Shown piece after piece: positions 1-44,535 of a stretch of 44,535 nt of DNA (position 1 is the stretch's first letter; every line of letters begins with the position of its first letter). The position numbers and the translations under genes are program-made. This DNA comes from Candidatus Nomurabacteria bacterium. GTDB taxonomy: Bacteria > Patescibacteriota > Minisyncoccia > Phycocordibacterales > UBA9973. The notes beneath the pieces were generated by a model, which did no database searches, was not told the DNA's origin, and saw only the letters and a list, made by a program, of their open reading frames with translations. The DNA lies in assembly GCA_043758875.1 (NCBI GenBank), contig JAYVMR010000018.1, forward strand, positions 1 to 44,535. Reading direction: 5' to 3'.

Positions 1-74
1 CACACACTGAACATAATAAGGGGGATGACGGTAAATTCCAAGTCACTATTTCCTTTGGAAAAGAAACAGAAACA

Positions 75-497
75 ATGAACCAAATACAAGGTATTATTAG
101 TAATCTCGCAAATTTGAAAGATATATTAAAAGATAATATGGAGAAGCAAGGAAAAGACAAGAAATTAATTGAAGATGAAATTGATAAATCCTTTGCTCTC
201 CAACTAATACTAGATCTTTGTAATCAAGAAAAGCATGGGTATCCCCTCACTAAACACCGACATTCTGAAAAAGATCCCTTGATTAAAAATGTACGTAGTG
301 GTTTAAGTCCCTCCAACAAACCTGATGGTATTAGATATTCGGCAAGTAATGGAGCAGCAGTACTGAACATGATGATAGTAATTAATGCTGATATCGTTGA
401 TTGTAATCAGCGACACCTTTTTACTCTTGATGAATTAATAAACTTAGCTATAAATGATTGGGAAAAGATTATCAAAAAGTTTCAGATTTTAAAGTAA
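75..497 (+). CDS. Hypothetical protein, possibly 5'-partial
   Basis: 140-aa ORF. The same frame has no stop codon from base 3 to the ATG at 75, so the gene may start upstream of the window. No recognisable motif. Confidence 0.4.
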   Translation: MNQIQGIISNLANLKDILKDNMEKQGKDKKLIEDEIDKSFALQLILDLCNQEKHGYPLTKHRHSEKDPLIKNVRSGLSPSNKPDGIRYSASNGAAVLNMMIVINADIVDCNQRHLFTLDELINLAINDWEKIIKKFQILK

Positions 498-572
498 AAA
501 TTTTATGGAATCATCTTGGGGTGGCTGGGTAGGTATCGCGTTACTAGTTAGTGGTCTACTGTTCCACTTTTT

Positions 573-1187
573 TCATATTTTCCGTGTAAGAATTGTAATG
601 AGATAAGGTATTAATGCTATTATCACTCCACTAATAAATCCCCATATTAATCCCATCTCAATTACATATTGTTTAATTAACCCAAAGTAATCTGAAGCAA
701 AATTTTCTCCTTTTGAAGATAGATAAATAAATTCTCCGTCTTGATTTATAAAAGAAGGTTCATGATTAATACAGTTTCTAAGAATAGCCTTAGCTTCTAC
801 AAGTTCTTTCGGGTAAGTAGTATTAGTAGAAATGTTTACAAGTTCATGGGGACTTTTCCAAATGTAATCTTGTATATAAGTCATTAAAACACCATTTGGA
901 TGAACTCGTAAATCTCCTTGATGGTCGCTTCCGTGTAAAAGATTTAAAGTTGATGATTGCGTAAGAACTGAATCAAAATGTGGGGTTCCAGCGTATTGTT
1001 CAATCATCTCACGTTCAGAATCGTAAGCTTGTGCAGTAGCATTTTGTACCACCCATTCTGCTCGATTTTTCTTTAAAATACGGCACATTCGCCACATTGG
1101 TAATACTTCTTTCATGTTCATTATTTTACCACGTACTAACAGATTATCTTGTTCTATTAAAGAAGGGTAATACTTCAAATTATTCAT
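573..1187 (-). CDS. Hypothetical tail-anchored membrane protein
   Basis: 204-aa ORF with a single C-terminal hydrophobic helix (GLIWGFISGVIIALIPYLITIL). An AT-rich -10-like hexamer (TAAATA) sits 6 nt upstream of the ATG. Confidence 0.5.
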   Translation of the reverse strand: MNNLKYYPSLIEQDNLLVRGKIMNMKEVLPMWRMCRILKKNRAEWVVQNATAQAYDSEREMIEQYAGTPHFDSVLTQSSTLNLLHGSDHQGDLRVHPNGVLMTYIQDYIWKSPHELVNISTNTTYPKELVEAKAILRNCINHEPSFINQDGEFIYLSSKGENFASDYFGLIKQYVIEMGLIWGFISGVIIALIPYLITILTRKI

Positions 1188-1297
1188 ATTCTTTATTTAC
1201 AAAGCTTTTTCAGCCAACTCAAACTCTTTCCCTAGCTTTTGCCAACCCATTAGCTCTATAATAAGATCATTCCAATCCGTTCGGATTTGGGTCACCA

Positions 1298-1315
1298 TCT
1301 CGTGCTAGCACGAGA
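1298..1315. repeat. 18-bp perfect palindrome tctcgtgct|agcacgaga
   Basis: Read directly from the sequence. It abuts the terminator hairpin at 1316..1357. Confidence 0.8.
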
Positions 1316-1357
1316 AGCATACAAAAACAGCCTTATTTTAGGCTGTTTTTGTATGCT
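1316..1357 (-). terminator. Long hairpin downstream of the kinase-like gene (17-bp perfect stem)
   Basis: agcatacaaaaacagcc / ggctgtttttgtatgct with a 7-8 nt loop, 25 nt after the stop of 1382..1930 on the minus strand. The U-rich run lies inside the stem, so this is not a canonical tail. Confidence 0.55.
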
Positions 1358-1381
1358 TAATAAGTGTGTAACTATTTTGTT

Positions 1382-1930
1382 TTATGTAATATGAGATTTA
1401 ATATAAGCGACGATTGTATCTGCAATTTCTTCCGGGGTCTGGATTGAAGAGTCGAAATTTAATTCAGTAGACACCTTAGTATCGATATAAGCATCGTAAA
1501 TATTCTTAAACTTATTAGGGTCAACATTCGCAATCTTCTTAACCCCTTGTTTTTTTGCTTCAATTCTTTTTTCAAAGCGTGAGAGGAGTACTCCCCACGG
1601 AGCTTCTACGTTAGCAATAATGAGAGGTACACCAACTTCAGTGGCCAATGTCACGTAACTTTCAGGTTCACTCCAAAATGCACCTTCTTTGAGAATTGAG
1701 AGGTTATGAGAAAGTGCCGCTCTTGCGGCTGCAAGGACTATTTTCTGTACAGCTACTTTGTGAATTGAGGGTTCATAATCAGAGATGAGCCATTTCATAT
1801 TGTCATTTTTTGCATTAAAAATATTCCCATATCTTTCAGTTAAAATATCTGAAACCGAAGATTTACCGCCACATGACGGACCATTGATTATGAGAATGAA
1901 TTGTCTTTCTATGAGTTTTTCTTTTAACAT
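1382..1930 (-). CDS. P-loop NTPase / small-molecule-kinase-like protein (AAA_33 / zeta-toxin-like fold class)
   Basis: Walker A GPSCGGKSS at residues 17-25 of a 182-aa protein. Size and layout are typical of small P-loop kinases. TAGAAT lies 7 nt upstream of the ATG. Confidence 0.65.
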   Translation of the reverse strand: MLKEKLIERQFILIINGPSCGGKSSVSDILTERYGNIFNAKNDNMKWLISDYEPSIHKVAVQKIVLAAARAALSHNLSILKEGAFWSEPESYVTLATEVGVPLIIANVEAPWGVLLSRFEKRIEAKKQGVKKIANVDPNKFKNIYDAYIDTKVSTELNFDSSIQTPEEIADTIVAYIKSHIT

Positions 1931-1940
1931 AGGGATAATT

Positions 1941-2132
1941 CTAATTCTTAGTGCTTGAGGTATTAAACTGTTCCTTAATATACTGCTTAATCACTTCTGA
2001 CACTGGTTCTAAGGGCTTTAAAGATTGAAGAGCTTCTTTGCCTTGTGGAATTGTAGATTGATACTTTTCAATGATCGCAGGTTTTTGCAAAAGCTGCTTA
2101 ATATTGTGCTCGTCGTTGTTTATGTATAGCAT
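1941..2132 (-). CDS. Small hypothetical protein (63 aa)
   Basis: ORF packed tightly between the Ntn-like gene (stop at 2135) and the kinase-like gene. TATAAT lies 8 nt upstream of the ATG. No motif recognised. Confidence 0.4.
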   Translation of the reverse strand: MLYINNDEHNIKQLLQKPAIIEKYQSTIPQGKEALQSLKPLEPVSEVIKQYIKEQFNTSSTKN

Positions 2133-2134
2133 GG

Positions 2135-3442
2135 TTATGAATTATAATACTTATCAATAAAACCTCGGTTCAGTTCGATGTCAAAATAGTTTTTTCTCTT
2201 TAGCCATATGAAGCCATCACCCTTGGTTATGACGGCTACATCTACTGGCCCACCAACACTTTCATCCGAAGAATTTTGAGTGAACTTTCTTTTCAAAGAA
2301 GTGATACTAACAAGTGATTCTGCTAGTTCAGCCATGTCCTCTTTTCCCATGTAGTTCAAAATGTCCAGTAATGGTTGTGTTATGGTTTTTTGGCGGTAGT
2401 TTTCCAATTTATCTATAAGCGTGGTAGGTATGGTTTTTATGGCTGCGCTCGTGGCACTAGCTTCTGTAGCGTCGGTAATTTTCAAAGCGACTTCTTCAGA
2501 CAGAGTATTAAACGCCTCAGTGAGTGAAGAGTTGATTTCACTTTGGAAAGCAGGATCAATACCTTTTAGGACGGTCATTGTGACGTCTCTTTGGGCATAT
2601 GAAATAATATCTGCATTAAACTTTCCTGGAATAATATTAACTGGGTCATGAATTTTATAGCGTATGACGTCTTTTATAACATTTCCGATAGTGACCTGTT
2701 GGCTTGAGGGGTAAATTTCTTTTTCACCAAAGCCCATGAATATCAATCCTGAACTTGATTCAAAAATATAATCTACTTTAACTAAGCCGTATAACATTTC
2801 TCTTATCAAGTCTTTATCTACAGAGGTAAGTGCAAATAACGCGAACTTAGCTTTTATCTCGTCCTCGAGCACTTTTATTGTCTCGTCAAGCTGTTTACCA
2901 TGTTCAGCAATATATTCAGCTAAAGAAAACCGTACTAAGCTATTTTTAGCCATAGCATCAATTTGATCTCTGTAGTCTTTTATTTCCTGAGAAATAATTG
3001 GGGATATATGATCACTTGCGTCCTGATCGCTCATTCCAGAAGTCGTAATGTTGTTATTAGAAATTTGATCAAGAATTTTAGTTTTTAGGCTATTGAAATC
3101 ACCGCTACAAAAAGTGTAGAAATTATTTTCCTTAAACTCAGAGCTTATATAGCTTAAGTTCTTTGCTAGGAAAGTAAGAAAATCTGTTTTATATTTTTCT
3201 ATAGTATCGAACTTCTTTTTCTCAAGCTGTTTTCTATACATTTTTATTAACGTCTCCCACGGTATCCCCATGAACTGAGAACTATTATAAATTGCAATAC
3301 CTACTGGATGATACTTCGACAGAGTAAAAATTTTATTGCTCTTGTTGTAGACCTTTTTAATATTTCCCGCAGTTACCGTCACAGCACTATCAGCGGCAAT
3401 TACTACTCCTTGAGAATTCAGTACACCTATAATGGCTGTCAT
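2135..3442 (-). CDS. Divergent proteasome-beta/HslV-like N-terminal-nucleophile (Ntn) hydrolase with large insertions
   Basis: The N-terminus MTAIIGVLNSQGVVIAADSAVTVTAGNIKKVYNKSNKIF resembles HslV ([30 protein letters not shown]). Counting from Thr after Met removal gives T1, D17 and K33 at canonical proteasome positions. The central GLIFMGFGEKEIYPSSQQVTIGNV and the C-terminal DESVGGPVDVAVITKGDGF resemble conserved beta-subunit strands. At 435 aa it is about twice the normal size. Confidence 0.6.
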   Translation of the reverse strand: MTAIIGVLNSQGVVIAADSAVTVTAGNIKKVYNKSNKIFTLSKYHPVGIAIYNSSQFMGIPWETLIKMYRKQLEKKKFDTIEKYKTDFLTFLAKNLSYISSEFKENNFYTFCSGDFNSLKTKILDQISNNNITTSGMSDQDASDHISPIISQEIKDYRDQIDAMAKNSLVRFSLAEYIAEHGKQLDETIKVLEDEIKAKFALFALTSVDKDLIREMLYGLVKVDYIFESSSGLIFMGFGEKEIYPSSQQVTIGNVIKDVIRYKIHDPVNIIPGKFNADIISYAQRDVTMTVLKGIDPAFQSEINSSLTEAFNTLSEEVALKITDATEASATSAAIKTIPTTLIDKLENYRQKTITQPLLDILNYMGKEDMAELAESLVSITSLKRKFTQNSSDESVGGPVDVAVITKGDGFIWLKRKNYFDIELNRGFIDKYYNS

Positions 3443-3449
3443 ATGCGGT

Positions 3450-3458
3450 AGTATAGCA
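3450..3458 (-). promoter_or_regulatory. Extended -10 box TGCTATACT, 7 nt upstream of the ATG of the Ntn-like gene
   Basis: The reverse complement of 3450..3458 reads TGCTATACT. It has the same architecture as the boxes before core genes in this window. Confidence 0.5.
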
Positions 3459-3472
3459 ATATTTTACTATTT

Positions 3473-4792
3473 TTACTTCAAGGATATCTTCTTATTATCC
3501 AACAGTATCTCACTCTTCAAGCACCTCAGAAACTCCCGTTTCTCGTCCATTGACCCCTCAAGCAATATGAACTTGGCATAGTTGCGGATATCAATATCCT
3601 TCACCGCTACTACAGTCTTCGTTCCCAAAAGCATCTGCTCGAACTTCTTGAAACGGTGTACCTCCGCCGTTATTTTTTCTCTCATTGGCACGGTCTGGAT
3701 TTCAACATCGTCCATGAGTTCCTGCAATTGAACAACAAGCTCATCCTCGTTGATGTATCCGCTTTGGCACTGCGAATCCTTGATACGGGTGCACTTGTAG
3801 TAGACGTAACGGTGGACATTGCCGTTCTTCTGCTTCTTGAACTTCTCGTCGGCGGTGATGCCCGATCCGCACAGTCCGCAGGTCATTATCTTGGTGAAGG
3901 CGAACTCCTTCTGCTCGGATCTCGGCTGCAGTATCTGGCTCTTGATCTGCGACTGTACCAGGTCAAATAGGTCTTTTTTTATGATCGGCTCATGCGCGCC
4001 GTTATACCAGTTGCCCGACTGCTTTGGGAACTCGAAGCGTCCATAATAAAAGTGATTCTCAAGAATCTTGTAGAGATTGCCCAAGCTCAATGGCATGTTG
4101 TTTTCAGTCTTGAACTTGATGTCGTCCTTCAGCCAGTGATAAAGCTTTCGTCCGCTCCAGCCGTCATGACCTATTTTTTCAAACATCTGCTTGATGACTG
4201 GTGATCGTAAAGGATCAAGCACTGATTCGCATTTCTGGTCGATCCGCTTGTACTTGGTATATCCAGTTGGAGGTCTGCACGGCCACAGTCCCATTTCAAC
4301 CCTTGCCCTAAGCCCACGCTTCACATTGATGCTCTTGTTGTCATTCTCGAGCTTGGCCTGTGAGCAAAGAATCATGAGAAGAAATTTCTCATTTGGCGAG
4401 TTTGAAAATGTCTGCCCGTATGTCTGTATGTGGACTAGTTTCTTTTGATCCATCAAGTCTACAAGCGATCCAAGATCACCAGCGTTTCTACTCAATCTAT
4501 CAGGTGCCCAAGTGAGAATACCGTCAAACAATCCTTGTCGTAGTTCCTCGATCATTTCCTTGAATACGGGTCTTTGTCCAGAGCTCTTTGCGGAATGAGC
4601 TTCTTTTTTGATAGTGACAATGTTGAGATTGAGACGGCTCGCAATGTCGCTCATTTCTTTAGCTTGAGATTCAATGGACAATGCCTGAAGCTCATCTGCT
4701 TCTGAACTTTTGCGACAATATAGGCAATACCTGACTCTTGTTTCAGAAATGGATATATTGTTCGGAATTTTTCCTACAGTTGTCGTTTCCAT
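3473..4792 (-). CDS. Large serine recombinase (resolvase domain + recombinase domain + zinc ribbon)
   Basis: N-terminal YCRKSS...SIESQ and DRLSRN motifs of the resolvase/invertase catalytic domain. Central recombinase domain. Cys-rich CGLCGSG...YYKC zinc ribbon. 439 aa. Confidence 0.9.
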   Translation of the reverse strand: METTTVGKIPNNISISETRVRYCLYCRKSSEADELQALSIESQAKEMSDIASRLNLNIVTIKKEAHSAKSSGQRPVFKEMIEELRQGLFDGILTWAPDRLSRNAGDLGSLVDLMDQKKLVHIQTYGQTFSNSPNEKFLLMILCSQAKLENDNKSINVKRGLRARVEMGLWPCRPPTGYTKYKRIDQKCESVLDPLRSPVIKQMFEKIGHDGWSGRKLYHWLKDDIKFKTENNMPLSLGNLYKILENHFYYGRFEFPKQSGNWYNGAHEPIIKKDLFDLVQSQIKSQILQPRSEQKEFAFTKIMTCGLCGSGITADEKFKKQKNGNVHRYVYYKCTRIKDSQCQSGYINEDELVVQLQELMDDVEIQTVPMREKITAEVHRFKKFEQMLLGTKTVVAVKDIDIRNYAKFILLEGSMDEKREFLRCLKSEILLDNKKISLK

Positions 4793-4909
4793 ACCTATAT
4801 TAATGACAGACTGGTGGGTGGTGCATAGCTATGCAGACTAGGTATTTCATTTCATACTCGTGTCGGTATGTTCCTTTAGAAATGACTATAAATGTGATAG
4901 ATTTGAGGT

Positions 4910-5659
4910 ATGAAAATCATCACACTCAACACCTGGGGCGGTATAGCGGGAACACAAGGACTACTCGACTTCTTTAAAAAACATGAGGATACCGATATTT
5001 TCTGCCTTCAGGAAATATTTAATGGTGGTAAGGATGATGAGGTAGAAATGCAAGTACAAATGGAAAACAAGGAGTACAATCTTTTCAATTTAATTACTGA
5101 TGCCTTACCAAATCATAAAGGTTTCTTCCGACCCCATATAAAAGATTTTTATGGGCTAGCGATGTTCGTAAAAAAAGACATTACTCTCTTAGAAGAAGGA
5201 GAGGAATTTGTCCACCGCCATAAAGGATATATTCCAACAGAAAATCTTGGTTTCCACGCTCGCAATATTGAATATGTGAAAGTTATGGAAGATGAGAAAG
5301 AGTTGTGCATTATCAATTTTCACGGATTATGGAATGGGCAAGGAAAGACTGATACTGAACAACGATTAGAACAGTCAAGAAATATTATTAAGTTCATGAA
5401 TAGTGTTAAAACAGACTTTGTTCTTTGTGGGGACTTTAATCTTCTCCCAACGACTGAAAGTCTTAAATTGATTGAAGATATAGGATTAAGAAACTTGGTG
5501 AAAGAGAATAATGTTACTTCTACTAGAACTTCTCATTACACCAAGCCTGACAAGTTTGCTGATTATATTTTTACTACTCAAGAGATAGAGGTGAAGGATT
5601 TTAAGGTTTTGTCAGAGAAGGTTTCGGACCATGCACCGCTTTATATTGAGATAGAATAA
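4910..5659 (+). CDS. Endonuclease/exonuclease/phosphatase (EEP) family protein
   Basis: N-terminal KIITLNTWGG, internal GDFN, and C-terminal SDHAPLYIEI, which are typical EEP catalytic motifs. Confidence 0.85.
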   Translation: MKIITLNTWGGIAGTQGLLDFFKKHEDTDIFCLQEIFNGGKDDEVEMQVQMENKEYNLFNLITDALPNHKGFFRPHIKDFYGLAMFVKKDITLLEEGEEFVHRHKGYIPTENLGFHARNIEYVKVMEDEKELCIINFHGLWNGQGKTDTEQRLEQSRNIIKFMNSVKTDFVLCGDFNLLPTTESLKLIEDIGLRNLVKENNVTSTRTSHYTKPDKFADYIFTTQEIEVKDFKVLSEKVSDHAPLYIEIE

Positions 5660-5675
5660 TTATTAATACCAACCA

Positions 5676-6260
5676 ATGAAAAAAATACTATTATATCCAG
5701 GCGCTTTCAATCCTCCTCATTACGGGCATGTTTCTGCGGTAGAGCTAGCGTTAAAGAATAAGCCCTTTGACGAAGTGTGGATTATGCCGTCAGGAAAACG
5801 TGACGATAAGACAATATCAACGAGTTATGAAGACCGTCGAAATCTCGGAAACTTATTTGTTGAATACCTACAGAACAATCTAACAATTCCAGTTAAGTTA
5901 TTAACTGACGAGCTCGATGATACTACTGGGAGGTATACGCAAGATATTTTGAGACAGGTTAAATCAATGCCCAATGTAGAGATTATCCAGCTCATTGGCA
6001 CGGACGGAATAATTCATCTAAAAAATAAACTTTCCCCAGAAGATTTTACCAAGGAAAAATACATAGTTATACAAAGGGTTGGCTACGAACTTCCAAATGA
6101 TTTTTCTTATGCTGAAAATCTTTTAATTACCAATGACACCAGCAAGAATATATCGAGTACTCAGATCAGGGATATGATGAAAACAAATATTGGCAACATA
6201 GAAGATTTTGTACCAGAAAAAATAGCTTCTTATATTCGAGAACACCATCTTTATCAATAA
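5676..6260 (+). CDS. nadD: Nicotinate/nicotinamide-nucleotide adenylyltransferase (NadD-like)
   Basis: GAFNPPHYGH (the (H/T)xGH nucleotidyltransferase motif) and a C-terminal ISSTQIR motif. 194 aa. Confidence 0.85.
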   Translation: MKKILLYPGAFNPPHYGHVSAVELALKNKPFDEVWIMPSGKRDDKTISTSYEDRRNLGNLFVEYLQNNLTIPVKLLTDELDDTTGRYTQDILRQVKSMPNVEIIQLIGTDGIIHLKNKLSPEDFTKEKYIVIQRVGYELPNDFSYAENLLITNDTSKNISSTQIRDMMKTNIGNIEDFVPEKIASYIREHHLYQ

Positions 6261-6275
6261 ATGTAGTAACAACGA

Positions 6276-6312
6276 AAAATAAAAAAGCCACCGATCATTT
6301 TGATACGGTGGC
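6276..6312 (-). terminator. Intrinsic terminator oriented for the minus strand
   Basis: Stem gccaccg/cggtggc (6287-6293 / 6306-6312). On the minus strand it is followed by TTTTTTATTTTT. There is no T-tract on the plus-strand side. Confidence 0.7.
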
Positions 6313-6625
6313 TCAACGGATTGCCCGTCAATAGGTCGCTTGGTTTTCCGCACTACAAGACTCAATGCTGAGCCGATGCAGGGAGAAGCCTCTTGTTGAT
6401 ACAATCGCGGACCTAGTCGCAATCGTTCTTCAATCCAGTAAGAAGCACTCCGGTTGTCGTTTGCCCTCTGTTTCGTTTCAATCAGTTTTTCGGATCAACT
6501 TACTGATCGTTTTATTGAAACAGAATCGTTCACTGTCGTTCGATGTAGCTGCACCGTGAAGTCGTACTGCTACTGTGTCACTCTGTCGGCGATGGCTGAA
6601 AACCCGGGTGAGTAGATATATCAGC
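6276..6625 (-). ncRNA. Candidate ~350-nt non-coding RNA of unknown class (promoter-to-terminator unit without ATG)
   Basis: Minus-strand promoter TTGACA-17nt-TAAGAT (6660..6632) and minus-strand intrinsic terminator (6312..6276). There is no ATG on the minus strand between 6624 and 6313. Nested complementary segments are present (gtttcaat 6474-6481 / attgaaac 6513-6520; atcagt / actgat). No RNase P, tmRNA, SRP or 6S signature was recognised. Confidence 0.4.
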
Positions 6626-6786
6626 ATTAGTATCTTAGCATGGATAAGTTATTATGTCAAGAGATACGAAAAAGAGAGTGAGACACCTAAAAACAGTCTT
6701 TCTGTGTCTCAGTCTGTCTCACTTTCTTATAAAAGAGTGACATTTGACTGTCACTTTAATACTCAATCCCGTGTCACCTTTGTCAC
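6575..6786. repeat. Cluster of short TGTCAC / TGTCTCA motifs, including inverted repeat AGTGACA-N6-TGTCACT (6736..6755)
   Basis: GTGTCAC at 6575-6581 and 6771-6777. TGTCAC at 6749-6754 and 6781-6786, with the inverted copy at 6736-6742. GAGTGAGACAC at 6677-6687 versus GTGTCTCA / GTCTCACT at 6704-6723. Confidence 0.6.
6632..6660 (-). promoter_or_regulatory. Sigma-70-type promoter TTGACA-17-TAAGAT on the minus strand
   Basis: Plus-strand tgtcaa at 6655-6660 and atctta at 6632-6637, giving a 17-nt spacer. Confidence 0.5.
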
Positions 6787-6891
6787 TATTTGCCTATGCA
6801 CGAGAAGAGTTCGGTGTTTTTATTAAAAGATTAAAAAAGAGCATTACGGTGCAATGAACCGCGGGGTTCCATCTCGAGAAGGCTCACAAAC

Positions 6892-6918
6892 AAAAAAGCC
6901 GTCCATTTAAAGACGGCT
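6892..6918 (-). terminator. Intrinsic terminator of the 172-aa gene
   Basis: Stem agccgtc/gacggct with an 8-nt loop. An A-run on the plus strand (T-tract on the minus strand) follows directly, 13 nt downstream of the stop. Confidence 0.75.
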
Positions 6919-6930
6919 TGCAAGAACAAA

Positions 6931-7449
6931 TTAATATTCTTTTAAGAAATGGTTCATTTTCTTCATGATCTCAGTAACGGTACTAAACAGTGCCAGGTCA
7001 TCTTTTTCAAAAAGACTATTAGCTACAATGTGGTACCTGCATTGAGCGTACGGTTTAGAGTCTTTTGGTACGGAATGATGGTGAACAACCGATTCAAGCG
7101 CAATTACCCTTGAGGAAGCGGTTGACTCGTCCGGCCACTGAACCAAGAAGACAAGATCTTTACTGTTTAAGTAGAGGTTTTCCTTTGAAGTGTTGTTTTC
7201 GAGATGCATGGACCAGCTCATTGTAGAACCTGTTGGTTTTTCAATGTTCTGAAAGGCGGGTAGCATAATCTTTATGGTTTTTATTATGCTTGGGTCCGCA
7301 CCCGGCTTTTCAGTACTGCTATCTCCGTACATACTCTTTACATACTCATAAAGTGCAACAGGCGTATTAAGGATTTTCTCATCCTTTTCTGAGAGCTTTA
7401 ACTCAGATGTGGTTTCGTTCATGATATTTAATTTTAAGGTTTTTCTCAT
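6931..7449 (-). CDS. Hypothetical protein (172 aa)
   Basis: Clean ORF followed by its own terminator. No recognisable motif. Confidence 0.5.
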   Translation of the reverse strand: MRKTLKLNIMNETTSELKLSEKDEKILNTPVALYEYVKSMYGDSSTEKPGADPSIIKTIKIMLPAFQNIEKPTGSTMSWSMHLENNTSKENLYLNSKDLVFLVQWPDESTASSRVIALESVVHHHSVPKDSKPYAQCRYHIVANSLFEKDDLALFSTVTEIMKKMNHFLKEY

Positions 7450-7536
7450 ATTGCCTTAAATTGCACTAAAGTCAATACATTTCGCTAAATACCCTTATGC
7501 TGTATACAAGGCGGTTCCAATTTCTTCCCCCTAGGG

Positions 7537-7598
7537 TCACAAAAACTAAAACACACATTCTATTTTTGTAAATGGCATGTGTGTTTTAGTTTTTGTGA
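7537..7598. repeat. 22-bp perfect inverted repeat (hairpin) with 18-nt loop
   Basis: tcacaaaaactaaaacacacat (7537-7558) and atgtgtgttttagtttttgtga (7577-7598). No flanking T-tract on either strand. Confidence 0.85.
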
Positions 7599-8025
7599 AG
7601 GCGCAGCGTTGATGGTTCTGCCACATCAGAACCATCCGCGAGCCGGGGTCGCGAGTACTTAGTCCACGCAATCCACGAAGTGGGTGAGTAGACTTAGTAA
7701 CTTGTGACCATACCGATTATGTACGCGAAGCATTCCATCGTAACTGCGGGATCATTCCCGAAAAGGGGAACATGTTAAAAATGCTTTTATAGATGCTCTT
7801 AAGAAAACATTTGATGATATCGACCGAGGTCATTGGTGGTAATGAGCGAAATGGTTAACAAAAAGTATTTCCTTCTAGTAAGAAAATTGATTCTAAATCG
7901 TATTCAAATAGGTGACCTCTATTGGTCATGTACTTTATACACACTCTTGACACTTGACAAATTGAGTGTCAGTGTGATATATTGTACGTATCAATACGAA
8001 AAGGGATCCGAAGGGTGTTTGTGCC

Positions 8026-8601
8026 TTAGGAGCCCTTTTCTTTTTTATCTATGTATGTTCTGAGGTTTTCAAGGTAATCGAAGTATTCTGAACCAAGTGC
8101 CTTATACAATGAAGAGGCAAATTTCTTATTAGGAAACAGTATTTTTTTGAACTTGTTTTTGCTAACAAGATAATAGGCTAGCTTTTTATAGTCACCGTCT
8201 CCAGAAATAAGGAGTATCTTATCAGGAGTGTTCTCAATGAGGCTTTTCATCACTTCAAATACTATATCAGTATCAACATTTCCTTTCTTTGTTGATTTGA
8301 GCTTGCTGTTGTGCTCCTTAAACAATACGATGAAGCCAGCTCTCTGAATTTCCTTATACAAATCTTCGTGTTTGTCGTTTAAGTACCCTAGGACATAGTA
8401 TGCTTCCTTGACCCCATATTTTTCAGCAAGATACACACGGAATTTTGCCAAGTCTACTTCCCATGCAGTATCACAGGTGCAGTCCTCAAGATTAATATCC
8501 TTTATTTCTATACCCAAGCGTTTAGCGCAATCGCCGCATTTTGTAGTGCCGAAATACAAGTTTTGGGCATCTACAAAAGCAAAGTTGTTTTCCTTTTCCA
8601 T
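8026..8601 (-). CDS. NYN/LabA-like (PIN-like fold) domain protein
   Basis: N-terminal FAFVDAQNLY and a central ILLISGDGDY, the hallmark acidic motifs of NYN/LabA (DUF88) domains. 191 aa. Confidence 0.75.
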   Translation of the reverse strand: MEKENNFAFVDAQNLYFGTTKCGDCAKRLGIEIKDINLEDCTCDTAWEVDLAKFRVYLAEKYGVKEAYYVLGYLNDKHEDLYKEIQRAGFIVLFKEHNSKLKSTKKGNVDTDIVFEVMKSLIENTPDKILLISGDGDYKKLAYYLVSKNKFKKILFPNKKFASSLYKALGSEYFDYLENLRTYIDKKEKGS

Positions 8602-8742
8602 ATCGGCAATTGTAGTATTTTTACTTATTTTTATCCCAAAATTTTGGACACTATTATTTGATCAATAATTCCAAAGCAGTGATGCCGCTTTTTATATAAT
8701 CACTATTCCTAGCAAGTTCTGAAAGCCACGCAGTGGGGTTAT

Positions 8743-8773
8743 AAAAACAAAACCCTCTTCACAAGGAAGAGGG
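8743..8773 (-). terminator. Intrinsic terminator of the 102-aa gene
   Basis: Stem ccctcttc/gaagaggg (8753-8760 / 8766-8773), followed by a T-run on the minus strand (plus-strand A-run 8743-8752). Confidence 0.75.
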
Positions 8774-8780
8774 TAATGAT

Positions 8781-9089
8781 TTAGCCCAAGGAATCGGGGG
8801 ATGGAGTTCTTACATAATATTTTTTACGACAACCCCAACATCGGTATCTCTTTAATTTTCCGTTGAAGAATAATACGGAAATATAACGTTCAAGTTGGGT
8901 TCGATGAACGCGCTCATGCTCATCCATGACGTTCTTACACTGAGCACATGTTGCCTTATCTTTGACAACTTTTTTTATTAAGACTATGCGAATTATCGCA
9001 TAAAAAAATAATAGCGCGACAAGGGCTAAGCCCTCCAGTAGCATTGTTTCAGTTTCCATATTTTTTTTCTTCACTATACCAAAAAGCAT
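8781..9089 (-). CDS. Small membrane protein with C-terminal Cys4 zinc-ribbon-like motif
   Basis: One N-terminal TM helix (LEGLALVALLFFYAIIRIVLI), then CAQC...N27...CWGC. 102 aa. Confidence 0.5.
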   Translation of the reverse strand: MLFGIVKKKNMETETMLLEGLALVALLFFYAIIRIVLIKKVVKDKATCAQCKNVMDEHERVHRTQLERYISVLFFNGKLKRYRCWGCRKKYYVRTPSPDSLG

Positions 9090-9123
9090 TTATTTGTCAA
9101 CTCACGCGAGGGAAGCAGGGTGC

Positions 9124-9152
9124 TTGACAAAAATGCCGTTATACCCTATACT
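9124..9152 (+). promoter_or_regulatory. Near-consensus sigma-70 promoter TTGACA-17-TATACT
   Basis: ttgaca at 9124-9129, a 17-nt spacer, and tatact at 9147-9152. Confidence 0.6.
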
Positions 9153-9189
9153 CTAAAAAGAGTTCTTTCAACTGCACCTTCTTAAGCGT

Positions 9190-9280
9190 CGTTTTCGCTA
9201 CTGTATGCAGTAGCGAAACGATTCAATCATATAGTAATTATGTGATCAAGCCCCCATTCTCATGGCGGGCTTTTTCTTTG
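9190..9280 (+). other. Leader/sRNA candidate: stem-loop (9190..9220) followed by terminator-like hairpin + T-tract (9249..9280)
   Basis: ttcgctactg/cagtagcgaa is a 10-bp stem. agcccCc...gCgggct is a second stem followed by tttttcttt. Both lie downstream of the 9124 promoter and upstream of the ATP-grasp gene. Confidence 0.4.
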
Positions 9281-9367
9281 TTATACTGATCAGGGAGTAT
9301 ATTATAAGAACATACTCACCGGTTGACAGAACATATTTTCTATAGTAATTTCATAAAAAACCTTAAC

Positions 9368-10384
9368 ATGAAAAAAGCAAGAAAAAACCTACGACAGCCC
9401 TTACTTGCTGACCTTTTTAAAAAAATAGGAAAGAAAATAGGGGTCAAAGTCTTTGTGGAAGAAGAATGGGGAGTGGTGGGACAATTATCCTATCCCAACG
9501 GCATCAAACGATATTTTCGGGGCACCACGGTTGATATAAATACCATGGGGGCCTCAGAAATAGCTCGCGATAAAGATTATTCAAAAATATTTATGAGTAA
9601 GATGGGCTATTCTGTTATTCCTGGAAATAAATTTTATTCCGATGATTGGGCCAGAAGAATCAAGTCCAACCAAACCATCGATAAGGCTTGGCACTATGCC
9701 AAGAAAGTATCATTGCCGGTGTTTCTAAAACCCAACAGTAAAAGCCAGGGACTGGGAGTGACAAAAGTCCATACCAAAACTGATTTTTTTAAAACCTTTC
9801 GTTCCCTTGCTCGCATTGATAACGTCATTCTCGTTGAACGGGCCATTACCGGAAAAGATTATCGCATTGTTGTGTTAGACGATGAGATGATTTCGGCGTA
9901 TGAGAGGATACCGTTAATCGTCACCGGTGATGGAAAGGCCTCAGTGGCACAACTTCTAAAAAGAAAGGAACGGGCATTTAGAAAAGCGGGACGGGATAAA
10001 ACATTTAGATTGAATGATCCTCGTATCCAAGCGGTCTTACGTCGGCAAAAATTAACACTTGCCTCCGTTATTGCCAAGGATCAAAATGTCCAGCTCTTGT
10101 ATAATGCCAATCTTTCCACCGGGGGCACCTCTGTGGACGTAACGGAAAAGATCCACCCTTTTTACAAGGATATCGCTATTCGGGTAACAAAGGATATGGG
10201 GTTGCGGATGTGTGGCGTCGATATGATCATCGAAGGAGATATTGATACACCGACTGATCGTAACTATATTATCGAAATCAACTCCGCTCCCGGCCTTGAT
10301 CATTATGTAACACTCGGACTCAAGCAACAACGCATTGTTGAACAGTTGTACACAAAAGTACTCGTGGCAATGGGCAAGAAATAG
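9368..10384 (+). CDS. ATP-grasp ligase (cyanophycin-synthetase-N-terminal / RimK-like class)
   Basis: GKDYRIVVLD, NLSTGGTSVDVT and YIIEINSAPGLDHY are typical ATP-grasp motifs. I chose the ATG at 9368 over the TTG at 9323 given in the ORF track. Confidence 0.75.
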   Translation: MKKARKNLRQPLLADLFKKIGKKIGVKVFVEEEWGVVGQLSYPNGIKRYFRGTTVDINTMGASEIARDKDYSKIFMSKMGYSVIPGNKFYSDDWARRIKSNQTIDKAWHYAKKVSLPVFLKPNSKSQGLGVTKVHTKTDFFKTFRSLARIDNVILVERAITGKDYRIVVLDDEMISAYERIPLIVTGDGKASVAQLLKRKERAFRKAGRDKTFRLNDPRIQAVLRRQKLTLASVIAKDQNVQLLYNANLSTGGTSVDVTEKIHPFYKDIAIRVTKDMGLRMCGVDMIIEGDIDTPTDRNYIIEINSAPGLDHYVTLGLKQQRIVEQLYTKVLVAMGKK

Positions 10385-10410
10385 CATCCTCAATTGGGGA
10401 TGCTTTTTTA
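10383..10410 (+). terminator. Intrinsic terminator after the ATP-grasp gene
   Basis: agcatcc...ggatgct stem followed by ttttttatt. Confidence 0.7.
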
Positions 10411-10419
10411 TTACTACTT

Positions 10420-10428
10420 TGTTATAGT
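10420..10428 (+). promoter_or_regulatory. Extended -10 TGTTATAGT, 9 nt upstream of the folD ATG
   Basis: Read directly from the sequence. Confidence 0.5.
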
Positions 10429-10437
10429 GTCTGCACT

Positions 10438-11262
10438 ATGATCATCGACGGCAATGCGATCAAGAAAACAATGGTGGAGGAATTGAAAATGCAGGTGGCG
10501 CAGGACAAGTCGTTCGACTCCGCTCACGGTAAAAAGCGGGTCTGTTTTTTGCAGTTTGGCGGTGATCAGGGCAGTACCACCTTCGTGAACATGAAAATGA
10601 AATTGGCGGCGGAGATCGGCGTTGAGGCGGTGCACATTCAAAAAAGCAGTACGAGCACTGCCGAAGCCTTGGCCGTCTTGGGCGATATCGTTGAGCAGCG
10701 CTATGACGGCATCGTGGTGCAATTGCCATTGCCGGCCGGCATCGATACCGACCTGGTCATTGACTCATTGCCGACCGAATACGATATCGACATGCTCAGC
10801 GAAGATGCCAAAGCGCAGTATCGCGCTGCTCTGACCATGCGCACCGCGCCGGTAGCGGCCGCCGTGCAGGAAATATTGTGGCATCACAAGATCATTTTGC
10901 TCGGCAAGCAGATCGTGGTCTTGGGTAAGGGGCGACTGGTCGGCGAGCCGATCGCCATGCTGTTGGATCGTCAAGAATTGCCCTATACCTGGATCGATAT
11001 CGATACACCGACTGAGACGCGCCTGCAAGCTTTGCGAGAGGCTGACATCATCATCTCCGGCATCGGCGTGCCACACAGCATCAGTGCTGATATGGTTAAA
11101 GACGGCGTGGTCTTGATCGACGCCGGCACGAGCGAACAAGTGGGGAAGTTGGTCGGGGATATCGATCCCGGCTGTGCCGACAAAGCTGCTTTTTATACTC
11201 CCGTCCCCGGCGGTGTCGGCCCGTTGACCGTGGCCTGCCTGTTTAAGAATCTATTTTTGTAA
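10438..11262 (+). CDS. folD: Bifunctional methylenetetrahydrofolate dehydrogenase/cyclohydrolase
   Basis: N-terminal IIDGNAI, a Rossmann GxG segment (VVLGKGRLVG) and the C-terminal PVPGGVGPLTVA signature. 274 aa. Confidence 0.9.
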   Translation: MIIDGNAIKKTMVEELKMQVAQDKSFDSAHGKKRVCFLQFGGDQGSTTFVNMKMKLAAEIGVEAVHIQKSSTSTAEALAVLGDIVEQRYDGIVVQLPLPAGIDTDLVIDSLPTEYDIDMLSEDAKAQYRAALTMRTAPVAAAVQEILWHHKIILLGKQIVVLGKGRLVGEPIAMLLDRQELPYTWIDIDTPTETRLQALREADIIISGIGVPHSISADMVKDGVVLIDAGTSEQVGKLVGDIDPGCADKAAFYTPVPGGVGPLTVACLFKNLFL

Positions 11263-11264
11263 TA

Positions 11265-12005
11265 CTAGCGCGGGTGAATAGTTTCCTCGCCCTGTCGGGG
11301 AATAGGTCGTCCCAATAATATCGCCCATGTTCCTTTGTTGTACTTTTTTTGCAAACTGAAATATCCGGCTTGTTTGTATCGTCGGGCCGAAGAACGAACC
11401 GTGATGTCTTTATAAAAATCCACTGAGCCGATTTTTGACACAGCGCTGGCCACCACCAAGTCGTCATTATAAAAAGTATGAGAGAGGTCATAGCCGCCGG
11501 CCGCATCGAGTGCCCGTTTGGTGATGAATGAATTTCCGCCAATCATCAACGCGCCGAATTTTCTTTTTTGAGCGTAATAATTTCCCAAGAAAAGAAATAC
11601 GTATTGGGCCCATAGGGCGCCGTATCGGAACAGAGGGTTGGCATCATAATAATCATACGCGCCCACTACTGCCACGCAGCGATGAAGTCGCAAATACTGC
11701 TCGGCCTTGGCCAGCCAATCGGGTGCGGGAAGAGTATCCGCATCAAGCTGGACTATGACATCTCCACTGGCGGCTTTATAGCCTTCATTGCGGGCATTCA
11801 TGACGCCGCGCGTGGGACAATTAATTATTTTGATACGAGTATGCTGCTCGGCAAATTGTTGCACGATAGTCTCCGTATCATCAGTTGAATTGTTGTTGAC
11901 CACGATGACTTCAAAATCTGTATACTCTTGCGCCAAAACAGCTGTTAATGTTGACCCGATCCAGCCAGCTTCATTTAATGCGGGAATAACGATAGAGAAT
12001 TTCAT
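11265..12005 (-). CDS. Family 2 glycosyltransferase
   Basis: KFSIVIPALNE...VIVVNNNSTDDT...QLDADT (DxD), as expected for the GT2 / GT-A fold. Confidence 0.8.
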   Translation of the reverse strand: MKFSIVIPALNEAGWIGSTLTAVLAQEYTDFEVIVVNNNSTDDTETIVQQFAEQHTRIKIINCPTRGVMNARNEGYKAASGDVIVQLDADTLPAPDWLAKAEQYLRLHRCVAVVGAYDYYDANPLFRYGALWAQYVFLFLGNYYAQKRKFGALMIGGNSFITKRALDAAGGYDLSHTFYNDDLVVASAVSKIGSVDFYKDITVRSSARRYKQAGYFSLQKKYNKGTWAILLGRPIPRQGEETIHPR

Positions 12006-12009
12006 TATG

Positions 12010-12957
12010 TTACTGCGCTTTCTTCAGCCAAATGTACAGATCCTCAATGGCTTTGACCGCGTCGCCGGCGGCAATGTTATTCTGATGATACAGGCCATTA
12101 GTACAGTCACCGGCGGCCCAGATGCCCAGCGTGCTGGTGCGTTGGTTAGTAGGGTCGACAACCACTTTCTTATATTCATCCAAGGTCACGATATCTTGTA
12201 CCAAGTCAGTATTAGGCAGCTGTCCGATTTCGACAAAGACGGCATTGACGGGCAATGACTCGGATGCCGAAGGCCCTGAGCTTGTCGAAGAATTATTTAT
12301 ATATTTTAAACCATTAACGAATTCATTACCGGTAATTTCTGTCAGTGTGACATTAGTCAGAATAGTAGCATTGGGCAAGCTGCGCACCTTTTCGACGGTG
12401 ATGGCATCGGCGCGAAATTCATTACTGCGATGCAACAACGTGACATGCGATGCGTATTCGGAAAGCTGTAGCACTGCCTCAAGTGCCGCATTGCCGCCAC
12501 CGATGACCGCTACTGGTTGGCCGGAAAAGAGCGGGCCGTCACAGGTCGCGCAGTACAGGATACCTTTGTGTTCGAACTGGGCCGCGCCGGGCACTTCGAG
12601 CTGGCGATGGCGTGAGCCGGTGGCGATGAGCACACTTTTCGTAGTGTATATTTCCTTATCTGTTGTAACGGAAAATCCTTCATCAGTTTTAGTGACGGCA
12701 GTAGCGCGGTACCCCAATGAAAGAGTTAAGGTATTACCTTCAGTCGCGTAATATTCCAGGTGCTTTTTCAGATTGGCGGCCAAGTCAGGCCCGCTAATTT
12801 CCGGCGTGCCGATCCAGTTATAAATGGTGTCGGAAACGGCAGATTGCCCGCCGATCTCTTCGGCGATGACCAGTGTGTTCAAACGCTTGCGCGCGGCATA
12901 GACTGCGGCTGCGACACCGGCCGGCGCGCCGCCGATAATGATCAGATCGTATTGCAT
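12010..12957 (-). CDS. trxB: Thioredoxin-disulfide reductase
   Basis: FAD-binding IIGGAPAG, redox-active CATCDG and NADPH-binding GGGNAA. 315 aa. Confidence 0.9.
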   Translation of the reverse strand: MQYDLIIIGGAPAGVAAAVYAARKRLNTLVIAEEIGGQSAVSDTIYNWIGTPEISGPDLAANLKKHLEYYATEGNTLTLSLGYRATAVTKTDEGFSVTTDKEIYTTKSVLIATGSRHRQLEVPGAAQFEHKGILYCATCDGPLFSGQPVAVIGGGNAALEAVLQLSEYASHVTLLHRSNEFRADAITVEKVRSLPNATILTNVTLTEITGNEFVNGLKYINNSSTSSGPSASESLPVNAVFVEIGQLPNTDLVQDIVTLDEYKKVVVDPTNQRTSTLGIWAAGDCTNGLYHQNNIAAGDAVKAIEDLYIWLKKAQ

Positions 12958-12986
12958 CCTTTTATTATACTGTATGTGTCAACAAA

Positions 12987-13352
12987 ATGAATATGGACAA
13001 TATGGCATTAGGATGTAGTATGAGTAAAACGCTCGTTATGAAAAAAGACATCAGTACTGAACCTCAAAGAATTATCCTTTTTTATCATCAAAATGAAGTA
13101 GGAAAAATCCTTCCTCTTAATGAAGAGTGGGAGATTGTTTCTACCGGCAGAAATGAAAAAGGGCGAACACCCTTTCTTGTGTATCGGCGAAGCGGTCGCG
13201 TGATAACTCTGCTCCATGGAGAGAAGATAAATTCAAAAACTGACATCGAAAAGCAGGTTCATTTCGATGAGGAAATGGCAGCGATCAAGCTAGATTCTCG
13301 AAACAGGCAGATTCGGTCCGAACAATCCGCAGCCAATATGTATGTGGATTAA
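12987..13352 (+). CDS. Hypothetical protein (121 aa)
   Basis: ORF followed by the bidirectional terminator. No motif recognised. Confidence 0.4.
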   Translation: MNMDNMALGCSMSKTLVMKKDISTEPQRIILFYHQNEVGKILPLNEEWEIVSTGRNEKGRTPFLVYRRSGRVITLLHGEKINSKTDIEKQVHFDEEMAAIKLDSRNRQIRSEQSAANMYVD

Positions 13353-13356
13353 GCTA

Positions 13357-13384
13357 AAAAGCCGCCCCATGGGGGCGGCTTTTC
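13357..13384. terminator. Bidirectional terminator between the 121-aa gene and ftsZ
   Basis: aaaa-gccgcccc-atg-ggggcggc-tttt, a GC-rich 8-bp stem flanked by A- and T-runs. Confidence 0.8.
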
Positions 13385-13390
13385 TTATGA

Positions 13391-14590
<1,200 letters not shown>

Positions 14591-14716
14591 ATTTCACTCT
14601 CCCTTCCACGGGCTATTGCTATGCTGACAATACTACCACAAGCCTATAAAAGGGCAATGGAAGTTGACACACCATGAGAAAAGTAGTATTTTATAATAAA
14701 CCTAATTAAAAAGCTG

Positions 14717-15094
14717 ATGAAAATTTTGGTCCTTACAAAGAAAGATGATCACAAGATTGAGATCACTTCCTGGGCACAGTTTATTGCCTTAATAAAATCT
14801 TTTGATGCGCGCGCCATACTAATGGGCATACAACATTTCATTATTACCCACGAGGAGGGAGGCAGCGATCCTGATGATGTGATACATATCCTTTCTTCTC
14901 ATGAAGAAGGACAGGAAATTTTATGTAAAGCTTATTACGAAGGAGGAATGTTTCAGGGATATATCCTGGACTTCCTCAAGCAATCGCTTTTATTGAAGCA
15001 CTGCGGTAATGTCGCTAAACAAGCAATTGAAAACTGCTCGTTTAAGAATGTTACCGAAGTCAGGCAACTTCAAACAAAATTAACGGCGGCGTAA
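14717..15094 (+). CDS. Hypothetical protein (125 aa) inserted on the opposite strand between ftsZ and ftsA
   Basis: ORF only; no motif recognised. Confidence 0.4.
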   Translation: MKILVLTKKDDHKIEITSWAQFIALIKSFDARAILMGIQHFIITHEEGGSDPDDVIHILSSHEEGQEILCKAYYEGGMFQGYILDFLKQSLLLKHCGNVAKQAIENCSFKNVTEVRQLQTKLTAA

Positions 15095-15135
15095 GTATAA
15101 AAACACACTATAGAAATGTAGGGTGTTTTTTTTAT

Positions 15136-16311
15136 TTACGGAATCAATTGTTTGAAAAATGATTTGACGGTTTCGATCAGACCGTCGCTGTCACCACTAC
15201 TGCTCATACGGTGATGTTTGGCAGTGCTTTGTTGCGGTTCGGCGTCGGCGGTGGCGATGCTGTAGGCCACCAGCAGGCGGTTGTCCTTGACCGGACCTTT
15301 AGTACCGGGCATATCGACGTGCGCCACTTTGACGGGGATGCGCAGTAATTGTTTTGCCACCGGTTCGACTAATTGCATGCGGCTACCACCGCCAATGATG
15401 ATGGCACCGGCCGGCAACAAGCCGCTGCGGCCGATCTTTTTGAAATACTTGTCGATCAGTTCGAAAATATCGGACAGACGAGCATCGATGATCTCATCGA
15501 GTTTTTTCTTGGGCACGCTTTGGAAGGTCACTGTGCCGAGCTTGATACTTTCCGCTTCATCAGGTGTGACGCGCAGTCCCAATGCGATGTCTTTAGTGAT
15601 ATCGAGCGAGCCCAAACCAAACACGAAGAGAGAGGTTAAAGTATTGTTTTCAAAAACCGATACTGATACCGTCTCGGCGCCGATGTCGATCAAGGTGCAG
15701 CCGAAGTTGCGTTGCAAGTCGGTCAATAATAATTTTTGCGTGGCTAATGGCGTGGCCGTGAAGCCGGTCAAGCGAATGCCGATGTCATGCGCCACGGCCA
15801 ACAAGTCGTCGAGGTGCTGCTGATAACAAGTCACGAATAGCACGCGCACTTCCAATTTACTGCCGGTGATGCCCTCGGGGCGTGTCGGTAATTCCTGGCC
15901 ATCAACTTTGAAGATGATAGGGTAGGCATGCAAGATGGCCTTGTTCTTGAGATCGATGTGCGTCTCGGCATCCTGAATGGCTTTCTCGATATCGAACTTG
16001 CTGAGGATGCCGTCGGCGCGGGTGACAATGCTGCTGCCCAGCGCGTATTCGGATGAGATGCCGACGCCGCCGATGGCGATGGCCGCGGTCTTGATGCGGC
16101 TGCCCAATTCCTTTTCAACTTCCTGCACGGCGCGCTTGAGGCCGTTGGCCACTTCGTCTCGGTTGGTGATGTAGCCATGACGCATACCGCTTGTTTCAAC
16201 TGCACTGCTGGCTGCGATCTTGGGTAACCCGCCCGCACTGTCATCAACGCATGCCACCACTCGGGTCATGGACGTGCCTATATCGATGCCAATGCGTAGT
16301 TGTTGCTTCAT
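15136..16311 (-). CDS. ftsA: Cell division protein FtsA
   Basis: Actin-fold phosphate-1 motif IGIDIGTS and phosphate-2 motif LIDIGAETVSV. Located next to ftsZ. 391 aa. Confidence 0.85.
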   Translation of the reverse strand: MKQQLRIGIDIGTSMTRVVACVDDSAGGLPKIAASSAVETSGMRHGYITNRDEVANGLKRAVQEVEKELGSRIKTAAIAIGGVGISSEYALGSSIVTRADGILSKFDIEKAIQDAETHIDLKNKAILHAYPIIFKVDGQELPTRPEGITGSKLEVRVLFVTCYQQHLDDLLAVAHDIGIRLTGFTATPLATQKLLLTDLQRNFGCTLIDIGAETVSVSVFENNTLTSLFVFGLGSLDITKDIALGLRVTPDEAESIKLGTVTFQSVPKKKLDEIIDARLSDIFELIDKYFKKIGRSGLLPAGAIIIGGGSRMQLVEPVAKQLLRIPVKVAHVDMPGTKGPVKDNRLLVAYSIATADAEPQQSTAKHHRMSSSGDSDGLIETVKSFFKQLIP

Positions 16312-16324
16312 TCTTGCTGCTTGA

Positions 16325-16708
16325 TTAAGTGAAAAGTGCGACTAATGCTCGCTCCTTACGTTCCATTGTACTCCCATGTTCGTATCCTTTCAAATGCAGC
16401 ATGCTGTGGATGACGATATAGAGAGTATAGACGTCGTAGGTCATGTCGAATTGTTTGTATTCGCGACGCATGGCTGAACGGCACAAAACAATCTCGCCAC
16501 TGTTTTCTGAAAGAGAGAATGACAAAGTATTCGGCACATAGTCTTTGCCGCGATGCTCATGATTTAATCGTTGCGCTTCAGCTGGTCCGACGAAACGGAT
16601 CGACAATTCGTATTGCTTGCCCAAGATTTTTTCTTTCAGCGCCAAAAAAGGCACGCGAGGAAGCGTGCCTTTGGCGGATACTGTCATAGTGTCAGTATCG
16701 AGTATCAT
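16325..16708 (-). CDS. ybeY: rRNA maturation endoribonuclease YbeY
   Basis: HSMLHLKGYEH (the HxxxHxxGxxH zinc motif). I chose the ATG at 16708, which lies 1 nt after the rpsU stop. Confidence 0.85.
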   Translation of the reverse strand: MILDTDTMTVSAKGTLPRVPFLALKEKILGKQYELSIRFVGPAEAQRLNHEHRGKDYVPNTLSFSLSENSGEIVLCRSAMRREYKQFDMTYDVYTLYIVIHSMLHLKGYEHGSTMERKERALVALFT

Positions 16709-16709
16709 A

Positions 16710-16934
16710 TTACATCTTGCCGAGTTTTTTGAGTTTCTCAACTTCGACGCGTCGAGCCAGGCGTTTAACCTTCATATTCTTTTCGGCCAACTTGGAGAGA
16801 GGGCGCACACTATAGCGTTCGCCTTTCACTTTCGGGATGATCCCGCTTTCTTGCATCTTGCGACTGAAACGACGAATGACACCCAAAGCGTTTTCGGTCC
16901 CGTTTCTTTTGATTTCTACATTGGTCATTGACAT
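16710..16934 (-). CDS. rpsU: 30S ribosomal protein S21
   Basis: VEIKRNGTENALGVIRRFSRKMQESGI...ERYSVRPLSK follows the S21 pattern. The ATG at 16934 is preceded by TGGTACTAT 7 nt upstream. Confidence 0.8.
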   Translation of the reverse strand: MSMTNVEIKRNGTENALGVIRRFSRKMQESGIIPKVKGERYSVRPLSKLAEKNMKVKRLARRVEVEKLKKLGKM

Positions 16935-16941
16935 GGGTGCA

Positions 16942-16950
16942 ATAGTACCA
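16942..16950 (-). promoter_or_regulatory. Extended -10 TGGTACTAT, 7 nt upstream of the rpsU ATG
   Basis: Reverse complement of plus-strand atagtacca. Confidence 0.5.
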
Positions 16951-16973
16951 CGACCCCCTTTATTCCGCAACAG

Positions 16974-18860
16974 TTATAGACGGTCGGGGTTTTCTTCGAT
17001 CAGGTAGGGGAAACGCAGGGAGGTCAGGAATGTGGCCAGAGCGGGACCGTCTTCTTCGATGTAGGTGACGGGGGTTTTGAAAATCCAGGTCAGCAGCACT
17101 TTCATGCTGCCGGGACTGATGCGTCGCGCTGGCATCATGGTCGCTTCCATGTCTTGCAGAGAGGTCTGCACTTTTTCCAGCACGGTGTGGCGATAGCCTT
17201 CGGGCACCGTCAGGCTGATCTTGATGATGCTGCCGTACGGCGGATAGCCGATCTCCTTGCGCACCGCTAATTCGTCGTAAATGATGGCGTTGACCTTGTG
17301 CGTTTCGATCTGGCGAATGAAAGGGAAGTCAGGCTGGCGCGTGAACAGCAGCACGCCATCGATGGCTTTCTCATTGCATTCCATGATCAAGCGCAACGTG
17401 TTCTCCGTCGTATAGAGCGAAGGAGTGGAGAGCAAGCGATCGAAAAAAGGGAAGAGGCAGTAATTGATATTTTTTAAGAATGGTAACACTTTGATAGTGC
17501 CGATGATGACAGCAAATTTCTGCTTCTCGCTGTTGGTCAGCAAAGTCTCGATGGCGACACTGTCGGGCGTGAGGTCATCATCGATGGTGGTGACGACTTC
17601 GCTGCCGACCAATGAGCTGATGGCATCGCGCAAGCTTTCCGTGCCGATGGCGACCGGCGTGATATTCCAACTGCCGCAGTACGAGCAAGTATGTGTGGCC
17701 GGTAATGTCGCGACGCAATGAGTGCAGATGAAGTAGCGTTCTTCAGCACCTTCGGCATTACGTCTATTTTTCAAGACCATCGGCAGGCCACAGACCTCAC
17801 AGGTCACGATCGTGCCGCAATCGCTGCAGCGCGACAAGGGTGCCACCCCTTTGCGACTGGCATATATATAGAGGCGTTTCTTTTTCTTCTCGGCATGACG
17901 AATAATCTCGATTACCTCTGTCGGCAAGATAGTCCGATACGGCTCGACCGGCACGACATGCAGCTTGTCGGGAATGAATGTGCGTGACAGCTGCGTGTGT
18001 TTGGTCCTTTCCAAGGTTTCAAAGCGGGGAATGGTATCACCCCAGTATAGATGCAACTGCGCGGCCTTGGCGAAGGACCAGAGGAATATGCGCAGGTCGG
18101 TCTTGAAACGGTCGCTGGTCTTGTAGAGGTTACTGCTCTCAGCTTCGACGATGATGCTGCCGACATCAGCGCGCGGCAAGACACTGAAACCGGGCGTGGC
18201 AAAAATGATCAATGGCCGGTCGCTCTGTTTGATCAAAGCGAAGGCGCCGCGCAAGTCTTTCTTGGTGGTCTTGCTATGGACGCTGATGACATGTTTGGGA
18301 ATGCCTTTTTGCAATAGCGTTTTCCATTGCTCCAAGTTTTTGATAGTCGGTGCGATAAACAACACCGTTTTCTTTTCGGCAAATGCGGTACGGATCAAGC
18401 GCTTGTAAAAATCGGCGCGCTCTTCGATCGTGCCGACCACGCTTTCTTCTTTGTGAGTCCCTTCGACAAGCTCAGGGTAAAATTTTTCTCCCAAGCTAAC
18501 CACTTTTTCCGGCGAGACATAGTCAAACAAGCTGGCCGGCATGACCGCTCCGGCAATAGCACCGAGGGGACTCAGGGTGCGCGCGGCAGTTTCTTGCAAT
18601 GCTTGCGTCACGGCGCCGAGCAAGGGCACGTGGCCGACTGTGGCAGTGATTTTTTTCAAGGAAAAGGATGCCTGTTTGATGGCAGTCTTGGCTTCGGCCA
18701 GGCTTTTGCACTCCACGACGATGGCATTGATCTTTTGCTTGCCGAAAGGAACGGACACAATTGTTCCCGCTTCAAGAAGTTCCGCGCTGTAGTAGGTCAG
18801 CGTGTCAAAAGGGATGCCTTTGCTGATAGGAATGACGGTTGCAATATACATTACTGCCAC
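16974..18860 (-). CDS. priA: Primosomal protein N' (PriA) homologue with degenerate helicase motifs
   Basis: PriA-like N-terminus (VIPISKG..FTYY..G..V.VPFG) and Cys-rich zinc module CSDCG..CEVCG...CTHC...CSYCG. Walker A, Walker B and motif III positions read IEERA, VEAES and DTI. The start may be the GTG at 18860 or the ATG at 18851. Confidence 0.8.
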   Translation of the reverse strand: MAVMYIATVIPISKGIPFDTLTYYSAELLEAGTIVSVPFGKQKINAIVVECKSLAEAKTAIKQASFSLKKITATVGHVPLLGAVTQALQETAARTLSPLGAIAGAVMPASLFDYVSPEKVVSLGEKFYPELVEGTHKEESVVGTIEERADFYKRLIRTAFAEKKTVLFIAPTIKNLEQWKTLLQKGIPKHVISVHSKTTKKDLRGAFALIKQSDRPLIIFATPGFSVLPRADVGSIIVEAESSNLYKTSDRFKTDLRIFLWSFAKAAQLHLYWGDTIPRFETLERTKHTQLSRTFIPDKLHVVPVEPYRTILPTEVIEIIRHAEKKKKRLYIYASRKGVAPLSRCSDCGTIVTCEVCGLPMVLKNRRNAEGAEERYFICTHCVATLPATHTCSYCGSWNITPVAIGTESLRDAISSLVGSEVVTTIDDDLTPDSVAIETLLTNSEKQKFAVIIGTIKVLPFLKNINYCLFPFFDRLLSTPSLYTTENTLRLIMECNEKAIDGVLLFTRQPDFPFIRQIETHKVNAIIYDELAVRKEIGYPPYGSIIKISLTVPEGYRHTVLEKVQTSLQDMEATMMPARRISPGSMKVLLTWIFKTPVTYIEEDGPALATFLTSLRFPYLIEENPDRL

Positions 18861-18870
18861 TATACTATAG
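18861..18870. promoter_or_regulatory. Overlapping divergent -10 elements (TATACT plus strand / TATAGT minus strand) in the 18-bp priA-mreB spacer
   Basis: tatactatag read on both strands. The mreB ATG is at 18879 and the priA GTG is at 18860. Confidence 0.4.
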
Positions 18871-18878
18871 ACACTCCT

Positions 18879-19898
18879 ATGTGGAAACTTCCCGGCAAAA
18901 AGAAGCTCGGTATCGATCTCGGTACCGCGAATACGCTAGTTTTTATGGCTGGTAACGGCATCGTGCTGAACGAACCGACAGTGGTGGCAGTCAATCGTAC
19001 CACTCGCACTATCGAAGCTATCGGCATTGAAGCCAAAGAGATGATCGGTAAAAATCCCGATACAGTATCAGTGCATCGTCCGATGCAAGACGGCGCCATT
19101 GCCAACTATACAGTGACCTATGCCATGCTGCATCATTTCATCAACAAAGCGCTTGGTCGCGCATCATTGTTCAAGCCCGATGTCTTGGTATCAGTGCCGG
19201 TTGGTATCACTTCGACCGAGCGTCGTGCCGTCATCGAAGCGACCATGAAAGCCGGCGCGCGTACCGCCATCATCGTCAAAGAACCAATCTTGGCGGCGCT
19301 TGGTGCTGGTATTCCCATCAATGAAGCACGCGGTTGCATGATCATCGACAGTGGCGGCGGCACGACCGACGTAGCCGTCATCTCATTGGGTGGTATTATT
19401 GCTTCGACTTCAGTGAAGTGCGCCGGCAATAAATTCGATCAGGCTATCATTGATTATATTCGTCATACCTATAATGTGGCCATCGGTGATCAAACTGCCG
19501 AAGAAATAAAAAAAACATTATGTTCCGCACTACCGGTCAGTCCCGAGGTGCAAGGCGAAGTCAAAGGACGCGACATTGTCACCGGTTTGCCCAAGACATT
19601 GACTATCACTACCAACGAATTGGTCAAAGCCATTCATTATGAATTGGAGATCATCATCAAAGCCATCAAGACCGTATTGGAAAATACTCCGCCGGAATTG
19701 GCATCAGATATCATTGATTACGGCATCGTTATGACCGGCGGCACTTCGGCCTTGGCACACTTCGCTGAATTGATCGAACAGCAAACCGGCGTGAAGGTGC
19801 GATTGGCGGATGACCCATTGTATTGCGTGGTCAAAGGCACAGGGGTGCTACTTGGTCACCTTGATGACTACAAGCGTTCCATTCTGGCCAAGCGATAG
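18879..19898 (+). CDS. mreB: Rod shape-determining protein MreB
   Basis: GIDLGTANTLVF, IIDSGGGTTDVAVISLGG and MTGGTSAL actin-fold motifs. The ORF-track start at 18327 is an antisense extension into priA. Confidence 0.95.
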   Translation: MWKLPGKKKLGIDLGTANTLVFMAGNGIVLNEPTVVAVNRTTRTIEAIGIEAKEMIGKNPDTVSVHRPMQDGAIANYTVTYAMLHHFINKALGRASLFKPDVLVSVPVGITSTERRAVIEATMKAGARTAIIVKEPILAALGAGIPINEARGCMIIDSGGGTTDVAVISLGGIIASTSVKCAGNKFDQAIIDYIRHTYNVAIGDQTAEEIKKTLCSALPVSPEVQGEVKGRDIVTGLPKTLTITTNELVKAIHYELEIIIKAIKTVLENTPPELASDIIDYGIVMTGGTSALAHFAELIEQQTGVKVRLADDPLYCVVKGTGVLLGHLDDYKRSILAKR

Positions 19899-19912
19899 GG
19901 TACAATGCATAC

Positions 19913-20536
19913 ATGACTATTGAAGACATCGCCGCGCTGGCGCCACAAAAGACTTTCTTATTGCAAGGCAATGAATTGTCATTTGACGCATTGCTGGCTA
20001 CTGCCATGGTGCAGCATCCTCTGACGAGCGCATTGTCCGTGCCGCGCTTTACTAATGACCATGCGCGCAGTCTGGTGGAATTCATCAATGAAGGCACCGG
20101 GCAAGCGCGCGTGTATCTTGTTTTCTTTTCCATCTTTTCGCCTGACGCGGCGCAGATACTATTGAAGTCGTTGGAAGAGCCGGATAGGGATACGACCATT
20201 GTATTGATGACGCCGTATCCCTATCTCGTCCCCATCACTATCCGTTCTCGCGTCATGCTCATGCACTTTCACAGCGTGACACAGGAGGTCGGACCTCCTG
20301 GAAAAATGGTGCGCGACGATGTATTGGCGCGCATCAAAGAAGATTTCGCCAGTGACGCCGAAGATGATGCGGCCACGCGTCGCGCCAAAGCAGTCGAATT
20401 GCTCGACCTACTCGAAGCACACGTTCGCGGCACGCCGCAAAAAGCCGATATCGTCTACAAAGCCAAAGGCATGCTCCTCGCCGGCAACCTGCCCACCAAA
20501 TACGTCCTCGAATACGCCGCCAGTATGGTGTTGTAA
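19913..20536 (+). CDS. holB: Short DNA polymerase III delta'-like protein
   Basis: LLKSLEEPDRDTTIVLMT matches the clamp-loader sensor region LLKTLEEPP. Only 207 aa, with no P-loop. Confidence 0.55.
   Translation: MTIEDIAALAPQKTFLLQGNELSFDALLATAMVQHPLTSALSVPRFTNDHARSLVEFINEGTGQARVYLVFFSIFSPDAAQILLKSLEEPDRDTTIVLMTPYPYLVPITIRSRVMLMHFHSVTQEVGPPGKMVRDDVLARIKEDFASDAEDDAATRRAKAVELLDLLEAHVRGTPQKADIVYKAKGMLLAGNLPTKYVLEYAASMVL
20282..20301. repeat. Palindromic element caggaggtc-g-gacctcctgg inside the holB-like CDS; second copy at 30709..30729
   Basis: A 20-nt exact match to the reverse complement of the 30709..30729 copy. Confidence 0.85.
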
Positions 20537-20703
20537 GAAAAATTATTTGAAATTTCTGAAAAAGAATTATGGCAAATTAAAAAAGCGTATTGTAATTTGA
20601 TTTTGTCTTAAAATCATAAAAACCACCTTTCGGCGGCTCTTAAATGGGTTACCCCAACTTATGCTTTTATTGTAGCAAACTAGCATATCCTGTCAAATTG
20701 ATA

Positions 20704-20712
20704 TGCTATAAT
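20704..20712 (+). promoter_or_regulatory. Extended -10 TGCTATAAT, 8 nt upstream of the frr ATG
   Basis: Read directly from the sequence. Confidence 0.55.
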
Positions 20713-20720
20713 GGATTCCT

Positions 20721-21257
20721 ATGTACGACATACAACCTTTCAAACAAGAAATAAAACAGGCGCAGGAATGGCTGGCCAAGGAATATTCGCAGATTCATAC
20801 CGGGCGGGCGGCACCGGCATTACTTGACGGTGTCATGGTCGAGGCGTATGGCGCGACCCAACCATTGAAGAATATCGCTTCCACTACCATTGAAGATCCC
20901 AAGACATTGCGCGTGGTGCCATGGGACAAGGGGCAGATCAAGGATATCGAGCGTGGCTTGTATGCCGCTGACCTCAATTTCTCGATCGCTGTCGATGACA
21001 GCGGCATCCGCGTCATCATTCCGGCATTGACGACCGAAAGCCGCCAGAAGCTGGTCAAGATCGCCAAGGAACGTCTCGAAGACGCGCGTATCACCGTGCG
21101 CAAGGCCCGCGAAAATGCGTTGAGCGATTTCAAGGAACAGAAACTGCCCGAAGACATGATGCGCAATGCCAAGGACGATGTGCAAAGCATCGTTGACGCG
21201 ACCAATAACGATCTCGAAAATCTGTTTAAGAAAAAAGAAACTGAAATTCTCAACTAG
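20721..21257 (+). CDS. frr: Ribosome recycling factor
   Basis: Full-length RRF pattern (..IHTGRA.P.LLD.V.VEAYG....L..IA......R...I.PWD). 178 aa. Confidence 0.9.
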   Translation: MYDIQPFKQEIKQAQEWLAKEYSQIHTGRAAPALLDGVMVEAYGATQPLKNIASTTIEDPKTLRVVPWDKGQIKDIERGLYAADLNFSIAVDDSGIRVIIPALTTESRQKLVKIAKERLEDARITVRKARENALSDFKEQKLPEDMMRNAKDDVQSIVDATNNDLENLFKKKETEILN

Positions 21258-21263
21258 CTCATT

Positions 21264-22319
21264 ATGACCATTATTATTTTTATTATAGTACTGCTGGTTA
21301 CTGTCATCGTGCATGAATGGGGGCATTTTTTTGCCGCGCGCAAAAGCGGTATGACCGTCGAAGAATTCGGCTTCGGCATCCCGCCGCGATTATTCTCCTG
21401 GAAAAGAGGGGAGACGACGTATTCCGTCAATGCATTGCCGATTGGCGGCTTTGTAAAGATCGCCGGCGAGAACGGCATTGAAGGGGATGTCCCGCTGGAA
21501 AAACAATTTGAAACCAAAGCGTGGTATTTGAAAAGCGTGGTGCTGGTGGCGGGAGTGGTCTGCAATGTCTTGCTCGCCATTCTTTTGTTCACTGCCGCGT
21601 ATACCATAGGCATGCCAGTGGCCAGCGATCACGGCACGCCGACGGTAGTTAGTGTGGTCAGCAATTCCGCTTCAGCGAAAAGCGGACTAGTAGTGGGCGA
21701 TACTATTACTAGCGTGACGGCGGGAACGGCCACTCTTACCGGAGGAAATTTGACCACCGAAGCATTACATACGGCAATCATGAAGAGTGATGGCACGGTG
21801 AGCATGACGTACATTCATTTAGGCAGCACGCATACTGCCGTCATTACTCCGACAGGTATGGGTGCCGCGCGCGTCATCGGCGTGGCTATCGAACCGGTGA
21901 CGAATGAGCGACTGCCGCTTTTCTCCGCGTTCAAGGCCGCATTCCATCAAACTATTACGATCGGCGGGCAGATTTTCACCACGTTGGCCAGTCTTATTGC
22001 CGGTATATTCCATCACAATGGCACGGCCAACAGCCTGGTTGGTCCGGTCGGCCTGGCTCAAGAAGTCGGTAGTGCCGCCAGTATCGGCTTCACTTATTTA
22101 TTGGCATTTACAGCTGCCATTTCCGTCAATTTGGCGGTTATAAACATCTTACCTTTTCCTGCTCTTGACGGGGGACGGCTGGTCGTGGTGCTGTTGGAGG
22201 CAATGACAGACCGTAAGTTTTCCCAAAAAACCGTTGGTATTATTCATGCAATGGGATTCTTAGTACTTTTACTTTTGATGATCGTGCTGACAGTAGCAGA
22301 TGTGCGCCGCCTTTTGTAA
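21264..22319 (+). CDS. rseP: RIP metalloprotease RseP (site-2 protease)
   Basis: HEWGHFFAAR (HExxH) in TM1, a central PDZ-like segment and NILPFPALDGG. 351 aa. Confidence 0.9.
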   Translation: MTIIIFIIVLLVTVIVHEWGHFFAARKSGMTVEEFGFGIPPRLFSWKRGETTYSVNALPIGGFVKIAGENGIEGDVPLEKQFETKAWYLKSVVLVAGVVCNVLLAILLFTAAYTIGMPVASDHGTPTVVSVVSNSASAKSGLVVGDTITSVTAGTATLTGGNLTTEALHTAIMKSDGTVSMTYIHLGSTHTAVITPTGMGAARVIGVAIEPVTNERLPLFSAFKAAFHQTITIGGQIFTTLASLIAGIFHHNGTANSLVGPVGLAQEVGSAASIGFTYLLAFTAAISVNLAVINILPFPALDGGRLVVVLLEAMTDRKFSQKTVGIIHAMGFLVLLLLMIVLTVADVRRLL

Positions 22320-22407
22320 TAGCATCACACCACACTTGACAACAGTTTGACTTTTTTTATATCCATGATAAAGTATATTAATATCAATAGTATAAACACA
22401 TAGACAC

Positions 22408-23442
22408 ATGGCAACTATCAGCTTTAAACCTAAACAAGTCACTAAACGGTTGCTTTCCAATCTGCAAGATCGCGCACACGATATCATTGTCAACCGCTAC
22501 GGACTTGAAGATAATGCCGACTCAAAAACATTGGAAGCGATCGGCAAGAAATACAGCATCACTCGCGAGCGCGTTCGACAAATCGAAAACGCCGCGCTTG
22601 TTGCTATCCGCAAAAGTGACACGTTCAAGGCTGAAAATAAAGTGTTTAACGAACTCAAAGGACTTGTCGAAGCAATGGGCGCCATGGTCCACGAAGATGA
22701 TTTCCTTTCCTATGTGTCAAAGGACAAAGCCGTGCAAAACCATATCCGGTTCTACATGGTACTCGGTGATGAATTCAAGAAATTGAAAGAAGACGATCAT
22801 TTTCAAACTCGTTGGACCGTTGACGAGGAACTTTCCGATCTCATTCATGACGCGTTGCATAAAGTCTACAGGAGTCTCGATGACAAGGAATTGCTCAGCG
22901 AAGACGATTTGGTGTCTCGTTTCTTGGACGAAATGAAGGGCGTCGCGGCACAATACAAAAATGAAGAAGTCGCTCGTCGTTGGCTGAACATCTCAAAGAA
23001 GATCGGCGTCAATCCGCTCGGCGAATGGGGTCCGGCTGATTCGCAGAATATCAAGACACGCGGTATTAAGGATTATGCATTTCTGATGATGCGCAAGCAC
23101 GGCTCACCGATGCACTTCCGCGAAGTGGCCAAGGCTATCGTTGACACTTTCGGCCGCAAGACGCATGTCGCTACCACACACAATGAATTGATCAAAGACC
23201 CTCGCTTCGTGCTGGTCGGCCGCGGCTATTACGCATTGTCCGAATGGGGCTACAAGCCCGGCGTCGTGCGCGATGTCATCAAGGAAATCCTGGTCAAGGA
23301 AGGTCCTTTAAACAAGGAAGAAGTTGTCGATCGCGTGCTCAAGGAACGCTTCCTCAAGAAAAATACCATCCTGGTCAATCTGCAGAACGCCAAATATTTT
23401 ACCAAGCTAGAAAACGGTACCTATACCGTTGCTAAGAAATAA
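22408..23442 (+). CDS. Sigma-70 region-4-like HTH plus HARE-HTH domain protein (not a complete sigma factor)
   Basis: The N-terminus RYGL....TLEAIGKKYSITRERVRQIENAAL is sigma region 4.2-like. The C-terminal part (MHFREVAKAI...FVLVGRGYYALSEWGY) resembles the HARE-HTH of the RNAP delta subunit. No region 2 is present. Confidence 0.6.
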   Translation: MATISFKPKQVTKRLLSNLQDRAHDIIVNRYGLEDNADSKTLEAIGKKYSITRERVRQIENAALVAIRKSDTFKAENKVFNELKGLVEAMGAMVHEDDFLSYVSKDKAVQNHIRFYMVLGDEFKKLKEDDHFQTRWTVDEELSDLIHDALHKVYRSLDDKELLSEDDLVSRFLDEMKGVAAQYKNEEVARRWLNISKKIGVNPLGEWGPADSQNIKTRGIKDYAFLMMRKHGSPMHFREVAKAIVDTFGRKTHVATTHNELIKDPRFVLVGRGYYALSEWGYKPGVVRDVIKEILVKEGPLNKEEVVDRVLKERFLKKNTILVNLQNAKYFTKLENGTYTVAKK

Positions 23443-23445
23443 TCT

Positions 23446-24141
23446 ATGGCTGACGCTCCGGCTCCAAGTAGTGGCAGTGGATGGGGTGCATTGGAAGTCA
23501 TTTTGGCATTGGTTTTGGCCATCGGTCTGATCTCGACACTGACTGGCAACCCCATTCCTTCATTAGCAGGTCCGTCTGCCAAAACCCCGATCACAAAGAC
23601 GGCAGTGGCCAAGCCAACCTGCGGCATCATCGTCAGCAGTCCCGCTCATCAGGAAAAAATCGGCACCGAAGTGTTGCTCAGCGGCGTCGTGGCGCAATGT
23701 CTGACCAGTACCGTGCCTGACACATTGACCGCGCATGTTGTCGATAGTACCGGCACATCATTATCTGCGGTCACCACTATTACGGTGAACCACGGCTTCT
23801 TTGGCGATGCGACATTTTCAACATCCATCCCATTGGTGGGAGTCGCGCACTCCATCCAAGCCTATGTCATGGTCAGCGGGCCGACTCATGCCGACGGCAG
23901 CGCCAACACAGTGCGCGTGCCTATTCAGCTTATTCCGGCTGATCCATCAGCTCACTCCGCACCGGCTCCGACCACTTTTAGCACTACTACTTCTTCTACC
24001 ACCAATTATTACGCTACGAATCCTGTGTCGAGCTATGTCGCACCAACATATATTGCGCCGACAGCACCCGCTCCTACCAATTACCCAAGTCAGTCAAATC
24101 CTTCTCCCACACCAAGTGCGGGCGGCGGTACCACTTTTTAA
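23446..24141 (+). CDS. Membrane-anchored protein with Gmad2-like Ig domain and low-complexity S/T/P/Y tail
   Basis: N-terminal TM helix. The middle segment IIVSSPAHQEKIGTEVLLSGVA...FGDATFSTSIPL...VRVPIQL fits the Gmad2 pattern. The C-terminal tail is rich in Pro, Thr and Ser. Confidence 0.5.
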   Translation: MADAPAPSSGSGWGALEVILALVLAIGLISTLTGNPIPSLAGPSAKTPITKTAVAKPTCGIIVSSPAHQEKIGTEVLLSGVVAQCLTSTVPDTLTAHVVDSTGTSLSAVTTITVNHGFFGDATFSTSIPLVGVAHSIQAYVMVSGPTHADGSANTVRVPIQLIPADPSAHSAPAPTTFSTTTSSTTNYYATNPVSSYVAPTYIAPTAPAPTNYPSQSNPSPTPSAGGGTTF

Positions 24142-24149
24142 ATACACAA

Positions 24150-24158
24150 TGGTATACT
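24150..24158 (+). promoter_or_regulatory. Extended -10 TGGTATACT, 6 nt upstream of the ATG at 24165
   Basis: Read directly from the sequence. Confidence 0.5.
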
Positions 24159-24164
24159 AATGCC

Positions 24165-25433
24165 ATGCAAACAACCATTGCGCCGATATTCTGGGAACAA
24201 ATGATCGGACTGATCATCGCACTTCCGCTGCTGGCGTACTTGGCCTGGCATTTGTGGATGTCATATATCCAAACATTGTTCTTACGTTCCATCAAATGGA
24301 CCTTGCTTGAAATAAAACCGCCCAAGGAAGTTTTCAAGTCGCCTTTGGCCATGGAGCTGGTCTTGCATTCGCTCTTCCAAACCGGCGGACACGGCAACTG
24401 GCTGCAAAAATATTGGGGCGGCGCGGTGCGTAACTGGTTCTCGCTGGAAATTGTTTCCATTGAGGGGTCGATTCATTTTTATGTCTACACCAGCGTCAAA
24501 TTCAAAAGCATTATCGAATCGCAGATCTACGCGCAGTATCCGCAAGCCGAAGTGACGGAAGTCGAAGACTATACCAAGTCGATGCCCGACTTTAGCAAAG
24601 ACGGTCCCATCCAGCTCTGGGGCACCAATTTTGCATTCAATAAAGACGAGCCGTTCCCGATCAAGACATATATTGATTACGGGCTTGATCGGGCTGTCGG
24701 CTCATTGGACGAAGAGCAGCGCGTCGATCCTATCACCGCAATGCTGGAATTCATGGGCTCCATCGGCGCCGGCGAGCAGATGTGGTTTCAGATATTGGTG
24801 CGGGCGGCCACCAAACACTTCACGGTAAAAAATAAAGACGGGGTCGAAGAGCAAGGCAAGGAATTTACCGATAAGGTCAAAGAGGTTATAAGAAAATTCA
24901 AATCTGAAGCCATTGAAAAGGATGCCGAAGGAAAACCAATTGGCGATGCCCGCATGACTCGCGGGCAGGGTGCGGTTATTGAGGCCATCGAACGCAATGC
25001 CAGCAAATTGGCATTCGATGCCGGCATGCGTGCCATCTATATCACCAAATCGGACAAGTTTGACGCCAATCGTATTGCCGGGTTGACGGGGATGGTGCGC
25101 CAATACAACAGTAATGACTTCAACGGCTTTAAACCGGACGGTCCTACGGGTTTTGATTTCCCGTGGCAAGACCTGTTAGGCACGAAAATTATCAAACGGA
25201 AGCAGTATATATTAGGAGATTACAAGAGACGGGCGTATTTTTATGGCGGATTTGATTTTAACTACCCTTCAACATTTTTGAAGTATCCGGAAATCTCCGG
25301 TAAAAAACCGTTAGTACTTTCAGCGGAAGAATTGGCCACACTCTTTCACTTGCCTGGTCGCGTGGCTGAGACATCCAGCTTTGTACGCATCGAAGCGACT
25401 AAGGCCCAGCCGCCAGCCAATCTGCCCGTCTGA
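24165..25433 (+). CDS. Conserved-looking hypothetical protein with N-terminal TM helix (422 aa)
   Basis: Long clean ORF in the core region with an N-terminal hydrophobic helix. No catalytic motif recognised. Confidence 0.6.
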   Translation: MQTTIAPIFWEQMIGLIIALPLLAYLAWHLWMSYIQTLFLRSIKWTLLEIKPPKEVFKSPLAMELVLHSLFQTGGHGNWLQKYWGGAVRNWFSLEIVSIEGSIHFYVYTSVKFKSIIESQIYAQYPQAEVTEVEDYTKSMPDFSKDGPIQLWGTNFAFNKDEPFPIKTYIDYGLDRAVGSLDEEQRVDPITAMLEFMGSIGAGEQMWFQILVRAATKHFTVKNKDGVEEQGKEFTDKVKEVIRKFKSEAIEKDAEGKPIGDARMTRGQGAVIEAIERNASKLAFDAGMRAIYITKSDKFDANRIAGLTGMVRQYNSNDFNGFKPDGPTGFDFPWQDLLGTKIIKRKQYILGDYKRRAYFYGGFDFNYPSTFLKYPEISGKKPLVLSAEELATLFHLPGRVAETSSFVRIEATKAQPPANLPV

Positions 25434-25435
25434 TC

Positions 25436-26311
25436 ATGAAGCAATTCTTTCTCCTTATCATCCTGGGCTGTATTTTTTTGGCGGCACTGTATACGACGTA
25501 TGTGGCGGCACCAAGAAATTTCCCGATACGGTACCATGTTACTGTCAGTAATGGCGAAACGTTGGCGACCATCGCCCAGCAGATGAATACCGATGGTGTT
25601 ATTCGTTCACCACGCCTATTTGAGATTTTCATGCATATATTGGGTGGCGACAAAACGATCAACGCAGGGGAGTATTTCTTTGATCAACCGCTTTCGTCAT
25701 TGGCTATCGCGATGCGATTTTCCGGCAAGGATTTCGGCGTTGCAAAAAACAAAGTCACGTTTCCGGAAGGATGGACCACACTCGAGATGGCCAACCATTT
25801 GCATGATATTTTTCCGGATTTCGATACCAAACAATTCCTGTTATTGGCGCACGATAAGCAAGGATATCTTTTTCCCGATACGTACGGATTTTTCCCGACA
25901 CCACTACCTTCCACCGTATTGAATGACATGCAACAGCAGTACGAATTGAAAGTGGGGCCATTGCGACTGGCCATTGCGTCCTCGGGCCATACCGAAACGC
26001 AGGTCATCATCATGGCATCATTGATAGAGAAAGAAGCGCACGGCGATAATGACCGCGCTATTATCGCCGGCATCTTGTGGAACCGCATCAAAAACGGTAT
26101 GCCACTGCAAGTCGACGCGGCGCCGGGCACGTACAGCAGCAGAGGATTACCTTCATCGCCGATCTGCAATCCCGGACTGGCCGCTATCAATGCTGCCATC
26201 GCCCCGACCGACTCATCATATGTCTACTATTTACATGATGCATCCGGTGCCATACACTATGCATCTACCTACGCGCAGCATCAACAAAACATTAAAAAGT
26301 ACCTGCAATAA
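25436..26311 (+). CDS. mltG: Endolytic murein transglycosylase MltG (YceG-like)
   Basis: N-terminal TM helix, LASLIEKEA with the catalytic Glu context, and a C-terminal YYLHDASGAIHYASTYAQH typical of the YceG family. Confidence 0.85.
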   Translation: MKQFFLLIILGCIFLAALYTTYVAAPRNFPIRYHVTVSNGETLATIAQQMNTDGVIRSPRLFEIFMHILGGDKTINAGEYFFDQPLSSLAIAMRFSGKDFGVAKNKVTFPEGWTTLEMANHLHDIFPDFDTKQFLLLAHDKQGYLFPDTYGFFPTPLPSTVLNDMQQQYELKVGPLRLAIASSGHTETQVIIMASLIEKEAHGDNDRAIIAGILWNRIKNGMPLQVDAAPGTYSSRGLPSSPICNPGLAAINAAIAPTDSSYVYYLHDASGAIHYASTYAQHQQNIKKYLQ

Positions 26312-26312
26312 C

Positions 26313-26852
26313 ATGATTCTCTCACAACCCTTAGCATTCATAGATGTGGAAACGACCGGCTTCGAAAGCGATACGGCCGAGATTATTGAGCTGGCCGTCG
26401 TCATCGCCAAATTGAAAGACGGGGAACTGGTCGTGACTGACCAGCTCGATCTCAAGATCCGTCCCGAGCATATCGAACGCGCCGACGCGCAAGCCTTGCG
26501 CATCAACGGCTACAACGAAGCTGATTGGCTATTCGCCGTCTCCTTAGAAGACGCCATGAAATCGTTCGCCGATAAAACCGAAGGCGCGATATTTGTGGCG
26601 CATAACCTTGCGTTTGATTACAGCTTCATCAAGCAGGCTTTCAAAACTACTGGCATCGAGAATAAGATGCACTATCAAAAGTTCGACACTATCAGCATTG
26701 CATTTGCCATGCTGCATGAAAACGATGACATGAACAAGTTGTCCCTCAAGGCGCTGACTGAATACTATGGCGTCGAAAACAAAAAAGCTCACTCCGCCTT
26801 CGCCGACAGCTACGCCACGTACGAATTATTCAAGAAGATGTTTAAGCTGTGA
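26313..26852 (+). CDS. DEDDh 3'-5' exonuclease (DnaQ/epsilon-like)
   Basis: Exo I FIDVETTG, Exo II VAHNLAFDYSF and Exo III HSAFADSYA. The ATG at 26313 lies 1 nt after the mltG stop. Confidence 0.85.
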   Translation: MILSQPLAFIDVETTGFESDTAEIIELAVVIAKLKDGELVVTDQLDLKIRPEHIERADAQALRINGYNEADWLFAVSLEDAMKSFADKTEGAIFVAHNLAFDYSFIKQAFKTTGIENKMHYQKFDTISIAFAMLHENDDMNKLSLKALTEYYGVENKKAHSAFADSYATYELFKKMFKL

Positions 26853-27934
26853 GTGAGGATAAAAAGAAAATTTTCGTGGGGATTTCCGGCGGAGTGGACA
26901 GCTCGGTCGCGGCTTTGTTGTTGCAACAGCAAGGCTATGACGTGCAGGGCATATTTGTGAAGACCTGGAGTCCCGATTGGCTGCCGTGCACCTGGGTGGA
27001 TGAGAAGCGTGATGCCATGCGTATTTGCGCGGCATTGGATATTCCTTTTCACTTTTTGGATGCCAGCGAGGAATATAAGCAGGGCGTTGCTGATTACATG
27101 ATCAGCGAATACAAGCTCGGCCGCACGCCCAATCCGGATGTGTTATGCAACAAGATCATAAAGTTTGGTGCCATGTGGCGCTATGCCCAAGCGCATGGCG
27201 CGGATGGCATCGCTACCGGACATTATTGTCGAAAGGTCGAAGACTCTGAGCATCATTCAATGAATGTTTCGATGATGCGAAGGGCAGCAGATCTCGCCAA
27301 AGACCAATCCTATTTTTTATGGATGATAGAAAAAGACCTGTTGCCAAAGATTCATTTTCCCATCGGTCATTTGCATAAAAATGAAGTCAGAAAGATTGCT
27401 GAAAAAGCCGGCTTGTTTACCGCCACCAAGAAAGACAGCCAAGGCATTTGTTTCTTGGGCGAAGTCGATATGAAAGAATTCTTGCGACATTATATTGATC
27501 AGCAGTCGGGTATGGTACTGAATGAAGAGGGAACTATCGTCGGCGAACACGACGGCGTCTGGTTCTACACGCTCGGTGAACGTCATGGTTTTCGTATCAC
27601 CGAAAAGGTGACCGATCGCAGCCCGTACTATATTGTCACTAAAGATATTGAAAAGAATACGCTGACCGTCGCGCGTTCCTTGAACGATGCACAAAGAAAG
27701 AACGATGAGGTGGCCGTGCGATTGCGCGATACCAATTGGTTTGTTGAGCCGGCAGCGGAAAGGGAATACACCGCGCAGATTCGCTATCACGGAGTATTTT
27801 TGCCGGTCATGATAGCGGACAAAAATACCGTCACCCTGACCTGCAGCGAACCTATTCCGCTCGGCCAATCCATAGTTATATATGAAGCAGAAAAAGTACT
27901 AGGAGGTGGGGTTATTGACTTTATACTAAAATAG
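26849..27934 (+). CDS. mnmA: tRNA 2-thiouridine(34) synthase MnmA
   Basis: PP-loop GISGGVDSSV, NPDVLCN and GICFLGE motifs. 361 aa. Confidence 0.9.
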   Translation: MSEDKKKIFVGISGGVDSSVAALLLQQQGYDVQGIFVKTWSPDWLPCTWVDEKRDAMRICAALDIPFHFLDASEEYKQGVADYMISEYKLGRTPNPDVLCNKIIKFGAMWRYAQAHGADGIATGHYCRKVEDSEHHSMNVSMMRRAADLAKDQSYFLWMIEKDLLPKIHFPIGHLHKNEVRKIAEKAGLFTATKKDSQGICFLGEVDMKEFLRHYIDQQSGMVLNEEGTIVGEHDGVWFYTLGERHGFRITEKVTDRSPYYIVTKDIEKNTLTVARSLNDAQRKNDEVAVRLRDTNWFVEPAAEREYTAQIRYHGVFLPVMIADKNTVTLTCSEPIPLGQSIVIYEAEKVLGGGVIDFILK

Positions 27935-27971
27935 TGCTATAATAAATTCAGAAAACTTAAAAAATAAAAAC

Positions 27972-28280
27972 TTGAAAAATATAAAAACCATAGTGATCGC
28001 AATGGCGCTGGGCGTCATGTCACTAACCATCGTTGGGTGCAGAGAACTTGTATGTAGCGTTGCTGCAGGCGCAGCTGCCGGACTGGTCACTGGAGTATTA
28101 GTCCAAGACTATTATTATCAGGGAGTGCCGGTATATTGTGGATATCGCAATGAAAGATATTACAATTCTTATTATCGCGGGTATCAGTACCGCAGAGTGC
28201 AATATTATTATTACACTCAAGGCTACGATCAGGTTCCCATTAATGGCGGACTAAGGTGGTGCAGTAGGCGTCAATGGTAA
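27972..28280 (+). CDS. Putative lipoprotein with extremely Tyr-rich mature region
   Basis: Signal peptide with lipobox LTIVGC. The mature part contains YYYQGVPVYCGYRNERYYNSYYRGYQYRRVQYYYYTQGY. The start codon is TTG in the ORF track. Confidence 0.5.
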   Translation: MKNIKTIVIAMALGVMSLTIVGCRELVCSVAAGAAAGLVTGVLVQDYYYQGVPVYCGYRNERYYNSYYRGYQYRRVQYYYYTQGYDQVPINGGLRWCSRRQW

Positions 28281-28300
28281 TGCTGAAAATGCGGTACGAA

Positions 28301-28337
28301 AGCATATCATTTTTAAAAAAATGATATGCTTTTTTTA
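28301..28337 (+). terminator. Intrinsic terminator (14-bp perfect stem + T7)
   Basis: agcatatcattttt / aaaaatgatatgct followed by ttttttt. Confidence 0.8.
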
Positions 28338-28363
28338 TTTCCCCGTTGCGCTATACTGTCTGC

Positions 28364-28843
28364 ATGATAAACGCAATTTTAGTGAATGACATTTATATCA
28401 AATTATTCATGGCCATGCTCTTGGGCATGATACTCGGTGTCGAACGTTTCGTGGCACACAAGACTGCCGGTATGCGCACCTATACCTTAGTATCACTGGG
28501 AGCGGCCATGTTCGTTATTATTTCTCAATTGGTGACTACTCAATACGGCTTGCCGACCTATGACTTCCACTTGGTGGCGGCTATCGTGTCTGCGGCCGGT
28601 TTCTTGGGGGTCGGTTCCATCATTCGCAGTGATATGAAAGTCATCGGCATCACCACGGCAACCGGGCTCTGGGTCGCGACCGGTATCGGCATGGCCTGCG
28701 GCTTCGGTTTCTATGTCTTGGCGGCTACCGTCACCATGCTGGCACTCTTCGCATTCATCGTCTTGTGGTTCCTGGAAAAACAACTCAGCAAACTCGCTAT
28801 CATGAAGCAAGACATCGCTCCCCATTTGGAAAAGGAAGTGTAA
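28364..28843 (+). CDS. mgtC: MgtC/SapB family membrane protein
   Basis: GMILGVERFVAHKTAGMRTYTLVSLGAAMF is the MgtC signature. I chose the ATG at 28364 because TATACT (28352-28357) lies 6 nt upstream. Confidence 0.85.
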   Translation: MINAILVNDIYIKLFMAMLLGMILGVERFVAHKTAGMRTYTLVSLGAAMFVIISQLVTTQYGLPTYDFHLVAAIVSAAGFLGVGSIIRSDMKVIGITTATGLWVATGIGMACGFGFYVLAATVTMLALFAFIVLWFLEKQLSKLAIMKQDIAPHLEKEV

Positions 28844-28844
28844 T

Positions 28845-30617
28845 ATGAAGGCCTCAAAATATAAAACGGAATGGAACCTGGGCTTGCTCTATAAAAACGA
28901 AAAAGACCCGCAGATAGAAAAAGATATTAAGGTTATTGAGAACGCCTTTGCTTCTTTTGAAAAGAAATATAAAGGCAAGGATTTTACTAGTACTCCCAAA
29001 AAACTGTGCGCTGCGCTAGAAGAGTATGAAAAATTAATAGGAATTGCTGATAGTAAACCTATAATTTATTTAATGTTAGCAAACGATATGGATACAGCTA
29101 ACTCGACCATTACTGCCTTGGAAGCGGTAATAAACCAGCGCCTGCAGAAAGCAAGCAATAAAATTATTTTCTTCGAGCTATTAATTGCTCAAATTTCAAA
29201 AGAGCAACAAACTACGTATTTAAACCATAGTTCTCTAAAGCACTTTTCCTATCATTTGAAGAAAATTTTTGACACCGCAAAATATAACCTTTCTGAAAAA
29301 GAAGAACGGTTACTCGGTTTAGTGTATCAAACTAGTAAAAAAATGTGGGTTGATGCAAACAAAAAATTAGTAAGCGAGCAAGCAGTTTTACATAAAAATA
29401 AAATGATCCCGATCTCTCAGGCCACGGAAATAATTCAGGATTTACCCAAACAAGAAAGAAGAAAATTACGAAAAGATATTAATACTACCTTAAAATCAAT
29501 CAGCCATCTGGCAGAAGCGGAATTGAATGCCATTGTTAATTTTAAAAAAATAACCGATGAAGTCCGAGGGTTAAAATACCCTTTCACTTCAACAGTACTT
29601 CGCTATGAAAATGATGAGAAAGAAGTATTAGATCTGGTGAGTAGTGTTACCAAGGCCTTTCCGCTTAGTCATAGATATTATAAATTGCACGCGAAGCTTT
29701 TAGGCGAACAAAAGATTTTTGTTGCAGATTTATATGCTCCTATTGGGGAAATCAAAAAGAAATTTGATTATGAAACTGCAATTTCTTTGATAAAAAGAGG
29801 TTTTGAAAAATTTGGCCTTGAGTACAATACTATATTTGAAGGATATCTGATGAAAGGCCAGATAGACGCATTTCCGCGGAAAAGAAAGCGTGCGGGCGGG
29901 TACTGTATGTTCCATGCTCAGTTACCAGTCTTTATACTTCTTAATTTTACTAATAACGTAAAATCGGTACAAACACTTGCTCATGAAATGGGGCATGCTA
30001 TTCATTCTGAATTAAGTAGAAAAAATACTCCCCTATATCAAGATTTTACTACTTCTGTAGCAGAGGTCGCCAGTACTTTCTTTGAACAATTTATCGCCGA
30101 GGAACTGGGAGGAAATCTTTCCGAAGAGGATCAGTTTATCTTACTTCATGATCAGGTAGGAAGAGATATTATGGTCATTATGCGCCAAATTGCATGCTTT
30201 AATTTTGAAGTTGATTTACATGAAAGTATTCGCAAAGAAGGAAAAATTTCAAAAGAAGCCATGGCGGCAATGATGAACAAACACATGCAATCCTATATGG
30301 GAAGTGCTGTGGAACTAGGAGAGGAAGAGGGGTATACATTTGTATCCTGGAGCCATATTCGATCATTTTTCTATGTGTATAGCTATGCGTATGGATTATT
30401 AATTAGTAAGGTGTTATATCAAAAATGGAAAGAGAATAATTCTTACAAAACAAAAATTGAGCAATTTCTCAGTGCCGGCGGCTCCATGAGTCCAAAGGAT
30501 ATTTTCAAATCAATCGGCATTACCACCAACAAGGCATTCTTTGAGGCGGGATTGAAAGGCATCGAAGCGGATATCAACAAACTCGAAAAGCTCGCTAAAA
30601 AGTTCAAGAAAATCTAA
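28845..30617 (+). CDS. pepF: Oligoendopeptidase F (M3B family)
   Basis: HEMGHAIH zinc motif with a downstream E, and M3-like length (590 aa). The gene is visibly more AT-rich than its neighbours. Confidence 0.85.
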   Translation: MKASKYKTEWNLGLLYKNEKDPQIEKDIKVIENAFASFEKKYKGKDFTSTPKKLCAALEEYEKLIGIADSKPIIYLMLANDMDTANSTITALEAVINQRLQKASNKIIFFELLIAQISKEQQTTYLNHSSLKHFSYHLKKIFDTAKYNLSEKEERLLGLVYQTSKKMWVDANKKLVSEQAVLHKNKMIPISQATEIIQDLPKQERRKLRKDINTTLKSISHLAEAELNAIVNFKKITDEVRGLKYPFTSTVLRYENDEKEVLDLVSSVTKAFPLSHRYYKLHAKLLGEQKIFVADLYAPIGEIKKKFDYETAISLIKRGFEKFGLEYNTIFEGYLMKGQIDAFPRKRKRAGGYCMFHAQLPVFILLNFTNNVKSVQTLAHEMGHAIHSELSRKNTPLYQDFTTSVAEVASTFFEQFIAEELGGNLSEEDQFILLHDQVGRDIMVIMRQIACFNFEVDLHESIRKEGKISKEAMAAMMNKHMQSYMGSAVELGEEEGYTFVSWSHIRSFFYVYSYAYGLLISKVLYQKWKENNSYKTKIEQFLSAGGSMSPKDIFKSIGITTNKAFFEAGLKGIEADINKLEKLAKKFKKI

Positions 30618-30640
30618 ATTTGGGAGCTAAGCTCCCAAAT
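30616..30640. repeat. Palindromic terminator-like element aaatttgggagct-aa-gctcccaaat; inverted exact copy at 40192..40218
   Basis: The reverse complement of this 25-mer occurs exactly at the grpE / PaaX-like gene junction. Confidence 0.85.
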
Positions 30641-30648
30641 AAAATTCC

Positions 30649-30671
30649 ATTCGGCGACCTGGTCGCCGAAT
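30649..30671. repeat. Palindrome attcggcgacc-t-ggtcgccgaat (11-bp arms)
   Basis: Read directly from the sequence. It is the second of three consecutive hairpins after pepF. Confidence 0.8.
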
Positions 30672-30708
30672 TAAAGAAAATATAAAGCGTAGAGGTCGAG
30701 TTACTGCA

Positions 30709-30729
30709 CCAGGAGGTCCGACCTCCTGG
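30709..30729. repeat. Palindrome ccaggaggtc-c-gacctcctgg (copy of the element at 20282..20301)
   Basis: Shares 20 nt with the holB-internal copy. The arms carry an SD-like AGGAGGT paired with ACCTCCT. Confidence 0.85.
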
Positions 30730-30760
30730 AAGGGTCTAGCGGGATTTCATATTCGATGAT

Positions 30761-31069
30761 ATGGTTAAAAGAGTTGAACCTTTAAATAAATGGATTATGA
30801 ATATTTCATCAATATCCCCCGAACAGCATCAAAAGAATCTTGAGCGTTTGCGTCAGCTAAACAAAGATTTGCCGCCTGATGATGTTAAAATCCTTCTTCG
30901 ACTGGATCGAGATGTTTCTTATGAAGAAGTAATCAAGGACACCGTAACAATGCTAAATGGATTGGAAACTTACATTAAGAATGGCCATAGCCTGGAGGGA
31001 CTGCCTCAGGAAATTCGGGATACGTTTGGCGAAATTCGTGTTTACAGCACTTCAGACAGGGTTGCCTAA
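30761..31069 (+). CDS. Hypothetical protein (102 aa)
   Basis: ORF only; no motif recognised. Confidence 0.4.
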   Translation: MVKRVEPLNKWIMNISSISPEQHQKNLERLRQLNKDLPPDDVKILLRLDRDVSYEEVIKDTVTMLNGLETYIKNGHSLEGLPQEIRDTFGEIRVYSTSDRVA

Positions 31070-31129
31070 TCTCTACCCGCAACTCTTAAAGCCCCGCTTA
31101 CAACGTGGCTTTTTTTATTACCTATTTTT

Positions 31130-31138
31130 TGCTACAGT
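31130..31138 (+). promoter_or_regulatory. Extended -10 TGCTACAGT, 6 nt upstream of the alaS ATG
   Basis: Read directly from the sequence. Confidence 0.5.
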
Positions 31139-31144
31139 ATCTCC

Positions 31145-32923
31145 ATGACGTCCTCAGAAATCAGACAGCGGTTTATAGACTTTTTCGCCAAAAGGGGACA
31201 CGCATTTTTGCCCAGCGCTTCACTGGTACCCAAGAACGATCCGTCGGTGCTTTTCAATACGGCCGGCATGCAGCCGTTGGTGCCGTACTTGCTCGGTCGT
31301 CCGCATCCCTTGGGTAACCGTTTGGTCAGCGCGCAAAAATGTATCCGTACTGGCGACATCGAAGAAGTCGGCAATCACAAGAACCTGACATTTTTCGAAA
31401 TGTTGGGCAACTGGTCCTTAGGTGACTATTTCAAGGAAGACGCTATCGGATGGAGTTTCGAATTCCTGACTTCAAAGGAAGAAGGTCTGGGCTTGGATCC
31501 GAATCGACTCTATATCACAGTCTTTGAAGGCGATGAAAATGCGCCGCGCGACCTGGAGGCGGTGGAGATCTGGAAGCAATACATTCCCGAAGATCGTATT
31601 TATTTCTTGCCCGCCAAAAATAATTGGTGGAGTGTTGGAGATAATGGGCCATGCGGACCAGACACGGAAATGTTTTATGATGTCACGCCGGAAGGCTTGG
31701 GTACCATGACACACGAGCAATATGTCGCCGCTGATGATATCGGCACGGTAGTGGAGATCTGGAATGACGTGTTCATGCAATATGAAAAGAAGAATGGCCA
31801 AATCATCGGCAAGCTTGAACAAGTAAATGTCGATACAGGAACAGGATTAGAACGGGCGGTGATGGTTGCTCAAGGCAAATCAAACGTTTACGACACCGAT
31901 ATGTTCGCTCCGGTCATGGCCTTCCTGCGTCAGCATGCGGAAAATTATTCGGAAAGAAGCGCGCGCATCGTAGCCGACCATATTCGTGCCGCAACGTTCT
32001 TGATCGCCGATGGAGTACTTCCTTCCAACAAAGACCAAGGCTATATTTTGCGCCGTATCATTCGTCGAGCAGTCTTGAAACTGCGTACCTTGCTGGTGCC
32101 GTTTGCTGCCAATGCCGCGACTCATATCATCAATCACTATGTTGAATTTTATGCTGCTGCGTATCCGGAATTGTTACAGACTGATATCAATGCCATTTTT
32201 GCGCTTGAGGAAAATAAGTTTCAAAAGACACTGCAAAGCGGCTTGCGCGAATTTGACAAGACATTTCCACAGCGAGTTGATCCTTTCATGTTGGCAACCA
32301 CTTACGGCTTTCCCATTGAAGTGACGGAAGAATTGGCGTTGGAAAAAGGTATGACGATCGATCGCGTATTGTTTGATACACAAATGAAAGCCCACCAAGA
32401 TGCTTCTCGGGCCGGAGCGGCCGCAAAGTTCAAAGGTGGCTTGGCGGACACGGGAGAAAAAACGACTAAGCTCCATACCGCGCACCATTTATTGCTTGCA
32501 GCATTACAAAAAATATTGGGATCAGCAGTGCATCAACGGGGCAGCAATATTACCCCCGAACGATTGCGTATTGATTTCTCTTTCGATTGCAAGATGACTG
32601 ATGAAGAAAAAAATGCTGTTGAACAGCAAGTTAACGAATGGATCTCTACTAACCACACTGTCTGTCGTCGCGAAATGCCTCGCGTGGAAGCGGAACTGTT
32701 GGGCGCGGAAATGGAATTCGGCACCAAGTATCCCGATATTGTTTCCGTCTATTATATAAGTCCTTCGACTAGCGCTCAGGACGATACTATGGCTGAGGCC
32801 ATCAGCATCGAATTCTGCGGCGGTCCTCATGTCGAACAAACCTCCGGTCTTGGTACGTTCAAAATCCAAAAAGAAGAAGCCGTCGCTGCCGGCATCCGCC
32901 GCATCAAGGCCACACTTTCGTAA
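31145..32923 (+). CDS. alaS: Alanine--tRNA ligase, short form (catalytic + editing domains, no C-Ala domain)
   Basis: N-terminal IRQRFIDFFAKRGH...FNTAGMQP, editing-site HTAHHLL and CGGPHV near the C-terminus. 592 aa. Confidence 0.9.
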   Translation: MTSSEIRQRFIDFFAKRGHAFLPSASLVPKNDPSVLFNTAGMQPLVPYLLGRPHPLGNRLVSAQKCIRTGDIEEVGNHKNLTFFEMLGNWSLGDYFKEDAIGWSFEFLTSKEEGLGLDPNRLYITVFEGDENAPRDLEAVEIWKQYIPEDRIYFLPAKNNWWSVGDNGPCGPDTEMFYDVTPEGLGTMTHEQYVAADDIGTVVEIWNDVFMQYEKKNGQIIGKLEQVNVDTGTGLERAVMVAQGKSNVYDTDMFAPVMAFLRQHAENYSERSARIVADHIRAATFLIADGVLPSNKDQGYILRRIIRRAVLKLRTLLVPFAANAATHIINHYVEFYAAAYPELLQTDINAIFALEENKFQKTLQSGLREFDKTFPQRVDPFMLATTYGFPIEVTEELALEKGMTIDRVLFDTQMKAHQDASRAGAAAKFKGGLADTGEKTTKLHTAHHLLLAALQKILGSAVHQRGSNITPERLRIDFSFDCKMTDEEKNAVEQQVNEWISTNHTVCRREMPRVEAELLGAEMEFGTKYPDIVSVYYISPSTSAQDDTMAEAISIEFCGGPHVEQTSGLGTFKIQKEEAVAAGIRRIKATLS

Positions 32924-32950
32924 AAAATTTTCGTAAATACTCTCGGTTGC

Positions 32951-32959
32951 TGCTATACT
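32951..32959 (+). promoter_or_regulatory. Extended -10 TGCTATACT, 6 nt upstream of the ATG at 32966
   Basis: Read directly from the sequence. Confidence 0.5.
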
Positions 32960-32965
32960 ATACGC

Positions 32966-34135
32966 ATGTCTTCCAAAGCCACAGCCATTGCTGTCTTTGA
33001 TATTAGCTCGAGCAGTGTCGGCGGCGCGCATGCGCTTATTGAACGTGATCCTCATGATGAAAATAAAACAGCAGTGACATTGTTGGTGCAAGAACGCTGT
33101 GACAGCGGGTTGGAAGAGGAGATCAACATCGAGCGATTCATCGAGGATACCGCCAAGGCATTGGAAGTGGTGATCAGTCATGTTCGCACCGCCGATGTGC
33201 ATCACCCTTCATATATTCAGGTCGTCTTGAGTTCGCCGTGGTACAACGCCTACACGCGCACCATTGCTCACAAAAAAGAAACATCCTTTACTTGCACCCA
33301 ACGACTGGTCGACTCATTGATTGAAAAAGAAGTGGCATCTTTATTGAAAGAGTCCTCAACTGCCGGCGCGGCCTTCGGCAGTTATTTCAAGGTGGCCGAA
33401 CAGCATATTGCCCAGATTACTTTGAATGGCTATCCCACCATCGACCCGTATGGCAAAAAAACCCAATCACTGGAGATCATATTGAATGTTACTCTGATTC
33501 CCGATGTCATTGCCGAGCGTTTTACCGGCATTATCCGTCGCAGTTATGGCAACCGCACCATCCAAGTCACTACCGGTCCCAATGCCGCGTTCGTGGCATT
33601 GCGTGACAATGGCGGCATCGCGCCCGACTGTGTCATCATCGATGCCGGCGAAGAAGTGACCGATATAGCATTTGTAAAAAATGATCTGCTGGTATCGCAC
33701 CATTCTTTCCCGGTCGGTACCTATGAACTGTATCGCAGCCTTAGCGAACACACCAGCGGTACTCATGAAGCCCGCTCACTGGTGGAAGCACATCGATTGA
33801 AAAAGCTCTCGCCGGGCAGCAGTCGCAGCGTTGAAAAAGCTCTCCACGTATTTGCCGGTATTTGGCAAAAAGCCTTCCATCAGGTTCTCGATCAAGGGCA
33901 GAGTGGTTTTCGTTTTCCGGCCCAGTGTTACGTCATAGCCGATCATCGTTTTGAAACAGTCTTCACGACCCTGCTGACCTGCGATCCCTTTCTACTCCAC
34001 AATGCCATAGCCTCTCAGGTACGAGTCACTTTTGTCGACAGTATTCATTTTTCCGCCCATATCAAAGCGGTTACCGCCGATCATACGGACATTTCCTTGG
34101 CCATAGGCGCGCTTTTTATGGAACGATTATTATAA
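32966..34135 (+). CDS. Actin-fold (ASKHA; FtsA/PilM-like) protein with divergent nucleotide-binding loops
   Basis: IAVFDISSSSVGGA is phosphate-1-like. VIIDAGEEVTDIAFVKN...FPVGTYEL is phosphate-2-like and parallels the LIDIGAETVSV of the window's FtsA. Confidence 0.5.
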   Translation: MSSKATAIAVFDISSSSVGGAHALIERDPHDENKTAVTLLVQERCDSGLEEEINIERFIEDTAKALEVVISHVRTADVHHPSYIQVVLSSPWYNAYTRTIAHKKETSFTCTQRLVDSLIEKEVASLLKESSTAGAAFGSYFKVAEQHIAQITLNGYPTIDPYGKKTQSLEIILNVTLIPDVIAERFTGIIRRSYGNRTIQVTTGPNAAFVALRDNGGIAPDCVIIDAGEEVTDIAFVKNDLLVSHHSFPVGTYELYRSLSEHTSGTHEARSLVEAHRLKKLSPGSSRSVEKALHVFAGIWQKAFHQVLDQGQSGFRFPAQCYVIADHRFETVFTTLLTCDPFLLHNAIASQVRVTFVDSIHFSAHIKAVTADHTDISLAIGALFMERLL

Positions 34136-34142
34136 CACTTTC

Positions 34143-35447
34143 ATGACACTGAAACTGTACGATGTTATCCGCAAGGATCATAAGGCAAAAGGAAATACTG
34201 ACTTGGATAAAGAGGCGGTGCTTCCTGCTCCCAAACCATCTGCTCGTCGCAAGGCCATCCTGCAGGCTGAAAAAGAAATAGTGACCGAGGTCAGCCACCT
34301 GCCATCGCGCTGGAAAAAGATTCTGGTCATCGGTCTGGCGTTGCTGTTTATGGGCGGACTCTATCTGGTCGGGGTATTTTTTGTACACGCGACCGTGACG
34401 GTGACCGAACGACGTATACCTTTTTCACTGTTCGATGCGCAACTGGAAGTGGCCAATGAAAAGAATGTCGATCCGGGAAGATTGTCATTTCAAACCATGA
34501 CGGTGACCGATTCGGTGACTCGCGAAGTCTTCGCTTCTGCCATGACGACCAGCACTGCCAAAGCCGCCGGTCAAGCCGTCATTTTCAATCAATACAGCAA
34601 AAGCAGTCAAACCGTGCGCAGCGGCACGACGCTAAGCGGCGCCAATAATGAGAAGTATGTCACCAATGCCGCTGTCACCGTACCCGGGTATACCGGATAC
34701 GGTGCCAATAAAGTTGCCGGCAGCGCCACGGTAGCGATCACTGCCGCCGGACTGGGGCCAGTGTACAACTCTAACGGCACCACTTTCACTATTAGCGGTT
34801 GGAGCGGGTCCAACACCAGACTCTTCTATGCCACTTCGGCCGGAGCCATCACTGGCGGACAAAACGGGGCGGTCCATATTCTTTCTGATAATGACAAGCA
34901 GCAAGCCTTGGCCACCTTGCAAGCGGCATTGGCAGAAAAATTGTCTCGCGAAACTCGCGCCCAGATTCCCAATGATTTGGTGACATTTCCCACACTGCAG
35001 TTCACTTCTATCGATGGTGCTGCTTCCGTCATGCAAGGCAATACGATCCAATACCCGGTGACATTAAAAGGAAGCATGGTATCTTATTTGTTGCCGCGGC
35101 AAGGCCTGCAACAAGCCATTGCCGGCAAAGCCATCAGCGATCAGATATATCCGACCGTCAATATTCCTGATTTCGGAGCGGTGCATGTTGAGCCGGTTTC
35201 TCCATTGCCGGCCGATCCGAACAATATTCCGGACTCTATTACCTTGTCCATTTCCGGGCAGGGAACCATTATCACCAAAGTGCCGCTGGCCACGGTTCGC
35301 CAATCAGTTCTCGGCATCCCGCGTGCTTCATTTATAGGCGCTTTGGCGGGTATTCAAGAGATAGATACTGCCCGATACTCGCTCTCTCCTTTTTGGGCGC
35401 CCTATTTTCCGTATAAACCCGATCGTATAACGGTTCAATTTCAGTAA
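34143..35447 (+). CDS. Hypothetical single-pass membrane protein with large extracytoplasmic domain (434 aa)
   Basis: A basic N-terminus, a TM helix (ILVIGLALLFMGGLYLVGVFFV), then a T/S/G/A-rich beta-like domain. TATAAC lies 6 nt upstream of the ATG. Confidence 0.55.
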   Translation: MTLKLYDVIRKDHKAKGNTDLDKEAVLPAPKPSARRKAILQAEKEIVTEVSHLPSRWKKILVIGLALLFMGGLYLVGVFFVHATVTVTERRIPFSLFDAQLEVANEKNVDPGRLSFQTMTVTDSVTREVFASAMTTSTAKAAGQAVIFNQYSKSSQTVRSGTTLSGANNEKYVTNAAVTVPGYTGYGANKVAGSATVAITAAGLGPVYNSNGTTFTISGWSGSNTRLFYATSAGAITGGQNGAVHILSDNDKQQALATLQAALAEKLSRETRAQIPNDLVTFPTLQFTSIDGAASVMQGNTIQYPVTLKGSMVSYLLPRQGLQQAIAGKAISDQIYPTVNIPDFGAVHVEPVSPLPADPNNIPDSITLSISGQGTIITKVPLATVRQSVLGIPRASFIGALAGIQEIDTARYSLSPFWAPYFPYKPDRITVQFQ

Positions 35448-35491
35448 ATACTTGACCTGATGAGTAAATTTTAGTATAGTGTCTTTTGTCA

Positions 35492-35713
35492 ATGGCAACG
35501 CAAGAAGAACCAGTTAGAGGTACTGTCAAAGAAGCCCTTCCCAATACTATGTTTCGGGTAGAGCTGGAGAAGGGAGGAGATCAGGGCGAAACACTGGTGT
35601 GTTATTTAGCCGGAAAGATGCGCTTGCACCGCATTAAGGTATTAATAGGCGATACCGTCGAGGTTTTACTCGATCCCTACGGTGGAAAAGGACGTATTGT
35701 CAGAAGGATATAA
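35492..35713 (+). CDS. infA: Translation initiation factor IF-1
   Basis: GTVKEALPNTMFRVELE.....LCYLAGKMR.HRIKVLIGD.V.VEL.PYD..KGRI..R is the S1-like IF-1 pattern. Confidence 0.9.
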   Translation: MATQEEPVRGTVKEALPNTMFRVELEKGGDQGETLVCYLAGKMRLHRIKVLIGDTVEVLLDPYGGKGRIVRRI

Positions 35714-35737
35714 GTAGTATATACTACTCCAGCTTTT

Positions 35738-35848
35738 ATGAAGATTAAATCAACGGTCAAAAAAATGTGTGACAAATGCAAGATTGTGAAGCGCAATCGC
35801 CATTTGCTCGTGATCTGCGATAACCCAAAACACAAGCAAAAACAATAA
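35738..35848 (+). CDS. rpmJ: 50S ribosomal protein L36
   Basis: Hand translation gives [36 protein letters not shown] (36 aa) with the CxxC...C...H zinc motif. It is absent from the ORF track because it is shorter than 60 aa. Confidence 0.9.
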
Positions 35849-35856
35849 AAAAATAT

Positions 35857-36237
35857 ATGCGTATTTTAGGTATAACCATTCCAAATGAAAAGCGACTTGA
35901 TATTGGTCTGACCACCCTCTATGGTATCGGTCGTGCCACCGCCAACAAAGTATTGAAAGATGCCGGCGTGGATCCTGAGACCAAGCCGACCGAGATCTCT
36001 CTCGATCAGGAGAACCATATTCGTAAGAATATCGAAGACCGTACTATCGAAGGAAACCTCAAGCGTGAGATCTCTGGAAACATCAAGCGTTTGAAAGATA
36101 TCAAAGCATACCGCGGCGTGCGTCACACTCGCCGATTACCAGTCAAAGGACAGCGCACCAAAACTAATTCCCGTACCGTTCGCGGTAATGTGCGAAATAC
36201 CATGGCCAGCGGTCGTCGTAAGGAGAGTAAGACATAA
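35857..36237 (+). CDS. rpsM: 30S ribosomal protein S13
   Basis: RILGITIP..KR..IGLT.LYGIG...A..VL pattern and operon context. Confidence 0.95.
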   Translation: MRILGITIPNEKRLDIGLTTLYGIGRATANKVLKDAGVDPETKPTEISLDQENHIRKNIEDRTIEGNLKREISGNIKRLKDIKAYRGVRHTRRLPVKGQRTKTNSRTVRGNVRNTMASGRRKESKT

Positions 36238-36242
36238 ATAAT

Positions 36243-36677
36243 ATGGGAAAGAAACGAATCGCAACTCAAGAAGGACAACTAGTGGACGCTGACAAGCGCG
36301 GACGCGCTGTTGGGCGCACCCCGAAAAAGAAACTCACTACAGCCGTATTAGCGATTGAAGCTACTTTTAATAATACCAAAGCAGTGGTCAGTGATCCGAA
36401 AGGCAACATCCTTTTCTGGTCTTCATCCGGCTCTCTGGGATTCAAAGGCGCAAAGAAAGGCACGCCATTTGCCGCTTCCAAAGTAGGGGAAGTATTGTCT
36501 GAAAAGGCGACGACGGCCGGTATCAAAGAAGTCAATGTGGTGGTCAAAGGCGTGGGCAGCGGCCGTGAACCGTTGATTCGCGCGTTTGTCGGAACGGGTA
36601 TCGAACTATTATCAATCAAGGATCGGACTCCGGTGCCGCACAACGGTCCCAAGGCCAAGAAGCCTCGAAGAGTATAG
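36243..36677 (+). CDS. rpsK: 30S ribosomal protein S11
   Basis: AIEATFNNT...SSGSLGFKGAKKGTPFAA and a C-terminal D.TP.PHNG.....RRV. Confidence 0.95.
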   Translation: MGKKRIATQEGQLVDADKRGRAVGRTPKKKLTTAVLAIEATFNNTKAVVSDPKGNILFWSSSGSLGFKGAKKGTPFAASKVGEVLSEKATTAGIKEVNVVVKGVGSGREPLIRAFVGTGIELLSIKDRTPVPHNGPKAKKPRRV

Positions 36678-36692
36678 TAATAATATAAACGT

Positions 36693-37301
36693 ATGAAATT
36701 AGGAGCAAAATACAAAATGTGTCGTCGTTTGGGTTCTGGAGTGTTCGAGAAATGCCAGACTCCAAAATATCTTTTATCTGAAGCCAAGAAATCAAAGGTA
36801 GGCAAAGGCAAGCGCCCGAAAGCATTATCTGGTTTCGGTACACAGCTTATCGAGAAGCAAAAAGTGCGTTTTTCTTACGGTATCAGTGAACGTCAACTCT
36901 CAAACTATGTGAAGAGCGCCAACACCGTAAAAGGTATGCCGGTAACCGACAAGCTCTATGAAGAATTGGAAAACCGTCTTGATAATGTGGTCTACCGTCT
37001 CGGTTTCGCCCACACCCGTCGCTTCGCGCGACAACTCGTTTCTCACGGTCACTTTATCGTCAATGGCAAGAAAACAACAGTGGCGTCACAGACCGTCCAT
37101 ATCGGCGATATTGTGGCGGTGCGTGAAGGATCTCGCAAGAGTCCGATCTTCACTGATTTTAGTACAAAGGTAAAAAATTATACTTGGCCAAAATGGCTCA
37201 AACTTACCCCTGAAGCATTGCAGGCAGAAGTGGTAGCAAAGCCGAAAAATGAAGAACTATTTCTTCAACTGGACACCGTTCTTGAGTTCTACAGTCGTTA
37301 A
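36693..37301 (+). CDS. rpsD: 30S ribosomal protein S4
   Basis: CRRLG...C and an S4 RNA-binding domain (RLDNVVYRLGFA.TR..ARQLVSHGH..VNG). Confidence 0.95.
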   Translation: MKLGAKYKMCRRLGSGVFEKCQTPKYLLSEAKKSKVGKGKRPKALSGFGTQLIEKQKVRFSYGISERQLSNYVKSANTVKGMPVTDKLYEELENRLDNVVYRLGFAHTRRFARQLVSHGHFIVNGKKTTVASQTVHIGDIVAVREGSRKSPIFTDFSTKVKNYTWPKWLKLTPEALQAEVVAKPKNEELFLQLDTVLEFYSR

Positions 37302-37352
37302 TAGAACACAACATTGCACTAATTACAAAATAATGGTACTATATATCACTAT

Positions 37353-38357
37353 ATGAGCGAGCAAAAAATCATTCTTCCATCAAAACCAAAAGCAGTACTT
37401 GAAGAGGGCAACAAAGGCATATTTGAAATTGATGGCTTGGTCCCAGGCTACGGATATACTCTCGGCAACTCCCTTCGACGCATCATTCTTTCCTCGCTTC
37501 CCGGTGCGGCCATTACTGCGGTAAAAATCGACGGCGTATCACATGAATTTTCTACCATCGAAGGCGTCAAGGAAGATGTCATCACTCTTTTGTTAAATCT
37601 GAAAAATGTCCGCTTCCAATTGGTGGGGGATGAACCGGCAAAAGTTTCTTTTTCCGCGAAAGGACCGAAGATCGTTACCGCCGCTGACATCAATGCCAAA
37701 GGCGCCGTATCTATTTCCAATACTGACCAATACGTCTGTGAGATCACCGGTAAGGCGGCACTGAACGTCGAAGTGACCATTGAACGCGGTTTGGGATTTG
37801 TGCCCCGTGACGCGCACCACAAGCAAAAAGCCGACATCGGCACTATTTTCTTGGATGCTATCTTTTCTCCTATTCGTCGCGTGAGCTACGATGTGGAGGA
37901 AATGCGTGTCGGTGACAAGACCAACTTCAACCGCTTGCGCATGACCATCGAAACCGACGGTACTATCACTCCTCGTGAAGCGCTTGAAACATCAGTCAAC
38001 ACCATGATCGAACAGTTGGCGGCCATCGTGTCTGTCGACAGTGGCAAGATCATTGCGGAGATCCAGGCGGCCACGGCTGCCAAGATTCCGGTTATGGAAA
38101 ATAGCGCACACACCGAAGAAGAATCAGCGGTCAACGATGAAGAAGTTGATGTCACTGATGTATTGAAGAATCGCATTGACGCCATCGGCCTTTCAACCCG
38201 TACTCTGAATGCGTTATCAGCGGCAAATATCCGCACTGTCGGAGGCATTGCCCGCAAGCGCGTTGACGACCTTTTGGAAATCGACGGTATTGGCGATAAA
38301 GGCATCACCGAGATCAAGGAAGCTTTGGCTCAGTTTAACTTGTCATTAAAGGACTAA
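37353..38357 (+). CDS. rpoA: DNA-directed RNA polymerase subunit alpha
   Basis: GYG.TLGNSLRRILLSS.PGAA at the N-terminus and a C-terminal domain with the helix-hairpin-helix LS.RTLNAL. Operon position fits. Confidence 0.95.
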   Translation: MSEQKIILPSKPKAVLEEGNKGIFEIDGLVPGYGYTLGNSLRRIILSSLPGAAITAVKIDGVSHEFSTIEGVKEDVITLLLNLKNVRFQLVGDEPAKVSFSAKGPKIVTAADINAKGAVSISNTDQYVCEITGKAALNVEVTIERGLGFVPRDAHHKQKADIGTIFLDAIFSPIRRVSYDVEEMRVGDKTNFNRLRMTIETDGTITPREALETSVNTMIEQLAAIVSVDSGKIIAEIQAATAAKIPVMENSAHTEEESAVNDEEVDVTDVLKNRIDAIGLSTRTLNALSAANIRTVGGIARKRVDDLLEIDGIGDKGITEIKEALAQFNLSLKD

Positions 38358-38388
38358 TACGATATACTACGGACCTTAGGAAATATTT

Positions 38389-38745
38389 ATGCGACACCAC
38401 AATGCCAACAGAAAATTCGGCCGTTCATCCAACCAGCGCCACGCCCTTTTGAAAGGCCTTGCGGCATCGCTCATTACCCATGGCCGCATTTTGACGACTG
38501 AGGCCAAAGCCAAAGAACTGCGTCCTAACGTCGAAAAATTGGTGACCAAAGCTAAAAATCCGACTTTGGCGGCTCGCCGTCTGTTACTTTCCGGCTTTTA
38601 TAATAATGAAATCGTGGTCAGCAAGCTTATCAGTGACATTGCTCCTCGCTATGCGGAACGTCCGGGCGGCTATACTCGCATCGTGAAGCTGGCTCCTCGC
38701 AAGGGCGATGCCAGCCCAATGGCTATTATTGAATTCGTCATCTAA
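38389..38745 (+). CDS. rplQ: 50S ribosomal protein L17
   Basis: MRH....KFGRSSNQR.ALL..LA.SLI.HGRI.TT..KAKELR pattern. Confidence 0.95.
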   Translation: MRHHNANRKFGRSSNQRHALLKGLAASLITHGRILTTEAKAKELRPNVEKLVTKAKNPTLAARRLLLSGFYNNEIVVSKLISDIAPRYAERPGGYTRIVKLAPRKGDASPMAIIEFVI

Positions 38746-38755
38746 TATTTGAATT

Positions 38756-39100
38756 ATGAACCACACTATTGATGCAACAGAAAAATCACTCGGCCGTCTC
38801 GCTTCAGAAGTAGCGGCACTTCTTATTGGTAAAAATCAGACTGATTTTGCGCGTAACGTGCTTTCCGGTAACACCGTGACAGTAGTCAACGCCGGCAAAT
38901 TGAGAGTCAGCCCAAAGAAGATGAAAGAAAAATTTTATAATCGGTACTCCGGCTATCCAGGCGGCTTGAAAGAGCTCAGTATGGCTCACGTAGTCGAAAA
39001 GAAAGGATACCGTGAAGTTATCACTATCGCCGTCAAAGGTATGCTTCCTGATAATAAGCTCAAGAAAGGCATGATGAAAGCGCTAACAGTAACTGAATAA
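38756..39100 (+). CDS. rplM: 50S ribosomal protein L13 (short, 114 aa)
   Basis: LGRLASEVA..L.GK, VVNA.K and IAVKGMLP motifs. It is shorter at both termini than the E. coli protein. Confidence 0.9.
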   Translation: MNHTIDATEKSLGRLASEVAALLIGKNQTDFARNVLSGNTVTVVNAGKLRVSPKKMKEKFYNRYSGYPGGLKELSMAHVVEKKGYREVITIAVKGMLPDNKLKKGMMKALTVTE

Positions 39101-39109
39101 TATATAGCT

Positions 39110-39508
39110 ATGGCAACAACAAAGAAACAATATGTGGAAACAATCGGACGACGCAAAACTGCAACAGCACGCGTGCGTATTAGTACTGCGACCAAGGCAA
39201 GTTATTTGATCAACGACAAGGACTTGGCGACTTATTTCCCGACAGAAGAATTACAAAAGATCGTCACTGATCCTTTCAGAATCGCTGACAAAGCCTATGC
39301 GGTATCCGTACATGTGAAAGGTAGCGGTATCCACTCTCAAGCAGAAGCAGTTCGTCACGGACTTGCTCGCGCGCTTGTGGTAGAAGATGAATCTGATAAG
39401 ACCAAACTCAAACAAGAAGGATTCTTGAAGCGTGACCCTCGCGCCAAAGAACGCCGCAAATTCGGTCTCAAAAAGGCCCGCAAAGCCCCACAGTGGTCCA
39501 AGCGTTAA
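39110..39508 (+). CDS. rpsI: 30S ribosomal protein S9
   Basis: GRRKTATARV and a C-terminal LKRDPR.KERRK.G.KKARKAPQWSKR. Confidence 0.95.
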   Translation: MATTKKQYVETIGRRKTATARVRISTATKASYLINDKDLATYFPTEELQKIVTDPFRIADKAYAVSVHVKGSGIHSQAEAVRHGLARALVVEDESDKTKLKQEGFLKRDPRAKERRKFGLKKARKAPQWSKR

Positions 39509-39513
39509 AATAA

Positions 39514-39547
39514 AAAAACTCTTTAGGCAAGGCCTAAAGAGTTTTTT
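39514..39547 (+). terminator. Intrinsic terminator after rpsI
   Basis: aaaaactctttaggc / gcctaaagagttttt is a 15-bp stem followed by a T-run. Confidence 0.85.
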
Positions 39548-39564
39548 TATTTGCGAATTTTTTG

Positions 39565-39570
39565 TATAAT
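39565..39570 (+). promoter_or_regulatory. -10 box TATAAT, 7 nt upstream of the grpE ATG (39578)
   Basis: Read directly from the sequence. It lies just downstream of the rpsI terminator. Confidence 0.55.
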
Positions 39571-39577
39571 CAAGCAT

Positions 39578-40207
39578 ATGAAAGACGATGAATATAACTC
39601 CGTAGTACAGTCAGATGAAATTGAGGCGCCTAATGTGGCCACCCATACGGAGATTGACCAGGATGCGGACATGGTGTTTGAGGCGAGTGATGAAGAGGGC
39701 GGTGTATTGAGCAGCGGCAAGAAAATGAAAGATTTGCGCGAGAAGATCGCCGCATTGACCAAAGAAAAACAGGAATACCTGGATGGCTGGCAGCGTTCGC
39801 GCGCGGATTATGCCAACCTGCAAAAGACGACCGATGAGGATCGTAAGCGCATGCGCGGTTTGATTGAGGAGAATTTCATCGAGGATTTGTTGCCGGTGGT
39901 GGATAGTTTCGCCATGGCCATGAGCAATAAGGAAGCCTGGGAAAAAGTCGATGCCAACTGGCGCACTGGCGTAGAATACATCTATCAGCAAATGATGACC
40001 GTTTTGAAAGATCGCGGCTTTGCCACATTCGGCACTCTCGGCGATACCTTTGACCCGACGCTTCACGAAGCTGTTTCAGAAACCGAAACCGACGACGCTG
40101 CTCTGGAACACAAAATTTCCACTGTACTGCAGCAAGGATACAAATTGGGAGACAATATTCTTAGAGCTGCCCGCGTGTCCGTCTATAAAATAAATTTGGG
40201 AGCTTAG
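39578..40207 (+). CDS. grpE: Nucleotide exchange factor GrpE
   Basis: Coiled-coil followed by RADYANL.KR......LLPV.DSF..A and a C-terminal beta domain (GY.L.D.ILR.A.V.V). I chose the ATG at 39578 because of the -10 position. Confidence 0.9.
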   Translation: MKDDEYNSVVQSDEIEAPNVATHTEIDQDADMVFEASDEEGGVLSSGKKMKDLREKIAALTKEKQEYLDGWQRSRADYANLQKTTDEDRKRMRGLIEENFIEDLLPVVDSFAMAMSNKEAWEKVDANWRTGVEYIYQQMMTVLKDRGFATFGTLGDTFDPTLHEAVSETETDDAALEHKISTVLQQGYKLGDNILRAARVSVYKINLGA

Positions 40208-40218
40208 CTCCCAAATTT
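40192..40218. terminator. Bidirectional hairpin aaatttgggagc-tt-agctcccaaattt overlapping the grpE stop and abutting the PaaX-like gene stop
   Basis: 12-bp stem flanked by A/T runs. It is the inverted exact copy of 30616..30640. Confidence 0.75.
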
Positions 40219-40729
40219 ATTTTTTAAGGATTTCTGAGAAAGCCCTTTCTGTGGCTTCGTCGAGAGTGTTGGTTACAAAAATCATGATTTCAGTCGTGAG
40301 AGCGAGGTCTTTTTTGATATTCATGAACAGGTGTTCGAACGGGTAAGGGGAGATCCAGACGGAATTTTTCAATAAAATGAAACCGGCTTTTTTGAGCAGG
40401 TAACGCAAGCCGTCGCGTTCGGACTTGCGGTCTTCAGGCAAATCCAAAAGAATGATGCGCCATTTGCCGTCCCAGTTGGGGTCTACCAGAGAGGTTTTAG
40501 TTTCCAGGTTGTAGCTTATAGCCTTGCGCTTGCCTTCGCGTGTCAGGCGGGTATAGGGCTGTTGGCTGGAATGGTGCGTTTCGACCAAGCCAGCTTCGTG
40601 GAGGCCTTTCAGTGACCGATTAAGAGCGTAGGTTCCCCCCATACTGTCTTTCAGTTCGGTTATGGAAATGGCGGGTTTTGAGGCCAAAAGTGCCAGTATT
40701 TTTTGAGAATAATTCCTACGAATAGCCAT
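40217..40729 (-). CDS. PaaX-like winged-helix transcriptional regulator
   Basis: N-terminal wHTH (ILALLASKPAISITELKD...LHEAGLVE), then WDGKWRIILLDLPEDRKSERDGLRYLLKKAGFILLKNSVWISPYP, the characteristic PaaX-type C-terminal module. Confidence 0.65.
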   Translation of the reverse strand: MAIRRNYSQKILALLASKPAISITELKDSMGGTYALNRSLKGLHEAGLVETHHSSQQPYTRLTREGKRKAISYNLETKTSLVDPNWDGKWRIILLDLPEDRKSERDGLRYLLKKAGFILLKNSVWISPYPFEHLFMNIKKDLALTTEIMIFVTNTLDEATERAFSEILKK

Positions 40730-40731
40730 AG

Positions 40732-40759
40732 TTGCATAATATCAAACCATTGCTATAAT
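40732..40759 (+). promoter_or_regulatory. dnaK promoter: TTGCAT-16-TATAAT with TGC extension
   Basis: ttgcat at 40732-40737 and tgctataat at 40751-40759. It is divergent from the PaaX-like gene start at 40729. Confidence 0.6.
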
Positions 40760-40768
40760 ATCAACATG

Positions 40769-40788
40769 TATTTCACGACCGTGAAATA
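40769..40788. promoter_or_regulatory. Perfect palindrome TATTTCACG-AC-CGTGAAATA just downstream of the dnaK -10
   Basis: 9-bp arms, read directly from the sequence. Confidence 0.7.
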
Positions 40789-40811
40789 TAAGTATAACGA
40801 CGTTATACTTA
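40789..40811. promoter_or_regulatory. Perfect palindrome TAAGTATAACG-A-CGTTATACTTA, contiguous with the previous one
   Basis: 11-bp arms, read directly from the sequence. Confidence 0.7.
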
Positions 40812-40899
40812 TAAATTAAAGAGAAAAACTGAGCTAGGAAATACAGATTAAAAAGTACTCAATTTATTGGAAATTTATCAATTTAAATTAAAGCAAAAC

Positions 40900-42795
40900 A
40901 TGGCAAAAATCATTGGAATTGACCTTGGAACCACGAACTCAGCTGTCGCCATCATTGAAGGCGGACAGCCAAAAATTATCGAAAACATAGAAGGAGCACG
41001 CACCACTCCTTCTATTGTCGCACTCGGCAAAAACGGTGACATCTTGGTTGGCTTGCTGGCAAAGCGCCAAGCCATTACCAATCCGCAAAATACCATTTAC
41101 GGTATCAAGCGCTTCATGGGTCACAAGTATGACGATGCCGGCATGGACAAAGTCATCAAGACTTCTCCTTTCAAGGTTTCCAAAGGAGCTGATGGTGGTA
41201 TTTTGGTAAAACTTGGGGATAAGGATTATCGTCCGGAAGAAGTGTCTGCCATGATTCTGCAAAAAATTAAGACAGATGTGGAAGCCAAGCTGGGCGAGAA
41301 GATCACCGAAGCCATCATCACCGTGCCGGCTTACTTCGACGACGCGCAACGCAAGGCGACCAAAGACGCGGGAGCGATTGCCGGTCTCGATGTCAAACGT
41401 ATCATCAATGAACCGACTGCGGCGGCCTTGGCCTACGGCTTGAATACCAAGAAAGACGAGAAGATCGTGATCTTCGACTTGGGCGGCGGCACGTTTGACG
41501 TGTCAGTATTGGAAGTGTCAGACGATGTCATCGAAGTGAAGTCGACTGACGGCGACTCCATGATGGGCGGTCGCGATATCGACCTCAAGATCATGAATTG
41601 GATCGCAGGAGAATTCAAAAAGCAATCCGGTATCGATGTTATGGGTGATCCGCTAGCATTGCAACGTTTGGACGAAGCGGCGGAAAAAGCCAAGATCGAG
41701 CTTTCCACCACCTTGGAAACGGAAATCAACATTCCTTTCATCACTTCGACTGATGCCGGCCCTCAGCACTTGCTGTTGAAAATGAGCCGCGCGCAATTGG
41801 AAGAATTGGCGAATGAATTCGTTACCGCATCTCTTGATATCACCAAGCGTGCCCTTGATGCATCAGGATTTAAAATCACCGATATCAACGAAGTCATCTT
41901 GGTCGGTGGCCAGACCCGCATGCCGAAGATCGTGGAACAGGTAAAGGCGTATTTTGGCAAGGAACCGAACTTGTCTATCAATCCTGATGAAGTCGTAGCA
42001 CTCGGCGCTGCCGTGCAAGCCGGAGTGTTGCAAGGCGATGTCAAAGATGTGCTGTTGCTCGATGTTATTCCACTCTCATTGGGTATTGAAACCATGGGCA
42101 ATGTGGCGACCAAACTGGTTGAGCGCAACACCACCATCCCGTCATCAAAATCACAAGTCTTTTCGACGGCGGCGGACAATCAGACTAGTGTGGAGATCCA
42201 TATCGTGCAAGGCGAACGCCCAATGGCGGCCGATAATAAGTCATTGGGACGATTCATTCTTGATGGCATCCCGCCGGCACCGCGCGGCATGCCGCAGATC
42301 GAAGTCAGCTTTGATGTCGATGCCAACGGCATATTGAATGTCAAAGCCACCGACAAGGCCAGCGGCAAGGAGCAATCCATTCGTCTGGAAGCGTCTTCCG
42401 GACTTACTGCTGATGATATCGAGCGCATGAAGAAGGATGCCGAGCTGCATGCCAAGGAAGACCAGGAAAAGAAAATGTTGGCTGATGTCAAAAATTCTGC
42501 TGACATGAATATCTTCACCGCGGAAAAGGCATTGCAAGACAATGCTGAAAAAATTCCGGAAGATATCAAGACGGCGGTCACTGCCAAAATCGGTGAATTG
42601 AAAACCGTAAAAGAGGGAACTGACAAAGCGGCGATTGAAACAAAAATTCATGAACTTTCAGCAGAAATGCAGAAGATTGGAGAACATATGAATGCTTCGG
42701 CTAACGCCTCAGCATCTGCCGATAGCGCTCCTGCCGCTGAAGAAGTGGTAAAGGACGCTCCTGCAGAAGAAGCTCCGACAGAGCCGGCTCAATAA
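40900..42795 (+). CDS. dnaK: Molecular chaperone DnaK (Hsp70)
   Basis: [20 protein letters not shown] and [11 protein letters not shown] motifs. ATG at 40900 ([10 protein letters not shown]). Confidence 0.97.
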
Positions 42796-42810
42796 ATAAA
42801 ATACAAAAGT

Positions 42811-42856
42811 GTTAGGTACTCGGTACCTAACAAAGACCCCTAGTCGGGATCTTTGT
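42811..42856 (+). terminator. Two hairpins after dnaK (gttaggtac-tcg-gtacctaac; caaagacccc...gggatctttg), no clear T-tract
   Basis: A 9-bp perfect stem and a 9/10 stem read directly from the sequence. Function as a terminator is uncertain. Confidence 0.4.
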
Positions 42857-42860
42857 GTTG

Positions 42861-42869
42861 TGCTATAGT
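42861..42869 (+). promoter_or_regulatory. Extended -10 TGCTATAGT, 9 nt upstream of the small ORF ATG (42879)
   Basis: Read directly from the sequence. Confidence 0.5.
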
Positions 42870-42878
42870 GTTTGGACT

Positions 42879-42956
42879 ATGAACAAGAAACGAAAAATTG
42901 CCGCGAAAAAGAAGCGAAAGGCGGATGGAAAGACAGTGTCATTACGCCATCGTTAG
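42879..42956 (+). CDS. Candidate 25-aa highly basic micro-protein (MNKKRKIAAKKKRKADGKTVSLRHR), or the 5' part of an sRNA
   Basis: Hand translation. The unit has its own -10 box, and its last codons lie inside a 15-bp perfect hairpin (42937..42970). A strong terminator lies at 43003..43032. Confidence 0.3.
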   Translation: MNKKRKIAAKKKRKADGKTVSLRHR

Positions 42957-42970
42957 ATGGCGTAATGACA
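42937..42970 (+). other. 15-bp perfect stem with GTTA loop
   Basis: tgtcattacgccatc / gatggcgtaatgaca. Confidence 0.85.
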
Positions 42971-43002
42971 CTGAGCGAAGTCGAAGGGTCTGATACTCTA
43001 AG

Positions 43003-43032
43003 AAAAAACCCTCCTTTAAAGGAGGGTTTTTT
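43003..43032 (+). terminator. Intrinsic terminator aaaaaaccctcc-tttaaa-ggagggtttttt
   Basis: 12-bp stem including the A/T flanks, with a T-run. Confidence 0.85.
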
Positions 43033-43034
43033 CG

Positions 43035-43043
43035 TGCTATAAT
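43035..43043 (+). promoter_or_regulatory. Extended -10 TGCTATAAT, 6 nt upstream of the dnaJ ATG
   Basis: Read directly from the sequence. Confidence 0.55.
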
Positions 43044-43049
43044 ACCCAT

Positions 43050-44120
43050 ATGAGCAAAGACTATTACGACATTTTGGGAGTGCAAAAGAAGGCTTCAAAA
43101 GACGAGATCAAGAAGGCTTTCCACAAATTGGCGCACAAATACCACCCCGACAAGAATGGTGGTGACGACGCCAAATTCAAAGAGGTCAACGAAGCCTACC
43201 AAGTACTCTCCAATGACGGCAAGCGCGGGCAATACGATCAGTTTGGTTCTGCTGGTCCGACTATGGGCGGCGCTGGCTATGGCGGCGGCTTCGAAGGATT
43301 TGATTTCTCGCAATTCAACCAAGATGGTGGGTTCGGTTTTGATATGGGAGATATTTTTGGCGAGATGTTCGGTGGCGGCAATCGCCGCGCCAAGAACCGT
43401 CGCGGTGCCGATTTGCAAACCAGCATCACGTTGGACTTCAAGGAAGCAGTCTTCGGTGCCGACAAGGAAATTCGCGTTACCAAGCCCTCGACCTGCAATA
43501 CTTGTCATGGCAATGGCGCCAAGTCTGGCACCGAGCTTCACACGTGTACCCAATGCAACGGCAGCGGCGTGGTAAAGAATATCCAACGCACTATCCTTGG
43601 TTCCATTGCCACCACGCAAATCTGCAGCAAGTGCGAAGGTACAGGCAAGATCCCTAAGGAACCATGTCAGACCTGTAAAGGCAAGGGTGTGGTCAACGAA
43701 CCTCGCACCATCAAGGTTTCAGTGCCTGCCGGTATTCAGAACGGCGAAACGTTGCGCCTGCAAAACATGGGCGAAGCCATCAAGGGCGGCCCGTCCGGCG
43801 ACCTGTATGTGCATATCGCGGTGACTCCTCACCGCACTATTACTCGCGCCAATTATGATCTGGTCTCGACGCTTTCGATCAAACTGACTGACGCATTGCT
43901 TGGCGCGCAATATGCCGTTGAAACGTTGGATGGCTCCATGCCACTGACCATTCCGGCTGGCACCAAGATCGGCGATACGGTCGTATTGAAACAGCACGGC
44001 GTCCCTCACGGCTCCAGCAAGCGTGGCAACTTCATCGTCAAGCTCAATATCGCATTGCCGGAGAAGCTCTCCAAGCGCGCCAAGGAAGTCATTGAAGAGC
44101 TTAAAAAGGAAGGAATATAG
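43050..44120 (+). CDS. dnaJ: Molecular chaperone DnaJ
   Basis: J-domain with HPDKN, a G/F-rich linker and four CxxCxGxG repeats ([32 protein letters not shown]). Confidence 0.95.
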
Positions 44121-44126
44121 TATAAT
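44121..44126 (+). promoter_or_regulatory. -10 box TATAAT, 8 nt upstream of the lysS ATG
   Basis: Read directly from the sequence. Confidence 0.5.
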
Positions 44127-44134
44127 AAAACGAC

Positions 44135-44535
44135 ATGGCATCCATTGAAGAATTGCGGGCAGACCGACTAAAAAAGAAAGCATTGCTCGAAGCAAATGGC
44201 ATGAACCCGTATCCGGCGGAAAGCCATCGCACGGACACCATAGAAGTGTTTCTTGGGCGTTTTAATGAATACGAAGCAAGTAAAGAAACACGCACGCTGG
44301 CTGGCCGAGTCATGAGCAAGCGCGGCCAAGGCGGCATTGCCTTCTGCGACCTGTATGACGGCACGCAAAAAGTCCAGGCATTTTTTAAGGCCGATGAGAT
44401 GGACAAATCAGTCTACGACCTTTTCAATGACACCGTCGACATCGGTGATTTCATCGAAGTGACCGGCATTGCCTACACAACCCAACGCGGCGCACCGAGC
44501 ATTTTTGCCAGGGGCTGGACGATGCTGACCAAAAG
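44135..44535 (+). CDS. lysS: Lysine--tRNA ligase, class II (5' partial; runs off window)
   Basis: Hand translation MASIEELRADRLKKKALLEANGMNPYP...LAGRVMSKRGQGGIAFCDLYDGTQKVQAFF matches the N-terminal helix and the OB anticodon-binding domain of LysRS. There is no stop before the window end. Confidence 0.85.
   Translation, partial: MASIEELRADRLKKKALLEANGMNPYPAESHRTDTIEVFLGRFNEYEASKETRTLAGRVMSKRGQGGIAFCDLYDGTQKVQAFFKADEMDKSVYDLFNDTVDIGDFIEVTGIAYTTQRGAPSIFARGWTMLTK

Follow-up and report, generated by a model that had tools for sequence, protein, structure and literature searches.

Positions 1941-3442 (minus strand) of the window, the 44,535-nucleotide stretch of Candidatus Nomurabacteria DNA analysed here, appear to form a self-contained, horizontally mobile module of two genes: one for a 435-aa hydrolase that is very probably a highly divergent relative of the proteasome catalytic subunit, and one for a 63-aa protein with which the enzyme forms, very probably, an obligate partnership. 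New in this analysis is the small ORF as the sole universal partner of the enzyme, which was not reported in the 2021 survey of such proteasome homologues (PMC8665760) and was missed by the original prediction made on this DNA. The features of the locus are collected in Table 1.

Table 1. Features of the two-gene module and of its immediate surroundings in the window.
Feature	Positions	Strand	Basis or remark
Large serine recombinase, 439 aa	4792-3473	minus	Resolvase, Recombinase and Zn_ribbon_recom domains; CcrB/XisF-like; context only
TATACT -10-like box	3450..3455	minus	7 nt before the Ntn-gene ATG; no SD
Ntn gene: 435-aa proteasome-family (PMI-type) N-terminal-Thr hydrolase	2135..3442	minus	ORF, AF2, Foldseek, profile searches
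TATAAT, perfect	2141..2146	minus	8 nt before the small-ORF ATG, within the 3' end of the Ntn gene
Small ORF, 63-aa cognate partner	1941..2132	minus	Abutting-ORF survey, jackhmmer, AF2
182-aa P-loop 'predicted kinase'	1382..1930	minus	Walker A GPSCGGKS; context only, outside the module
Terminator-like hairpin, 19-bp stem	1315..1358	minus	Closes the recombinase-Ntn-small-kinase gene string

The four ORFs lie where they had been predicted, separated by gaps of 30, 2 and 10 nt, and the hairpin that closes them is strong (-30.3 kcal/mol, z = -8.9, equalled by 0 of 200 shuffles). As the original prediction also held, they sit in an AT-rich accessory block (GC of 0.33-0.43 at 1-10 kb, versus about 0.50 in the remaining window), which the serine recombinase, confirmed by its domains, marks as an integrative element; no PADLOC model matched. 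TAnnnT hexamers do precede three of the ATGs, by 7, 8 and 7 nt. Window-wide they are found ahead of 18 of 35 long ORFs, with a peak 6-7 nt before the ATG, and SD-like sequences ahead of 2 of 35. To judge from these signals, the Ntn gene probably has a leaderless start, and the TATAAT within its 3' end could serve the partner as a promoter of its own. With a -10-like box for each gene in an apparently leaderless genome, tight packing is the local norm.

That point bears on the larger system originally proposed for this DNA, in which the Thr-protease, the 63-aa protein and the P-loop kinase would work together and be mobilised with, or controlled by, the recombinase. The common strand, the short gaps and the shared hairpin speak for it, as does the repetition of the arrangement on a second contig from the same or a near-identical organism (L094); the local norm of tight packing speaks against it, and the comparison with homologous loci contradicts the proposal outright. 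The kinase was absent from all of the 87 other Ntn loci, a recombinase homologue accompanied the enzyme in only one of them (L001), and unbiased clustering of neighbours yielded the small ORF as the only recurrent neighbour. The kinase homologues, which match the AAA_33, chloramphenicol-phosphotransferase-like and Zeta_toxin families, include proteins 72% and 63% identical whose genes have NUDIX, methyltransferase and HAD neighbours and lie away from any Ntn gene. We therefore consider the three-part system highly improbable: the kinase and the recombinase are passengers unrelated to the pair. The copy on the E. faecium plasmid has an unrelated recombinase in its vicinity. No AAA+ partner is encoded in the island, or recurrently near the homologues, in agreement with the lack of an unfoldase noted earlier.

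What did withstand the comparison is the coupling to the small ORF, seen here as a 2-nt gap. An ORF of 35-86 aa abuts the Ntn gene in all 88 surveyed loci (control rate 17.7-36.5%), and its start falls between -30 and +30 nt from the Ntn stop in 86 of the 88, versus 17.7% of 609 control genes. The pair was also present in every further phage, satellite, plasmid and E. coli locus inspected.

Profile searches and structure comparison both returned a proteasome-like Ntn fold for the 435-aa protein. Its AF2 model (pLDDT 83.5, pTM 0.77) has the strand and helix order of the proteasome (S1-S4, helices, S5-S8, helices, S9-S10, H5), and the best 50 Foldseek matches in the PDB are all 20S subunits or Anbu (probability 0.85-1.0), with E-values of only about 1e-3 because of the helical insertions; the best viral fold match is a phage 'proteasome beta'. 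Residues 2-60, 229-296 and 390-420 build the beta-sandwich core, while two large helical insertions (residues ca. 61-228 and ca. 297-366) double the size of the protein, and conservation over 83 distinct homologues is 0.73-0.87 in the core and 0.37-0.38 in the insertions. Sequence comparison by itself gives weak indications of proteasome homology: a PDB profile search places archaeal beta subunits on top (E 0.013), the Pfam match (PF00227; E 0.015-0.06) stays under the gathering score, and hhalign reaches 70% probability, limited to the C-terminal block, where ESVGGPVDVAVITKGDGF is aligned with SASGGMIDVAVITRKDGY of proteasome beta. The oversized proteasome-beta/HslV-type protein with helical insertions and a C-terminal block resembling core strands is recovered as originally described.

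Of the catalytic triad first proposed (Thr2, Asp18 and Lys34, at exactly canonical spacing), the Thr and the Asp stand, and the Lys has to be reassigned. Of the 83 homologues, 80 have Thr and 3 have Ser at position 2, with the initiator codon always directly before it; since a propeptide is absent, removal of Met by methionine aminopeptidase would leave Thr exposed as the N-terminal nucleophile. Seven residues are 100% conserved (D18, K30, K37, E394, D401, D409 and G410), but position 34 is Lys in only 27% of the homologues and mostly S, K, T or R. The invariant K37, part of a K-I/L-F motif matched by HMMER to K33-L-F of the proteasome, takes its place, a 3-residue insertion making the spacing differ from the canonical one. 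The catalytic candidates T2, D18 and K37 are paired by HMMER with T1, E17 and K33 of the archaeal beta subunit, and K30, Q284, E394, S395 (S/T395), D401 and D409 are family invariants. Sequence and model together predict a catalytically competent enzyme. With 20S beta subunits and HslV (peptidase family T1) it shares the alpha-beta-beta-alpha Ntn sandwich, the N-terminal Thr, equivalents of Asp17 and Lys33, and the GG-x-hD-hAhIT-x-x-DG C-terminal block. It differs from them in its doubled size, which comes from about 240 additional helical residues where rings and ring pairs make contact; in its second shell, where by alignment Ser129 and Ser169 are not conserved and Q284, E394 and S/T395 are the family's own invariants; and in having neither propeptide nor unfoldase, besides scoring below the PF00227 gathering threshold.

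Contrary to the original prediction, such proteins are not undescribed. They were catalogued in 2021, with exactly these two insertion sites, as PMI-3 and PMI-4 (PMI: 'Proteasome homologs with Multiple Insertions'; Fuchs, Alva & Lupas 2021, Bioinformatics; PMC8665760), and the 435-aa protein is most likely a PMI-4, set beside PMI (representative sequences HDY66466.1 and OGZ26396.1) by the published description alone. The likeness covers the proteasome-like core, Thr1/Asp/Lys, the absence of a propeptide and of an AAA+ partner, the long insertions after H1/H2 and between H3/H4 and, for PMI-4, the range over Bacteroidetes, Firmicutes, PVC, other bacteria, Euryarchaeota and phages (PMC8665760). 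Whereas that paper lists 501 nr90 sequences and states that it found no informative genomic context, we find 6,050 clusters at 50% identity, patchily spread over CPR, Bacteroidota, Bacillota, Planctomycetota, Nitrospirota and archaea, with an invariably adjacent small gene. The family is also phrog_5990 (PHROGs v4), which matches the window protein end to end (E 2e-96) and the phage copies at 1e-99 to 7e-152; as this entry carries no annotation, it adds only that the family recurs in phages. The two fast-evolving insertions occupy the surfaces by which 20S subunits contact one another within and between rings, and the authors argue that insertions there are incompatible with rings and double rings (PMC8665760), so that a closed barrel is improbable for this enzyme, which also has no unfoldase. 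Anbu and BPH are likewise Ntn enzymes of the Thr type without an AAA+ partner and of uncertain physiological role, and Anbu is among the fold matches; they are however small (ca. 200-240 aa), form rings or helical assemblies, and have neither large insertions nor a small cognate partner.

The small proteins fall into partner families spanning 38, 16 and 7 loci, none of which drew a true match among the decoys, and jackhmmer started from the 63-aa protein recovered 7 true partners and 0 of about 6,400 decoy ORFs. Its 14 database homologues (each 60-66 aa) are labelled 'hypothetical', and searches of Pfam and the PDB with the 63-aa protein gave no match. Homology among the subfamilies is demonstrable for some and not for all, the archaeal/Nitrospirota type being unlinked to the others. 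AF2 is confident only for residues 44-60 of the 63-aa protein, a conserved amphipathic C-terminal helix (PVSEVIKQYIKEQF), and the N-terminal ca. 40 residues are probably disordered according to the model. Upstream of the helix each subfamily has its own short conserved motif (GK[DE]xL, QQGMS or FPKSF).

A protein of this kind could be a dedicated substrate, processed to an active peptide or, in connectase fashion, bound as an acyl-enzyme and then ligated as a tag to a target. The obligate, tightly coupled gene pairing is compatible with this, the partner is largely disordered as are protease substrates and Pup-like tags, and the subfamily motifs could be recognition or cleavage sites. Archaeal connectase offers a precedent: it is a monomeric proteasome homologue acting as a sequence-specific protein ligase (PMC7980362). 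The window protein is like it in having the proteasome fold, in probably working apart from a barrel, and in bearing added helices that presumably give specificity. Yet the motifs are wholly different among subfamilies while the active-site region is near-invariant, a pattern more in keeping with a docking surface that co-evolves than with a cleavage site that stays fixed, and a conserved C-terminal Gly-Gly/Gln-type tag end is missing from the small proteins. The connectase signature is missing too: connectase has lost H1/H2 and carries a two-helix S3/S4 insertion that overlies the active site (PMC8665760), whereas the window protein keeps and expands H1/H2 and is modelled with only a low-confidence S2-S3 loop of about 13 residues; nor has an adjacent small partner been described for connectase. 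A substrate role seems to us unlikely.

Phages, satellites, plasmids and small integrative islands carry the pair as accessory cargo. Streptococcus satellites make up 7 of the 13 phage-collection matches, and in one of them (Javan103) the pair is at the distal end; elsewhere it lies at a prophage end after the lysis genes, between Q and the lysis genes (a Providencia phage and an E. coli prophage), or inside the structural-gene block (a Porphyromonas phage). Plasmid copies include that of E. faecium, and the family occurs in 22 of 5,426 complete E. coli genomes, the copy of strain H3 being inside a prophage. By far the most copies are on chromosomes, away from phage genes, and the flanking genes are never identical between loci. 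Among the 150 nearest chromosomal neighbours, ordinary housekeeping genes predominate and defence candidates are only a minority, so that enrichment in defence islands is unsupported. One locus lies among TIR, HEPN and Fic genes.

The chromosomal copies beside ALAD, PGK, ATP synthase and IF3/L35, the very large family across bacteria and archaea, and the ATP-independent roles that Fuchs et al. prefer for such homologues (PMC8665760) would suit an ordinary protease of cellular regulation or quality control, assisted by a small adaptor or assembly factor and akin to uncapped 20S, Anbu or BPH and without any role in conflict. The patchy, horizontally transferred occurrence, the inconstant flanks, the low-GC island holding the window copy (the accessory setting foreseen for it), the rarity in E. 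coli, and the copies on plasmids, at satellite ends and in prophage moron slots all make this unlikely. Still less likely, in our estimate, is a pair serving the phage or satellite itself, through lysis timing, host takeover or counter-defence by degradation of host proteins with the small protein as cofactor. Membership in a PHROG, holin/lysin neighbours in three or four unrelated phages or prophages, and the Porphyromonas copy among structural genes point that way, but the sites are classic moron sites, the orientation is often opposite to the late genes, and the prevalence of chromosomal copies away from phage genes, together with CPR and archaeal copies adjoining core genes, stands against it.

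Our preferred reading is a mobile pair in which the C-terminal helix of the small protein would dock onto the variable helical insertions of a free-standing Thr hydrolase, gating its otherwise unshielded active site either by antitoxin-like inhibition or in the role of a specificity or sensor subunit; that the small protein is such a regulator is a tentative proposal. In organisation only, the pair resembles type II toxin-antitoxin systems of reversed gene order (higBA, hicAB) and protease-based abortive infection: a compact operon of two genes that overlap or abut, an enzyme that is conserved beside a small partner that evolves fast and is partly disordered, and scattered occurrence on chromosomes, plasmids, prophages and satellites. 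It differs from these in the absence of a PADLOC match. Counting against the antitoxin-like view are the position of the small gene downstream of the enzyme and the 63-aa protein's lack of the DNA-binding domain typical of type II antitoxins. A part in conflict is likewise plausible with somewhat less than even confidence, as is the whole chain from mobile module to gated hydrolase to conflict; through targeted proteolysis, the pair may provide its carriers with toxin-antitoxin-like stabilisation, abortive infection or superinfection exclusion.

The proteasome-like gene of the window belongs to a string of four genes (recombinase, enzyme, small ORF and kinase) that run head to tail with gaps of 30, 2 and 10 nt and are closed by a hairpin (see the table). 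The GC content is 0.33-0.43 in the first ~10 kb of the window against ~0.50 elsewhere, and the remainder of the window holds core genes (FtsZ/FtsA, PriA, ribosomal proteins, RpoA, DnaK/DnaJ); a low-GC block beside genes of core function marks the four-gene block as an accessory island in the chromosome. Several proteins beyond these four are also encoded in the low-GC block, at 4910-10384. Two ORFs at the contig end, beyond the kinase, matched no Pfam, NCBIfam or PADLOC family, barring a chance-level match to PD-T4-7 (E 0.023). An att site and the far boundary of the island were sought in the window and none was located: the contig ends at the left edge of the window, which has no tRNA or Rfam match, so that the far boundary lies out of view. 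A second low-GC patch (29001-31000; 0.35-0.39 against ~0.50) extends over the 3' portion of the gene for an M3-family oligoendopeptidase (28845-30617) and the intergenic region that follows. The nearest genomic relatives of the enzyme are in Saccharibacteria and Paceibacterota MAGs (59-62% identity), in keeping with a CPR host. Leaderless gene starts seem to be the rule throughout the window: of the 35 long ORFs, 18 have a -10-like hexamer TAnnnT whose end falls 6-9 nt before the ATG, the distances peaking sharply at 6-7 nt, and an SD-like motif occurs in only two. This rule is common to the island and the core genes, in agreement with the original prediction, which had taken the box for a habit of the host. 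A perfect TATAAT stands 8 nt 5' of the ATG of the small ORF, within the enzyme gene.

Features of the window and small partner genes missed by annotation at homologous loci (L numbers denote surveyed loci; all other positions are those of the window)
Feature	Position	Strand	Remarks
140-aa ORF	75-497	plus	contig end, beyond kinase
204-aa ORF	573-1187	minus	contig end, beyond kinase
Closing hairpin of gene string, 19 bp	1358-1315	minus	-30.3 kcal/mol, z = -8.9
P-loop protein (kinase), 182 aa	1930-1382	minus	ORF
Small partner, 63 aa	2132-1941	minus	ORF
Enzyme, 435 aa	3442-2135	minus	ORF
Large serine recombinase, 439 aa	4792-3473	minus	Resolvase + Recombinase + Zn_ribbon_recom; CcrB/XisF-like
TAnnnT-type boxes, island examples	3450-3455, 2141-2146, 1938-1943	minus	
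EEP-family nuclease/phosphatase	4910-5659		low-GC block
NadD-like cytidylyltransferase	5676-6260		low-GC block
172-aa protein without assigned family	6931-7449		low-GC block
NYN-domain putative RNase	8026-8601		low-GC block
Zn-ribbon protein	8781-9089		low-GC block
ATP-grasp ligase	9323-10384		low-GC block
Unannotated partner, E. coli H3, 49 aa	L103 9264-9413		missed by PGAP
Unannotated partner, Pantoea plasmid, 35 aa	L101 7323-7430		missed by PGAP
Unannotated partner, Stenotrophomonas phage, 46 aa	L100 6262-6402		missed in depositors' annotation
Unannotated partner, Pedobacter genome, 60 aa	L004 9316-9498		missed by gene calls

The unit that recurs at homologous loci is a pair of genes and not a three-gene cluster. 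The original prediction had joined the enzyme, the small protein and the kinase into one module behind the recombinase, to be checked by a survey of homologue neighbourhoods; from that survey the small protein emerged as a constant companion, and the other two genes dropped out. By tblastn against 87 other loci the kinase was found at none and the recombinase at one, and all-against-all clustering of 886 neighbouring ORFs returned as sole recurrent neighbour the short ORF immediately downstream of the enzyme, with no third conserved gene. With only the small ORF co-occurring, a three-gene system is barely credible. The short ORF is present in 88/88 loci (42-86 aa, median 67) and in 86 of these its start falls between -30 and +30 nt relative to the enzyme stop, against 17.7% (tight window) and 36.5% (wide window) when the same procedure is applied to 609 other long genes of the same loci. 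Iterative searches seeded with the small ORFs recovered, from ~6,500 short ORFs, families of 38, 16 and 7 loci without true decoys (the lone "decoy" match proved to be what is left of a true copy after a frameshift), which indicates that the small ORFs are real proteins. The pair is found in every annotated record inspected (the Streptococcus satellite Javan103, a Porphyromonas phage, a Providencia phage and an E. faecium plasmid). The 2021 survey of proteasome homologues (PMC8665760) gives no informative genomic context, and the pairing is thus apparently new. Annotation often overlooks the small gene, a systematic gap that the four examples in the table illustrate. At one locus only, in a Lentimicrobiaceae MAG (L045 2637-2762 and 2675 onward), does an intact Ntn gene stand next to a frameshifted small ORF; either an error of sequencing or a natural loss of the partner might explain this. 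The kinase, for its part, is an independent cargo gene. Its family consists of ~180-aa "predicted kinases" with AAA_33, chloramphenicol-phosphotransferase-like and Zeta_toxin matches; homologues 72% and 63% identical have NUDIX, methyltransferase and HAD genes around them and no Ntn gene close by, and searches returned neither plasmid homologues nor a PDB relative. A 585-aa protein (P0109; L102 2825-4582) from two short Logan contigs joins Ntn residues 1-330 to a ThiF/E1-like domain (PF00899); since the catalytic C-terminal block is missing, we take it for a probable product of gene disruption or chimeric assembly, and neither for a functional ThiF fusion nor for a lead towards ubiquitin-like systems.

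Enzymes of the proteasome family are usually pictured as barrel-shaped degradation machines fed by an unfoldase. An AlphaFold2 model of the window enzyme, built on 39 homologues (pLDDT 83.5, pTM 0.77), bears out the prediction of an oversized proteasome-beta-like protein: the elements follow in proteasome-beta order as S1-S4 (residues 4-52), a helical layer, S5-S8 (231-283), a second helical layer, S9-S10 (400-415) and H5, forming the alpha-beta-beta-alpha sandwich with its order S1-S4 / H1-H2 / S5-S8 / H3-H4 / S9-S10. The top 50 PDB matches of this model in Foldseek are all 20S alpha or beta subunits or Anbu (probability 0.85-1.0; TM ~0.5 normalised to target), and among viral matches a phage "proteasome beta" ranks first; the E-values are modest (~1e-3) because of the ~240 residues inserted in the enzyme. 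It is the modelled structure that settles the enzyme as a proteasome-family Ntn hydrolase, the support from sequence alone being weak. The Pfam Proteasome profile matches residues 2-39 at E = 0.058, with 13.5 bits for PF00227 and thus below the gathering score of 22.4, which is a curated threshold and no biological criterion; 11 of 39 family members match PF00227, every one sub-threshold. In the PDB search with the family profile the top matches are archaeal proteasome beta subunits (best E = 0.013), and across single-sequence and profile searches of the PDB proteasome beta subunits lead at E ~0.01-0.9. In the profile alignment the N- and C-terminal blocks are colinear with archaeal beta, pairing T2 with T1, D18 with E17, K37 with K33 and SVGGPVDVAIITKGDGF with SASGGMIDVAVITRKDGY (enzyme residues counted with the initiator Met as 1). 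By hhalign the enzyme family matched the beta subunit of T. acidophilum (a reference sequence that agrees with the PDB-alignment fragments) in the C-terminal block only, at 70% probability. Scans of the enzyme with NCBIfam, Pfam and PADLOC yielded nothing past sub-threshold Proteasome and HslV matches.

The catalytic residues were followed across 83 distinct homologues of bacterial, archaeal, phage and plasmid origin. Position 2 is Thr in 80 and Ser in three, and in every homologue this nucleophile comes directly after the initiator codon, leaving no room for a propeptide. Removal of Met before Thr or Ser fits the known specificity of MetAP, and we infer that the mature N-terminal Thr is exposed in this way. 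Invariant are D18, K30, K37, E394, D401, D409 and G410, and position 395 is always Ser or Thr. Of the predicted Thr1, Asp17 and Lys33 at the exact proteasome positions, the first two stand and the third moves: K34 is conserved in only 27% of the homologues, and D18 and K37 are aligned by HMMER to E17 and K33 of 1pma_B, so that by alignment K37, which lies within a K-I/L-F motif and three residues past the canonical spacing, takes the place of the catalytic lysine. Of the canonical second-shell residues (Gly47, Ser129, Asp166 and Ser169), the last three could be placed: Asp166 corresponds to position 393 (E in 59%, D in 12%), Ser169 to the invariant V396 and Ser129-Gly130 approximately to A283-Q284; on this alignment both second-shell serines appear to be replaced in the family, and its own invariants are Q284, E394 and S/T395, of which E394 and S/T395 may act as stand-ins for the canonical second-shell residues. 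The intact Thr/Asp/Lys triad makes an active N-terminal-nucleophile enzyme likely, either hydrolase or transpeptidase.

The protein type itself is already catalogued, contrary to any reading of it as wholly undescribed. Fuchs, Alva and Lupas (2021; PMC8665760) reported 22 new proteasome homologues, including the group of Proteasome homologs with Multiple Insertions (PMI), of which PMI-3 and PMI-4 have H1/H2 followed by a long insertion and H3 and H4 separated by a second one; these insertions were argued to be incompatible with ring and double-ring assembly (PMC8665760). Both sites are occupied in the model of our enzyme, by helices 62-221 between S4 and S5 and helices 297-362 between H3 and a conserved H4, and a propeptide is likewise lacking, in line with the published definition. 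PMI-4 was listed in Proteobacteria, Firmicutes, Bacteroidetes, PVC, other bacteria, Euryarchaeota and phages, and PMI-3 without Bacteroidetes and phages (Table 1 in PMC8665760). The family recovered here spans Bacteroidota, Bacillota, Planctomycetota/Verrucomicrobiota, Nitrospirota, Proteobacteria, Euryarchaeota and phages, in agreement with the PMI-4 list; the probable assignment to PMI-4 follows the published description of architecture and taxonomy. The enzyme is also matched end to end by phrog_5990 ("unknown function"; E = 2e-96). The family is far larger than described in 2021, with 6,050 clusters at 50% identity for E <= 1e-3 and 3,313 for E <= 1e-30, nearly all members measuring 400-457 aa and aligning from residue 1, and with at least 551 species genomes as carriers. 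Neither functional follow-up on PMI proteins nor an experimentally characterised proteasome-like or HslV-like component of defence or toxin-antitoxin systems was found in the literature searched; the two-gene system and its lifestyle appear not to have been described before.

Several traits separate this enzyme from better-known relatives. Whereas 20S and HslVU depend on a dedicated AAA+ unfoldase or activator, the island has no AAA+ gene and none recurs next to the Ntn gene across 80 loci, as had been noted for the surroundings in the window; no AAA+ partner is known for PMI proteins either (PMC8665760). 20S and HslVU stack heptameric or hexameric rings, whereas the modelled insertions would sit where a clash with ring and double-ring assembly has been argued (PMC8665760). 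Connectase, against which a comparison had been proposed, is defined by a two-helix insertion between S3/S4 and the absence of H1/H2 (PMC8665760); the model displays neither trait: H1/H2 is retained and enlarged, and no helices are inserted between S3 and S4. That the small partner is a dedicated substrate or tag, subject to processing or to a connectase-like ligation, seems unlikely to us.

For the small partner, Pfam and PDB searches found no relative, and NCBIfam and PADLOC scans were equally empty. Its 14 database matches are all "hypothetical proteins" of 60-66 aa, and none of these profile matches is a natural fusion with the enzyme. AlphaFold2 is confident of a single element, the amphipathic helix that residues 44-60 (PVSEVIKQYIKEQF) form at the C-terminus; confidence is low over the first ~40 residues, which are probably disordered. 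This layout of disordered N-terminus and C-terminal helix is common to the partner subfamilies. A single united family was considered and rejected: jackhmmer leaves the subfamilies separate, the helix-based hhalign link of the window, Pedobacter and Bacteroidota types is weak (29-69%), and the archaeal/Nitrospirota type has no hhalign link to the others. The partner evolves fast and the enzyme core is highly conserved (column conservation 0.73-0.87), while the two helical insertions (0.37-0.38) are as variable as the partner; as partner and insertions are both fast-evolving, the partner helix would dock on the insertions.

The pair presents itself as a tiny autonomous cassette that inserts anywhere and often travels on mobile elements. 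The phage collection gave 13 matches, seven of them Streptococcus phage satellites. In Javan103, an element of ~10 kb, the pair occupies the final two gene positions, behind terS and a regulator; in Javan85 the Ntn gene lies at the prophage end, after holin and lysin. Antiterminator Q on one side and a methylase/tRNA/holin block on the other flank the gene in a Providencia lambdoid phage and in the Qin-region prophage of E. coli H3, whose enzyme is WP_000123148.1. A Stenotrophomonas phage and a prophage region on a Pantoea megaplasmid carry the gene as an insert of opposite orientation. Such positions are classic cargo or "moron" slots for toxins and anti-phage systems. A function in the service of the phage is improbable in our estimation. 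Ten plasmids carry the gene as well. In a CPR-type relative (L001 10459-13571) the neighbours of the pair are genes for an HTH protein, for a replication protein of Viral_Rep/RNA_helicase type and for a 508-aa serine recombinase 42% identical to that of the window, in what looks like a small integrative or replicative element. In Pedobacter hiemivivus (L004 1-17311) the surroundings are defence-island-like, with TIR, HEPN, Fic, AAA_14/DUF4143, sigma-54-activator AAA and HTH genes. What speaks against a strict defence-island reading is that among the 150 nearest chromosomal ORFs most are ordinary (ALAD, PGK, ATP synthase and others) and a minority are defence candidates (pAgo, type IIG/III RM, PDC/HEC families). 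Pfam and PADLOC profiling of these 150 ORFs, which had no proper background control, gave a heterogeneous, mostly housekeeping picture and carries no claim of enrichment in defence islands; the PADLOC-DB v2 models matched neither the enzyme nor the small protein, the kinase or the recombinase. A housekeeping protease with the small protein as adaptor is decidedly unlikely in our judgement; in E. coli the Ntn gene is carried by 22 of 5,426 complete genomes.

Removal of Met would expose Thr1 co-translationally, and a free-standing Thr hydrolase without propeptide, barrel or unfoldase would need other means of control and substrate selection. Being obligate, stoichiometrically coupled, fast-evolving and partly disordered, the small partner is the obvious candidate controller: it might inhibit the enzyme in the manner of an antitoxin, or serve specificity or sensing as a subunit bound to the variable helical domain. 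The TATAAT before its ATG and the apparent leaderless starts of the organism make it possible that the partner also comes from a transcript of its own, as would suit a component needed in excess. These traits, together with the mobile-element lifestyle, point to toxin-antitoxin-like, abortive-infection or exclusion biology; the whole chain, a partner-controlled Thr hydrolase at work in such biology, we consider plausible, at somewhat below an even chance. The pair shares with type II toxin-antitoxin systems the two-gene operon and the small, partly disordered partner, but the DNA-binding domain of type II antitoxins is absent, with HTH, RHH or AbrB-type matches in none of 86 small proteins. 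We put forward tentatively, as a reading on balance unlikely, that enzyme and partner are an unrecognised and very widespread conflict system of two components, with a free-standing proteasome homologue, outside any barrel, at its base, in which the helical partner restrains the hydrolase and infection or loss of the element frees targeted proteolysis, leading to abortive infection, exclusion or addiction.

The catalogue of 2021 listed many divergent homologues but offered no way into their function. The largest of these families now has three such ways in: an invariably linked partner, repeated cargo slots in phages, satellites and plasmids, and native prophage copies in E. coli that lend themselves to easy genetics. 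What remains of value is a very large family of unknown function with a universal small partner, a clear association with mobile elements and E. coli copies for experiments. If the partner is a substrate or tag, the pair might offer a new sequence-specific protease or ligase tool, comparable to connectase. If the pair is a protease/inhibitor conflict module, it would represent a new enzymatic principle in prokaryotic immunity or addiction and would show the proteasome fold working without compartmentalisation. Should the conflict-system reading hold, it would give a PMI-type homologue its first physiological role and prokaryotic immunity its first effector from the proteasome family.
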